From NCBI GenBank assembly GCA_951406725.2, contig OX597830.1:49290001-49354000 (forward strand): a stretch of 64,000 nucleotides of DNA. Reading direction: 5' to 3'. Numbering within the stretch: the first letter of the stretch is position 1; every line of letters begins with the position of its first letter. Source of the stretch: Octopus vulgaris. Its lineage: Eukaryota. A model generated the notes under the pieces. The model was not told the DNA's origin. It saw only the letters and a list, made by a program, of their open reading frames with translations, and searched no databases. Positions 1 through 64,000 of the stretch are shown here, in pieces. Position numbers and translations under genes: made by a program.

Positions 1-544
1 TATTCTGTAAATACTCCTTCGCATATTACCTTAAATAGTTCAGTAGGAATGTTACTTCTCTTTTTCTTCTAGATATCAACCTAGACTTTTCTCTCGTTCT
101 GTAAATTCGGCGTTTTATGAACAGAAAAGAGTATTTTGAGAGAACAGAAAGAGGAAACTTCGAAAAAATTATGACTTGAGGTTGTTACGGGGTTTCCATA
201 TGTGAAGGAAAGAATACAACAGAGCGGATATTGTAGTGGCTGATTAGAAGGAACTATGTATTGCAATCTACGCGATATGGTCACTTGAGTCAAGAGTAAG
301 GAAAAGATAAAAAAGCTAAAGTATGATAGTAAATATATTTTGTCCTTCGGTCTGTCAATTCTACTAACTATTCCCCTAAATTTGAGGAACGTTAAAAAGG
401 AATGCTTTTGATGTGAGCGACAAATGAATAAATATATTTATCACGAGTTAAAGAGAATGAAGAAGAGAAACAAGAAACAACAAAACAGAAATTGAGGTGG
501 GGGTTGTTATAAAATATTTGTTATAAATATTTTAGGGGGATGGC

Positions 545-695
545 AGTGTTCGATTAAATCGACTTAGCTTGTATTTACCGACTCAGAACGGATGACAGGC
601 AAATAGTGAAACTCGGTGGAATTCGAACTCAAACTATAAGCAGTAGAACAAATAGCCCAAGTAATTTTGTCCGGCGTTCTAACGATTCTTCTGAG
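545..695 (-). mobile_element. Degenerate tRNA-headed SINE, family A (Meta-domain-like)
   Basis: Resembles the reverse complement of the copy at 20421 (ctcggtggaattcgaactca...ccggcgttctaacgattct). Confidence 0.55.
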
Positions 696-3166
696 TGCTG
701 TTGGAAATGCGAAACGAGGAAAGTGGGGCACGAAAAAGAAATGAAGACTTAACGAGGAAAGCAAGTCTTATGTAAAGAAATTGAAGAGAAATTGAAACTG
801 GTTTAATTTATTGAGGTTAGAAGACAGGTCAACGTTTCATAGGAAACTAGGTCAGTGGATGAAAAGAAAATGCGTAGACCAGGTTCATTGTAATCATCCG
901 TATATTTAGTTTAGCTTATGGCTTCTTCTCATAATATCAATTACTCGTGTTTCAGGTTCTTTTGCAGACTACATCATTGGTAATGAAACTTCGCTCTAAT
1001 TTTAATTTTCTTTTACCTTTTCTGTTTTCATTAATATTTTTTCTGATAAACAACTATAATTATTGCAAAGTTTGCTCGAAACAAACTCTATATCGATAAA
1101 TGGCGTTCGCGTGATCACTCAATATGCAAGGAATAGCAGCCAGATAACTTCCCTACATCACATCCTACCAGCCATCTTAAAATAAAATTATGTTCGCTCA
1201 ATTATTTTGGGCTACTGAAATAAATATATGAAAAGGTGGGATGGTCATACATACTATCATAAGGCTACTTCTTGATCGAAGAAGGGTCTTGGACCTACGA
1301 CAAACAATGTAACCGCATACAGTCTGTTCAGTGAACACCATCTCTTAAGTCTTAGACGGAATACCTAAAAGATTTACATGTAGCTTGTCTACAGGAATAT
1401 ACTTGGTCTAATTATATGATCAAAACATTTAATTAAGTTTCCTTTAGATTATAAAGATTAACACTAAAGACGCAGCTATGAAGAGATAGATGTTAATGAT
1501 GTCACATACCTAGAAGGAATAAAGTTATAAGTTCATATTGATGCTTAACAGTCTACATTGCGTCATAAATTGATAATAATGATAGTAAGAGATGGTGAAA
1601 GGTATTGGCAATTTAAGTCCTGTTAAGTTGATAGACGTCAATTATCATCTCTACTTCCAGCCTTAAGGAATGAACTGTTTCTATTATCTTCGTCATGTAA
1701 TAATATAGAGAACATCACTTAAAACTACATTCTCGCTTATTTTATTTATTCTTTACGTCAACCGACAACAGCGAATAAATGTTGTCATTTCCTGACAGAA
1801 CCTTATTCCATCATGCTATTGTATATATACACATACACCTGGAAATATAATATCACTCATAAATGACAACATGTTAATCAAATCCTGGCTATATAACTAG
1901 AATGATCTAATCAGTGTTAAGTTGGTGTGTTAACCAATTCAGTTCATTTTTCACTATGAACCAATAATAGACATTTATCACACGATTTGTTACTGAAAGT
2001 TTCCTGCGATTGCGACATAAATTAGATCAGTGGGCATACCGACATCATGATACGCGATACATAACTTGAAACAAACTGATGTCTGGTTCAACTACACACG
2101 GAAATTTCTTATAGTGTGTATAATTCGGAAAACGTGTTCAGCTCTGTTAAAGATACTCAAAAGCCGGTTGGGAGTGTTAAAGGGGAAAGTAAATGGTGTC
2201 TAACAGTAAGAAAATAATTCCAACGGGAGAGCCAGTTAGGAGTGTTAAATGGAATGACGAATTATGTCTAACAGTCAAAAAGAGAGAGAAAGAGAGAGAG
2301 AGAGAGAGATCGAAAGAGAGAGAAAGAGAGCGAGAGCGAGAGTGAAAGAGAGAGAAAGCGAGAGAGAGCAGGGTTCAAAAACAAGGACCTCTAAAGTTAA
2401 CTACTTAAGAATTCAGTCGGGTCTAAGATGTGACTGCAAGAGTTATTACCCCAATTGTGTTGACGTAGAAGGAAATAGAGAATTGTTCACAGAAATTTGG
2501 TGGACACTTTCAAATAGTCTCTATAGAAATAAAGAATAAAAAATTGGAACGGAATTAACTGCTTCTCCGTAATTCAAGGATTTGAGCAAAGTCGACTCCA
2601 GCATCGGAGCAACTCCGTGCAAGTTTGAAGGTACGCTGGCAAACCGCCGCTCCTCTGACTGCCCTTACTTGAGAGAGAGAGAACGAAAGAGAGAGAGAGT
2701 AAGAGCGAAAGAGAGAGAGAGCGAAAGAGAGAGAAAGAGAGAGAGAGAAAGAGAAAGAAAGAGAGAGAGAGAGCAGGGTTCAAAAACATGGATCTGTAAC
2801 GTTAACTACGCAAGAATGCAGTCGGGTCTAAGATGTGACTGGTTTTCAGGCACAGATCAAAGCAAACCCTGCCGTCCACTCAAGAAGACATGTAGTAAAT
2901 GATCCACAAGCATTCGATTAGATTGAGATCTCAACATATTCAATTTGCCAAAAGGTCTGCAAGGTACCAGCAGGCCTCATCAGACACATGCGTAACCACA
3001 AGTAAATGATTAACGCTTTATGTTACTGAACTCTCATTGGTCGTACACGACGAAAGAATCTAGCATACATACATACATGCATACATACATACATACATAC
3101 ATACATACATACATACTTACATACATACATACATACAAACATACATACATACATACACACATAAAC

Positions 3167-3207
<41 letters not shown>

Positions 3208-3209
<2 letters not shown>

Positions 3210-3398
3210 AAGAGTTTACGAAAAAATCAAAAGACGAAGACAGGTGGTGTACAAAACAAACAGATGTATTAGTATAACACTCAAGAATCGAAAAGTCTTT
3301 TACGTTTCGAGCCTACGCTCTTCTACAGAAAGGGACCCAGAAAAAAACAAGGAGAGAAAAAATGTGTGTAGTGGCTAACGATCTATCATGGCGACTGA
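3208..3398 (-). mobile_element. Short Penelope-like (PLE) 3'-end element with HHR-like motif, between (TA)n and (CATA)n
   Basis: Minus strand reads cttt-CTGTAGA-a-gagc gtag gctc-GAAAC-GTA-aaag. Its 3' part is homologous to 59440-59532 and its layout matches 32270-32451. Confidence 0.6.
3297..3332 (-). ncRNA. Variant minimal type I hammerhead motif (core CUGUAGA instead of CUGANGA)
   Basis: Stem I cttt/aaag, stem II gagc/gctc, then GAAAC-GUA. The non-canonical core may be inactive. Confidence 0.45.
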
Positions 3399-3781
3399 TA
3401 CATACATACATACATACATACATACATACATACATACATACATACACACACACAAGTTTATGAGCAATATAAATAGAAATAAAGCATTGAATTTATCGTT
3501 TTTAATAAGTTGAAATACGTCCAAGTTACATTTATAAAATATTGCAATGCTAATAGGAGGACGGTATTAAATATTTGCTATATTTTACAACAGTTATTCA
3601 TGGGTATTTATGGTCTTTTCCCTATAAAGGATTCATGTTGCTTATAACATCACTTGAGAGCCATATTTATAAAATTATAGTGTAGCTAAATCGATTTGTT
3701 ATATTCTGTAATTATATTTCATATTTCTATTGCAATCTCACACCTGGTAGACATTTCGCTTTTCGGTACGCTGGACAGGAA

Positions 3782-3880
<99 letters not shown>

Positions 3881-4163
3881 CTTACAAACACACACATATG
3901 CACACGACTCACACACACACAGAAACTCACTCTCTTTCTCACACACATACACAAACACACACACACACACATATGGCTTGAAACTTTAACAACTTTAAAA
4001 TTTGTGAAAAAATATTAGGTGTATATGCTAAGTACACCATTACTTTTTGATGTAAATTACAAATTCTGAAATCTGTCGCAACCGAACATAATCCAAATGA
4101 GATCATCTCTCTTCTAATAGTTAACTACAAGAGACGCACCATATATATGTATATATATGTATG

Positions 4164-4194
<31 letters not shown>

Positions 4195-4220
4195 TGTATG
4201 TATGTATGTATGTATGTATG

Positions 4221-4278
<58 letters not shown>

Positions 4279-4281
<3 letters not shown>

Positions 4282-4508
4282 AGTATTGGTATCCAGAGGA
4301 CCCAAGGTGGCAGGTAACGCTATGCAAGTGCTATGGGAGGACCGCAGTTAAACTCACGGTTCGATAATGTTATGAGTGAGGAGTCTAATGCGGGTCTTGT
4401 ATGAGCATGTATATGTTGAATAAAATGAGACAACAAAGCCAAGGCTGTGTGGAATTTGCAGGACATTTATAAAGAGAAAGTTAGTCTTACAGCTGTTTCT
4501 GGGATATA
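4279..4508 (-). mobile_element. PLE-like 3'-end fragment truncated within its HHR
   Basis: Minus strand atatccca-GAAAC-agct-GTA-agac has a palindromic stem III. It abuts (TA)n and is homologous to 48330-48520. Confidence 0.55.
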
Positions 4509-6043
4509 GAAGATAAAGGAGAGAGAAAAAGAGGATAAGGTGAAGAGTGAGACAGAAAGAAAAAGCAAAGGTGGGAGAGGAAAAAGATGGAAGGAGAAAA
4601 AGTGGGAGAGAAAAGTATCCATGACATGAGGTGGGGGAACGTAATATTGATTACGTTGTTAAAAATATTTGTTGAAGCTAGTGATGATATAGAAGAGGAG
4701 AGTTCAAAATATGATTTTAGCAGCGGGGTGAAGTTCTGATGGTGAAGTTAAAGAAATGCACAGAGGAAGAGGGAGAGAGGGGAAAGAGAAAGAGAGGCGG
4801 CGGGAAAGAAGGAGAGATGATGATGATGGTGGTGATATTGGTGGAGATGGAGGTTGTGGTAGTGGAGGATGGTGGTGAAGATGGCGGTGTGATTGGATAG
4901 TGAAAAGTTTATTTTTTGAAAAATTGAACCAAGTCATTTATATCACCTATGGATTAACGCATGCGCACAAATGCAATTCTGTGAAATATTCACGCTTATT
5001 TACGTGGAAAATATATGCAATTTAACTAAAGGTTATATCATATGTACTGGATATTTTTTTTTTCTTTATGGAAAAATGGAAAAACAGTGATTATTTATTT
5101 TGCGAGTGCTGTGTATTAATCTATAAATTTATGCATAAAGTATATAAAGTGTATATATAAAGGGCATCAAGTAATCATCGTATTCCAATTTCTTTCACGT
5201 TTCAATGAGTAGCAGATGAGACACTATCTTTTCATACTGACAAAGCACTTGCTACTCTTTCAGGTTACTAGGATAAATTTTTCAGAAGAAAATGCAATAG
5301 GTTTACCATTAATTCCGTGAAATATTCACGGGCCCAGCTAGTCTTAACATAACATGTCGGCCAAAACTCAACTCGTGCAAAACCTCTCAAAATTTGTGGT
5401 GGTGGGGGGAGTAGATTAGATTCTTTCGTAGGTTTGTAAGCAATATAAGAGTATAAATAGGTCGGTAGATAGTTAAGGTGTACAATTTTTCTGAACCTAT
5501 TGGTATGTTTTATTCTAAGCCATTTTAAGTATTTCCTTACTGAACTATAATTTACGGCATTCATAGAGAAATGAAGTAATAGTCTAGGATATAATTCCCA
5601 AATATTCTAATAAAAATTCTAAAATAATTATGGAAATATTCTTATTAGAATAAATATTCTAATAAAGGAGAAATGAATATTCCAATAATGGATAAATAAT
5701 AAAAATCATATTTCTTATTTGCTATATTTCAACGACGCCACATTGAGATTGGGCAATGAAAGCATCTCAGCTTACATACATCTCCACCCACACGTATGTA
5801 TATATAGCAATTTATGCATCATAGTGCGTACACACAATCAATAGGCCACTTGTTATAGTGTTTGTCCTGGGATAACATTTCTTATAGTCTTGCTGTGTAA
5901 AAAAACAAAATTAATATCACAAGCGAAACTGAGCCGTATCAGCGGCCAGCGGCAACACGAGGGACGGTAATTGTCCTATCATTATACATTAAGGATGATA
6001 CATCGAAAGATACGTAAATTTAATAATACCTTGACTGTGTATG

Positions 6044-6161
<118 letters not shown>

Positions 6162-6698
6162 ATGTGTGTATATATATCTATCTGTTAGTGTATATATTTA
6201 GTGACATTTGTAATTCTGCTTTTTGGTGAAATATTGTAAACTGCTGATCTTATCAATTTTGTATATACACATTAGCGAATCGCTAAACCATCCAATTATT
6301 TGGATAACGAATATATAAATACTAATGGCGAAGCGAGTCCGGAGAGAGCCGAAGTCGAACTGGCTTAACTGCTGAGGCGGCGGAAATTGTCGCAACTGAC
6401 GCGCCAGTATTAGGAATTTTTGATCGGCACTTTTCGGACGATTATAGTCTCCCTTTGTATATATGTTCATGTGCGTTAGCAAGCGTCAGAGAATGTAGGT
6501 CATTTTTCACCCTACTATACGGACCCTCAACAAATTTTCGTCCCATTAGGCAATTCATATTTAATCAAATAAATGAAATTTAATAACTATACTCTACAAG
6601 AAGCATTGAGTACTTTGCCTGGGATTCAATATAAATATACCGTATGTACTAATAGGTGTATATTTATATAGGCATCCTGTATGTATGTATATATGTGT

Positions 6699-7590
<892 letters not shown>

Positions 7591-8519
7591 TATCTCTTTA
7601 GCAATACCTATCTGGCTATCAGTATTTCTCTTTATCAAACTGCCTATTTCCCTACGTTGCGTCTTTACTTCGATCAGTCTTTCCTTATTTTCTATTCCTT
7701 TTCTTAGATTCTATTTATTTATTCTTATCATGCCTTTATTCACCAGAAACTTCTATGTAAATCGTCTTTAAGTAAATTGCATTTCTGATAATAATGGAAG
7801 AAAATCACCCAAGAGATTTCGCACGAGCAGTACGTTTGAACTACATTAGAATATTTTGGGCAAGTATTCTTCCGAAGACGCTTAATTAAACTCCATGTGG
7901 ATTTGTAGAGGTATTTCTGTGACGTCTTGCCAATAAAGTTGCTAAATGGAAAATATTGGTATAATATGAGGTCAGGATGCTACTTGACATATCTCACCAA
8001 TATTTCAAGTATTCCAACTTTTTTCCTTCTTAATAGATCCATTGATATACACAGTCAAACATTTAATAACGGCCGCTTTTCTTTTATCAGAATTTAGAGA
8101 GAACGCTTAAAGCATATCGACATTGGCAACAAAAACAAACAACTATTAATCCCACAAAATTTGCACTTTCGTTTTGTTTAGGAAAAAGTAACCTTTTTTT
8201 TGATATGTGTGCGTATATGATACACACACACACGTGCGCGCGCGATATCTATATATTTGTGATATATATTTTATCTTCCCGACATATCGATAGCAGACAA
8301 ATCAGAATTCTGGCGAAATTTGAATTTAAAAAATGCAAAACCAAAAGTGAGCACATCTCAGCTTTTAGCTCCGTTCTGTGTTATTATTTTTAAAAGTAAA
8401 TTGGTCTGGCATACCATAGCTTTCTTGGATCGCCCGACATCACTAACGTACACGCAAGTAAATATTGTTCTTAAATTATTGACTATGCTTGCTCTGGTAT
8501 TATATAGTGAGAATTCTGT

Positions 8520-9310
8520 AGGATCGATATTCTGGGGCTAAAAAACATTACTACTAGGAATGAAGTGGTACAAAATTTTGATAAAGAGCGTCAGGAGCAC
8601 TTCAGTTGTAGTGATACATGGCCAGCCACTTTGAAGGAGCAGTGTACGATATACCATCTGAAAAAGTAACGAAAACAGACAACGTGTCTGTGGATCAGAG
8701 TTTGGATTGTGTTGGTGAATAATTTCATACCAATGCGTTAAGTGACCTTTTGCCGCTGGCCAACACCACAATCGTCTCAGAGGAGGATCACACTCATTGA
8801 GTTTTTTTCCACGGATTAATAGGTGGTAGAAAATAAAACGCTTTGTGGCAGTGAAGAAGAGCATTCTTTGTGATAGGTGCAGTCTTGAAATGAGGTCTAA
8901 CATTTTTATCGACTTGGAGGGTTCTAGATGATGTGCGCTGTTGTTATTCAAATGGGGGGGATATGCTTTCTTGGTATGGATAAATATTGTGTTCTTTTGA
9001 TTTTGAAGAAGATTAAATTAATACGATTCCGTTAATGAGTCATCTGTAGATTTGGCCAGAGAAGTCTATGTTGGATGAGGGAGCATCTAGACTCGTGAAA
9101 CTGATCCCATCTGTGTTGGAGTGGAATTTATTGGGCGTGACGACAAGTAGGTCATTGATGTAGTGAGAAAAAATAAGGGGAAGGGTAAAACTGGATCCTA
9201 GGATCAAACAGAGCTACAGGAGCGCATAACCCCGACATTATGGATTTTACAGGAAGTTATCATTAAAAGACAGATGGATGGCAGTCACAGTTGTTTTTGG
9301 ATGGAAATTG
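8520..9310 (-). mobile_element. Decayed CR1/Jockey-like LINE RT remnant
   Basis: Minus-strand fragments GSS...LIF..YINDL (tacatcaatgacctac) and HR.V.C...F resemble CR1 RT and C-terminal motifs; heavily frameshifted. Confidence 0.5.
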
Positions 9311-9650
9311 GAGCGGTAGGTCAACACACACACACTCACACACACACACGCGCGCGCGCACGCACATATGCGGTGAGGGGGGCGATTGTCAGAGTCGGTG
9401 TTCTTAATGATTTGAAATGACCAGAGTTACTTTCATAAGTGGTGTGTCTATATGTATGTGGTGTTGAATCTGGCAGATTAGAGAGGAATAATTTTGAAGG
9501 AGATTTACTGAATAAGTCTAGATGGGGATTCTGATGCACCACCATTGCGTACACAGTGATAATGATAGTGTTGTTGCAGTGATAACAATTACATACATTT
9601 CTATAAGTGGTATACTCTAAATCTATGTACGTCTCTCTCTCTCGCTCTCT

Positions 9651-9691
<41 letters not shown>

Positions 9692-10064
9692 AATTGGATT
9701 TAATTTGTCTAAGTAGATATGACCAGAGACATACCTACTAGAAATAATTATGTGTAAGAGGTTTCATACAAATTATGGTTATAAATGGCGATGGAAGGAC
9801 GAATTACAAGACCGTCGCTGACAATACCTTGCAGCATTGCGTTGCAGCTCTTTACATTCTGAATTTATATTTCACTGTGGTCAGATTTGAATCTTCATAA
9901 TACTAGGTTTGTTAAAATATAACACTAGTCTCTCGGAATATGGTCGATAACAACGCCTATTTCCTACATTTAACGTCTGTACCAAATTTAGAAGTAAGCT
10001 TGGTAGAAACGCGGAGTGGCGAATATATTGTTACACTACTTTGTAAAGTCTCATAATGTGTAAC

Positions 10065-10106
<42 letters not shown>

Positions 10107-10398
10107 GAGAGTTTAAGGAGTGGTGTAGTGAACAACGTACGCAAAATATACTCTCAGTCAATTGAAATTTACCTCTTAGTTGCAGAAAGAAGAGAGAAGC
10201 TGGAGGGTAATTGTTAATGGTTTGAAATTAAACGGAATAAATAGGGAGAAAATATCTTGAGAAATATCAAATTCGCTAAATTGATCTTAAAGCTCAAGGA
10301 GATATAAAAATGTGTGTATATATATACATGTATATACGTAAGGACCGCAACACACACACATATATATATGTGTGTGTGAATGTATATGTATATATATA

Positions 10399-10453
<55 letters not shown>

Positions 10454-10528
10454 GTGTGTATATATATATATATGTATCTTTATAAATATAAAATACTAAA
10501 TGGTGTGTGTGTGTTTAGATATGTTATA

Positions 10529-10685
10529 TGCGCAGATCTGACTGCGTGGTAAGAAGTTTACGTCCAAACCACAAGGTTACGGGCTCAGACCCTTTGCATG
10601 GCATCTTAGGCAAGTGATTTCTGCTATAGCCTCAGACCAACCAAAGTCATTGGATTTGGTGGACGGAAACTGAGAGAGGTCCGTA
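10529..10685 (+). mobile_element. tRNA-headed SINE family B, 5' part
   Basis: Homologous to 44933-45095 (ggcaagtg.ttct.ctatagcctc.g.cc.accaaa...ggatttggt.gacggaaactga). Confidence 0.8.
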
Positions 10686-10734
10686 GTATGTATGTATGTA
10701 TGTATGTATGTATGTATGTATGTATGTATGTATG

Positions 10735-11394
10735 CTGTTACGTCTCACGAATGAAGCTTTTTAGACCGAATAGTGACTGGTGACGAGGAATTGGTTCTCT
10801 ATAAATATGTCAAGCGCCGAAGACAGTGGGTAGGGAAATGAGAAACACCTGCACCCCAGGCTAAAAATAGTCTTCATCAATGTAAGGTGTTGTTATCTGT
10901 TTGGTGGCATATGAAACGTTTCGTCCACTTTGAACTTTTAAACCCAAACCCAACGATAACACAGGAGATATGCTGCTAGCAGCTTGAGCGGCTAACTCAA
11001 CGCTAGAAGAAAAGTGTTCTTCCGTCAAGATAATGCTCGGCCACCTAGAGCGAGGATGACATTTCAAAGGCTGGATCAGTTTGAATGGGAAACAATGCCC
11101 CACTATATTCGCCGGACATTGCACTATCTGATTATCCTTTATTCTGAAGTCTTCAAAATCATTTGGACGGAAAATATATGAATTTTTTGCAGACGAGGTC
11201 AGGAGAATATTGGAGGAGTATTTTTCGCCACGGACATGGGAATTTTGGAATAGGGGCCTTACAAGTCTAGCAGATATATGGAGGAACTTTGTAGAAAATG
11301 AAGGAGAGTGCATTTTAGATTTAAAAAGAACTTTAATCTTAAGTTTCAAAAATAAAAGAAGTATTAAAAACCGCATTAATGAAGAGATGACCCA

Positions 11395-11398
<4 letters not shown>
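10735..11398 (+). pseudogene. Mariner (DD34D) transposase pseudogene, 3' half with TIR
   Basis: Translates to DRIVTGDE..VLY, KVLLSVWW, QDNARP and YSPDIALSDYPLF..LQNHLDGK, with stops and frameshifts. Ends ...gatgacccaata followed by TA. Confidence 0.92.
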
Positions 11399-11441
<43 letters not shown>

Positions 11442-11476
11442 CATACCTACATATATATATATACACACACACACAC

Positions 11477-11549
<73 letters not shown>

Positions 11550-12329
11550 GTTATATCGCACGTTCGGATGCCTTCTACTCAACTCTCACCGCTACACTCG
11601 CTACTCCTGACGTCTAGGCTTCTCCCACTATATCTACGTATTGGGCTAGCCTACTTTATCGTCTGGGGGCGTCCACACAACAATATATATACATATATAT
11701 ATATAAAAGTAGTGTCTTTGTATCTGTTTTTGCCTCACACCACCAATTGAGGACCAGTGCTGGTGTGTTTGCGTACCCATAGCTTAGCATTTTCGGCAAA
11801 GGAACCCGATACAATAAGTACCAAGTGTATGTGTGCGTGTGTGTATATGTGTGTGTGTGCCTATGCGTATGTGTATGTGTGTGTGTAAAGTATTGGTTGT
11901 TGAAGTTCGTTTGTCTTTCATCGAAATGCTATAATCGCGTGTGTAATTATATGAACGCATGTGTACGTATAGTGAAGTATATGGTAATGTGGTTATATAT
12001 ACATATATATATATATGTATGTATCTGTGTTTCACGTTGTAACTCAAGTTCTTAATTTATTTTTCTATATTGATATGCTTACATGCATGGCTATGCGTGT
12101 TTGTTTGCATTTTTGTGACTTCATCTATCTTTGGTGAATGTATAATGTGCCTGCGAGGCCTGCGAGTACATGCGTGTACATATATTTGTTAATGTGTATT
12201 TGAGTATATGTGTAAATGGGTGTATATGTAAGAAGGAAACTAGAACGAAATGTGTGAGTCTTACCGCGCCTGAGTATGTACACCTACCTGTATCGAGTTC
12301 GTATATAAGTCAAGTCTATCAAACTGTGC

Positions 12330-12454
<125 letters not shown>

Positions 12455-13190
12455 TATGTGTGTGTTAGTGTGTTAGGCCGCGTGTGTTTGGTATGGGTGG
12501 AATGCATTAATGACATTAAACGTGTATACACTCGGATGAAAGTGAAAATAAGAGGAGCAATTAAGCTGATGGTAAGTGAAGAAAACAAGAAGAGTATCTA
12601 CAAAAAAAAAACATATCATGAAGAACAATAACGATGGCTAGAAGAACATTGATAAAAAGAGCGAGAAAAAGCAACGAGGAGAAAACATAGGAAGATCCTC
12701 AGCATCGACATAGAAGAATAAGTTTTAAAAAATATTAAGCGAGAAACCCACCCTTATTGGTAACAATAATACCGACGACGATGGCGATAGGAATAAGAAA
12801 GAATATGCTAACACATTTGGAAAAAAAAACTGTGAGAAACAAAGGCAGCCAACTCGATAGAATGGTTAAACATTTAATCAACATTCCAGATCTTGGTCGG
12901 GAATATATGCTTTGTTTTTGGTCAGATTCAATTAGAAGAGATTCACATCTCAATACAACATTTATTGCAGTTCTCTCTCTCTCTCCCCCTTCCTCTCTCC
13001 CCCCTTCCTCTCTCTTTCTCTCTCTCTATTTCTTTCTGTATCTCTGTTTCTCGAACTCAGTGACTTTTACTTCCTTTCTCCTGATCTCTTTATATTCATC
13101 TTTCGATATCTTTCTGTCTTTTTCTCTCATCTGCTTACTGCCCATCTCTTTGTTTGTTTCTTTCTTTCTTTCTTTCTCTCTGTCTCTATT

Positions 13191-13239
<49 letters not shown>

Positions 13240-14025
13240 CCCGTCTGCTTACTGCCCGTGTTCTCTAGCTGTTTATTTGTAACCTATCTCCATTTCTGGA
13301 TGCCTTCGACGACGGAGAATATTGTTTATGTATGTGAGTTTGAGAATATATACGTGTGTGCATCTGTGTGTGTGTGTGTGTGTGCATGTGTGTATGTGTG
13401 TATGTTGTTCTCTACAATTGTTTCATTTTTATCCCCATTCATCAGAAACGATCGCTGCTTATTATACAATAAACGATATGATGAATGTTCCATATTTTTT
13501 ATTCATTTTTTGTTTCCCTGGAAACGTTGTAATATATTGCATCATAATCTATGTTTAACACTCTAGTAGACTCCTTCATCCCTCACCACCGCACGAATAC
13601 ATATACACATAAATAAATACATATTCACAATAATATTCGTAAAAAAAGAAACATATTGGCATTGTCATACAGCAGAAATGAATGGAATGCTCCATCAACA
13701 CAATCATACGAAATTGGAACAATTCATATGTTGTAGATTCACAGCCAGATATATATGTATACATAACTATACATGTATATACACACACTCACCCTTACAT
13801 AGATATCATTGATCTTTCATAACTTCTTTCAAACGAAACCAACTTTTCTACGATCCTACTCTACTAGATTTTTACTCTTTTACTTGTTTCAGTCATTTGA
13901 CTGTGGCCATGCTGCAGCACCACCTTTAGTCGAACAAATCGACCCCATGACTTATTCTTTGTGAGCCAGCTACATAACCCAAGTGACAATTACTAATTAT
14001 TAACTGCGAGTAACAGAATACTTCA

Positions 14026-14088
<63 letters not shown>

Positions 14089-14089
14089 A

Positions 14090-14164
<75 letters not shown>

Positions 14165-14355
14165 ATATACACATATATATATATATATATATCGTAACAT
14201 ATAACAATCAACTGTGGCGTTCTGTACAGGACAGTGCTAGTGATGTTTATAGCCCCAGGAGGGCATCTCTTCCAGCTGGCTGACGATACACATTCTGTAT
14301 ACGATTAAGATTTGCGAGGACAGGTCAACGCTCTCATCTTTAGCCTTACGGGATA

Positions 14356-14400
14356 CACACGGACTCGAGTTTCTGGGTGGTTACCCGTCCTCAGCGTGTG
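14356..14400 (-). ncRNA. Type I hammerhead ribozyme with intact core
   Basis: Minus strand: cacacg-CUGAGGA-c gggu aacc accc a-GAAAC-ucga-GUC^-cgugug. It has a 6-bp stem I, a 4-bp stem II with a C.A closing mismatch and a palindromic stem III. Confidence 0.85.
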
Positions 14401-14405
14401 CTAAT

Positions 14406-14438
14406 CACACGCTAGTGATGGAAACTCAAGTCCGTGTG
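14406..14438 (+). ncRNA. Degenerate plus-strand hammerhead
   Basis: cacacg-CUAGUGA-ug-GAAAC-ucaa-GUC-cgugug. Stems I and III are kept, the core is altered and stem II is lost. Confidence 0.55.
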
Positions 14439-14995
14439 CATCACGTGAGGCTAGAGTTGGGAGAGATAACCTCCCTCGCAAATACTAATCCGACACAGAA
14501 CCTGTGTTGTTAGCCAGCTGGAGGAGATGTCTTCCTGGGGCTATCAACGTCAGTAGGACGCCACACTTGGTTGGCAATTATATGTTACGATTCCGTACCG
14601 CTACTGTTTATCTCTCGGTCAGAGATTTAAGATAGCTCTCTCTCTATATATATAATAGTGAGTTTCGAGGGATATTTTATCCGGACGGGTATCAGCTCTC
14701 AGTTAAGTTCCAGTTAAGAGCTAACCACAACGATCAGTATTTAACGTCTGTGACTTCAATTTCTTGTTAATCATTCCGTGAATTCTTCCGATGGGTAATT
14801 CCGCGTACGCTTCGCTGGATGTTAAAAATTGTTTGCAATATGTATTATCGTTATTAATAATAAAGGGTATGGAGCATTGTACATCCACGAAATTTATTTC
14901 ATGGTTAAAATGCAGTGCAAACACGTGTAGATCATTATAATATGCTATACATAACTATATACAACATGTGGTTATACAAGTCTCCATGCTATTTA

Positions 14996-15155
<160 letters not shown>

Positions 15156-15159
15156 AACA

Positions 15160-15515
15160 GATATTTAGCAAAATGTGGAACCTGAAGACTAAAGCAATAC
15201 CTGTTGTCATAAGTGCCCTGGGAATGATAGCCAAAGGGGATGATTGCTACCTAGCTCAGATAACAGGAAACCCCCAAAACAGCAGAAATTGAAAAGATAG
15301 TGCTCATGGGAACTACCCATATTCCACGCAACATACTTTCTATGTAAACTCAAGGTTTAAAACAAACATAATTTTCTTATGTTTTCTTAAACATTCTCAA
15401 GAACAATACTATGTACAAAACCAAATATATGGCACCCAGGGCATAACACCAACATGAACTTCCAACTTGTACGAATGCAAAGCAAAAGTCAAACATAGAA
15501 TAATAATAATAATAA
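15160..15515 (+). mobile_element. R4/Dong-type non-LTR retrotransposon 3' end
   Basis: Translates to KMWNLKTKAIPVVISALGMI...EIEKIVLMGTTHI.R.ILSM*, followed by a 3' UTR ending in (TAA)n. Duplicate at 16653-17010. Confidence 0.8.
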
Positions 15516-15535
15516 TGAGCCACACACACACACAC

Positions 15536-15605
<70 letters not shown>

Positions 15606-15606
15606 A

Positions 15607-15663
<57 letters not shown>

Positions 15664-15701
15664 TATATATATATGTATATATATAACACATATATATATA
15701 T

Positions 15702-16103
15702 ATCGTAACATATAACAATCAACTGTGGCGTTCTGTACAGGACAGTGCTAGTGATGTTTATAGCCCCAGGAGGGCATCTCTTCCAGCTGGCTGACGATAC
15801 ACATTCTGTATACGATTAAGATTTGCGAGGACAGGTCAACGCTCTCATCTTTAGCCTTACGGGATACACACGGACTCGAGTTTCTGGGTGGTTACCCGTC
15901 CTCAGCGTGTGCTAATCACACGCTAGTGATGGAAACTCAAGTCCGTGTGCATCACGTGAGGCTAGAGTTGGGAGAGATAACCTCCCCTCGCAAATACTAA
16001 TCCGACACAGAACCTGTGTTGTTAGCCAGCTGGAGGAGATGTCTTCCTGGGGCTATCAACGTCAGTAGGACGCCACACTTGGTTGGCAATTATATGTTAC
16101 GAT
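15702..16103. mobile_element. Foldback HHR element, copy 2
   Basis: Essentially identical to 14191-14591; minus-strand HHR at 15867-15911. Confidence 0.8.
15867..15911 (-). ncRNA. Type I hammerhead ribozyme (duplicate)
   Basis: Identical to 14356-14400. Confidence 0.85.
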
Positions 16104-16507
16104 TCCGTACCGCTACTGTTTATCTCTCGGTCAGAGATTTAAGATAGCTCTCTCTCTATATATATAATAGTGAGTTTCGAGGGATATTTTATCCGGACGG
16201 GTATCAGCTCTCAGTTAAGTTCCAGTTAAGGGCTAACCACAACGATCAGTATTTAACGTCTGTGACTTCAATTTCTTGTTAATCATTCCGTGAATTCTTC
16301 CGATGGGTAATTCCGCGTACGCTTCGCTGGATGTTAAAAATTGTTTGCAATATGTATTATCGTTATTAATAATAAAGGGTATGGAGCATTGTACATCCAC
16401 GAAATTTATTTCATGGTTAAAATGCAGTGGAAACACGTGTAGATCATTATAATATGCTATACATAACTATATACAACATGTGGTTATACAAGTCTCCATG
16501 CTATTTA

Positions 16508-16649
<142 letters not shown>

Positions 16650-17036
16650 AACAGATATTTAGCAAAATGTGGAACCTGAAGACTAAAGCAATACCTGTTG
16701 TCATAAGTGCCCTGGGAATGATAGCAAAAGGGGATGATTGCTACCTAGCTCAGATAACAGGAAACCCCCAAAACAGCAGAAATTGAAAAGATAGTGCTCA
16801 TGGGAACTACCCATATTCCACGCAACATACTTTCTATGTAAACTCAAGGTTTAAAACAAACATAATTTTCTTATGTTTTCTTAAACATTCTCAAGAACAA
16901 TACTATGTACAAAACCAAATATATGGCACCCAGGGCATAACACCAACATGAACTTCCAACTTGTACGAATGCAAAGCAAAAGTCAAACATAGAATAATAA
17001 TAATAATAATGAGCCACAAACACACACATATGTATG

Positions 17037-17075
<39 letters not shown>

Positions 17076-17111
17076 ATTTAGCAATGGTCATTTTGCTAGT
17101 TTAACCAATGC

Positions 17112-17195
<84 letters not shown>

Positions 17196-17198
17196 ATA

Positions 17199-18053
17199 TA
17201 CTAAAATTATATAGACGACGCACAATAATTATCAAATGGGTATTACGACGAGGTCCATTTGGAAATGGGAGATAATCTCAACATTTATGTTTTACTGACA
17301 CACACACAAGCACATATTAAGTAAGTATGTATGCATGTATGTATGTATGTATGTATGTATGTATGTATGTATGCATGTATGTATGTATGCACGTATGTAT
17401 GTATCTACATGCGTGTGCTTAGGTGTATATGTGTGTGTCTGTATACGTGTGTATATGTGTGTATATATTGTATATGGCATACAATATTAGTCCCGGGAAG
17501 AATAGTATATGTAGGTCAGTCAGTATACATCGTTATACTAGCATTAGATATATATCTATATTTCTGTATGCATACAGACAACACACACACACATTTGGAA
17601 CACACATGTTCAGTTAATCATGCATTCAAAACACGATTATGTTCTATCGTCATTTCTTTAGTTGTGTGTGTTTACGTTCCTTTCTTTTTTAAATTTTATT
17701 TCTTGAAGAGTTCTTTACAGTGTGTTTGAAACAATAAAGATTCCCGATCCATTGATGGAAATAGACAGAAAATCTTTATTGTTTCAAACAATCTCTAAAG
17801 ATATCAAAGAGAAGTATGAGGTGATAGACTAAAAAGAAAATATGTAAAAAAAACTGTCGAGTTTCCGATATATACATACATACATACATACACACACACA
17901 TATATATATATATATACATACATATATATATATATATATATATCTTTACACATATGTATATATGTATATATATAAACATATGTATGCATACACACAAATG
18001 CACCATATATAGTATATATATACCTCTATCTATTTATCATCTCTATCGCTATA

Positions 18054-18107
<54 letters not shown>

Positions 18108-19227
18108 GACGTACATATGTAAGTGCATATGAATATACACATATGTACATACATAAGTAAAGGGTAGTATATATAAACGACCCAGTATATATATGTTTCG
18201 AAATATTGCTGGTCAGCAATAACCAGAGTTATACGGATGCATAAACCTCTATTCTACGAAACATTGAGAAAACTCTCACGTAAATACTGCAACTTCCTTA
18301 AATCGAAGCATCCCGTAGCTACAGAATATCTTTCTTTTCAATGTAGTTTACGAAAGCCCTTCACAAACCATGCAAACATCCATGATCAATCCGTTTTGCT
18401 TCTATTTTTATTTATATATTACCGATGGTTACTTATAGTCCTGATGCAATTCTTTCTTAGTTTATTAACTAGAAATGGAAGTTTGGATTTTCTATCCAGT
18501 AATGATCCAGTAATGTTACTAAAATTATATAGACGACGCACAATAATTATCAAATGGGTATTACGACGAGGTCCATTTGGAAATGGGAGATAATCTCAAC
18601 ATTTATGTTTTACTGACACACACACAAGCACATATTAAGTAAGTATGTATGCATGTATGTATGTATGTATGTATGTATGTATGTATGTATGTATGTATGC
18701 ATGTATGTATGTATGCACGTATGTATGTATCTACATGCGTGTGCTTAGGTGTATATGTGTGTGTCTGTATACGTGTGTATATGCTGTGTATATATTGTAT
18801 ATGGCATACAATATTAGTCCCGGGAAGAATAGTATATGTAGGTCAGTCAGTATACATCGTTATACTAGCATTAGATATATATCTATATTTCTGTATGCAT
18901 ACAGACAACACACACACACATTTGGAACACACATGTTCAGTTAATCATGCATTCAAAACACGATTATGTTCTATCGTCATTTCTTTAGTTGTGTGTGTTT
19001 ACGTTCCTTTCTTTTTTAAATTTTATTTCTTGAAGAGTTCTTTACAGTGTGTTTGGAACAATAAAGATTCCCGATCCATTGATGGAAATAGACAGAAAAT
19101 CTTTATTGTTTCAAACAATCTCTAAAGATATCAAAGAGAAGTATGAGGTGATAGACTAAAAAGAAAATATGTAAAAAAAACTGTCGAGTTTCCGATATAT
19201 ACATACATACATACATACACACACACA

Positions 19228-19270
<43 letters not shown>

Positions 19271-19380
19271 CTTTACACATATGTATATATGTATATATAT
19301 AAACATATGTATGCATACACACAAATGCACCATATATAGTACATATATACCTCTATCTATTTATCATCTCTATCGCTATA

Positions 19381-19434
<54 letters not shown>

Positions 19435-19847
19435 GACGTACATATGTAAGTGCATATGAATATACACATATGTACATACATAAGTAAAGGGTAGTATATA
19501 TAAACGACCCAGTATATATATGTTTCGAAATATTGCTGGTCAGCAATAACCAGAGTTATACGGATGCATAAACCTCTATTCTACGAAACATTGAGAAAAC
19601 TCTCACGTAAATACTGCAACTTCCTTAAATCGAAGCATCCCGTAGCTACAGAATATCTTTCTTTTCAATGTAGTTTACGAAAGCCCTTCACAAACCATGC
19701 AAACATCCATGATCAATCCGTTTTGCTTCTATTTTTATTTATATATTACCGATGGTTACTTATAGTCCTGATGCAATTCTTTCTTAGTTTATTAACTAGA
19801 AATGGAAGTTTGGATTTTCTATCCAGTAATGATCCAGTAATGTTACT
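17199..19847. repeat. Tandem duplication, ~1.32-kb unit x2
   Basis: 17199-18520 repeats at 18517-19847, with a 4-bp TACT microhomology at the junction. Confidence 0.95.
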
Positions 19848-20067
19848 TTTCACACTGATACTAGTCATGGTTCCAGCTGCTGCTCTTGTCATAGTTTAGC
19901 ACAGGACACTAAGTGTGGATCGTGACAACATTTGATCGAAGAGATTTCAGCTGTCTCCCTCTCGTCCTTTCGTTTTCAGTTATAGTTTTTCTAGGATGTG
20001 ATTTGAGGAAGATTCGGCTACTATCTCTAACAGAACGGGCAACTGCATACATGCTTTATATTTTGCG

Positions 20068-20403
20068 GAGACCCCCTTCCGTCACGAATGGCCATGGGAT
20101 TGCACCTAGAAGGTTACCCACCCTGGAACAAGTTCGGGCAAATTTGTTTATGGAAGACCAGCAGTCACCCATGCATACCAGCCTCCCCTCTCCACACCGC
20201 AGATGTTATGCAAGGGAAAGGCAAAGGCCGATACATCTTGGCACCAGCGACATCGCAACTCATTTCTACAGCTGAATAAACTGGAGCAACGTGAAATAAA
20301 GTGTATTGCACAAGAACACAACACGCAGCCCGGTCCGGAATTCGAACTCACAACCTCACAGTCGTAAGCTCAACGCTCAAACTACTGAGCCATGCACCTT
20401 CAC
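20068..20403 (-). mobile_element. tRNA-headed SINE family C (head/core shared with 47930 copy, tail X)
   Basis: Minus strand has A box tggctcagtag and B box gagttcgaattcc, then gttgtgttcttgtgcaatacactttatttcacgttgctccag. Confidence 0.85.
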
Positions 20404-20420
20404 TACATGATATATAGATT

Positions 20421-20656
20421 AAGGCGGCGAGCTGGCAGAAACGTTAGCACGCCGGGCGAAATGCGTAGCCGTATTTCGTCTGCCGTTACGTTCAGAGTTC
20501 AAATCACGCCGAGGTCGACTTTGCCTTTCATCCTTTCGGGGTCGATAAATTAAGTACCAGTTAAGCACTGGGGTCGATGTAATCGACTTAATCCGTTTGT
20601 CTGTCCTTGTTTGTCCCCTCTATGTTTAGCCTCTTTTGGGTAATAAAGAAACAGAT
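20421..20656 (+). mobile_element. tRNA-headed SINE family A (Meta-domain-like), full length
   Basis: aaggcggcgagctggcagaa...gagttcaaatc (B box), then gcctttcatcctttcggggtcgataaa..aagtaccag. At least 6 copies occur in the window. Confidence 0.9.
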
Positions 20657-21972
20657 ATATAGATATAATATATTACTGGTATCTTAGAATATTGATAATA
20701 TCTCATTGATATTTCAAGGATGTAAAGGAAAGTGAAGCAGATAAGAGATTTAAAATTAGAATGAAAAACAAACGAAACTAAATAGATGCAGTCAGGAAAT
20801 ACGCTTGGGAGGAAAGAAAATGAAAGAAAATTGTGCGTTAGTGTTCGATCCACCTGCATATAAGATGGGTAAGTTTCATTGTCTAAAGCCTCGAATGACC
20901 AAACCCTTATGAATGGAATTTTGTAAATGGTAACTGTGGAAGCTGGTCAGATAGACAGTTACCATTCCTTGGTGGTAGACGTAAGCCGACTCGTAGTTTA
21001 GCGTCACCTGTTGACTCTTGGATGTGTGTAGCCAAGTTCATTCTTTTGCAAGTACTTGGACCGAGCTTGTGGTGAGAGGATGAATTCCTCTCTCTACTTC
21101 CAGTCTTTGATGTCTTGAAAACGGTTCATGGGTGCCGATTTGTGCCTCCTCTGACAGAGTCTCTAAAAGAAGGGTTGGTTGTGTGTTCGACCATTTCCGA
21201 TAACACAATACAGTATAATGATTTCGAAGGAGATAAAAATAAAAATGCTAGGGTTCGAACTCCAGAACTAGTTTCAAGAAACCCAATGCTGTCACGCGTT
21301 CGTTACATCCGACACTTATCGTGCTACACGAAAATTAGAGTAAACATCTGGTAAACAACAAAAGCAAAAGCAAAAAGCAATCAAACAAGATCAAAGATTA
21401 CAACTAAAGGTAAGATGCACTAAAAACGCAACAGAGCGTCTTGTTGTTGTGGCTGTTTAGCCCGGGGTTAATTGTGATTGAGCGGACCTATTAACGAAGT
21501 TGATCGATTTAGAGATAAGCTTGGCGTATTTTCAATCATAGTGTACTCACTCAGACCACATTATCTATTATATCTGTCCATTTCTTTCATGGTATTGTGC
21601 GAGGGAGTGGAGAATTAGTTGCTAGTTAGCACCACCATTGCCAGCCAGCCCCAACTGGAATGATGCCTGAGTATAGTAAACACGTGAACAATTGGAGAAA
21701 GTTTTTTTTTATGTGTTTTACAAGGATAGTAGACATGGGATATATAGAAACGAAGAAGGAATGGCATCGGTAAATCCATGTTAAAGAACATAATACTTGG
21801 CTCAAATAGGAACAATCCTGGCACGTTGACGCGTCAGTAAAGAATAACAACTGAAACGGAGAGAATAATTTTAAAAAAACGGGAAATAATATATGAAAGG
21901 AAGAGAAAAATTAAATTCAGTTCACAAACGTGTTGTGCGCAGATATAAGTATATACATAGAAAAATACAAAC

Positions 21973-22016
<44 letters not shown>

Positions 22017-22104
22017 ACATATATATACATATATATATATGCATGCACAAATACATATATACACATACCTACCTACCTACCTATTTATCTATCTACACAC
22101 ACAC

Positions 22105-22151
<47 letters not shown>

Positions 22152-25100
22152 CACGAATGTATATATGATACTTCCTGCTTGTATGTGTAAAATATAGATT
22201 CAATAAGTATAAGGTCGTTGTGGAACGTGTAGGATAATTCCATAATATCGATTATGGTTCGTTAATTGGATTACCGTGACGTGGTACCATGATGGAGTGA
22301 GATGGGCAGTAATCCGGCATCCTTTCTTTAGAAACAACCACCATCATATCTATGCCTGTTTGTGTGTGCAGGCGTGGGAGAAAAATGTTGCTCGAAGCTT
22401 CATTTGAATAGTTTTCGTTTTCCTGTAGATATTTCCTACTTATCTTAACACTTTAGAGAAAAATAACATGTTCAAGAGTGCAAATACCCAACCTATATGT
22501 CCATCCAAACAAACACACGCCCTCACCCGCGCAAGCATACAGATATATATATATTTACACAAATGTTTCATACATGCATAGACGCAAAATATTTCACACA
22601 CACACAAATGATTACGTGCACATTATGTGCTTGAGTTTATGCGTATGCGTATTTAAGAAATATTAGATATCAATACTGAAATGATGAAAGATGAATCTAT
22701 GTAAAAGCGGAGAAGAAAAAGAAGATAAAGAAAATGAAGGAGAAGGAGGAGAAGAAGGAGGATGACAAGAAGGGACGTGAAAAGAGGAAAGAAAGAAAAA
22801 GTACGAAAAATCATCGATTTATTATCTTCAAATAAAACAGATCAATGCAAAGCCCTATTGTAATGCTATGGCATCGTAGAATATTTCGATTTAAAGAATA
22901 TTTTAAATGATGGATTCCAAACACGCCAAACATTTATTTTCCACACCCCGTTATCACATTGTTGAAGAAATATTTTAGTCGTTATTCTAAAAACTAATAT
23001 TTAAAAAATATAGAAAAATATTTAAAAAAAAAGCATTTCTCACCACCATATATAGTGTTCAACAGATATTTTCAGAACGTTTGAAGATATAATTCTTTAA
23101 TGAGCAGTACGAAATACAAATACAGCCATTATTTTACGTATGTTAATTACTGTAAATTGCAACGTACAATATTAGAATATCGGCCATGTTTTTATTGTCT
23201 CATGTTTAGCAGTTGATTTTTTTATTCCCTCCTCACAGTATTATTTTTGGCAACATTAATAATTTGTATAATTTGGTTCAAAGAAACATATACATTTTCC
23301 TTTAGATTTAATAAAAATAAACGTACATAGCTATACACAGTTATGTGTGTATAAATATATGCGTGGATATACACACATATAGAGAACATGCTCGCACACA
23401 AACTCATACATTCACACATATAGTGAGAGCGATGCATCCATGTATATATACTTATCTGCATACATATACATATGTATGTATGTGTGTGTGTACATATATG
23501 CATGTATGTGTGTAAGTATATTTATACTCTTTAAATGATACTATGAAATGTATTGTAAAGAAACATATAGAATAATTTAAAAAAAATATTTATGCCATTT
23601 CCAAACGAACATCATCTAAAAATATTAATGGATTGAAAAATATGAAATGGTGCAACCGCGATTGCTATCTTCAATATATTTAGAAATAAACAACAATATT
23701 GAGAAAAAAGCACTTCGTTAAACTAAATCTTATTTAATAATGAAGACATTAATGATGCTAATAAATTATCTTTTGCTTGCAGCCCTATAATGATAAGGTG
23801 TTAATTACGAAAGAACAATAGATTAGATAGGAGTTGTGTATCCGGTAGGGATACATCATCAACATTGGCTGCATTAATGGCAAAGAAAATAGCAGTTTAT
23901 TCACTGCGTTATCTGGTTTTCATCAGACATTGTTTATTACTTTCTGTGGCTATAACCGATGATATATCACCAACTTTAAATGATATCGTGATAGCAGCAG
24001 CATGTTTAGTGAAGAGGAAATAAAATAGCAATGATGATGATAATTTTAATAATATTTTTCATTTTTGTCGAATTTTTCAAATTGTGAAGTTAATATACAG
24101 ACAACTGTATGTATGTATGTATGTATGTATGTATGTATGTATGTATGTATGTATGTATGTATGTATGTATGTATGTATGTATGTATGTATGTATGTATTT
24201 ATGCATGTATACACGAATGTATGTATGAATGTATGCATGCATGCATGAATGTATGTACGTATGCATGTATGTATGTATATATGTATGTATGTAGGAATGT
24301 ATCCACGTATGCATGCATATATGTTTGTGTGTGTATGTATGTATGTATGTATGTATGCATGCATGTATGTATGTATGCATGAATGTATGTTTGCATTTAT
24401 GTATGTATGTACATGAATACATACAGTTGTCAGTAGATTACCATTACAAATTGAAATATACATACATATATACAACATATATATGGTTTTTAACTTCTTA
24501 AACAGTAACAGTATGGCAATAGGTGTCCTAATTCAAAAGCTGAGAAGCATATGTCACATCGCTATGAAATCAATTCCAAAGAGGTTATGATCTTTGCTAC
24601 CATTATCCTCTACAGAAGTGCAAATATGACATCATGGCTGTCAGTAGTTGCTGTGGAGAATTGTGTACTGTCGGCCGTGAGTGACATCTAGGTTCAACGA
24701 TACATCAGTGAAACTGAACGACTGCATTCATTTAAACTGAAGTAGGACGAATGAGTTATATGTATTACACCCACACGAAGCATTTAACATTAATCATAAA
24801 GAAGAGAATGGAATTTCGACAAAGATTTTTCACAATCCTTCTAGACTGAGTAGAATGAACGTTTCGTTTGACAAATTCTTGAACTCATTTCGGTATCCGT
24901 TTCATCATGTTCTTTCTGATTCCACCTTCCACTTCTAATAGATCTACCATGGAAGACATTTCGCTCATTTTAAACCATACACACAAGTAGGAAAGTTTAG
25001 ATATCATGTAATCTACACTTGTGGAATTTGTATAAACCATTGGCTTCATTCACTTCTATGTTGTCAAATGTGTGCCATCCGTGACCATCACACGTTATTT

Positions 25101-25589
25101 TCACATTATGTGTGTTACATTTACTCAAATGTTCAAAATACTTTTTTATTTATTTTTCAAACTCGGTGGTAAGTGATTTGTGGGAGTTTCAGTGTTATTT
25201 CTAGCTTATTGATCGACAGCGCACAGACTCCATCACTAGCTCTCTGTCTGTCTGCCTGTCTGTCTCTCTTTCTGTATGTCTGTCTGTCTGTCTCTCACTC
25301 ACTCTTTCTGCCTCAGTTTTCCGCTATGTACCATGTAAATATTTGTTTACTATTAGGTCAATAGAAGTTAGTGTTTAACACTCGGTCTGGAAAGGTGCAC
25401 ACAAGAAAATATTTTCTATTGCGTCCAGTCTTGTTTAAGATTGCAAAATATATAAATTAAAAGAAAGTGTTTGCTATTTCTTGCAAAAAGTGTGACCGAA
25501 TAAAAGTACGTTTTTGGTTCTTGGCAATGATAAAAAAAAATTACTCTCTTTCTCTCTCTCTCTCTCACACTCACACATATATACATATG

Positions 25590-25627
25590 GTGTATGTAAT
25601 ATGTACGCACTATGCATTCTTACACGC

Positions 25628-25678
<51 letters not shown>

Positions 25679-25807
25679 TACATAAACAGACATGTAAAGG
25701 TACACAGATGCGTGTATGTAATATGTACGTACTATGCATTCTTACACGCATATATATATATATATATATGTACATACATAAACAGACATGTAAAGGTACA
25801 CAGATGT
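25590..25807. repeat. Short tandem duplication (~100-120 bp) containing (TA)n
   Basis: gtgtatgtaatatgtacg.actatgcattcttacacgca-(TA)n-gtacatacataaacagacatgtaaaggtacacagatg occurs twice. Confidence 0.9.
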
Positions 25808-26559
25808 TCAGCGCAGCGTTTCAACGATAAATAGTTCTATAAAGAGCTTGTCACCAGAAATGATATTAAGCAGCCAGTTTAAATTAGCAACTTCCAACAA
25901 AGGCTGCTGCCGTTTGTGTGCCAGGAACAGCGCAGCTTTTCAGCGTTGGTCACGCCATAAACGATTTCTTTTCATACATTTATTTGATTGATAATTAGAA
26001 AACTGCCATGGCAAATATTCAAAGTGTAAATGATGTTGATTTTGTACTGCACTATTAGCTTTAACATCGGTTTCATAATCAAGCAGTGACAGTAGAGGAT
26101 TTGGAATTATCACTCCGATATATATATATATAATTAGGGAAGGTATTGATGGATAAAAGTGAAAAACGGACAGGTATGTCATTCATTATATCATTGCTGT
26201 GAATTTAGTGGAATCTCTAGTTAGCTGTCTAGTAAGACAGGAATCTGGAGGCGGATATCTTTGAGCGTTGAGTTTGGAGTGGGTTATAATAGCAACCAAA
26301 AACTAGTGGACACACAGTAGTCGTAGCCAGAATAAGGATTAGTTACAATAAGACGATGACTCATTGAAAAGCTTAAACTCAATATTACGAGCGGCCCAAG
26401 CATTCATTAAGTTTCCAGTTTTGTGTTTGTTGCTGGTTTTATTCATGGTGCATAGAGAACATTTGCTAGAATGAAGAGGAACAAAATTCACTGCTTAACA
26501 TTCACTATTGAGCATTTTTTTACTGTTTGTTTGGATTATTAAACATTCAACCACGAAAA

Positions 26560-27100
26560 ACTTCACATTTAATAAATTAAATCTCGGTGTTTAAAAAGTG
26601 AAACAGGCCTCTTGCAGTTAACTATCGCCCAGTCTCACCCTCTTGCAGATCATCAATGTGTTTGAAAGCGTGGTGAGATCACGGATAACTGGCTTCTCAG
26701 AGAGTCACAACCAAACTGAGTTCTAGTCTGGCCTACATGTTGTATGCCAATGGGCGGACAAAAAATATTGCGGTTAAATGGTGAGAAAATCATGCACTTT
26801 GGAAAAAAGACTACACTCAAACAATCATATTCTCTTTCTCAGAGGAACTACTCACAGAGTCCAACAATATGAAGGACTTAGGAGGGATTGCTGGCAACAA
26901 CCTCAGCTGGAGTGCCCATATAAACATTAAAGTCGACAAGTTACCAGAAGTTAGTTGTTTTCTAAGAACAGTTTTTATATTACAGTTCTAATATCGGGGT
27001 GCTAAAGAGTCATTTAGTTCCTATTCTTTCTAGAGAGAACCGAAAAGAGCAGTCTTCCAGGGTAGTAATATTCTGTCGACTCAGGAGTCATCGGTTCGTA
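26560..27100 (+). mobile_element. Decayed CR1-type LINE RT 3' remnant
   Basis: Translates to WADK...LN..KIMHFG and MKDLGGI.GNNLSWSAHINIKV.K. Confidence 0.6.
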
Positions 27101-29284
27101 TCACAGAAATGTCGCTTCTAGAGAGACTAGCCCTTGAATAACCGTCCCAGTTTACTATTGGCGTTTATGTATTAAATAAATGATAACTAATAATCATCTT
27201 TGCGCTCATAACAGGTAAGGGCTTGCTTTGACTTACGTTGGTATAAAGAGTCGTTTGGAATATAGACAGAATCAGCGGTGGTGCCCCAGCATGGCCGCGG
27301 CCTTCGGGCTAAAACATTTTAAAGGATTTTAAGGATTTAAGAATAATCAAATTCAATCTATATGACGTCTTATAAAAGCATAGAATGGTTTCATGAGGTG
27401 TTGTATATGACAGTGTTGTGGCTAGGCTGCTACAACCTTTGATGCTTAAGTAAATGTCAGTTTAGGCATCACACGATTATAACTAATTTCGCTAGCTTTC
27501 CAGTTATTCTTCTCTTTCGTTGGTCTTAGACAACCTACCTTGCATCAACTATCGGTAGAAATAGTTCCGGACAACTAGATATTATTCATAAGGAAGGGTG
27601 TAATTTTAATTTAATTCACAAGTGCTTCAATATTTTAGACACCTAAAAGATGGTTCGTTAATCTTTAATCTAAGTGTTGCAGCAGAATTCAATGCACATG
27701 ATTTCAGGCAAGATCTATTGAATCAATTTCTCTCACGCACATATTCTTCTATTTAAAAAAAAATATTTTATAGATTTCAGTCATTGAACAACGTTCACGC
27801 TAGAATAATGCCTTCAAGGCGTTTAATCAATTACATCGTCACTAATAATTATTCAAGTCTACACAACACCTACATAATACCGGCACACATGTAGGATGAG
27901 GTCTTGCAGCTTTCTTCTACAAAAATCTACTTCGAAAGTTTTAGCCAAGCCATTTGCCCAAAGAACCACCAATGAGATCTAAGCCATCATGTATGTTTGC
28001 AGAGCGGTCTTCTTAACCATACAGCTGTCTTTACTTAAATAGTCAGTATATCTCAAGAAAGAATACTCTCCTATCTTAAAATGTTATATTTTCCAAGTAA
28101 CTTACTGTTTTACATCAGTTCAGTTTTAGCTTTGTAACTTGGATAGGAACTGAATTACCTGTGAACCTGGGGTAATGAATGAATAATTAATTTCTTGTCG
28201 CAGTTTAAAATCTTTACTTGTATGACTGAACCTGGTGCGATTTCGCTTTTTTGAATTCTTACTTGATATTTGGGGCGGTATGCAACAATTAGCTTACTTG
28301 TATAATCTTCAGTAAAAATACCCTCAAGTCTTTTACGCAGGTGGAGAATAAATAACTTGTTACGTTTTAGAAATTCTAGAAAGAAGTGTAATGTTTAATG
28401 AATCAGTCGATAGATTTTGGCCTCTGGTTTATAACAGAATCCTTTCGAATTCGTGATTAGTGTTTGATTTGATGTTCACTTGAAATGTGTTTTACTGAGT
28501 GAGTTTACTCCTTTAGATTACATACGAGCAGTGCCTACCATTCCTTTTCCTCAATATAAATTCAAGGAAATAAATCATTTCCATTAAGACCTACTTTTGT
28601 TTTATTTAATGTAACAAGAATATTTTTCTGAGCGTTGAATAACCCTCTCTCTCATCATCACTATCTGTTTAGTGGTTCAGTCTTTATATACTTATTGCGG
28701 CGCTGTATTCAGCTAACAAAGACTACAGTTGCGAAATTGAAAATGGGATTTTGAATTTTTAGATTTGTTTAAACAATGTGTATCATGATCTGAAGCCGAT
28801 GTGTGTTAATGCGAACATATGGCTTGTGAGGAGTCACACTTAAATGCCAACAATAAAATAGCACAAAATAGCATTACTCTTTGTGTATTTAGGCAGAGAT
28901 AAAAAACGTAAAAGGAAAAGATAAAAAGAGTGAGAGGCATATTTATTTTGAAGACCCCAAAAAATTCACCTGAAGTAATGTAAGCTAACTTCAATATTTG
29001 TATCTATTGAAGCGTCAAAAACACACAGGACTCTCTTCTTCTCCCTCTCTCATCCTCTCACTCTCCCCTCTCTCTCCCTCCTCTCTCTCCTTCTATCTGT
29101 CGTTCTGTCTCTCTCTCGAAAAAACTATTCTGAAACTGTGGTGCTCCTAGCATTTTGTAACAAATTTCATTCAAAAATATTTGAACACCCGTGCTTCAAT
29201 CGAGAACTATCACATGGTTGGTGGTATAAACAATTGATCCCCAGTAACAACTGAAAACGCTCATAAATACAGAGCATGTAATAT

Positions 29285-29347
29285 GATGCAACCTATGTAT
29301 AGCATAGTAAAACATAGATGCAACCTATGTATAGCATAGTAAAACAT
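29285..29347. repeat. ~32-bp tandem duplication
   Basis: gatgcaacctatgtatagcatagtaaaacat occurs twice. Confidence 0.9.
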
Positions 29348-29599
29348 GGCTGACAGATAAATACTTCGCTCATAGCGCGGAACATTTCTTAAACGGTCAT
29401 AAATCCCATCTCATAAGCTTTACGAAACACGAAAACAGGCTATCATAATATACATTTTATACTTTTTTGTCATGATACTTGTTTCTCATGACTCTAAGAG
29501 AAGCATAACTCGCATGTACTGGTCCTGAAGACTACAAACGCGTACCCAGCATTTTATCCCTTGTAGCTTTTCAGTTATACAATTATAACTACAAAAAAA

Positions 29600-30245
29600 A
29601 AAAAAATCACGCCATACAAAGGAGCAGGGAAGATCTTCAAGGCTATCAGCAACCATATGAACAGAATAAATTTTTAAAAAAAGTAAAGAAACTAGGCAAA
29701 ACAAACGCATAGTATGATAGCAATAAGTACCAGAATATTACGTACGTCGATGCAGTTCCCAGATGCAAACTAACTGATAGAATTTAAAAGTTCCTCGTGA
29801 GATGAATGAAACTTAGAATTAGAGTAGTAGAAAAACCAGGCACATCTTTCAAATCACTTATCAGTAGACACACCATTTCAGGAAAAAATTCTGCTAGCAA
29901 GTGTATGGTTTGTAATATGAAAAAAAATTCTGATAACAAGTGTATAGTTTGTAAAACAAATCCACATACGACCTACAAAACTATGGGCGTAGTTTATCAA
30001 CTAAGGTGTATGAAGAGACAATGGAGAAATACTATATTAGGGAAATGGCTCGAAGTATAGAAGAAAAATCAAAGGTACACTGAAATAATTTAGAAAAAAC
30101 AGAAACATCGGTACCATATAAACATACTAAAGTAAATGATGGCGGGCTGGTAGGGAACATTGGAATAGTAATTCTCCCGATACACAAGCGTTAAGAAGAA
30201 TAAAAGCTAAATATATCAAAGAAAATATGAGCAGAACAGTTTCCG
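29600..30245 (+). pseudogene. Penelope-like element linker/GIY-YIG endonuclease remnant
   Basis: Translates to LRIRVVEKPGTS.KSL, C..C, GVVYQLRC...YYIRE.ARS.EEK..H, resembling the PLE VVY.I.C..C...YIGET.R motif; frameshifted. Confidence 0.55.
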
Positions 30246-30659
30246 ATTGCCGCCGTCAAAGCCACTCGTAAATTATCGTTAATCACAGACACGCATGACA
30301 AGACACAAACTTGACAAATGTTAAAAAAACAATCCCAAATCCCGCAAAAATCACGCGTGTGCGCGCACACACACATGTGTACACACATATATACATATTA
30401 GGTGAATTAACATAAATGCAAAGTCCAAAGTTTAACGTAGAAACAATATCAACCAAAATCACACGCGCTATCAGAAGCCATGCAGAATGTAATGTATCCG
30501 CAGTTGTCAGTTCAACATGAACAATAATAAAAGAACTCTTGAACACGCGCATCACACACATACATACACATACAAAACGCGCGCACAAAAACACACACAC
30601 ACGTAAATACCTACCTAGCTTTATAGGGATATTGATATTTCCCCCCTTCTCTTTGAATT

Positions 30660-31578
30660 ACTCAAATATGGAGAATGTTGCCTCTCAAAGTATAGAAACG
30701 TTTCTCATGACAGCAGGAGGCGAAATGGAAAAAAGCGCTCGCCCGTATGACAGCGAGGAAGATGCGCTGGAACAGCTGCCACAGGTTCGACCACAAACCT
30801 GTCGGAGAGTGACCGGATGCTTGACAATTTGCTTTTCTGAGCCTGAAAAGTAAGTTGCCACTCGAAAAAGTGTCATAGCATGTGGTATTCTAGATGAGGG
30901 CCTACCAACAGAGAACGGGAGACTTGTCATACCGTCCGGCCTTTTAGCATCCCCTCTGTATCGCTCCACTGGCTCGAGCGGGGAAGAAAAGCCTGCGGCT
31001 TTATGCTCTTGTTAAGGGCAGCATAGGGTGCACAGTAGCTAGCACTCTGACGGCATGACAGTGTGTTAAAGCCGAAAGAATCCACAATGGATGCAGAGCA
31101 GCATTCGTGAGGCTCGCAGATCTGGAGATCAAGCGTCAGGTAAATGCCGATACGCAGGCAGTCGCCATCCAGCTGAGTGCTAGTTGCAAATGATGGCACC
31201 ACATTGAGCCAAGCTCCGCTGTGAGGCTTGGAGGCTGAGCGGAGACATGCCAGACGGTGCTGGTCAAGTCGGTGCACTAACTCGTCCGCGGCCACGCTAC
31301 ATTGGATCGCATCCCATGTCTTTTGAGAGGACTGGACGTCCACAGAGAGTAAAAGAGGATGGAAGTAAGCAGAGTGCAGGCCAAGCTGGCTGCATCTCGC
31401 GTAGGCCGCCTCGCGTTCCCCAATCACCGTTGTTTTAGTTGTATTGTGAAGAGCCCTCTTAATAAGAACACGGCAAGATGACACCGACGAGATAAGAGCC
31501 GGTAAGGCCAGTAAGACCTGGAATTGACAGCGGAGGCCGCCATATTTGATGGGTAAGATGGCCTGTTGAAATTCAGTG
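30660..31578 (-). pseudogene. CRE-clade non-LTR retrotransposon 3' remnant (RT end, Zn knuckle, RLE)
   Basis: Translates to QAILPIKYGGL, SGAWLNVVPS, CEPHECC, RGDAKRPDGMT.LPFS.GR. Confidence 0.85.
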
Positions 31579-31580
31579 TC

Positions 31581-31638
<58 letters not shown>

Positions 31639-31928
31639 TGAATACACAATAAGTATCTTATCATAAGGGCAGTGAGATGAACAACAAACATGCGATAAGT
31701 GCTGAGGAGAAAAAGGTGAATGAGGGGCTTACACCCATTCATAAGATCACAGACAGTGACAACGGATCTTGACAGACTAATCGTTTTACCAACTGAATAG
31801 TAATCGGTTGGTAATGAAGCTGAAAAGAAACATAACTAGTGTTTGTATAAAGATTGTATGATCCTCTGATCCTCTCAAAATATAACAGACACACACACGC
31901 ACGCGTGTCTGTACATACATACATACAT

Positions 31929-31975
<47 letters not shown>

Positions 31976-32203
31976 TATATATATATATATATATATATGC
32001 ATATATTGCAGACTAGAAAGTAAATTTCGAACGCAGTAAAGCTGCCAGCATTGTGGACGAAGTTAAGTTATTTACCTTTATAAAATGGAATCTCTCTACC
32101 GTCTTACAATTTTGATGGGTTAGAAGTTTACTTTCATATTTGTAAAATACCAACCACATTTGACGTTTCCAAACTTTGTATAATATCTATAATATATGTA
32201 TAT

Positions 32204-32269
<66 letters not shown>

Positions 32270-32270
<1 letters not shown>

Positions 32271-32446
32271 CCGCGTGTATATCGTTGGCGATTTGTTTCC
32301 TCCGTCTTCCCTTCCTTGGATCTTTCTGACGAAGAGCTCCGCTCGAAACGTTAAACCCTCCTTCTTTCTTTCCTTTCCTGAGCGTCCAATAACACTATAC
32401 TTGTTCCACGTCCTCGCGTTGTTGTGTTTTCTCTTTGTGTTTGGAA

Positions 32447-32451
<5 letters not shown>
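32270..32451 (+). mobile_element. Short PLE-like element with HHR, inserted in (TA)n
   Basis: Flanked by (TA)n on both sides, carries an HHR motif and has the same layout as 3208-3398. Confidence 0.7.
32322..32356 (+). ncRNA. Minimal type I hammerhead motif
   Basis: uuu-CUGACGA-a-gagc ucc gcuc-GAAAC-GUU-aaa. Stem III is a loopless palindrome (AACGUU) and stem I is weak. Confidence 0.6.
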
Positions 32452-32503
<52 letters not shown>

Positions 32504-33169
32504 CACACACAAGAATATACACACACACAAGCAAGTATAACGATAGATAGAATTTAGAACTGGCAAAGCTAAACATTCGTTACTTCTATAATACTCGACT
32601 TAGTGTTTTTTCTATAGAATGTTCATTCTTGTTCTGAATTATTTATTATTTATAATGGAGAGATCAATATTTATATAATATGAATACAGGACATAAATTA
32701 CGGTTGTGTTGCTAATGAAGTGTAATTAATTCTATTCATTATAACCTTGGTCTCTAATAATTGTTCATTGTGTTGTCAAAGTATAAATAATTATATAAAA
32801 TACATCCACAGAATATATAAGAAATGATGATACAAATCGAATCTAATGAAACATATACGAATGAAAAGTCTTCCAAATAGATCTGACGGTGATTAATATT
32901 TTACAATTTATTATCGTTATTAGCTGAGAAGTATCTAGACAGTCTTACGTCACATTTACGATAGCGAAATATAAATTAATAATAATTGATTGAGACATGT
33001 CTTTGAAATAACTTCTTAGAGACATGGTCTAAGAGTTTATAACCAGAAAAGGAAGACATTCGCATCTGAATTTGTTTGTTGTTGCTTGACTGAGTTTGAA
33101 ATGAAGACGTTACGAACATCCGTTTGAAGCGATGATATTCTCGTCTTTATCGTTTATTGTTTGTTTTAT

Positions 33170-33607
33170 CTGTTACTTGTTTCAGTCATTAGACTGCGGC
33201 CATGTTGGAGCATTGCTTTGAATAATTTTAGTGGAATGCATCGACCTAACTATTTATTTTTTTGTCTACCGTTCTCTGTTGCTGAACCTCTAGGTTTCGG
33301 GGACGTAACCTCATCAACACCGACAGACTGACACACACACACAGACAGACTGACACACACACACAGACAGACTGACACACCGACACACAGACAGACTGAC
33401 ACACACACACACAAACACATACGCACGCACACACACATACATACACACATATATACGTCGGGCTTTTTTCAGTTTTCGTCTAACAAATCCACCGACAATG
33501 TTTTGGTTGTCCCGAGTAGAAGGCACTTGCCTAAGGTGCCACTTGGTGGTACTGAACCCGGAACCATGTAGTTGGGAATCAAGCCTCTTACCATACAACC
33601 ACACCTA
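33170..33607 (-). mobile_element. SINE family B, full length
   Basis: Reverse-complement homolog of 44933-45352 with an internal (CA)/(CAGA) array. Confidence 0.85.
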
Positions 33608-35026
33608 TATATAATAACTTTTAAAATATAATCCGATGCCATTGGAATATTGCTAAACTATCGCTGGCTGAGAGATTCTTGATTCGATTTACTTATAAAA
33701 CACGTGAACGTTAATATAAAAAATAATAAGAATAATATTTGTTTATCTTAGCTTATTTCCCTATAACTGAAACGGCATGGCTAAATAGAGAAAGGATTTG
33801 AATTCTAACCCTTTAGGCCATTTATTCAAATCTAATGCAATCGTTTTGTTTTCAGACTGGACACAAAGCTTATCTCTGATTATCAGTTTATAGATATCGA
33901 GAATAAATATCGACAGTTTGAGACCTTGAAAAGAAGCTAAAGGATTAAAGAAAAAACCTTTCGAAGTGTATTACTGATAGAAATTCAGAAGAAAGATTCA
34001 TGAATCGCTCGTTGATTACATGTCAATAACCGGGGTATATATATAATATATATATATATACATATAATACAGATGCATTTATGTATATCTTCAATATAAA
34101 GGAAGATATGTTATTTCGTGTCGTTGTATCTGATATGAATGTTTTATACCATATTACGTACATTTTGTATGTCATATTTGTATGTCATAGCCGTTATATC
34201 ACTTATGATATATTATAATGTGTAGCATATACGGTTTACCGGTAACAATGCAAACATTTACGACAATACATAGATATTTAATCGATTATTTTATTTACCG
34301 TAGATGATGTCATATTTGGCAGACTGTTAGGAACAACGGATTTTAGATTTCAAAAGAAAATATCAAGTCTATAAGATGACTAAAAGAAAAGATAGTAAGA
34401 AATAAACAAAAGTAAATCAACAAACCAATATAAAAAGAGCAAAAATCACGAGAAAATATCAATTTTCTCTACTGTGTATATTCAATGAAGAAATATCAAA
34501 CAAATTCTATTAGAAGCTGTTCACTCGTTGTAAGAACGTTAGTTTGTTATGAAGAAGATGCTAACTTAAATGTCAGATTTCTGTGATTGTATATTTCCTG
34601 CCAGCGTAATTCAATAACAATTAATAAATCAGAACTCACCTCAAAGTTTAGATATAACTGCGGAATCAATACGTCGATGTAATAATCACATCACAGAGGA
34701 CATTGAAATAGAATCGTAAGTTGATGCTTTCGTCAATGTAGCAACAGACCTGGCAGAAAAGAAACGAGGAAAGACGTAATAAGTATTGATATTTACAACT
34801 GACATATTTAATTCGTGATTCGCAAAGACCTAAATGAATATTATTACACGTAATTGATACAAGATAAGAGAAAAATATAGTGTTTAAAAGAAAGTTTGTT
34901 TTTTCTAAAATCTACAAATGTTAAGCATAATGATGCGCTGTAAGTTTCGCGTTTTCATTCAGTAGGCTTATAGCATGCATGCAGCGTGCATGCATGTTGT
35001 GCCATAGTTTTTCCCGAAGCCTGCCA

Positions 35027-35225
35027 GAGAGGGGGTGCTGAAAAGTTCCTGGCTTTGGGTAAAAGAAAATATAAGAAGACCAGTTAATCATGATTTTATT
35101 CAACATATTCCCCTCTCAGATTCACGCACTCACTGCAGCGGTCCTTCAATATTTTAAGACCCGTGAAAGAACTCAGAAACTTCAACCAAGCCTTTCGCGA
35201 TACTCTTCAAGACAGGTATTTTTCA
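35027..35225 (-). mobile_element. Mariner 3' end with TIR
   Basis: TIR-like gagggggtgctgaaaagttcctggct; minus strand translates to R...CVNLRGEYVE*. Confidence 0.7.
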
Positions 35226-35239
35226 GTATCTCCTCGTAC

Positions 35240-35790
35240 TGTTCTCATCCATCTTTCTCTCACTTCATTTTGATATGATATTCGAAAAGATCTTGTAGAT
35301 GTCTGACAGTCGACTGATTTGTCTAAAATTCTTTTGCAGCTCCCATTTTTATAAACAAGGATCAGTTTGGATTTTTTTCACATATTCAGGTAGGCATAGG
35401 TTTTTGTTTCCTTTACAACATTTCTAAATTCTGCCTTTAAAATGTATGTAATTCTTTCCTTTGAATTTACTGTTTGGGAAACTTCCTTGTTTGATTGATA
35501 TAGATTCTTATAGAATTATCATTTTTTTTCTATTTGTACACTCTCTGTGAGTTATTTTACCATGTTTGTCATTTAGACATTTGATTGTATTACGTCCCAT
35601 AATTATTTTTTGTTTAGTTTTTAAAGACTTTTCTTGTTTTAAAGAATTTGTTGTTTTCAATGGTTTCATTAATCCTCTTTTATTTTCTCTGAGTCTTTTC
35701 CTTATTCTTTTACATAATTCAGTACATTAAATCCGCCGTGTAAATGACTGTTGTTCCAGTTTTCTTGGGATATTAATGAGATTGATAATA
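35240..35790 (-). mobile_element. Inverted upstream segment of RTE-type LINE
   Basis: Minus strand translates to KLILVYKK...NFRQISRLSDIYKIFS, an N-terminal RT motif. Confidence 0.6.
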
Positions 35791-35799
35791 TCTCTCGGT

Positions 35800-37130
35800 A
35801 ATGTTTTGTTTTCCAGCAAACTATAAACAACAAAGCGATTGACAACAAAATCGGTAAACGCGTCAAACAAGGAGACACCTTATCACCCAAATTATTCACA
35901 TCTGCATTAGAAATGGTTTTTAAAAACTTATATTGGTAAGATAAAGGAGTAAGTATAAATAGATGCATTCTAAATCATCTCAAATTCGCTGATGATATTG
36001 TACTCATTTTCAGGAGAATTAAAGTATCAACAGGAATGGTCAGAAAACTAAAAGAAGAAAGCAACAAATGTGGACTCAGAATTAATATCAATAGAACGAA
36101 GATAATTTCCAACCACCTAAATGCAGTAATAAATTATGAAATAAATTGAAAATGTGAGCCGATAGACTAATCTAGGATAAATAACCTGCTTAAAGGATAA
36201 AAATCAGACCAAAAAAATTGAACGACGAATACAATTAGAATGGGAATCGTTTGGTAAATTGAATCACATCATGGGCATGTATCTAAATACAAAGACCTTA
36301 GACCTTCTGCTATTGTATGCTATCTAGCATTATGTAAGCATCAGAAACAAGGACTATGAACAAGAGTATCGAAAATAGATTAAGAACTGTGGAAAGGAGA
36401 ATGCTGAAAATTAACAAAACAGATAAGAGGAGGAACAAAACAGATAAGAGTGGCAACAAATTCAAGTGACATTACCTGGGAAATAAAATCTAAAATGGTC
36501 TTTCGAGGGACATGAGTTTAGAAGAAGGGACAATATAGTAGTATATAGGTGCACTCCGTCGGTTACGACGATGAGGGTCCCAGCTGATACGATCAACGGA
36601 ACAGCTTGCTCGTGGAATTAACGTGCAAGTGGCTGAGCATTCCACAGACACGTGTACCCTTAACGTAGTTTTCGAGGAGATTCAGCGTGACACAGAGTGT
36701 GACAAGGCTGGCCCTTTGAAATACAGGTACAACAGAAACAGGAAGTAAGGGTGAGAGAAAGTTGTGGTGAAAGAGTACAGCAGGGATCACCACCATCCCC
36801 TGCCGGAGCCTCGTGGAGCTTTTAGGTGTTTTCGCTCAATAAACACTCACAATGCCCGGTCTGGGAATCGTAACCACGATCCTACGACCGCGAGTCCGCT
36901 TCTCTAACCACTGGGCCATTGCGCCTCCGGCACAATATATGCAATACCAAATTGACAGAGCTGACACGATGTTCCGAAAAAAAAGGAGGAGAAGACCGTG
37001 TAGAATTAGGAATAAAGACTGTTAAATTCTTCGGCACCCAAACATAGACGAGGGAAAACACCAGTCCATGATTGGTGGAGCGACCATGCTGAGATATTCG
37101 TCCATCTAGGGACTGAACATGTATTTAACA
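35800..37130 (+). pseudogene. RTE-clade LINE RT remnant, interrupted by a SINE
   Basis: Translates to VKQGDTLSPKLFTSALE...GVSIN..LNHLKFADDIVL, GLRININRTK and RRIQLEWESFGKL. Confidence 0.88.
36545..36929 (-). mobile_element. tRNA-headed SINE family D (tail Y), with 8-bp TSD
   Basis: Head ggaggcgcaatggcccagtggttag...ggttacgattccc. TSD acaatata at 36530-36537 and 36932-36939. Confidence 0.88.
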
Positions 37131-37161
37131 GAATATTTAACACACGCTATCAAAAGGATAA

Positions 37162-37548
37162 TCTTTATATATAAAAGTGAAGTTGAGGGAGTGTCTGTCT
37201 CCTACGATTTAGATTCCTAACTACTCCCACATTTTGCGGTGCCAAAAGCGGGTATCTTATAGTCGTGATTCATATCAAGCCCTTCTGGGTAATAGCGCGC
37301 GTCTACGATGAGTCTACGATTTTAAAAATAATTTACCATCATTTGTTTCCATTTTAAGGCATATTTTTTAAATATAAGGGAAGTAACTCTCTAAAAATGT
37401 CTACGATGAGTCAACGATTTAAAAAAAAATTACCATAATTTTTTTTCCATTTTTAATGCATTTTTTGCTATTTTTTGGCTATAACTCTCTAAAAATGCTT
37501 TATAGTTATTTCCCTTACAAACCGAGCAACGCCGGGCGATACTGCTAG
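37162..37548 (+). mobile_element. Non-autonomous Helitron
   Basis: 5' end A|TCtttatatataaaag; 3' GC-rich hairpin ccgagcaacgccgggc then CTAG|T. It has an internal tandem repeat and no TSD. Confidence 0.85.
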
Positions 37549-38075
37549 TATTTAATAAAGGATATAGGTAAATTATCAAGTGAGATGATAATTGAAATTC
37601 TACAGAAATATATTTGAATCGATCCACACACTTACATCATTTACATAACTTCCCCTAACATGAGGCTTGTATTTATTTGTATTAATTACTTGTACAGTTA
37701 TTTATACATAAAACTACAGCATGGACTTAGTTAAATGATAGAAAACCATATGCATTTGCTACCATCCTGATTATAGGGAGCTTCAAATAGTTTCTAAATA
37801 AAATTATAATTATTTCGAAAAGGAAATATAATAATATTATTGACAATTTCTCTGAAATTGGACAAAGCACATAACATTCTGAATTTCAATTCACAAAATC
37901 TAAATGGTGAACGCTATGTTGTGAGTCTAATATTCAGTAGTCATGGTAACAAGTGCAATCATGTTTCGTTATTATTATGTCTCCTCAGCGAGCCACACTC
38001 AACTCAAAGATACGAGACTACTACAGATATGACACGAAGTGTTAAGAAACCATAAAATAAAAGTAATAAAAGTTC

Positions 38076-38135
<60 letters not shown>

Positions 38136-38650
38136 GTGTATGTGTGTGTGTGTACGTGTGAATATACATATTTAGATACTCGTTGTATTGCAGCGTAAAT
38201 TTGAAGACGTATATCTACATTTTGCACATGCATATCTGTGTCCACATACACACACATATTTGTGCATGTATCTCTCCATACGTAGGTATACGTGTGCATG
38301 TATGTATGCACATGGATCCGTAACGAAATACACTTCTTACAGTGTGAAGAAAAGCAAACCCAGAAAAATAAGTTGTGTGGAGAAATGGTTTAATATGGCG
38401 CCTACAAAAAAGAAGCTACATAGATTTGTCAGTGGTGAGATTTGACAAATAATAACAGCAACAATATAATTGGATTAGAGTTTAAAAGGAAATAGGTTCG
38501 TTGTATTGATTAAATCAAATTCTGAAGCGAAGTCGCATCCGAAAGTATACATATCCTACACTTCTACTGCATCTTCGGTGCACATAGAACAATATTTCAC
38601 TGAATAATTAACACCGAATTCGATTATGACACTTCTGTGTGACGTTGGCT

Positions 38651-38691
<41 letters not shown>

Positions 38692-38703
38692 ACACACACA
38701 CAC

Positions 38704-38734
<31 letters not shown>

Positions 38735-38750
38735 TACACACAGACACACA

Positions 38751-38794
<44 letters not shown>

Positions 38795-39055
38795 CGTATG
38801 ACTGCGTGTATGTACGTAAGTATTTATCTATGAATACACATACATGCGCACATCATGCACGTGCAATATGAGTATGCTCGTGTTTGTGTGTATGTATCTG
38901 TGTGTATGTGTGTGTGTGTGTGTGTGCGTGCTTAAATCTTCTCTAAATATTCCTACGTTTGGTTTCCAATATAACAGTTACAACTTTAGCAACCTGATTT
39001 TTGACTTTGGGTTGCATGATGTTGCTTGCGGCGAAACCCTTAAGTGTCGTCAGCT

Positions 39056-39103
<48 letters not shown>

Positions 39104-41131
39104 AGCTGACGTACCCGGTAATACCTGGGAAAGCAAGGCTTATACCTTGCTTCAGTTCTCATAATTGTTTCGCTAATCCAATAACAACAATACAAAGTAT
39201 GTAGCCCTTAAAACGATTTTTGTGCATTTTCTGAGAATATCGAACTGTCTTACACAGGGTCTCATCTTTAGGAATTGCCAATAAGTTATGAATACCCAAT
39301 TTGTGAAGTCAGTTATGTTATAAACATGAAATTATACGTGAAGATTTCCAGGAATCCTAATAATTTTGACAGTTAACGGGAGACTAAGATTGCTGAAAAC
39401 GTAGGAATTATTCAGTCTTTGTAATATCTATACGCAACGAGGAACTATACGGCAGTGATTTTGTATGTTGTTTGTGATGTGACCGTATTTTCTGTGGCTG
39501 ACACTGACTAAAATAAAATAGGTGACAAGAAGAGATGATCAGGTTAATCTAGTCAAACGATTCTTACTATTCGTGTTTGTGTTATCCAAACGTAACTGAG
39601 CATGCCTATGCTGAAAATATGAGAACTGTCACGGTCTTTTACAGGCAATGTTTAGCTGGGATTACATCATCCTGACTGAGTTTTTTTTTTAGAGATAGAT
39701 GTGATTTTAGAGGAATATTGCCACTATTACTAGCAGGTTCAGTGACCATACAGGCATTATCATTGTTTGGTAGAATTGCTTATATAATGAACCAGTAATT
39801 ATTTATACAATAATGAACTATTTGCACAATAATTAATTATTTATATAATTATTTATAAAACAACCCCCCGCATGGCCCTCTGTTAAGTGAAAGAAACGCC
39901 ATACTTACAGATGCTGAAATAAAGCTGGCTACAAAGAGGTCAGTTCCCATTGTAATAATATAATTAATGTTAATGAATAAAATATTCAAATAAGGAAATC
40001 GATCCAAGGAAATGAATCCATTTTCATTTGATGTCACGTTTTATGGGAAAGGATAAACAGCGTTTAATTTTGAATGCCTCAGCTCCTCAAGCAATTGGAT
40101 ATATCCATTGATGGTCAACATTATTTCGACCATCATTGACAGCACATAGTAACATAAACTCTTTAGTCATTACAATTCTTATCCTTTCATCAGAATGAAT
40201 AGATCTAGCATTACATAAACTGATCTATCTTTTCAGAATGATTATGTGGTGTTATTTATAGCAGATCGAGTTACTGAAGAGAGTATTTGCTCATCAAAAT
40301 ATTTGTCTGATGTATTGTTGTGTAGATGGATTTTCTTGTGGTGCAGGGGATGATTAAACTCCTTATACATCCGTTCAGTGCATTCAGCCATAATATTAAT
40401 TTTAAGGATCTTCGGCGATCACAAGCATTTATCGTTCAGCATTAGTTCCCGATAACCCAGTAACCGATGATATAATCGATGACACCGTTATAAAAGGAAA
40501 GATCGAAGTCATCAATGTGCTTTTATTTCCCTTTCATCTTCACAGCACGTGTCTATTCGGTCCCACTGTACTCTAATATTTCACGAAAATTAACCAATCA
40601 TAAAATAAAATAAATATACAAAGAAAGATTTGCACTCTCTTAACAGAGGTGTTTCTAATTTGTCAAAGATATTGGAACAAATCCAAGAATTTATTGCCAA
40701 AATAGAAACCAGCTGTGTCTGTCGAACTATAAACGGTTACACTTACAGCATCAACCTATCATCATATCTGATAGGTAGACGATAGTTAATAATACATCAC
40801 ATAGAGTTCTATTTAAATTACATTTACAACACGGTAGTCATATAATCAGGCGTATTTATGTAAATTTATGTTTGTGCGTGTCTGTGTGTGAGTGAATGTG
40901 TAAAGATGGGCGCGTGTATATATGTGTTTGTATAGCTAGGTCTGTGAATGTCTATGGGAAGAAATAGTATGGAAACCAAATGTCACGTTGGCCACCCACT
41001 CTACGATTTTGTTCCAAGATATCTAAAAATGAAATACTATAATCCATCGCAATGAATGTGCGTGTGTACGTGTGTGTGCTAATGTGTGAGCTGCAATGAT
41101 ATTACTGTGTAACGATATATGTTTATACACA

Positions 41132-41201
<70 letters not shown>

Positions 41202-41591
41202 CTGTGTCTGTGTCTGTGTGTATGAGAGCGTGTTTACCAATTTCAGATGTTCTCAGAGTCTCAATCAAACGGCTTCTCAAGAGCTACTGACCATATCACA
41301 GAGCTGCCCTTAAACTATCTTACTCTATTCTGCAGCTTATTTTGGTTCTTATTTTGACAGAATTTGTATGATTTCACTTTTTGATGTGTATACATAAATA
41401 CATACACACGAACTCACATATATGTGCGCAAATGATATAATCATCTTTTACGTGTGTGTGTGTGTGTGTGTGTATGCATGTGTTTATATGTATATATATG
41501 TGTGTCTATATATGCATATACAATTGTGTGTATATATATATATGTATATGTATGTATTTATACATATTCATATATGCATACACACACACAC

Positions 41592-41622
<31 letters not shown>

Positions 41623-41651
41623 TATATATACATATATATATATATATATGT

Positions 41652-41691
<40 letters not shown>

Positions 41692-41986
41692 TCATGCACA
41701 CCTAGGTCCACTTTTACAAGTAGGAGTAAATGAACGAAATACGTAAATCAGCATCCACAAATAAACTATCATAGTAATGAATCTAAGGCGTTAAGTTTCG
41801 TTCCAATGAACCAGGCATTGTACTTGCTATGTCCAGTAGCTCCAAATCATGATATTTACTGCGTGAACTTCTTAGAACCAAGGATAGACGGTTATCTAAT
41901 ATACCTTTTCAATATCACTATATAGGTTTTACTTCATATTTAGCAGTGAAAAAGTGTTGCTTTTATGAAGTATCTTTTCGATATAC

Positions 41987-42087
<101 letters not shown>

Positions 42088-42094
42088 CATACAA

Positions 42095-42155
<61 letters not shown>

Positions 42156-43136
42156 TATATATATGATTAAAGAAACAATATATATGTATTTATGTGCTAA
42201 GAATATGCCATACAGTATCTTTTAACACGCCTGCGGTACTAGCAAAATCATAAGTCACCTTCCATATGGATTAAGAAACTAAAAATGGGACGATAGGACG
42301 AGCGAAAAGGCGAAGAAAGACGAGAAGGAAATAGATATGGCGGCAGGAATGAAAAAAGAAATGAAAAATGAAAGAAAAATGAAAAAGAAATCAGAAAGAA
42401 GGAAAATGAGGGAATTAGAGTTATTTCCCCTATGACCGTAGAATATAAGACTGCAAAGATAGTGGATTCGAGTGTGTGGCACAGTGACTCAATGAGTTAT
42501 TCCAGTTCGCCAACAGGAACTTAGCCATTTTTTTTAAAACTTTGAAAATTTCGGATTTAGAATTCAGCAATGAGTTAGCGTCCTTAGATCTGAAAAGTAT
42601 CTAAGTTCTTTCAGCTTTGCATAGCTTACATTTTTTTGTTCTGTTAACATTTGGTGTACATTTTTCGACTATTTTCCCCTTTATCGTATGTGGTGTGGCG
42701 TTCGATTTCAAACCTCATCCATGGCTAGCCAAATTAGTAGCTTTACTTTTGTCCCCGAAGGACGATATGTGATTAGTATTGCCAGATATAGTTCTTCTTA
42801 TGTTGTTATCTAGCATAGCTCTTCTTGTATTATTATCTAGTGTTGCTGTAACTTCTGCTTCATTTATGACGGATTAATCATACATCGCTGACCAAGTGAA
42901 CTGGTTCCTGGGTCTCGATAGTTACAACTGGGTGTAGGTTCTTGGTGTTGGCATCATGTAACGATACTCTTCGTACTGGAGCAGCAGCTAAAGGATAATT
43001 ACACTGAGCGCCTGTTAAATGTTTATCTGTACCTATGATTTTCTGGAAAATGGTTGTCTTCGGGAGAAAGGAATCTTTTACTTATGTTAGATTTTACGTT
43101 AAGTGAAAAGGGAGGGGCGAACAAAGCTATCTTCCT

Positions 43137-43190
43137 ATGTCTATTATTAGGTCTATTATTATGATTGTTATTATTATTATTATTATTATG

Positions 43191-43270
<80 letters not shown>

Positions 43271-43280
43271 CATTGTGATT
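43137..43280. repeat. (TTA)n microsatellite
   Basis: Directly visible. Confidence 0.95.
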
Positions 43281-43455
43281 AATATTACAGGGGTATATAT
43301 TAATTTATCCTTAAATCACTTTTGGACAGAACATTGTTGTCGTATGGGGCTGCCTTTCGAAAAGAGAGGTCAGAAACTCTGTACTCGGTGGAGCAGTGCA
43401 CAGCCCACTGTGGAATCAACAACCAGTGCAGGTTGGAGTGTCCAAGTGGCATGTG

Positions 43456-43502
<47 letters not shown>

Positions 43503-43836
43503 ATGTTCAATGTATTCAGTTTTCATTAACGATTTTAAATACGGGAGGTGAATCTTTAACGGGAAAGGCAACTCTTTTCGCGTTGCTCAAATCTACACGG
43601 CTGAAAATGAGTACAAACCGAATGTGGATACACTCATTTCCATCTCTCAAATCCTCGATGCTCTATCGAGTCAATGGTGGGAGGGACAGGCGAAACTATG
43701 TGCTTATATCACGAATTCTCAGTGGCGTGAAACTCAATCAATTAGTAACAGAAAGAATAATTTTCAATAAACCTATATACACTGCAATATGTATGTACTG
43801 AGCACTCCTCTCTACTTCAATTCAAAGCAGTTAAAC

Positions 43837-43867
<31 letters not shown>

Positions 43868-43872
<5 letters not shown>

Positions 43873-44124
43873 AAATATAATAAAATATTAGGGAATAAAT
43901 CCAAACTTACAGGGAAAAATCAGATTTAGGATTAAATCCAATTTTATAGTAAAATATATTATATTATATTATATTAAATTAGAGATAAAACCACTATTAG
44001 GCAAATCAAACAATGAAAAACATAAGCCAATACATAAAATTAATTAATTTATATTATTTTAAATATATATCAAAAGTATTAAAAGTTTAATAAAAGATAA
44101 AGAGTAAAACACTACGATCGTTTC
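43868..44124 (-). mobile_element. AT-rich PLE-like 3' fragment beginning at the HHR GAAAC
   Basis: Minus strand begins GAAAC-gatc-GTA-gtg (palindromic stem III) and is flanked by (TA)n on both sides. Confidence 0.5.
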
Positions 44125-44151
44125 ATATATATACATACATATATACATATT

Positions 44152-44900
44152 TACAGGGCTCGTTCAAAATAACGGAAACACCTTGTTATATGGGTGTTTT
44201 ATTATTTAATATTATTTAATATTATTTGGCATCAGTCGTAGATTTAATACGCATAGGGGTTGAATCGTACAGCTTCCAGATGGCTAGATGGAAATTTGAA
44301 ACCATTCTTCTTGTAAAACCAGCGACGATGGTGGAGGGAAGCAACTCCACACGTGGAGGTACAATATTTGTATCTTAGAATGGACAATATAAACCAAAAT
44401 ACTCAGATAATCGGTAACGATAATTCGTATTGTTATCACTGTTACGAAGAAAAACTGCAGTGATAAAACATTCTATAATATCACTGCCCAAATCATTACA
44501 GAGCCACCTCCATACTTCATGGGAGGCGACAAGCAGACAGAGCTGAAGGTTTCTTTCGCGTGTTTCAAGAAGTGAACTTAGTCTGAAGTGCGAAAAAGCG
44601 TAACTGATAATTCACCAGAGATGAATATTCCATTGAGCCATTGACTAGTTTTTCCCCGCTTATCAATTTTGATGTGGGACAGGAAAAGGTTACCAATTGA
44701 AGCTCCCTTATGGAATCCAGCTCATGACAAAGGGTTTAGGCAGGCAAAATGGTAAATGTAGCTTTGCTGTCTCTTTTGCTGCTGTAACTCGATGTCTTTT
44801 TGAGACATGGTAGCATATTTCAATATTTTGTGGATCCTCTCTGTGAGCTGTGTATCCCGTCAGAATACCCAAAGCTGTTTCACCTTTTAAAGGCTGTATC
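44152..44900 (-). mobile_element. Decayed Tc1-like transposon
   Basis: TIR-like TAcagggctcgttcaaaataacggaaacacc; minus strand translates to MKYGGGSVMIWAVI. Confidence 0.65.
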
Positions 44901-44932
44901 TCTCGAAATATAAAATAATTCAACAGTATATA

Positions 44933-45352
44933 GGCGTAGGAGTGGCTGTGTGGTAAGTAGCTTGCTTACGAACCACATGGTTCCGGGTTCGGTCCCACTG
45001 CGTGGCAACTTGGGCAAGTGTCTTCTACTATAGCCTCGGGCCGACCAAAACCTTGTGAGTGGATTTGGTAGACGGAAACTGAAAGAAGCCCGTCGTATAT
45101 ATGTATATATATGTATGTGTATGTGTTTGTGTGTCTGTGTTTGTCCCTTCAACATCGCTTGACAACCGATGCTGGTGTGTTTACGTCCCCGTTACTTAGC
45201 GGTTCGGCAAAAGAGCCCGATAGAATAAGTACTAGGCTTACAAAGAATAAGTCCTGGGGTCGATTTGCTCGACTAAAAGGTGGTGCTCCAGCATGGCCAC
45301 GGTCAAATGACTGAAACAAGTAAAAGAGTAAGAGAGTAAAAGAGTAAAAGAG
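44933..45352 (+). mobile_element. tRNA-headed SINE family B, full length
   Basis: A box gtggctgtgtggtaag, B box gggttcggtccc, CORE-like cttgggcaagt, an internal (TG)n and a 3' (aaagagt)n tail. Confidence 0.9.
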
Positions 45353-45586
45353 TACTAGTATCCAACAGGTTTTCCTCTTTGGACGAAACAACTTTTAAGT
45401 TAAATATGAATACTTGCAAAAGTCGAAACCGAAGAACTATCTCAAGAAGTAAAAGACATATATATACATAAGGCATATGAACACATATATATACGGAATA
45501 TAACTTCTAAATTTGAGGTATTGTAAATAGAAATATGGAAATAAATAGTTAAATCCAAAGTGATGTTTCCATTATACCGTCCTCTC

Positions 45587-45676
<90 letters not shown>

Positions 45677-45678
45677 CA

Positions 45679-45726
<48 letters not shown>

Positions 45727-45733
45727 ACACACA

Positions 45734-45954
45734 CGAGCTGGCAGAATCGTTAGCACGCCGGGCGAAATGCTTAGCAGTATTTCGTCTGCCGTTATGTTCT
45801 GAGTTCAAATTCCGCCGAGGTCGACTTTGCCTTTCATCCTTTCGGGGTCAATAAATTAAGTACCAGTTACGCACTGGGGTCGATGTAATCTACTTAATCC
45901 GTTTGTCTGTCTTTGTTTGTTCTCTCTGTGTTTAGCCCCTTGTGGTTAGTAAAG

Positions 45955-45958
<4 letters not shown>
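45734..45958 (+). mobile_element. SINE family A
   Basis: Closely similar to 20421-20656. Confidence 0.9.
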
Positions 45959-46014
<56 letters not shown>

Positions 46015-46693
46015 ATATATATATATAGCATATGCGCATATATACATGCATAGGTGTATACACACACATACATATGCAAATACATGAAAACAAACGCGTG
46101 TGTGTACATGTTCATTCGTGTGTATTTGTGCGCGTGTCTCATTATCTGCATGAGTGTGATGCATACATAAAAATTTATTCAGAAAGATTGCCAGTATCTT
46201 TGAAATTCTGTCGTCTAGCTGTTGTAATATTGAGAATAGATTTCATATTTAATCCACAGAAGGCAAATATTTGAACGTTAGTTAATTTATATGTTAAACA
46301 GGGGGATATCTCTGACATTACAATCCACATTCGACTGCTTGCAGTATTGGTTTACGATGTGAACAAACACGACAGAATCAATTTAAAGATTTATTTTGTT
46401 CAGCTTCATTGAATGTGTGATTGGGGGGCAAAGAATCTTTAGCTTAATTACAAATTTCTACTCTGGAAACACTTCAGAGGAAGCAACTGGAATCAATCAA
46501 TATTCTTCGTATTACGTCTCTTGTATTTTAGTTTTGACACAGTAAATAAAGTTAAAGCGTACGATGAAAATCCTTAATCTAATGTCAACGAATTTTGATT
46601 ATATTTTTCTATATACATCTCTTCTACACACACACACACACACACACACACTTACTCACACACACACCACCCACAACACATACATTCATACGT

Positions 46694-46758
<65 letters not shown>

Positions 46759-46759
46759 T

Positions 46760-46973
46760 ATCAAAATAAGCAACAAGGATATCCAAAGTAGTGTAGTACA
46801 ATCGTTTCATGCTACTTCATTTTAGCATGAAATGATTTTACTACAGTACCTTGGATATCCTTGTTGCTTACTTTGATTATAATCACCCCATTTGATTTAT
46901 ATGGATAATACCATACCAAATTCTGATGCCTTTAACTTAAGTACCTATTCATCTGAATCTAAATTTTGCTGAA

Positions 46974-46976
<3 letters not shown>
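46760..46976 (+). mobile_element. (TA)n-embedded PLE-like foldback element
   Basis: Arms 46760-46814 and 46823-46877 contain the HHR 3' half GAAAC-gatt-GTA on the minus strand. Homologous to 59560-59725. Confidence 0.7.
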
Positions 46977-47014
<38 letters not shown>

Positions 47015-47657
47015 CCAATAAAACCTTTGTTAACTCTACATCCACACACATATATATATATATATGTTCATTGTAGCTACGTATTCGCATAGAACCGCGT
47101 ACGAGCGGGTATGCACACTTACACACACACACACGTACACACAAACACACACACACACATATGGATATATATGCACATGCTCGCGCGCGGTCTTATGTGA
47201 ACACGTTACTTTAATAAATAAATTTCATTAATATTCTTATACTGCTTCAGCTTCAAGACATTTACAAATATTAATAAGCATACATACATGCATGCATATA
47301 AATATTTAGACACCCATAAATATATTCCCATTATACCTACACCCATAAAACGCACCGACATACACACAGGTACACACACACAGTTATGTAGACACAGACA
47401 CGCACACACTCACGTATATTCTTAGGCTATGTGATATAGCATATAAAGTACTCAGCACGTGACGCTTTACAGAAATAATGTGTGTCATTTCGCAGGGATA
47501 ATCTGTGACATTTTACAGAAGTAATCCCGTTTCGCTCTTAGGCAGTCATCTTCCCAACTTGTGGTTACATTCAGTGTGAATTGCTATACAGTTGTCTTTT
47601 AACAAACGGATGATTCAGAAAGGAAGGAAGTAGTGCAACTATAAACAGCAGACGGGA

Positions 47658-47689
<32 letters not shown>

Positions 47690-47691
<2 letters not shown>

Positions 47692-47918
47692 ATCAGCGAA
47701 ATTTAGATTCAGATGAATATGGTACTTAAGTCAAAGGCACCAGAATTTGGTATGGTATTATCCATATAAATCAAATGGGGTGATTATAATCAAAATAAGC
47801 AACAAGTATATCCGCGGTAGAGTAGTACAATAGAGTAGTACACTGTTTAATAAAATGAAGTAGCATGAAACAATTGTACTACTCTACCACGGACATACTT
47901 GTTGATTATTTTGATTAT
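47690..47918 (-). mobile_element. Inverted sister copy of the 46760 foldback element
   Basis: Reverse complement of 46760-46976; carries GAAAC-aatt-GTA. Confidence 0.7.
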
Positions 47919-47929
47919 ATATATATATA

Positions 47930-48252
47930 GTGAGGGCGCGTAGCTTAGTGGTTAGGGCATTCGGCTCATGATCGTAAGGTTGTGAGTTCGATTCCCGGCG
48001 ACGCGTTGTGTCCTTGAGCAAGACACTTTATTTCACGTTGCTCCAGTCCACTCAGTTGGCAAAAATGAGTTGTACTTGTATTTCAAAGGGTCAGCCTTGT
48101 CACTCTCTGTGTCACGCTGATTATCCCCGAGAACTACGTTAAGGGTACACGTGTCTGTGGAATGCTCAGCCATTTGCACGTTAATTTCACGAGCAAGCTG
48201 TTCCGTTGATCGTATCAGCTGGGACCCTCGTCGTCGTAACTGGCGGAGTCTT
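47930..48252 (+). mobile_element. tRNA-headed SINE (family C head/core, tail Y)
   Basis: A box tagcttagtgg, B box gagttcgattccc. The 3' ~170 bp match the SINE at 36545. Confidence 0.88.
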
Positions 48253-48253
48253 T

Positions 48254-48294
<41 letters not shown>

Positions 48295-48329
48295 CTTGGA
48301 GAAGAGAAATAGAGAAATAGAGAAATAGG

Positions 48330-48572
48330 TTGTGAGACGTAATGGTGTCACTGAGACCCAAAGGTGTCAGGTAATGCTGAATAAGTGCTATGACTAGACC
48401 ATAGTTAAGTTCCAGGTTCGGTGGTTATGTGAATAAGGGGTCCAACTTAGGTCATTTACCAGCGTATGTATATAAAAATATTTACTTTTCGTAATGAGAT
48501 AAAAAAAACCCAAGGCAGTGTTCTAAAATTTACACTGCCTTGGTCTTTTTAATCTCATTATGAAAGAAAATT
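48330..48572 (-). mobile_element. PLE-like foldback element in (TA)n
   Basis: Homologous to 4279-4455, with an inverted repeat at 48487-48521/48532-48565. Confidence 0.55.
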
Positions 48573-48602
48573 ATATGTATATATATATATATACATATAT
48601 AT

Positions 48603-49260
48603 ACACGAGGGTCGGCTGAAACAACCGCTATAGGCCAGCTATGATACTCTTATGGAATGTGAGAATGTAACCAAATTAGGTTTTTTTTTTACATAGTTTC
48701 CATTGTGGCCCACACAATTCTTTTATCGATGTTGCAGTACTTGGAGCCTATTGGTGACGGTGTTTTCATCTTGTTGGTCCCCAAAGTCATCAACAGCAGA
48801 TATGACGTCATTATCACTGCGATGCCGCTTCGCAGCAAAATGTTTTTAGAAGTTGAGAAACAGACAATAGCCAGATGGGGCCAAATTAGGAGAATTGGGA
48901 GGGGAATCAAGCAATTCAAACCCACAGTCACGCACAGTATTCATTGAATGCAAGGGATTCTGCGTTAGAGCATCGTCCTGTTGGAACAAGATCTCTTTCA
49001 TCAATCTTTCTGGTCATCTGGACTTGATAGCCTTTCATAATTGCTACAGTAGGTCGACATAACACTCTCTATTGCTGGTGCGGCCTTTATGAAGATAGTC
49101 GATAAACACAATGCTTTTTTGCATACTAAACATTTAGTATGCAGAGGAAACATCCTTGCTCTTCTATGGAGCAAATGAAGAGGAGGTTTCCGCTGCATGG
49201 ATTATCTCTTCGTCTCTGACTCAAAGTGATGAACCCCAAAATCATCTTGGATGAGATCAG
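48603..49260 (-). pseudogene. Mariner transposase remnant, catalytic half with TIR
   Basis: Minus strand translates to PPNSPNLAPSGYCLF...DVISAVDDF...CVGHNGNYV; TIR-like TAcacgagggtcggctgaaa. Confidence 0.85.
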
Positions 49261-49264
49261 AATC

Positions 49265-50002
49265 AGTTGACCTAGTTGTCTCGGCGGATTTTCGTTTTCA
49301 GTGAACGCATCGAGCAGAGATATTGCATCATGTTTTGCCAAAATCTTGGTGATACTCATGCTCAAACGCACCAAAGATTCAGCAGGCCTTTGGTGTTGAT
49401 GTCATGGGCAAAATGCAGAGCATGGAGTAGTACAAACGTTTCAAACATGGCCGCACCTCAGTGGGTAACGGAGCACACTCGGGCAGGTCATTCACAAGCC
49501 GAAACGAGGAGCAGATTGTGAAGGTTCGGCGAATAGTAATGAAAGACCATCATGTATCAATCCAGAAAATTGCACACGAAGTGAGAACAAGTACAGGATC
49601 AGTGCATTTCATTTTAACGGAGTATTTGTGCATGTGGAGAGTGTCAGCAAAGTTCGTCCCTGGAGCCCCTGAAGCCACTCCGCGTGGAAATTGTTTAGGA
49701 AATGTTGAACTGTACAAAACATAACCCAGACCGACCACATGAAGACCATCATCACAGGTGATGATACATAGGTTTATGGTATCACCTTGATTCGTCCGGT
49801 CATCTTGCGCAAAACCGACAATCCGACAAGCGAGTCTGTACTTTAGGCGCGACATCTGGGAACTAACGTGGCCTAACGACGCAATAATTTGTTGATATGT
49901 ACAAGAAGGCTGGTATTATTTCCCCACCCAAAGAATTTTGCCCATGTAGCATTAGCTTTGGCTGCGAAAAATAAACTGGGATATTTTAAACGCACCTAGT
50001 GT
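49265..50002 (+). pseudogene. Internally deleted mariner (HTH half) with TIR
   Basis: Translates to IEQRYCIMFC.NLG, KRFKHGRTSV...HSGR, RVSAKFVP and KTIITGDDT. Ends ttttaaacgcacctagtgTA. Confidence 0.85.
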
Positions 50003-50698
50003 ATAAAATATACTAAAACAATAAGTTTTCTAATATCCCATTATACTCATGACAACCGTCGTAAATAAAACATCCTGTTTCAATAGCTCAAGAAATGTGA
50101 TTTGAAATACGACTGAAACTTTTAGATGTTTTTCTTCTGTAGATGTGAGCTTTTTAACAGTTCTGTCTTAAAATTATATCCAATCTTTCTTCTTCTACAT
50201 TTCAATATTTTGAAAATTATTGCTTCTATTCAATAAAATGACATTATCAAAAAGTGAGATGGTAAATGGTGTATGATTGCAAATGCAAATAGGCACATAT
50301 ATATATATGATTGTGCTAAAATGGCGCCCATTTCTGATTTAGTATGGAAAACATTTACGTTAATTGCAAGTGACGTGCAACATTACTTTTATGCAAGAAA
50401 ACGAATAGACAATACACATGGAAAGTTTTTACAAGAGAATTGCAGAACTGGTTTCAATAATAGTCTATATTATTTCGTAAGGGAATGCTAATTCATTTAG
50501 CAACAAATAAGATGCAATGTTGGAAAGGATAATTTAGAAGTGCAATGAAGAAATGTAAACCGAATATCTGTAATGTGGGTGAAACATGAATCATAAACAC
50601 CTATACAGAGATACACACAAATATGTATGCATGTGTATGTCTATAAAAATACATTTATATATGCAAATATATATGAATGCATATAGTTGTATATATTC

Positions 50699-50744
<46 letters not shown>

Positions 50745-50807
50745 AACATAATGTTTTTGTATACACATAGTTATCTATGTTCATATATCCACACAAACAT
50801 GTATGCA

Positions 50808-50844
<37 letters not shown>

Positions 50845-50859
50845 AAAAGTGTATGCATT

Positions 50860-50922
<63 letters not shown>

Positions 50923-50946
50923 TTACACACATACACAAACACAGAC

Positions 50947-50982
<36 letters not shown>

Positions 50983-52127
50983 CACACACAAAAGTATATA
51001 GTTATGAGTGTGTGTGTGTTTCTGTTATTGTATACGAGTGTGTGTGAGAATCAGAAATGAAGGTAAAATCTTACTAAAAGCTGTATAAAAAAATCGATAT
51101 TTCTGTTATAAGCCATAAGTAAGGTTGAGACTAGTCAGTGTTTGTTATTTAACTACACCATGTAGCACACAATGAAGCAGTGTAACTAACCAACTGCATT
51201 GATGCAGTGATTACATCACGTTTCGGATTGGGGAAACAGTACAAGTACGGATTAGCCCTTAGAATCACTTCATAGCTAAACATTTGCTGCAGAAGCGACG
51301 GGTTTTCGGTGCACAATGGAAATTTGTTTACAAAAGAAATGCAAATATTCGGTGCATAAACGATTATTCTGTGCATAAGCAGCAAACCACTGAGCAAATA
51401 ACCATCTGTTGCTTATGGTAAAGTCTCCCTGTATATAACACAACATCCATACCTGGTTTCTTTTTTCCCTCCTGAGTTTTATACATACTTATGCAGAATC
51501 GTCTGTACATTCGCTTAAGGTTGAAGAAAACTTTAACAATGTACAAAGCTGTCCATGTAAGCGTGCTTAGATGTGTTTATATCTGTGTGTGTGGTGTATG
51601 TATACATTTATGATAAGTTTATTTTATGTTTGTATTTGTGAGAGAAGTATATCTTTAAGAAATATATCGGAATGTTTCTCGGTGCAGTCTCTTCTCTGAA
51701 ATCGTATTTGGAATTATTTATATATATATTTGGAGGTGGAAAGTGGTGGAAAGAGAGAGCGAAGGGAGCGAAAACTTACTGAAAAAACAACGAAAGAAGA
51801 ATTATAACTCGAAGAAATTTAGCATAGCGTTGTGGAATAGCGGGGAAGTCGAAGTATTGCTATATACATATTCATATATACATACATCACTCTGGTATAA
51901 ATATTTCGTGAATTAGGAAGGAATGTGTATACGGAGTCATATCCATATCTTTATTTTCTGTCTTTATAAAAGGCCAAGTCTCATATCACCTTTATTCTTA
52001 CTCCTTGATTCCAACAATTTTTTTGTTATACTGTAGTAATGTTTCGGGCAAATTGAATGGCTGCACTCGGCAGGTGGAAGAGAAATAACGCATTTTAAGG
52101 ATGGCTTATATAAATATATAAATAGCT

Positions 52128-52224
<97 letters not shown>

Positions 52225-52538
52225 TAAAATTAAGCATTTATCCAATATTCTGGAAATAGAAAGCTAATGTGATCAAACAGAAAAGGTTCAGAAAACAAGA
52301 AAATGATGAGCGAGATAGGAATTACTATATGATTATGAAAATTATAGGGGAGGGACAATTTGAAACGAGGGGACAAAACTTTTGATTAAGAGAAAAGAAA
52401 ATTGAAATTGTATATGTATATACAGCGAGGGTGAATGTCAATAAAATAGTGTAAGTGTGTATAATGAAAGGAACGAGAAAAAGAACTGCGAGTATAAGGA
52501 AATGTAGAGCCTGCGTTTTTAAATATACTACAATTTCA

Positions 52539-53028
52539 TTTTTCTTTATTGCCCCCAAGGGACTAAACATAGAGGGGACAAACAAGGATAGACAAAGGGA
52601 TTAAGTCGATTAGATCGGCCCCAGTGCGTAACTGGTACTTAATTTATCGACCCCCAAAGAATGAAAGGCAAAGTCGACCTCGGTGGAATTTGAACTCAGA
52701 ACGTAAAGGCAGATAAAATAACGATAAGCATTTCGCCCGGCACGCTAACGTTTCTGCCAGCTCGCCGTCTTATTCGTAAAGGCAGACGAAATACCTATTT
52801 CTTTACTACCCACAAGGGGCTAAACACAGAGAGGACAAACAAGGATAGACAAACAGATTAAGTCGATTATATCCATCCCAGTGCGTAACTGGTACTTAAT
52901 TTATCGATCCCGAAAGGATGTAAGGTAAAGTCGACCTCGACGGAATTTGAACTCAGAACGTAACGGCAGACGAAATACGGCTACGCATTTCGCCCGGCAT
53001 GCTAACGATTCTGGCAGCTCGCCGCCTT
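52539..53028 (-). mobile_element. Tandem dimer of SINE family A
   Basis: Copies at 52539-52771 and 52775-53028, part of an insertion bounded by a 15-bp direct repeat. Confidence 0.9.
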
Positions 53029-53032
53029 CTAC

Positions 53033-53146
53033 AATATCGATATTTTTATACAGCTTTTAGTAAGATTTTACCTTCAATTCTGATTCTCACACACACTCGT
53101 ATACAATAACACACACACTCATAACTATATACATGTGTGTGTGCTC

Positions 53147-53198
<52 letters not shown>
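53033..53198 (-). repeat. Inverted local copy of 50950-51101
   Basis: aatatcgat...tatacagcttttagtaagattttaccttca.ttctgattctcacacacactcgtatacaataac matches the reverse complement of 50981-51101. Confidence 0.9.
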
Positions 53199-53200
<2 letters not shown>

Positions 53201-53739
53201 TATACTACAATTTCAATTAACATAACTTCTCAGTCACAGAAAAACAGACCGATGACTAACTATGGAAAAGGACAAAGATTATAACTAGAATATAAGCGTG
53301 CACGGCGTGTGTTATAAAGGGAAGGTAACAAAATTCTATCAGAAAAGTTAAGAATTACGAGACAGCTAGAAAATACATTTTTCTCAAGTATTACCATTAC
53401 ATAAATCTATTTAGAACAACTGTGAAAGTAGGATACTTGTTTAAACTAGAGTACACCCTGGCAATAGCATTGAATAAGGAGCTGATCGATTAAGTTTATC
53501 TGTTATTAAATCGCAGCTGAGTTTAACCTTACTTATTTTCGACGTCCTTCAAGACAGGGAAGATGTCACTCATGTGCCTTTAATTATAGAGGAAACTACT
53601 GGCTTTTGTACTTACTTAATAATGGTTTCACGGCAAAGGCACTGTATACAGGCACATCCACACACGTACACGTACACACACACATAACTCAAACACATAT
53701 TATACTCTTACATATATAGATATGTACACACATATCTCC

Positions 53740-53811
<72 letters not shown>

Positions 53812-53977
53812 CTCTCTCTCTCTATATATATATATGTACGAATGTATATATATATATATACACACACATATGTAGGAATTTACAAACACACACATTCAGC
53901 ACACACACAAACACACACATTCAGCACACACACAAACACACACATGCACAGAAGCGACCGCGCGCACACATACACAG

Positions 53978-54015
<38 letters not shown>

Positions 54016-54018
<3 letters not shown>

Positions 54019-54480
54019 TAGTGAATGCATTCCAAAAGGTTTGAGACTTTTTTTCTGGAAAGACATTTATTGATTTCAGAGATGTACAAAACTCTAATCT
54101 GCTTCAAAGAAGGATTCTCTGACTTCAATGCACCTGTAGCGATTCAAGCCGCTTCATGAAGGCCCCATTGAAGTCCTCCTAAGCGAAGGTGTCCAGGACC
54201 CTTTTCGCAGTCACTTTCATCTTCTTCTTAGGGAACAATCAAAATTCACAGGGAGCTAGGTCTGAACGGTAGGGTAAATGAGGGACAGTCCTGATGTCTA
54301 TTTCAGTCAAGTAGTTGGTTACCAGGATGGAATGACCATCATGATTTTTTCATTGGACTTGCTCTCCCTACCTAAACAAACAGATCCTGCAGCGTCTTTG
54401 CAGCCCAGCTTCTTAGTTGTAAACTAATGATATGCTAAAATTATAGTAATCTAGGCTCAAAACTTCAGCAATGCACCTCA
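54016..54480 (-). mobile_element. Non-autonomous mariner-like remnant
   Basis: TIR-like tgcattccaaaaggtttgagactttt; minus strand translates to RYRCIEV...FFEAD*. Confidence 0.55.
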
Positions 54481-54509
54481 CAGATATATATATATATATA
54501 TATGCTTAC

Positions 54510-55290
54510 ATTTTCTTGAGGTCTTCACTGGGACATTCACCATTACTGCTTTTTTATGTCTATGTCTTCTACCATACTATGAGTTCTTATTTCTTTGTTC
54601 TCGGGGTTATCCCTCCGACGGATTTCATTATAAAGTGTCTTAGCTACATTATGTCTCATCGGCAGATAATATGACATTTCGGACAACTGCTTATGATGTG
54701 GGCGATATCTTTCGTGTTGATTCCACAAAGTCTGCATCGCTTGTCCCATTTCCCTGCTTTTCCAGCATCTCTATCCTTTTTTGTGCATCAGATACTTGGT
54801 GGATATCTCCTGTTCCTGGATTATAAATGCATACCTTTCAAAGTGGGAGGTATTAAACTGGCTATTGGTCCATGATAAATTGCTTCGATGATTGATGTTG
54901 CTATCATCCCCGAGCTTTCTACTAACATGTCCATGCATACTCTTCTGTTCATATAGACTCATCCTTTCATCTGATGATACGTTCCGGTAGAGCCGTGCGA
55001 CTTTTTGGGGCATGTATTTTAGGTTATCAGACAAAGAATGTTGTTCAAGGAGCTACTGTCCAAGTCTTAGGATGTTATCAGGCTTATGTATACAAACTTG
55101 GTCAAGGGATGGACTTCGACACTTGGTGGTTATAATATGTTGCCGAAGAGATATCATACGATATTCAAAGGCATTTTGGATCGATTTTAAGCCTCTGCCG
55201 CCTAGTTTTCGATTTAGATAGAGGTGGTCTATGTCACTGTTTATGTGGAAATTATATGTGCATGTTAGTATTTTTCGGGTTTTCACATCA
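54510..55290 (-). pseudogene. R4/Dong-clade LINE remnant (RT thumb to CCHC region)
   Basis: Translates to KTRKILT...FHINSDIDHLYLNRKLGGRGLKSI, KSMHG, IQEQEISTKY, RLC...EDIAHIISSCP and MRHNVAK. Confidence 0.88.
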
Positions 55291-56419
55291 ATATATGTAT
55301 GTATGAATGTATGTATGTATGTATGTATGTATGTATGTATGTATGTATGTATGTATGTATGTATGTATGTATGTATGTATGTATGAATGCATGCACGTAT
55401 TCATGTTTACAGTTATGGCTGCCTGTTTATAGATGTGTTTGCAAGAATGTATGTCTTCCTTATTCCAATGAAGCTTTATTCCAATCTCTGATATTATTCA
55501 CAGAAAAAGTGGTAACTAGAAAGGTTGAATGTTTCATTGTTTGTCTTGTTTGCAGAATACAATTGAGGAATCACTTCTGGCATTAAATTTTCCGTTGAAT
55601 GTAATTCTTTATTCATTTCGAACCCTTACTAAAAAGATTATTCAATCGATAAACCAACTGTATTAGCTATTGGCTAAATATATTGTTAATCTTTCTATCA
55701 ACGCTGTAGGCTTATTCTTAAATTGAATGTGTGTCCTTATTTTTGTTGTTATAGGTTTTGTTACCGTGACAACCGTGTGAAGAAATATAATCTTTACATG
55801 TGAGGTTCAATGTCTATATGGGGGTGTTAAGCAACCATCACAAATAGTTGTAGATGTGCTTATATTACGATGGAATCATGTTAATACCGCTGATTGCTTT
55901 CAGATCCATTCTGAATAGAACTAGGATCAAAGATGCTTTGGCTAAGATCGTTCCTCATTTGTATTCAGTGATAATGTAACCAGGGCTACATCTATCACAG
56001 GTTTCCGTCGTGGGTAGGATATGAAAGAGACCGCCTATAGGCTCACGTTGTTTCCTATCTCTCATTAATTTCTGTAACTGCAAATCAATCCTTACCAAGC
56101 AGATCATAGAAGGTATTCCAGCCGTGACAAAACCGTATTGTATGGGGACTGGAAACTGTATTATCAACGTGCTTTCCTCTTTTAAATATGATAGACTTAT
56201 GTTTTTGGAGAAACCTCGTTGCTGATTATAGCAGATCAAGAGATCTCTTAGATGCATATTCGTTGGTTCACTTTTCAGGTGTATAATTGTGAGTATTGAT
56301 ACTGAAAATAATGGTGTTTAGGTAGAGAACGCCATCTCCAAGTTATTTTAGGATAAATATCTGGTCTACTATTTAGCCATTTGACAGTTAACGGAAGCTG
56401 AGAAGAATATTCAAGAGAG

Positions 56420-56639
56420 CATACTGGTTTCACATTCTGGTCCAAGGCCAGAAATTTCGGGAGAGGAGTTAAGTCGATTACACCGACCTCACCGCTCAAG
56501 GGGTTCTTATTTTACTTCACACGAATGGATGATTGGCAAGGTCGACCTCAGCGGAATTTGGACTCAGAGCATAAAGACGGACGAAATACCGCTAAGCATT
56601 TTGCGTGGTGTGCTAACGATTCTGCCAGCTCGCTGCCTT
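56420..56639 (-). mobile_element. SINE family A variant with a different tail
   Basis: Head aaggcagcgagctggcagaatcgttagcac on the minus strand. Confidence 0.8.
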
Positions 56640-57822
56640 AATTTAAAAGAACATATTACCAATAACATAAGATCAGGTATCAAAACAATTGTATAAAATC
56701 ATCAATTTACGCATTAAGGGAATGGCATGACGTTTGGACGAGACAGAACGCAAATCACCTACAAGAATTCCAACCTATATGAGCACGCATACAAATACAT
56801 ACGCAAAAAAAAACACTCGTACAAATAAGTACCAAGTAACTAAAGAAGTCACTGGCAGTGATGCCCTTGTTCGTATCCAGATACACAGCCTCTTCTTCAT
56901 CGTGGGCCAAAAATGAGGTATATCCAATCCTGATGATCCAAGGAATAGAAGGGCTAAATCCAGAATAGCATCAGGCTGACTCGACAAAAATGAAAAACAA
57001 AAATTTGTGTAAATGTAAAAATAAGGTTATTTTAAAACAGTTAAGAATAGTAACTGAGCATTTACGGTTGGTGTGACTTTAGACTGAGAACAGCGTCCAT
57101 TTTAATATGAAGAAGGAGTTGACGGGAAAGAAGGAATGAAGGAAGGAAGGAACCAAGCAAGCAAGCAACCAGCCAACCAAACTCCTGACCGACCAACACT
57201 TCTCATTCTTTTCCGCAATGCTCGTTCTTTTGGTTAGTCGCTTTCTTCCCCAGATCTTGTTTTGGGTAAGATTATAAACTTAATTCCAGTCATATTTACC
57301 TACATTTATCGTGTTTCTTTTTAAATTTTATCTTTTTGTTTTCGGTATATATTCAGCAAAGTCCGAAAGAACAACATTCTTTCCTATTAACGTTACTTTC
57401 GTATGCCTTGTCTTAATTCTAACGTATAGCCGAAAGGCTTTCTATGTATACAAATATCCGTGTCGTTTCTTACATTTTAATTTTTTGTAATAGTCACTTT
57501 ACGTTTCCATCTTATATATTTACCCTTTCTCCCCATAACTGGTCATTTGTCGTTCAGTTTAGAAACCACGTCTTCTGTTTGTATTTGTCTTATTTTATCT
57601 CCTTTGTACTCGCCCTTTGTTTTGCCTATTTACACCCCAGCAAAAAAAAAAGTCTGTTGACACCACCAAGTTGAACAATACTATCAATAAAACGTCGAAA
57701 TTATGATGAGTTTTGGACGATAACTGATGAGAGGGGATCGTGTCCACAGCCATTGTGTTCTTCCTGTTTCCTGTATGTTCCTTTGACATCTCCTTTCGCC
57801 ACGTTTTTCTATACGTACACAG

Positions 57823-58119
57823 GCTTATTTTATCGACCCTGAAAGGACCTCGGTGAAATTTGAACTCAGAACGTAAAGACGGACGAAATACCTATTTCTT
57901 TACAATCACAAGGGCCTAAACACAGAGGGGATAAACGAGGGCAGACAAACGGATTAAATCGATTACATCGATCCCAGGGCGTAACTGGTACTTGTTTAAT
58001 CGACCCCAAAAGGATGAAAGGTAAAGTCGACCTCGGGAGAATTTGAACTGAGAACGTAAAGATGCACGAAATACCGTTAAGCATTTTTCCGACGTGCTAA
58101 CGATTCTGACTGCTTGCCA
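57823..58119 (-). mobile_element. SINE family A plus partial tandem repeat
   Basis: Full copy at about 57890-58119 whose tail continues into an internal fragment at 57823-57892. Confidence 0.82.
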
Positions 58120-59414
58120 CCAGGATAATGTAAGATTAAGCAGCAGAAAACGTAACCACAAACTAAAGAATTGTTCTCTAAATCAGTGCGCTCAATGTGA
58201 AATGGAGGAAAGAACTACTTGCAAAAGGATAAAATATATAAAATAAAAATAAAGACAAGCAGGAAAAGAAGCAAGGTTCGACATAAAAAAACGGATAAGA
58301 ATATACGGAGGCGGAGCAACTGTGCAAAGAAAAAAGAAACATTAAAATCATTGAAAGACAGAAGTAAAGCTCACATTTCTGACGGGCAATGCGTTGATGT
58401 AGGAAATTAATATATATGCAAAAAGAGCGCGTTTTTGCACTATACAGAGATTTATTGATATGCATAACAGAGACAAAGTGTGTAAATGTCACCTTAATAG
58501 ACACAACCTGAAACCACCAGCCAGATAGAAAAAGGTCTTTATGATAAATTGATAAACCTATTCTGTAAAAAGCCAAATGGATAGAAATTACTTGTGGCTG
58601 TCAAGTGGAGACAATACATTGTCTGTATTTATAAACTGTACAAATAATTTATTGAGGTAGCTAAATACAATTATACCGATGCAGCACATTGTGCATTAAA
58701 CTATAACTACATCACAAAGTGCTTTGTATGCTGGTGGTTCGTAGTGAATGTTCCAGCAAGTAATGAAAAACAATCCAACAGCTCAGGACGAATGCTGTAT
58801 TTACAACATACAAAGCAGATTCTACAACTGTAAGAAACTGAACATAACTAGATTTATCTAAATATATCTGCTCAATGAATAAGAAAAGACATAATCACGT
58901 GATCGGTGAATGGTTAGCTTTAGAATTTGATAATTTCTGAACAAAGGTAGTAAAAGGATGTAAGATGTGTCTTGCAGAAAATTATAATGAATCATTTCTC
59001 ACAAAAGCCAAAGGACTTACGTTGTAAGTTACATGGTCGATTTGAACGAAAGGCAAACTAGGCCTGGGAAGGATCAAATTCAAAACGAAAAGGGCCTTTA
59101 CTGAATACCAAAAGATAAATTAGAGCACACTCCGATAAGTCTCCATATGCACCACCCAATAATTCACATTTTATGAAAGCTAAGAGATGGCTCTTAAAAC
59201 GAGGCTTAGAAGCACAAAGATTCACAAGAGCGACACAAATACCGGCTTCTATGGACACAATCAATCAGTCGCTTAGCGCATCGATACATGAACAGTTGTC
59301 AATGAGATAAAAGAGCGAGGTGACAGAAACCATTCATGCTAAAGATCGAACGGAGAAGTTATTCTAAAATGAAGAGCTTTTGGATAAAGATTGCTAACAA
59401 ATATCCTGTGAAAC

Positions 59415-59532
59415 ACGCCTGATGACGATAATGCATAAGACTTGTTTTATTTCTATTCCTGAGCGCCATACAATTGTTTGTTTGTACTCCACCTGCCTTC
59501 GTCTTTTGTTTATTTTCGTAAACCTTCCCGTT
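59415..59532 (+). mobile_element. PLE-like 3' fragment of the 3208 family with decayed HHR
   Basis: CTGATGA.gataatgcata.agac followed by cctgagcgccatac...ccacctgccttcgtcttttgtttattttcgtaaac-(TA)n. Confidence 0.55.
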
Positions 59533-59702
59533 ATATATATATATATATATATACAATAAAAGCAATTAAGATTCAAGTCAATTCTAATGAATTTACTTGA
59601 ATGCGGTACTTAACTTAGATGCACCAGAAAACTATATGGTGTTAACCATGCAGTAATGTGGGGTGATTATAAACGAGAAAGAAGCAACAAGAATGGATTA
59701 GT

Positions 59703-59793
59703 TTTTAGTACAATTGTTTCATACAAAGACAGGCTTTATTAAAAGTTGCAAATATTGCAGCAGATAAAAGTGTCCCGTACTCATCAGCTAAAA
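59703..59793 (-). ncRNA. Type I hammerhead with extended stem II (minus strand)
   Basis: Reverse complement of 60045-60135. Confidence 0.8.
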
Positions 59794-60044
59794 CACATAT
59801 GAGTTCTCCAAACATCTTAGTGGGTGAGGCTATACTCATGAATATTGGAGATAATTTCATTAAAAGCAGATTTAGGTTGTAAACAGACTTCCGAAGTTCT
59901 GCTATGTTCTGTGATAAGACTGTGCATCATCATTAAAGAACTTCGGAAGTCTGTTTACAACCTAAATCTGCTTTTAATGAAATTATCTCCAATACTTCAT
60001 GAGTATAGCCTCACCCACTAAGATGTTTGGAGAACTCATATGTG

Positions 60045-60135
60045 TTTTAGCTGATGAGTACGGGACACTTTTATCTGCTGCAATATTTGCAACTTTTAAT
60101 AAAACCTGTCTTTGTATGAAACAATTGTACTAAAA
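60045..60135 (+). ncRNA. Type I hammerhead with extended stem II (plus strand)
   Basis: uuuuag-CUGAUGA-[guacgggaca..uuuuau..ugcaa uau uugca..auaaaa..ugucuuuguau]-GAAAC-aauu-GUA^-cuaaaa. Confidence 0.82.
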
Positions 60136-60159
60136 ACTAATCCATTCTTGTTGCTTCTT

Positions 60160-60217
<58 letters not shown>

Positions 60218-60236
60218 ATCTATCTATCTATCTATC

Positions 60237-60276
<40 letters not shown>

Positions 60277-61377
60277 GCTAGCTAGCTATCTATCTATATA
60301 TATATAACACTTATGTACTGTGGTTGTCATGAGTTCATGAACTTTAGCACAGTAGGACTGAACCTGAAGCCATACTTCCATGACTGCATGTATATATGCA
60401 CACACAAACACACACACACACACACACATGTATAGTGTATATATATATATATTAAAATGAAAATGAGGATGAAAAATTGGATATTAACACCAGTGGTCTA
60501 GCATATAAAAAAACATATATATGAACAAATATACAAATACATGCGTATGCGCACACACAAACATACTCATATGTATGAAGAAAATTATACACAGACACAC
60601 ATACACATATATGTGTACATACATATATATACTCTGAATTCTGTTGTGGAATGGTCTGTAATGATGTGAGTCACCGAGGACGGAGCAAACGTCAGAGTAT
60701 AGTGTCGGCTTTTGATTTGATAAACGTGTATAGACAACTATTTCTAGACGTGTATATATGCTTAGGCGTGTACTGTGAGTGCGTGCATGTGTGTGTTCGT
60801 GCATGTGTGTGTGTATGTGTGTGTGGTGTGCGCGTGAGACAGATAGATAGGTGGATAGAGAGGGAGATAGAGGACAATATATAAATGATGAGCGAGAGTT
60901 ATCCTGACAGATAGGTTTATATATGTAGATTAAGTGTTAAAAGTTTTCAGTTATGGAAACTCGGCGAAATGTAACTATATTAGATTGTTCGAAATCCGTA
61001 TAATTATCAATGTGGTGACTCATGTAAAACCGAAGCAAAGTCGCAATAAAAATTATCTGAATGCTATTTGCTTATTATTGAAATACTAGCGCGTAAAATC
61101 CTCACAAATAAACATAAATTCTGTCTACATTTCCGTATTGAGTCTGTCATTGGATTATGGCTTAAAATCATACACAAAACAGAAATATTTACAGGAATAA
61201 ATTACATAATGGTATATGGAACAGTATATCCAAATATATCTGAATTGCAAACCTTTCGTTTGTTTATCTTTTATCATCAACAATAAAACAAATGTATATT
61301 GCAATGACAAGACTAGAATGTTCACAACTATTATAATATTCAATAACTACAAGAGATAATAATCAATAACTACAATA

Positions 61378-61378
61378 G

Positions 61379-61442
<64 letters not shown>

Positions 61443-61462
61443 CAATAACAATAACAATAACA

Positions 61463-61526
<64 letters not shown>

Positions 61527-61733
61527 TAATAATAATAATAATAACAACAACAATAATAATAATAACTAATAATAATAATAGTGTCATGCGCTGTTTATCT
61601 TGAGAACACCATATCGTGCACATATGGTCGTGATGTATGTGCCTGGTCTACCCTTATCAGACGGGTTGCCATGATGGGTATACTGGGTATATTTGTACTC
61701 CAGTGTCACTTTGATGGCATGCGCTGCTCTCAC

Positions 61734-61767
<34 letters not shown>

Positions 61768-62327
61768 GAATAATAATAATAATAATAATAATAATGCCCT
61801 GATGCAGTACCAGGCAGAGGCTCTCATGGCTTCTGATCTTAACTGATTGGAAGTGGTATCATGTACATTGTTCTGTCTTGGTATAAAAGATGGGCTACAG
61901 CAAATATTCTGCTCAATACCACAGATTTGCTTGTCAGTTGTTTGACCTTAACCAGTTGAGCATGTCCCTTAGTGGCTGACAATACGTGCATCTCTGATCA
62001 CGAGCAGAAGTAGTGGGGGAGCATCATGGCCATGTGTTGAGAGGGATTCTTTGGAGTTTGAATAATTCACCTCTGGAAACATAGGTGTTTCGTTCAACAT
62101 CCTAAAGCAACCCTTATTCAGGGACCTTTTGAGCGGGATGGGCTACTCAACCTGAAGAAAATTCTAACTGGGCCCCACCTGCAAGGTCATGTGCTGTTTA
62201 TCTTGATATGAGATCACCATGTCGCGCACATATGGTTGTGATGCATACGGGTAGTCATGATGGGTATATTGGGCTTCGTATATTTTACCCCAGTGTCACT
62301 TTGATGGCATGAACTGCTCTCTCACTC

Positions 62328-62370
<43 letters not shown>

Positions 62371-62379
62371 GTAATAATA

Positions 62380-62438
<59 letters not shown>

Positions 62439-62440
62439 TA
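61378..62440 (+). repeat. (TAA)n array interrupted by two copies of an unclassified element
   Basis: 61582-61733 matches the 3' end (about 62185-62327) of 61796-62327; both are followed by (TAA)n. Confidence 0.8.
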
Positions 62441-62769
62441 TAGTTGCTTTAAGCTACTCCAATATAGGGATTTGAAATCGACTATAGGGCACTTCCAGGT
62501 AACTGTAAGAGGATTTCATGTTATTTTGTAAGTTAAGACGAAGCATATGTAACCTGAAACCGCTATACCATTGATACTTTCCATCCCGAATAGAAAATAT
62601 ATTGCGTGAAAAAGGATCATAGTTAAAATTAAATATATGCACATTGAGGAAAGAACGATGGAGTGACGTTTTCGAAGCTTGACTATTACAATAAAGACCT
62701 GCAGCTCGAAAAAGTTATTTAAGTATTTCATGCGCTCCAAAATTACAAGATTATATATATATGCTTGTT

Positions 62770-63260
62770 CACATCATCATGGTCGAAAACTACGGGTATA
62801 TGCATAATCTCTCCACATTAATTAATATTTGTAGCCATGCTTCTATATTAAGAATGAAGCCTTTCGCTACATTCTTTGGTGTCGTCCAATCAATGAATTC
62901 TCCCCTTCCTCGTTTCCCATTGACTCTTTTCTCTACGATGTGGGTGTTGAGGTTGTGGGACTTGATGGCTTGCTCAAAATACTGCTGCGTTCTGTTCCTG
63001 GCTGTTACCAAAAAATACTCTATTTTTCCCTTCCACAAATGCTTAATTGTTTCTGTAATGGTTAGTTCTGCTAAACCTCAATAATCTTCGGTTGCGCGAA
63101 GCTTGCTTGTGTTACTTCCCTTAAATATCCAACTTTCACACCACACAATGCAACAGATCAAACTGGTGCCTTAAGGAACTTTAATTTGGTATTAAGAACT
63201 GGTTTTCCAGTTTGTATTGAGTAAGTCTGATCTGTTTCTATATCGATCTATAGGAGTAGA
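62770..63260 (-). mobile_element. RTE-type LINE 3' remnant
   Basis: Minus strand translates to AIKSHNL..HIVEKRVNGKRGRG...DW. Confidence 0.65.
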
Positions 63261-63314
63261 ATGTTGATCTAATAGACATTATATCTAAGAGACATAAGAC
63301 TTGTCAGTCCGCCT

Positions 63315-64000
63315 TATGGTCCCAGCGGACTAAATGGAAAAGGTGTAGCCCTGGAGAATGGCGAGGTAGACACCCTATAACAACCACTCCGACTCACAAA
63401 GTCCGCTCTTGCGAAAATCCATCTCTGCAGTGAACAGGGATGTTTCGAGTCCGTGTACGCCAGAGATCCCGTGTACTGCCACAGGCTCGACAACAAATAC
63501 TTTGACAATTTGACCTCCTCGACTTGACGAGCCTGGGCTTGCAGTTGAGCACACCAGGTTGCCAAAGGAAAGGTGCCGCTGCATGTGGCGTCCCAGACGA
63601 AAGCCCTACAACCGTGGAACGGGAAAATTGTCGCCGTCTGGCCTTTCACTATCACCCTGTCCAGCTCCGTTGGCTCAAGTTGGGTGGGGAGGAGGTTGCG
63701 GCCTTTAAGCCATGCTCTATGTTCTCATTGAGAGAAGCATGGCTTGGAATGTGGTTAACACTAGATGGCATGATAGTAGGTGGAGGCTGACAGATTCCAT
63801 AGCGGAACCGCAGCGGCATTTGTGAAAACCACAGGTCCATAGGCCAGCCCTCAGTGAAACACCGATGCTCAAATAGTCGCTGGCCTGCTGAGTGCCAATC
63901 GAAAGTGACGGCACTGCATTGAGCCAGGCACCACTGAGGGAAGATCGGAAACATACTAGGCGGCGCTGGTCAAGATGGTGCACCGGCAGTAAATTACTGG
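63315..64000 (-). pseudogene. Second CRE-clade non-LTR remnant (runs off the window)
   Basis: Translates to LDQRRL...SGAWLNAVPSLSIGT, HKCRCG, RPDG and FVWDATCSGTF; homologous to 30660-31578. Confidence 0.85.

What the first reader, a model, noticed from the sequence alone, without database searches (positions are those of the whole stretch)
14191..14591. Viroid/retrozyme-like ~400-nt rod with opposite-polarity hammerheads paired at its apex
Seen: the whole 401 bp folds into an imperfect rod with roughly 80% arm identity. By manual alignment about 12 transition differences give G.U pairs on the plus strand and about 7 on the minus strand. The apex encodes an intact type I HHR on the minus strand (cacacg-CUGAGGA-cgggu aacc accca-GAAAC-ucga-GUC^cgugug) and a mirror, degenerate HHR on the plus strand with the same 6-bp stem I. 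Established: rod-like RNAs with paired ambisense HHRs are typical of Avsunviroidae and viroid-like circular RNAs, and minimal type I HHRs with a palindromic stem III are typical of Penelope-like elements (PLEs) and animal retrozymes. Inference: this is either an integrated ambisense-ribozyme retrozyme-like family or an old inverted PLE terminal repeat. Its arms are far more diverged than those at 59675 yet still pair throughout.
Basis: partly seen in the sequence, partly recalled or inferred. Interest (0 to 1): 0.85.

Follow-up and report, generated by a model that had tools for sequence, protein, structure and literature searches.

The report
Decayed head-to-head retrozyme insertion, one hammerhead
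This 400-base hairpin is an old, decayed head-to-head pair of truncated copies of a short repeated element that carries one predicted self-cleaving RNA motif; it was likely pasted in by Penelope-type retrotransposon enzymes and is unlikely to be a viroid-like RNA.

Summary
The rod and the minus-strand type I hammerhead (14356-14400) are real. The second, plus-strand hammerhead is not: it is the 3' half of a truncated inverted copy joined at a 6-7-nt microhomology, without core or stem II. The locus is two 5'-truncated copies of a ~358-bp non-coding repeat, head-to-head beside (TA)n, with a 43-nt tail on one end only (the element runs to 14634). Of 49 other loci, 24 are head-to-head; all 22 adjacent junctions differ, and this junction occurs only here and in its local duplicate. 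Each arm has drifted 8-10% from the family with no shared change; the G.U excess is not significant. A young 353-bp sister subfamily has the same layout with arms ~99% identical, so arm divergence reflects age. Best reading: a dead copy of a non-LTR retrozyme family, likely mobilised by a Penelope-like element (partner not identified). Worth keeping: the family's regular geometry (arms from one template, tail on exactly one end) looks like a genomic footprint of Penelope-type two-strand priming, which I did not find reported for retrozymes.

The parts
14191..14427 (-). Left arm: 5'-truncated copy of the ~358-bp unit (unit positions 44-283 on the L005:1100-1457 ruler). Element sense is minus; its 3' end abuts (TA)n and lacks the tail.
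14356..14400 (-). Type I hammerhead: 6-bp stem I, CUGAGGA core, 4-bp stem II with one extra base on each side, GAAA, 2-bp stem III with palindromic UCGA loop, GUC triplet. Predicted cut between 14362 and 14361. In the family a distal stem I extends it to about 14350-14408.
   Evidence: activity untested
14421..14427 (.). Inversion junction (unit 283|230) at a 6-7-nt microhomology; unique to this locus and its duplicate
   Evidence: bridged by contigs in runs X1 and X3
14421..14634 (+). Right arm: inverted 5'-truncated copy (unit 230-1), element sense plus, with a 15-nt deletion
14406..14438 (+). 14421-14438 is the 3' half of the right arm's truncated ribozyme; 14406-14420 is antisense flank of the left arm. 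No core, no stem II.
14592..14634 (+). 43-nt tail (unit 43-1), present on the right end only
14028..14190 (.). (TA)n/(TG)n microsatellite at the insertion site
15702..16146 (.). Second copy of the whole insertion (hammerhead at 15867-15911, minus strand), inside a ~1.5-kb local tandem duplication (about 14028-15703 and 15545-17199)
   Evidence: real duplication versus assembly artefact not tested

Best explanation
The rod is two truncated copies of a ~358-bp hammerhead-bearing repeat lying head-to-head beside a (TA)n tract, likely made in one Penelope-type retrotransposition event and since decayed by likely neutral mutation. Shown: unit, copy layout, orientation, one-sided tail, variable junctions, target preference, independent drift of the arms, near-identical arms in young relatives. 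Inferred mechanism: (1) a multimeric source locus is transcribed; the hammerheads cut as dimers through the palindromic stem III and the monomer circularises (from the retrozyme literature; not tested here). (2) A Penelope-like RT/GIY-YIG protein supplied in trans nicks both strands of AT-rich DNA and primes one cDNA on each strand from the same RNA, at two start sites 43-45 nt apart. This puts the 3' ends outward and the tail on one end only. (3) Each cDNA stops at a random point, sometimes after going round more than one unit, and the two are joined, here at a short microhomology that cut the second ribozyme in half. (4) The arms, near-identical at birth, drifted to about 80%. This copy is probably inert: in a minus-strand transcript the complementary arm is made first and is predicted to trap the ribozyme.
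For: Family: 127 matches, 2560 first-look candidates. Tandem 358-bp unit. Of 49 distinct other loci, 23 are head-to-head, 1 mixed, 14 direct only, 11 single, 0 purely tail-to-tail. All 22 adjacent junctions differ. The tail is on exactly one end in 12 of 13 loci with both ends classifiable. A microsatellite lies within 25 nt of 36 of 65 outer ends versus 12% background (all). The arms are 10.2% and 7.9% from the column majority (other copies median 8.05%), with 0 of 167 shared non-majority alleles. Arm identity in 17 other old inverted loci is 74.8-92.6%, median 85.9; G.U 153 versus A.C 128, p=0.15. Young and intermediate subfamilies: 16 of 25 loci head-to-head, none tail-to-tail; tail on exactly one end in 13 of 13 intact loci (two look like one duplicated insertion). 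Young arms differ 0.77% within loci versus 1.6% between loci, and 19 non-majority alleles are shared by both arms in 11 loci. PMC8557442 (passages) gives partial tandems, an inverted 5'-truncated copy and a 30-40-bp tail often on one end as PLE hallmarks, and microsatellite bias for Naiad/Chlamys PLEs. PMC11167929 (passages and part of section 3) shows a PLE protein cleaving and extending both strands, with the tail lying between two RT start sites. 781-aa RT+GIY-YIG ORFs occur in this genome and end at (TA)n with and without a tail. Forcing the hammerhead fold costs 37 kcal/mol in the rod.
Against: No autonomous partner was identified: 20 GIY-YIG loci showed no significant DNA similarity to either unit (best E 0.03 over 26 nt). 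The one PLE fragment near a copy (L043, 1 of 105 loci) is separated from it by about 460 nt of other sequence and microsatellite. No cleavage, transcript or circle data. Rfam's Hammerhead_1 model does not detect the motif. The ribozyme is not significantly more conserved than the rest of the unit between subfamilies (76% versus 68%; p=0.15 for one pair) or among old copies. The window's arm identity is in the low tail (2 of 17 other loci are lower). PMC11167929 found no difference in start site between top and bottom strand in vitro, so the strict one-tail-per-locus rule is not explained by that paper. The 30 loci were found with the rod as query, which favours inversions; in the monomer-query table I count by eye 20 of 40 places with an opposite-strand partner.
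Confidence: 0.88

Rival explanations
1. An integrated copy of an ambisense, viroid-like circular RNA whose rod and paired hammerheads were kept by RNA-level selection.
For: Stable rod on both strands; 13 versus 7 G.U-type differences favour the plus strand; one intact hammerhead.
Against: No plus-strand core; junction unique; no compensatory change; G.U excess p=0.26; 12 transversion mismatches; both arms are parts of one genomic repeat unit.
Confidence: 0.02
2. The inversion arose after insertion, by replication template switching or fold-back repair between repeat copies at the microhomology.
For: 6-7-nt microhomology at the junction and overlaps of 1-7 nt at 7 of 22 other junctions; the region also holds a local tandem duplication.
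Against: Inversions are almost always 3'-ends-out, already present in ~99%-identical young loci, and carry the tail on exactly one end. Later rearrangement would not give this.
Confidence: 0.04
3. Origin as in the best explanation, but the hairpin has since been co-opted as a double-stranded RNA (editing substrate or small-RNA source), or was reverse-transcribed after A-to-I editing.
For: The plus strand folds better than the minus strand; A>G 6 versus T>C 2 among 32 derived changes; the junction is also present in runs with two other organism labels at about 97% identity.
Against: The derived spectrum is mixed (C>T 7, G>A 5, 12 transversions); divergence is typical of the family; no constraint is visible.
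Confidence: 0.06

Closest known systems
Metazoan non-LTR retrozymes (PMC7229834; bioRxiv 10.64898/2026.07.22.740005), e.g. the ~350-390-bp mussel retrozymes
   Same: 353-358-bp non-coding unit, one type I hammerhead with palindromic loop 3, dispersed monomers and short tandem arrays, self-paired branched monomer (young unit z -5.9 as a circle)
   Different: About half of the loci are head-to-head with a one-sided tail; word searches of those two papers found no mention of inverted copies. Circles and cleavage were not tested here.
Penelope-like elements: inverted 5'-truncated copies, partial tandems and tail (PMC8557442, PMC11167929); non-autonomous PLEs such as MRC1 (PMC8557442 passage)
   Same: 5' truncation, partial tandems, inverted copy at the 5' end, tail on one end, AT-rich targets
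   Different: No ORF; tail 43-45 nt rather than 30-40; no matching autonomous pLTR found
Opposite-strand hammerhead pairs 100-700 bp apart in Schistosoma PLE copies (PMC4209133, passages)
   Same: Opposite-polarity hammerheads as a by-product of PLE-type copies; extra base between positions 9 and 10.1; palindromic loop 3
   Different: Here the second ribozyme is cut in half, and the unit has a full stem I rather than a minimal motif
Avsunviroidae and ambisense viroid-like circular RNAs (features recalled, not looked up)
   Same: Rod-like fold of about 400 nt with a hammerhead
   Different: Only one ribozyme; the rod is an inverted duplication of a genomic repeat; no conserved architecture or covariation across copies

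Membership tests
non-LTR retrozyme | short (150-450 bp) non-coding repeat unit | tested here: met
   358-bp and 353-bp units; no PLE-protein match in the units
non-LTR retrozyme | type I hammerhead in each unit, one polarity | tested here: met
   sense 56 of 64 young and 16 of 72 old segments, antisense 0 of 64 and 0 of 72; G-C to A-U changes in stem II and distal stem I between subfamilies
non-LTR retrozyme | tandem head-to-tail copies | tested here: met
   353-bp period arrays; old dimers and trimers. The window locus itself has no complete unit.
non-LTR retrozyme | self-cleavage and accumulation as circular RNA | not testable with these tools
   dimer fold predicted for the young ribozyme only
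non-LTR retrozyme | no LTR, PBS or PPT | not tested
   not searched for specifically
Penelope-like element insertion signature | 5' truncation with fixed 3' ends; inverted 5'-truncated copy; partial tandems | tested here: met
Penelope-like element insertion signature | short tail on one end; AT-rich or microsatellite target | tested here: met
   12 of 13 old and 13 of 13 young loci; 36 of 65 ends versus 12% background
autonomous Penelope-like element | RT plus GIY-YIG ORF | tested here: not met
   tblastn with a 781-aa PLE protein gave no hit in the window and hits in 1 of 105 loci, outside the unit
non-autonomous derivative of a given PLE family | shared pLTR or 3' end with an autonomous element | tested here: inconclusive
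   none among 20 GIY-YIG loci out of 6136 first-look candidates
ambisense viroid-like circular RNA | complete ribozyme in both polarities | tested here: not met
ambisense viroid-like circular RNA | same rod across copies, with compensatory changes | tested here: not met
ambisense viroid-like circular RNA | circular RNA of both polarities, RNA-RNA replication | not testable with these tools
   no suitable raw RNA run

The most novel reading that the evidence does not exclude
This family is a genome-wide footprint of how animal retrozymes move. A Penelope-like enzyme primes both strands of a (TA)n target on one circular RNA, at two fixed start sites 43-45 nt apart, one per strand, and rolls round the circle. 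This gives head-to-head arrays whose arms share the template's private variants and carry the tail on exactly one end. The ~99%-identical young subfamily may still be active and makes near-perfect hairpins of 300 bp and more.
Probability: 0.55. Interest if true: 0.55.

Novelty: new member of a known kind. Interest (0 to 1): 0.3.

Why it matters
The locus itself is an ordinary dead repeat copy, and a caution: head-to-head Penelope-type insertions can mimic viroid-like rods with opposite-polarity hammerheads in genome scans. The family is more useful. The 2026 preprint links retrozymes to PLEs by co-occurrence and pLTR trees in vertebrates and leaves the mobilisation mechanism open. The insertion geometry seen here (one template per locus, 3' ends out, tail on one end) is an independent, mechanism-level line of evidence in an invertebrate, and the young subfamily makes it testable.

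Tried and rejected
Rfam scans of the window and of 14150-14950 found only microsatellite-driven miRNA hits and no hammerhead. A genome search with RF00163 gave 6 hits, none similar to this family. A-to-I hyper-editing as the cause of the G.U pairs was rejected: A>G is only 6 of 32 derived changes. Partner search: 15 GIY-YIG loci and 5 longer PLE stretches showed no significant similarity; 7 other hammerhead loci with the same stem III had no PLE ORF and no similarity to the units; the PLE fragment in L043 was treated as a chance neighbour (L141 was fetched but not analysed). Expression: no RNA holder listed. In run X5 (RNA is only a guess) no listed contig bridges the junction; one 69-nt piece equals 14515-14583 and others are family fragments. 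This is not counted for or against expression. The covariation count (4 of 18 pairs with a change on both sides, score reached by 3 of 500 shuffles) is weak: rows were chosen by patterns that fix the core, 4 rows by the whole 45 nt, and the signal amounts to about two subfamily-level events. Earlier scan findings: none returned. Literature searches 'hammerhead + Penelope + octopus', 'retrozyme + cephalopod' and 'non-LTR retrozyme + inverted repeat + Penelope' found no description of this family or of inverted, tailed retrozyme insertions; most subscription papers and all bioRxiv supplements were not visible, and no repeat library (Repbase, Dfam) could be searched, so the family may already be catalogued.

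Full report
Observation. The 401 nt at 14191-14591 fold into a rod on both strands. The arms match at 148 of 184 ungapped columns, with 13 G.U-type and 6 A.C-type transitions, 17 transversions and several indels in a global alignment. On family columns the figures are 135 of 167, 13, 7 and 12. The minus strand holds a complete type I hammerhead at 14356-14400, with the predicted cut at 14362/14361. Rfam does not detect it at E<=10. The plus-strand 'mirror' lacks the CUGANGA box and stem II and is not found by a descriptor scan. The whole locus recurs 1511 nt downstream at 99.7%. The host is a 2.8-Gb, microsatellite-rich genome. From recalled SINE sequence I guess an octopus-like cephalopod; no call tested this.

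What the arms are. A genome search gave 127 matches and 2560 first-look candidates, of which 40 were scored. The loci show a ~358-bp unit in monomers and short tandems. On a natural unit used as ruler (L005:1100-1457), the window is unit 44-283 forward followed by unit 230-1 reversed. The element therefore runs to 14634, and the junction sits on a 6-7-nt microhomology at 14421-14427. The ribozyme lies at about unit 209-253, so the reversed arm keeps only its 3' half; that half is the 'mirror'. The matching 5' hexamer is a private change (0 of 54 other copies). One 22-mer of the ribozyme occurs 266 times exactly and was exact in 9 of 37 sampled copies, suggesting on the order of a thousand ribozyme-bearing copies, including a sister subfamily that shares the 22-mer.

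Is the rod a conserved unit? No. After removing duplicates and window copies, 49 of 65 fetched loci remained: 23 head-to-head, 1 mixed, 14 direct only, 11 single, none purely tail-to-tail. All 22 adjacent junctions differ from one another and from the window's. The window's junction pattern occurs twice in the genome, both in the window. Part of this sample was found with the rod as query; in the monomer-query table I count by eye 20 of 40 places with an opposite-strand partner. Contigs of runs X1 and X3, with different organism labels and studies, bridge the window's junction with 9 differences in about 342 nt, so it is not an assembly artefact; these runs and X2 also show opposite-strand joints at many other positions.

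Is the pairing under selection? No sign of it. The arms are 10.2% and 7.9% from the column majority of other copies (median 8.05%, IQR 6.7-9.6) and share no non-majority allele in 167 columns; the 32 derived changes are mixed. In 17 other old inverted loci the arms are 74.8-92.6% identical and G.U versus A.C is 153 versus 128 (p=0.15); the window's 13 versus 7 gives p=0.26. Forcing the hammerhead fold costs 8 kcal/mol locally, because a private hairpin competes with stem I, and 37 kcal/mol within the rod.

A young control. A relaxed ribozyme pattern gave 914 matches (control 0) and revealed a young 353-bp sister subfamily and intermediates, about 75% identical to the old ruler over unit 92-230. 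Of 25 such loci, 16 are head-to-head and none tail-to-tail; nearly all have (TA)n on at least one side; arms are mostly 99-100% identical. Within loci, inverted copies differ by 0.77% and direct copies by 0.53%, against 1.6% between loci; 19 non-majority alleles are on both arms and 39 on one arm in 11 loci. All 13 loci with intact ends have the tail on exactly one end (7 left, 6 right; L079 and L084 look like one duplicated insertion), and 3 more are truncated. In old loci the tally is 12 of 13, and 36 of 65 outer ends (window included) adjoin microsatellite versus 12% background. So the arms are born alike from one template and diverge with age.

The ribozyme. It occurs in the element's sense only (56 of 64 young, 16 of 72 old segments; antisense 0 in both). 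Between subfamilies stem II and the distal stem I show G-C to A-U changes (weak, see Tried and rejected). The young motif does not form as a monomer in the predicted fold but does as a dimer, with an 8-bp stem III, as described for metazoan type I hammerheads (PMC4209133, passages). The young unit folded as a circle is branched, 63% paired, z -5.9 over 30 shuffles (antisense -4.3). Against a strong claim: the ribozyme is not significantly more conserved than the rest of the unit, and activity is untested.

Mechanism and comparison. PMC8557442 (passages) lists 5' truncation, partial tandems, an inverted 5'-truncated copy and a tail often on one end as PLE features. PMC11167929 (passages and part 2 of section 3) shows a PLE protein cleaving and extending both strands at AT-rich DNA, with the tail between two RT start sites, though with no strand difference in start site. 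PMC7229834 (section 14 and passages) describes ~350-390-bp mussel retrozymes expressed as circles and proposes RT on the circle to give tandem cDNA. The preprint 10.64898/2026.07.22.740005 (parts 1-3 of 5 and a word search; supplements not visible) argues that retrozymes are non-autonomous PLE derivatives and does not mention inversions or tails in its main text. PMC4209133 already notes opposite-strand hammerhead pairs 100-700 bp apart in Schistosoma. This genome has intact-looking 781-aa RT+GIY-YIG ORFs ending at (TA)n with or without a tail, but no DNA link to the unit was found. Shown are the layout and the statistics; transcription, cleavage, circularisation and the identity of the enzyme are inferred.

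Verdict. A dead, head-to-head copy of a non-LTR retrozyme family with Penelope-type insertion signatures: a new member of a known kind (confidence 0.88). The ambisense viroid-like reading is rejected (0.02). Interest 0.3 overall, resting on the family-level geometry, which I did not find reported for retrozymes in the searches.

Noticed in passing
L099:1753-2105; L081, L094, L101, L124-L128, L131, L132: Young 353-bp retrozyme subfamily, 97-100% identical copies, arrays of up to 9 units in pattern hits (C2:14086546-14089383, 352-bp period, a related subfamily); several loci have intact hammerheads on both strands (L094, 127 bp apart) and form near-perfect long hairpins. Possibly still active.
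   Followed up: partly
L119:1245-3590, L122:1439-3784, L123, L120, L121: Young autonomous PLE family with a 781-aa RT+GIY-YIG frame and an overlapping upstream frame; ends at (TA)n with or without a ~35-nt tail. Its 3' end has a minimal hammerhead-like motif with U3-A8 in place of C3-G8 (L122:4666), a variant noted in PMC4209133.
   Followed up: partly
window 14028-15703 and 15545-17199: About 1.5-kb tandem duplication at 99.7% in its unique part; it puts two same-strand hammerheads 1511 nt apart. Further near-duplicate blocks appear around 17.3-19.9 kb (ORF list). Real duplication or assembly artefact was not tested.
   Followed up: no
window 59668-60170: Separate inverted repeat, 98% complementary arms, ending at (TA)n, unrelated to this family by BLAST; has a CTGATGA box without a nearby GAAA. 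Possibly another PLE-type inverted insertion.
   Followed up: partly
window 32326-32360 (+) and about 13410-13445 (-): Two other short hammerhead-like motifs (core box, short stem II, GAAAC) in small elements beside microsatellites.
   Followed up: no
L134-L139: Another group of hammerheads with the same palindromic stem III but a different stem I and a 31-nt core, unrelated to the 358-bp unit and with no PLE ORF nearby.
   Followed up: partly
window 14660-14950: A different repeat directly downstream of the tail (hit in L025; multi-copy depth); not identified.
   Followed up: no
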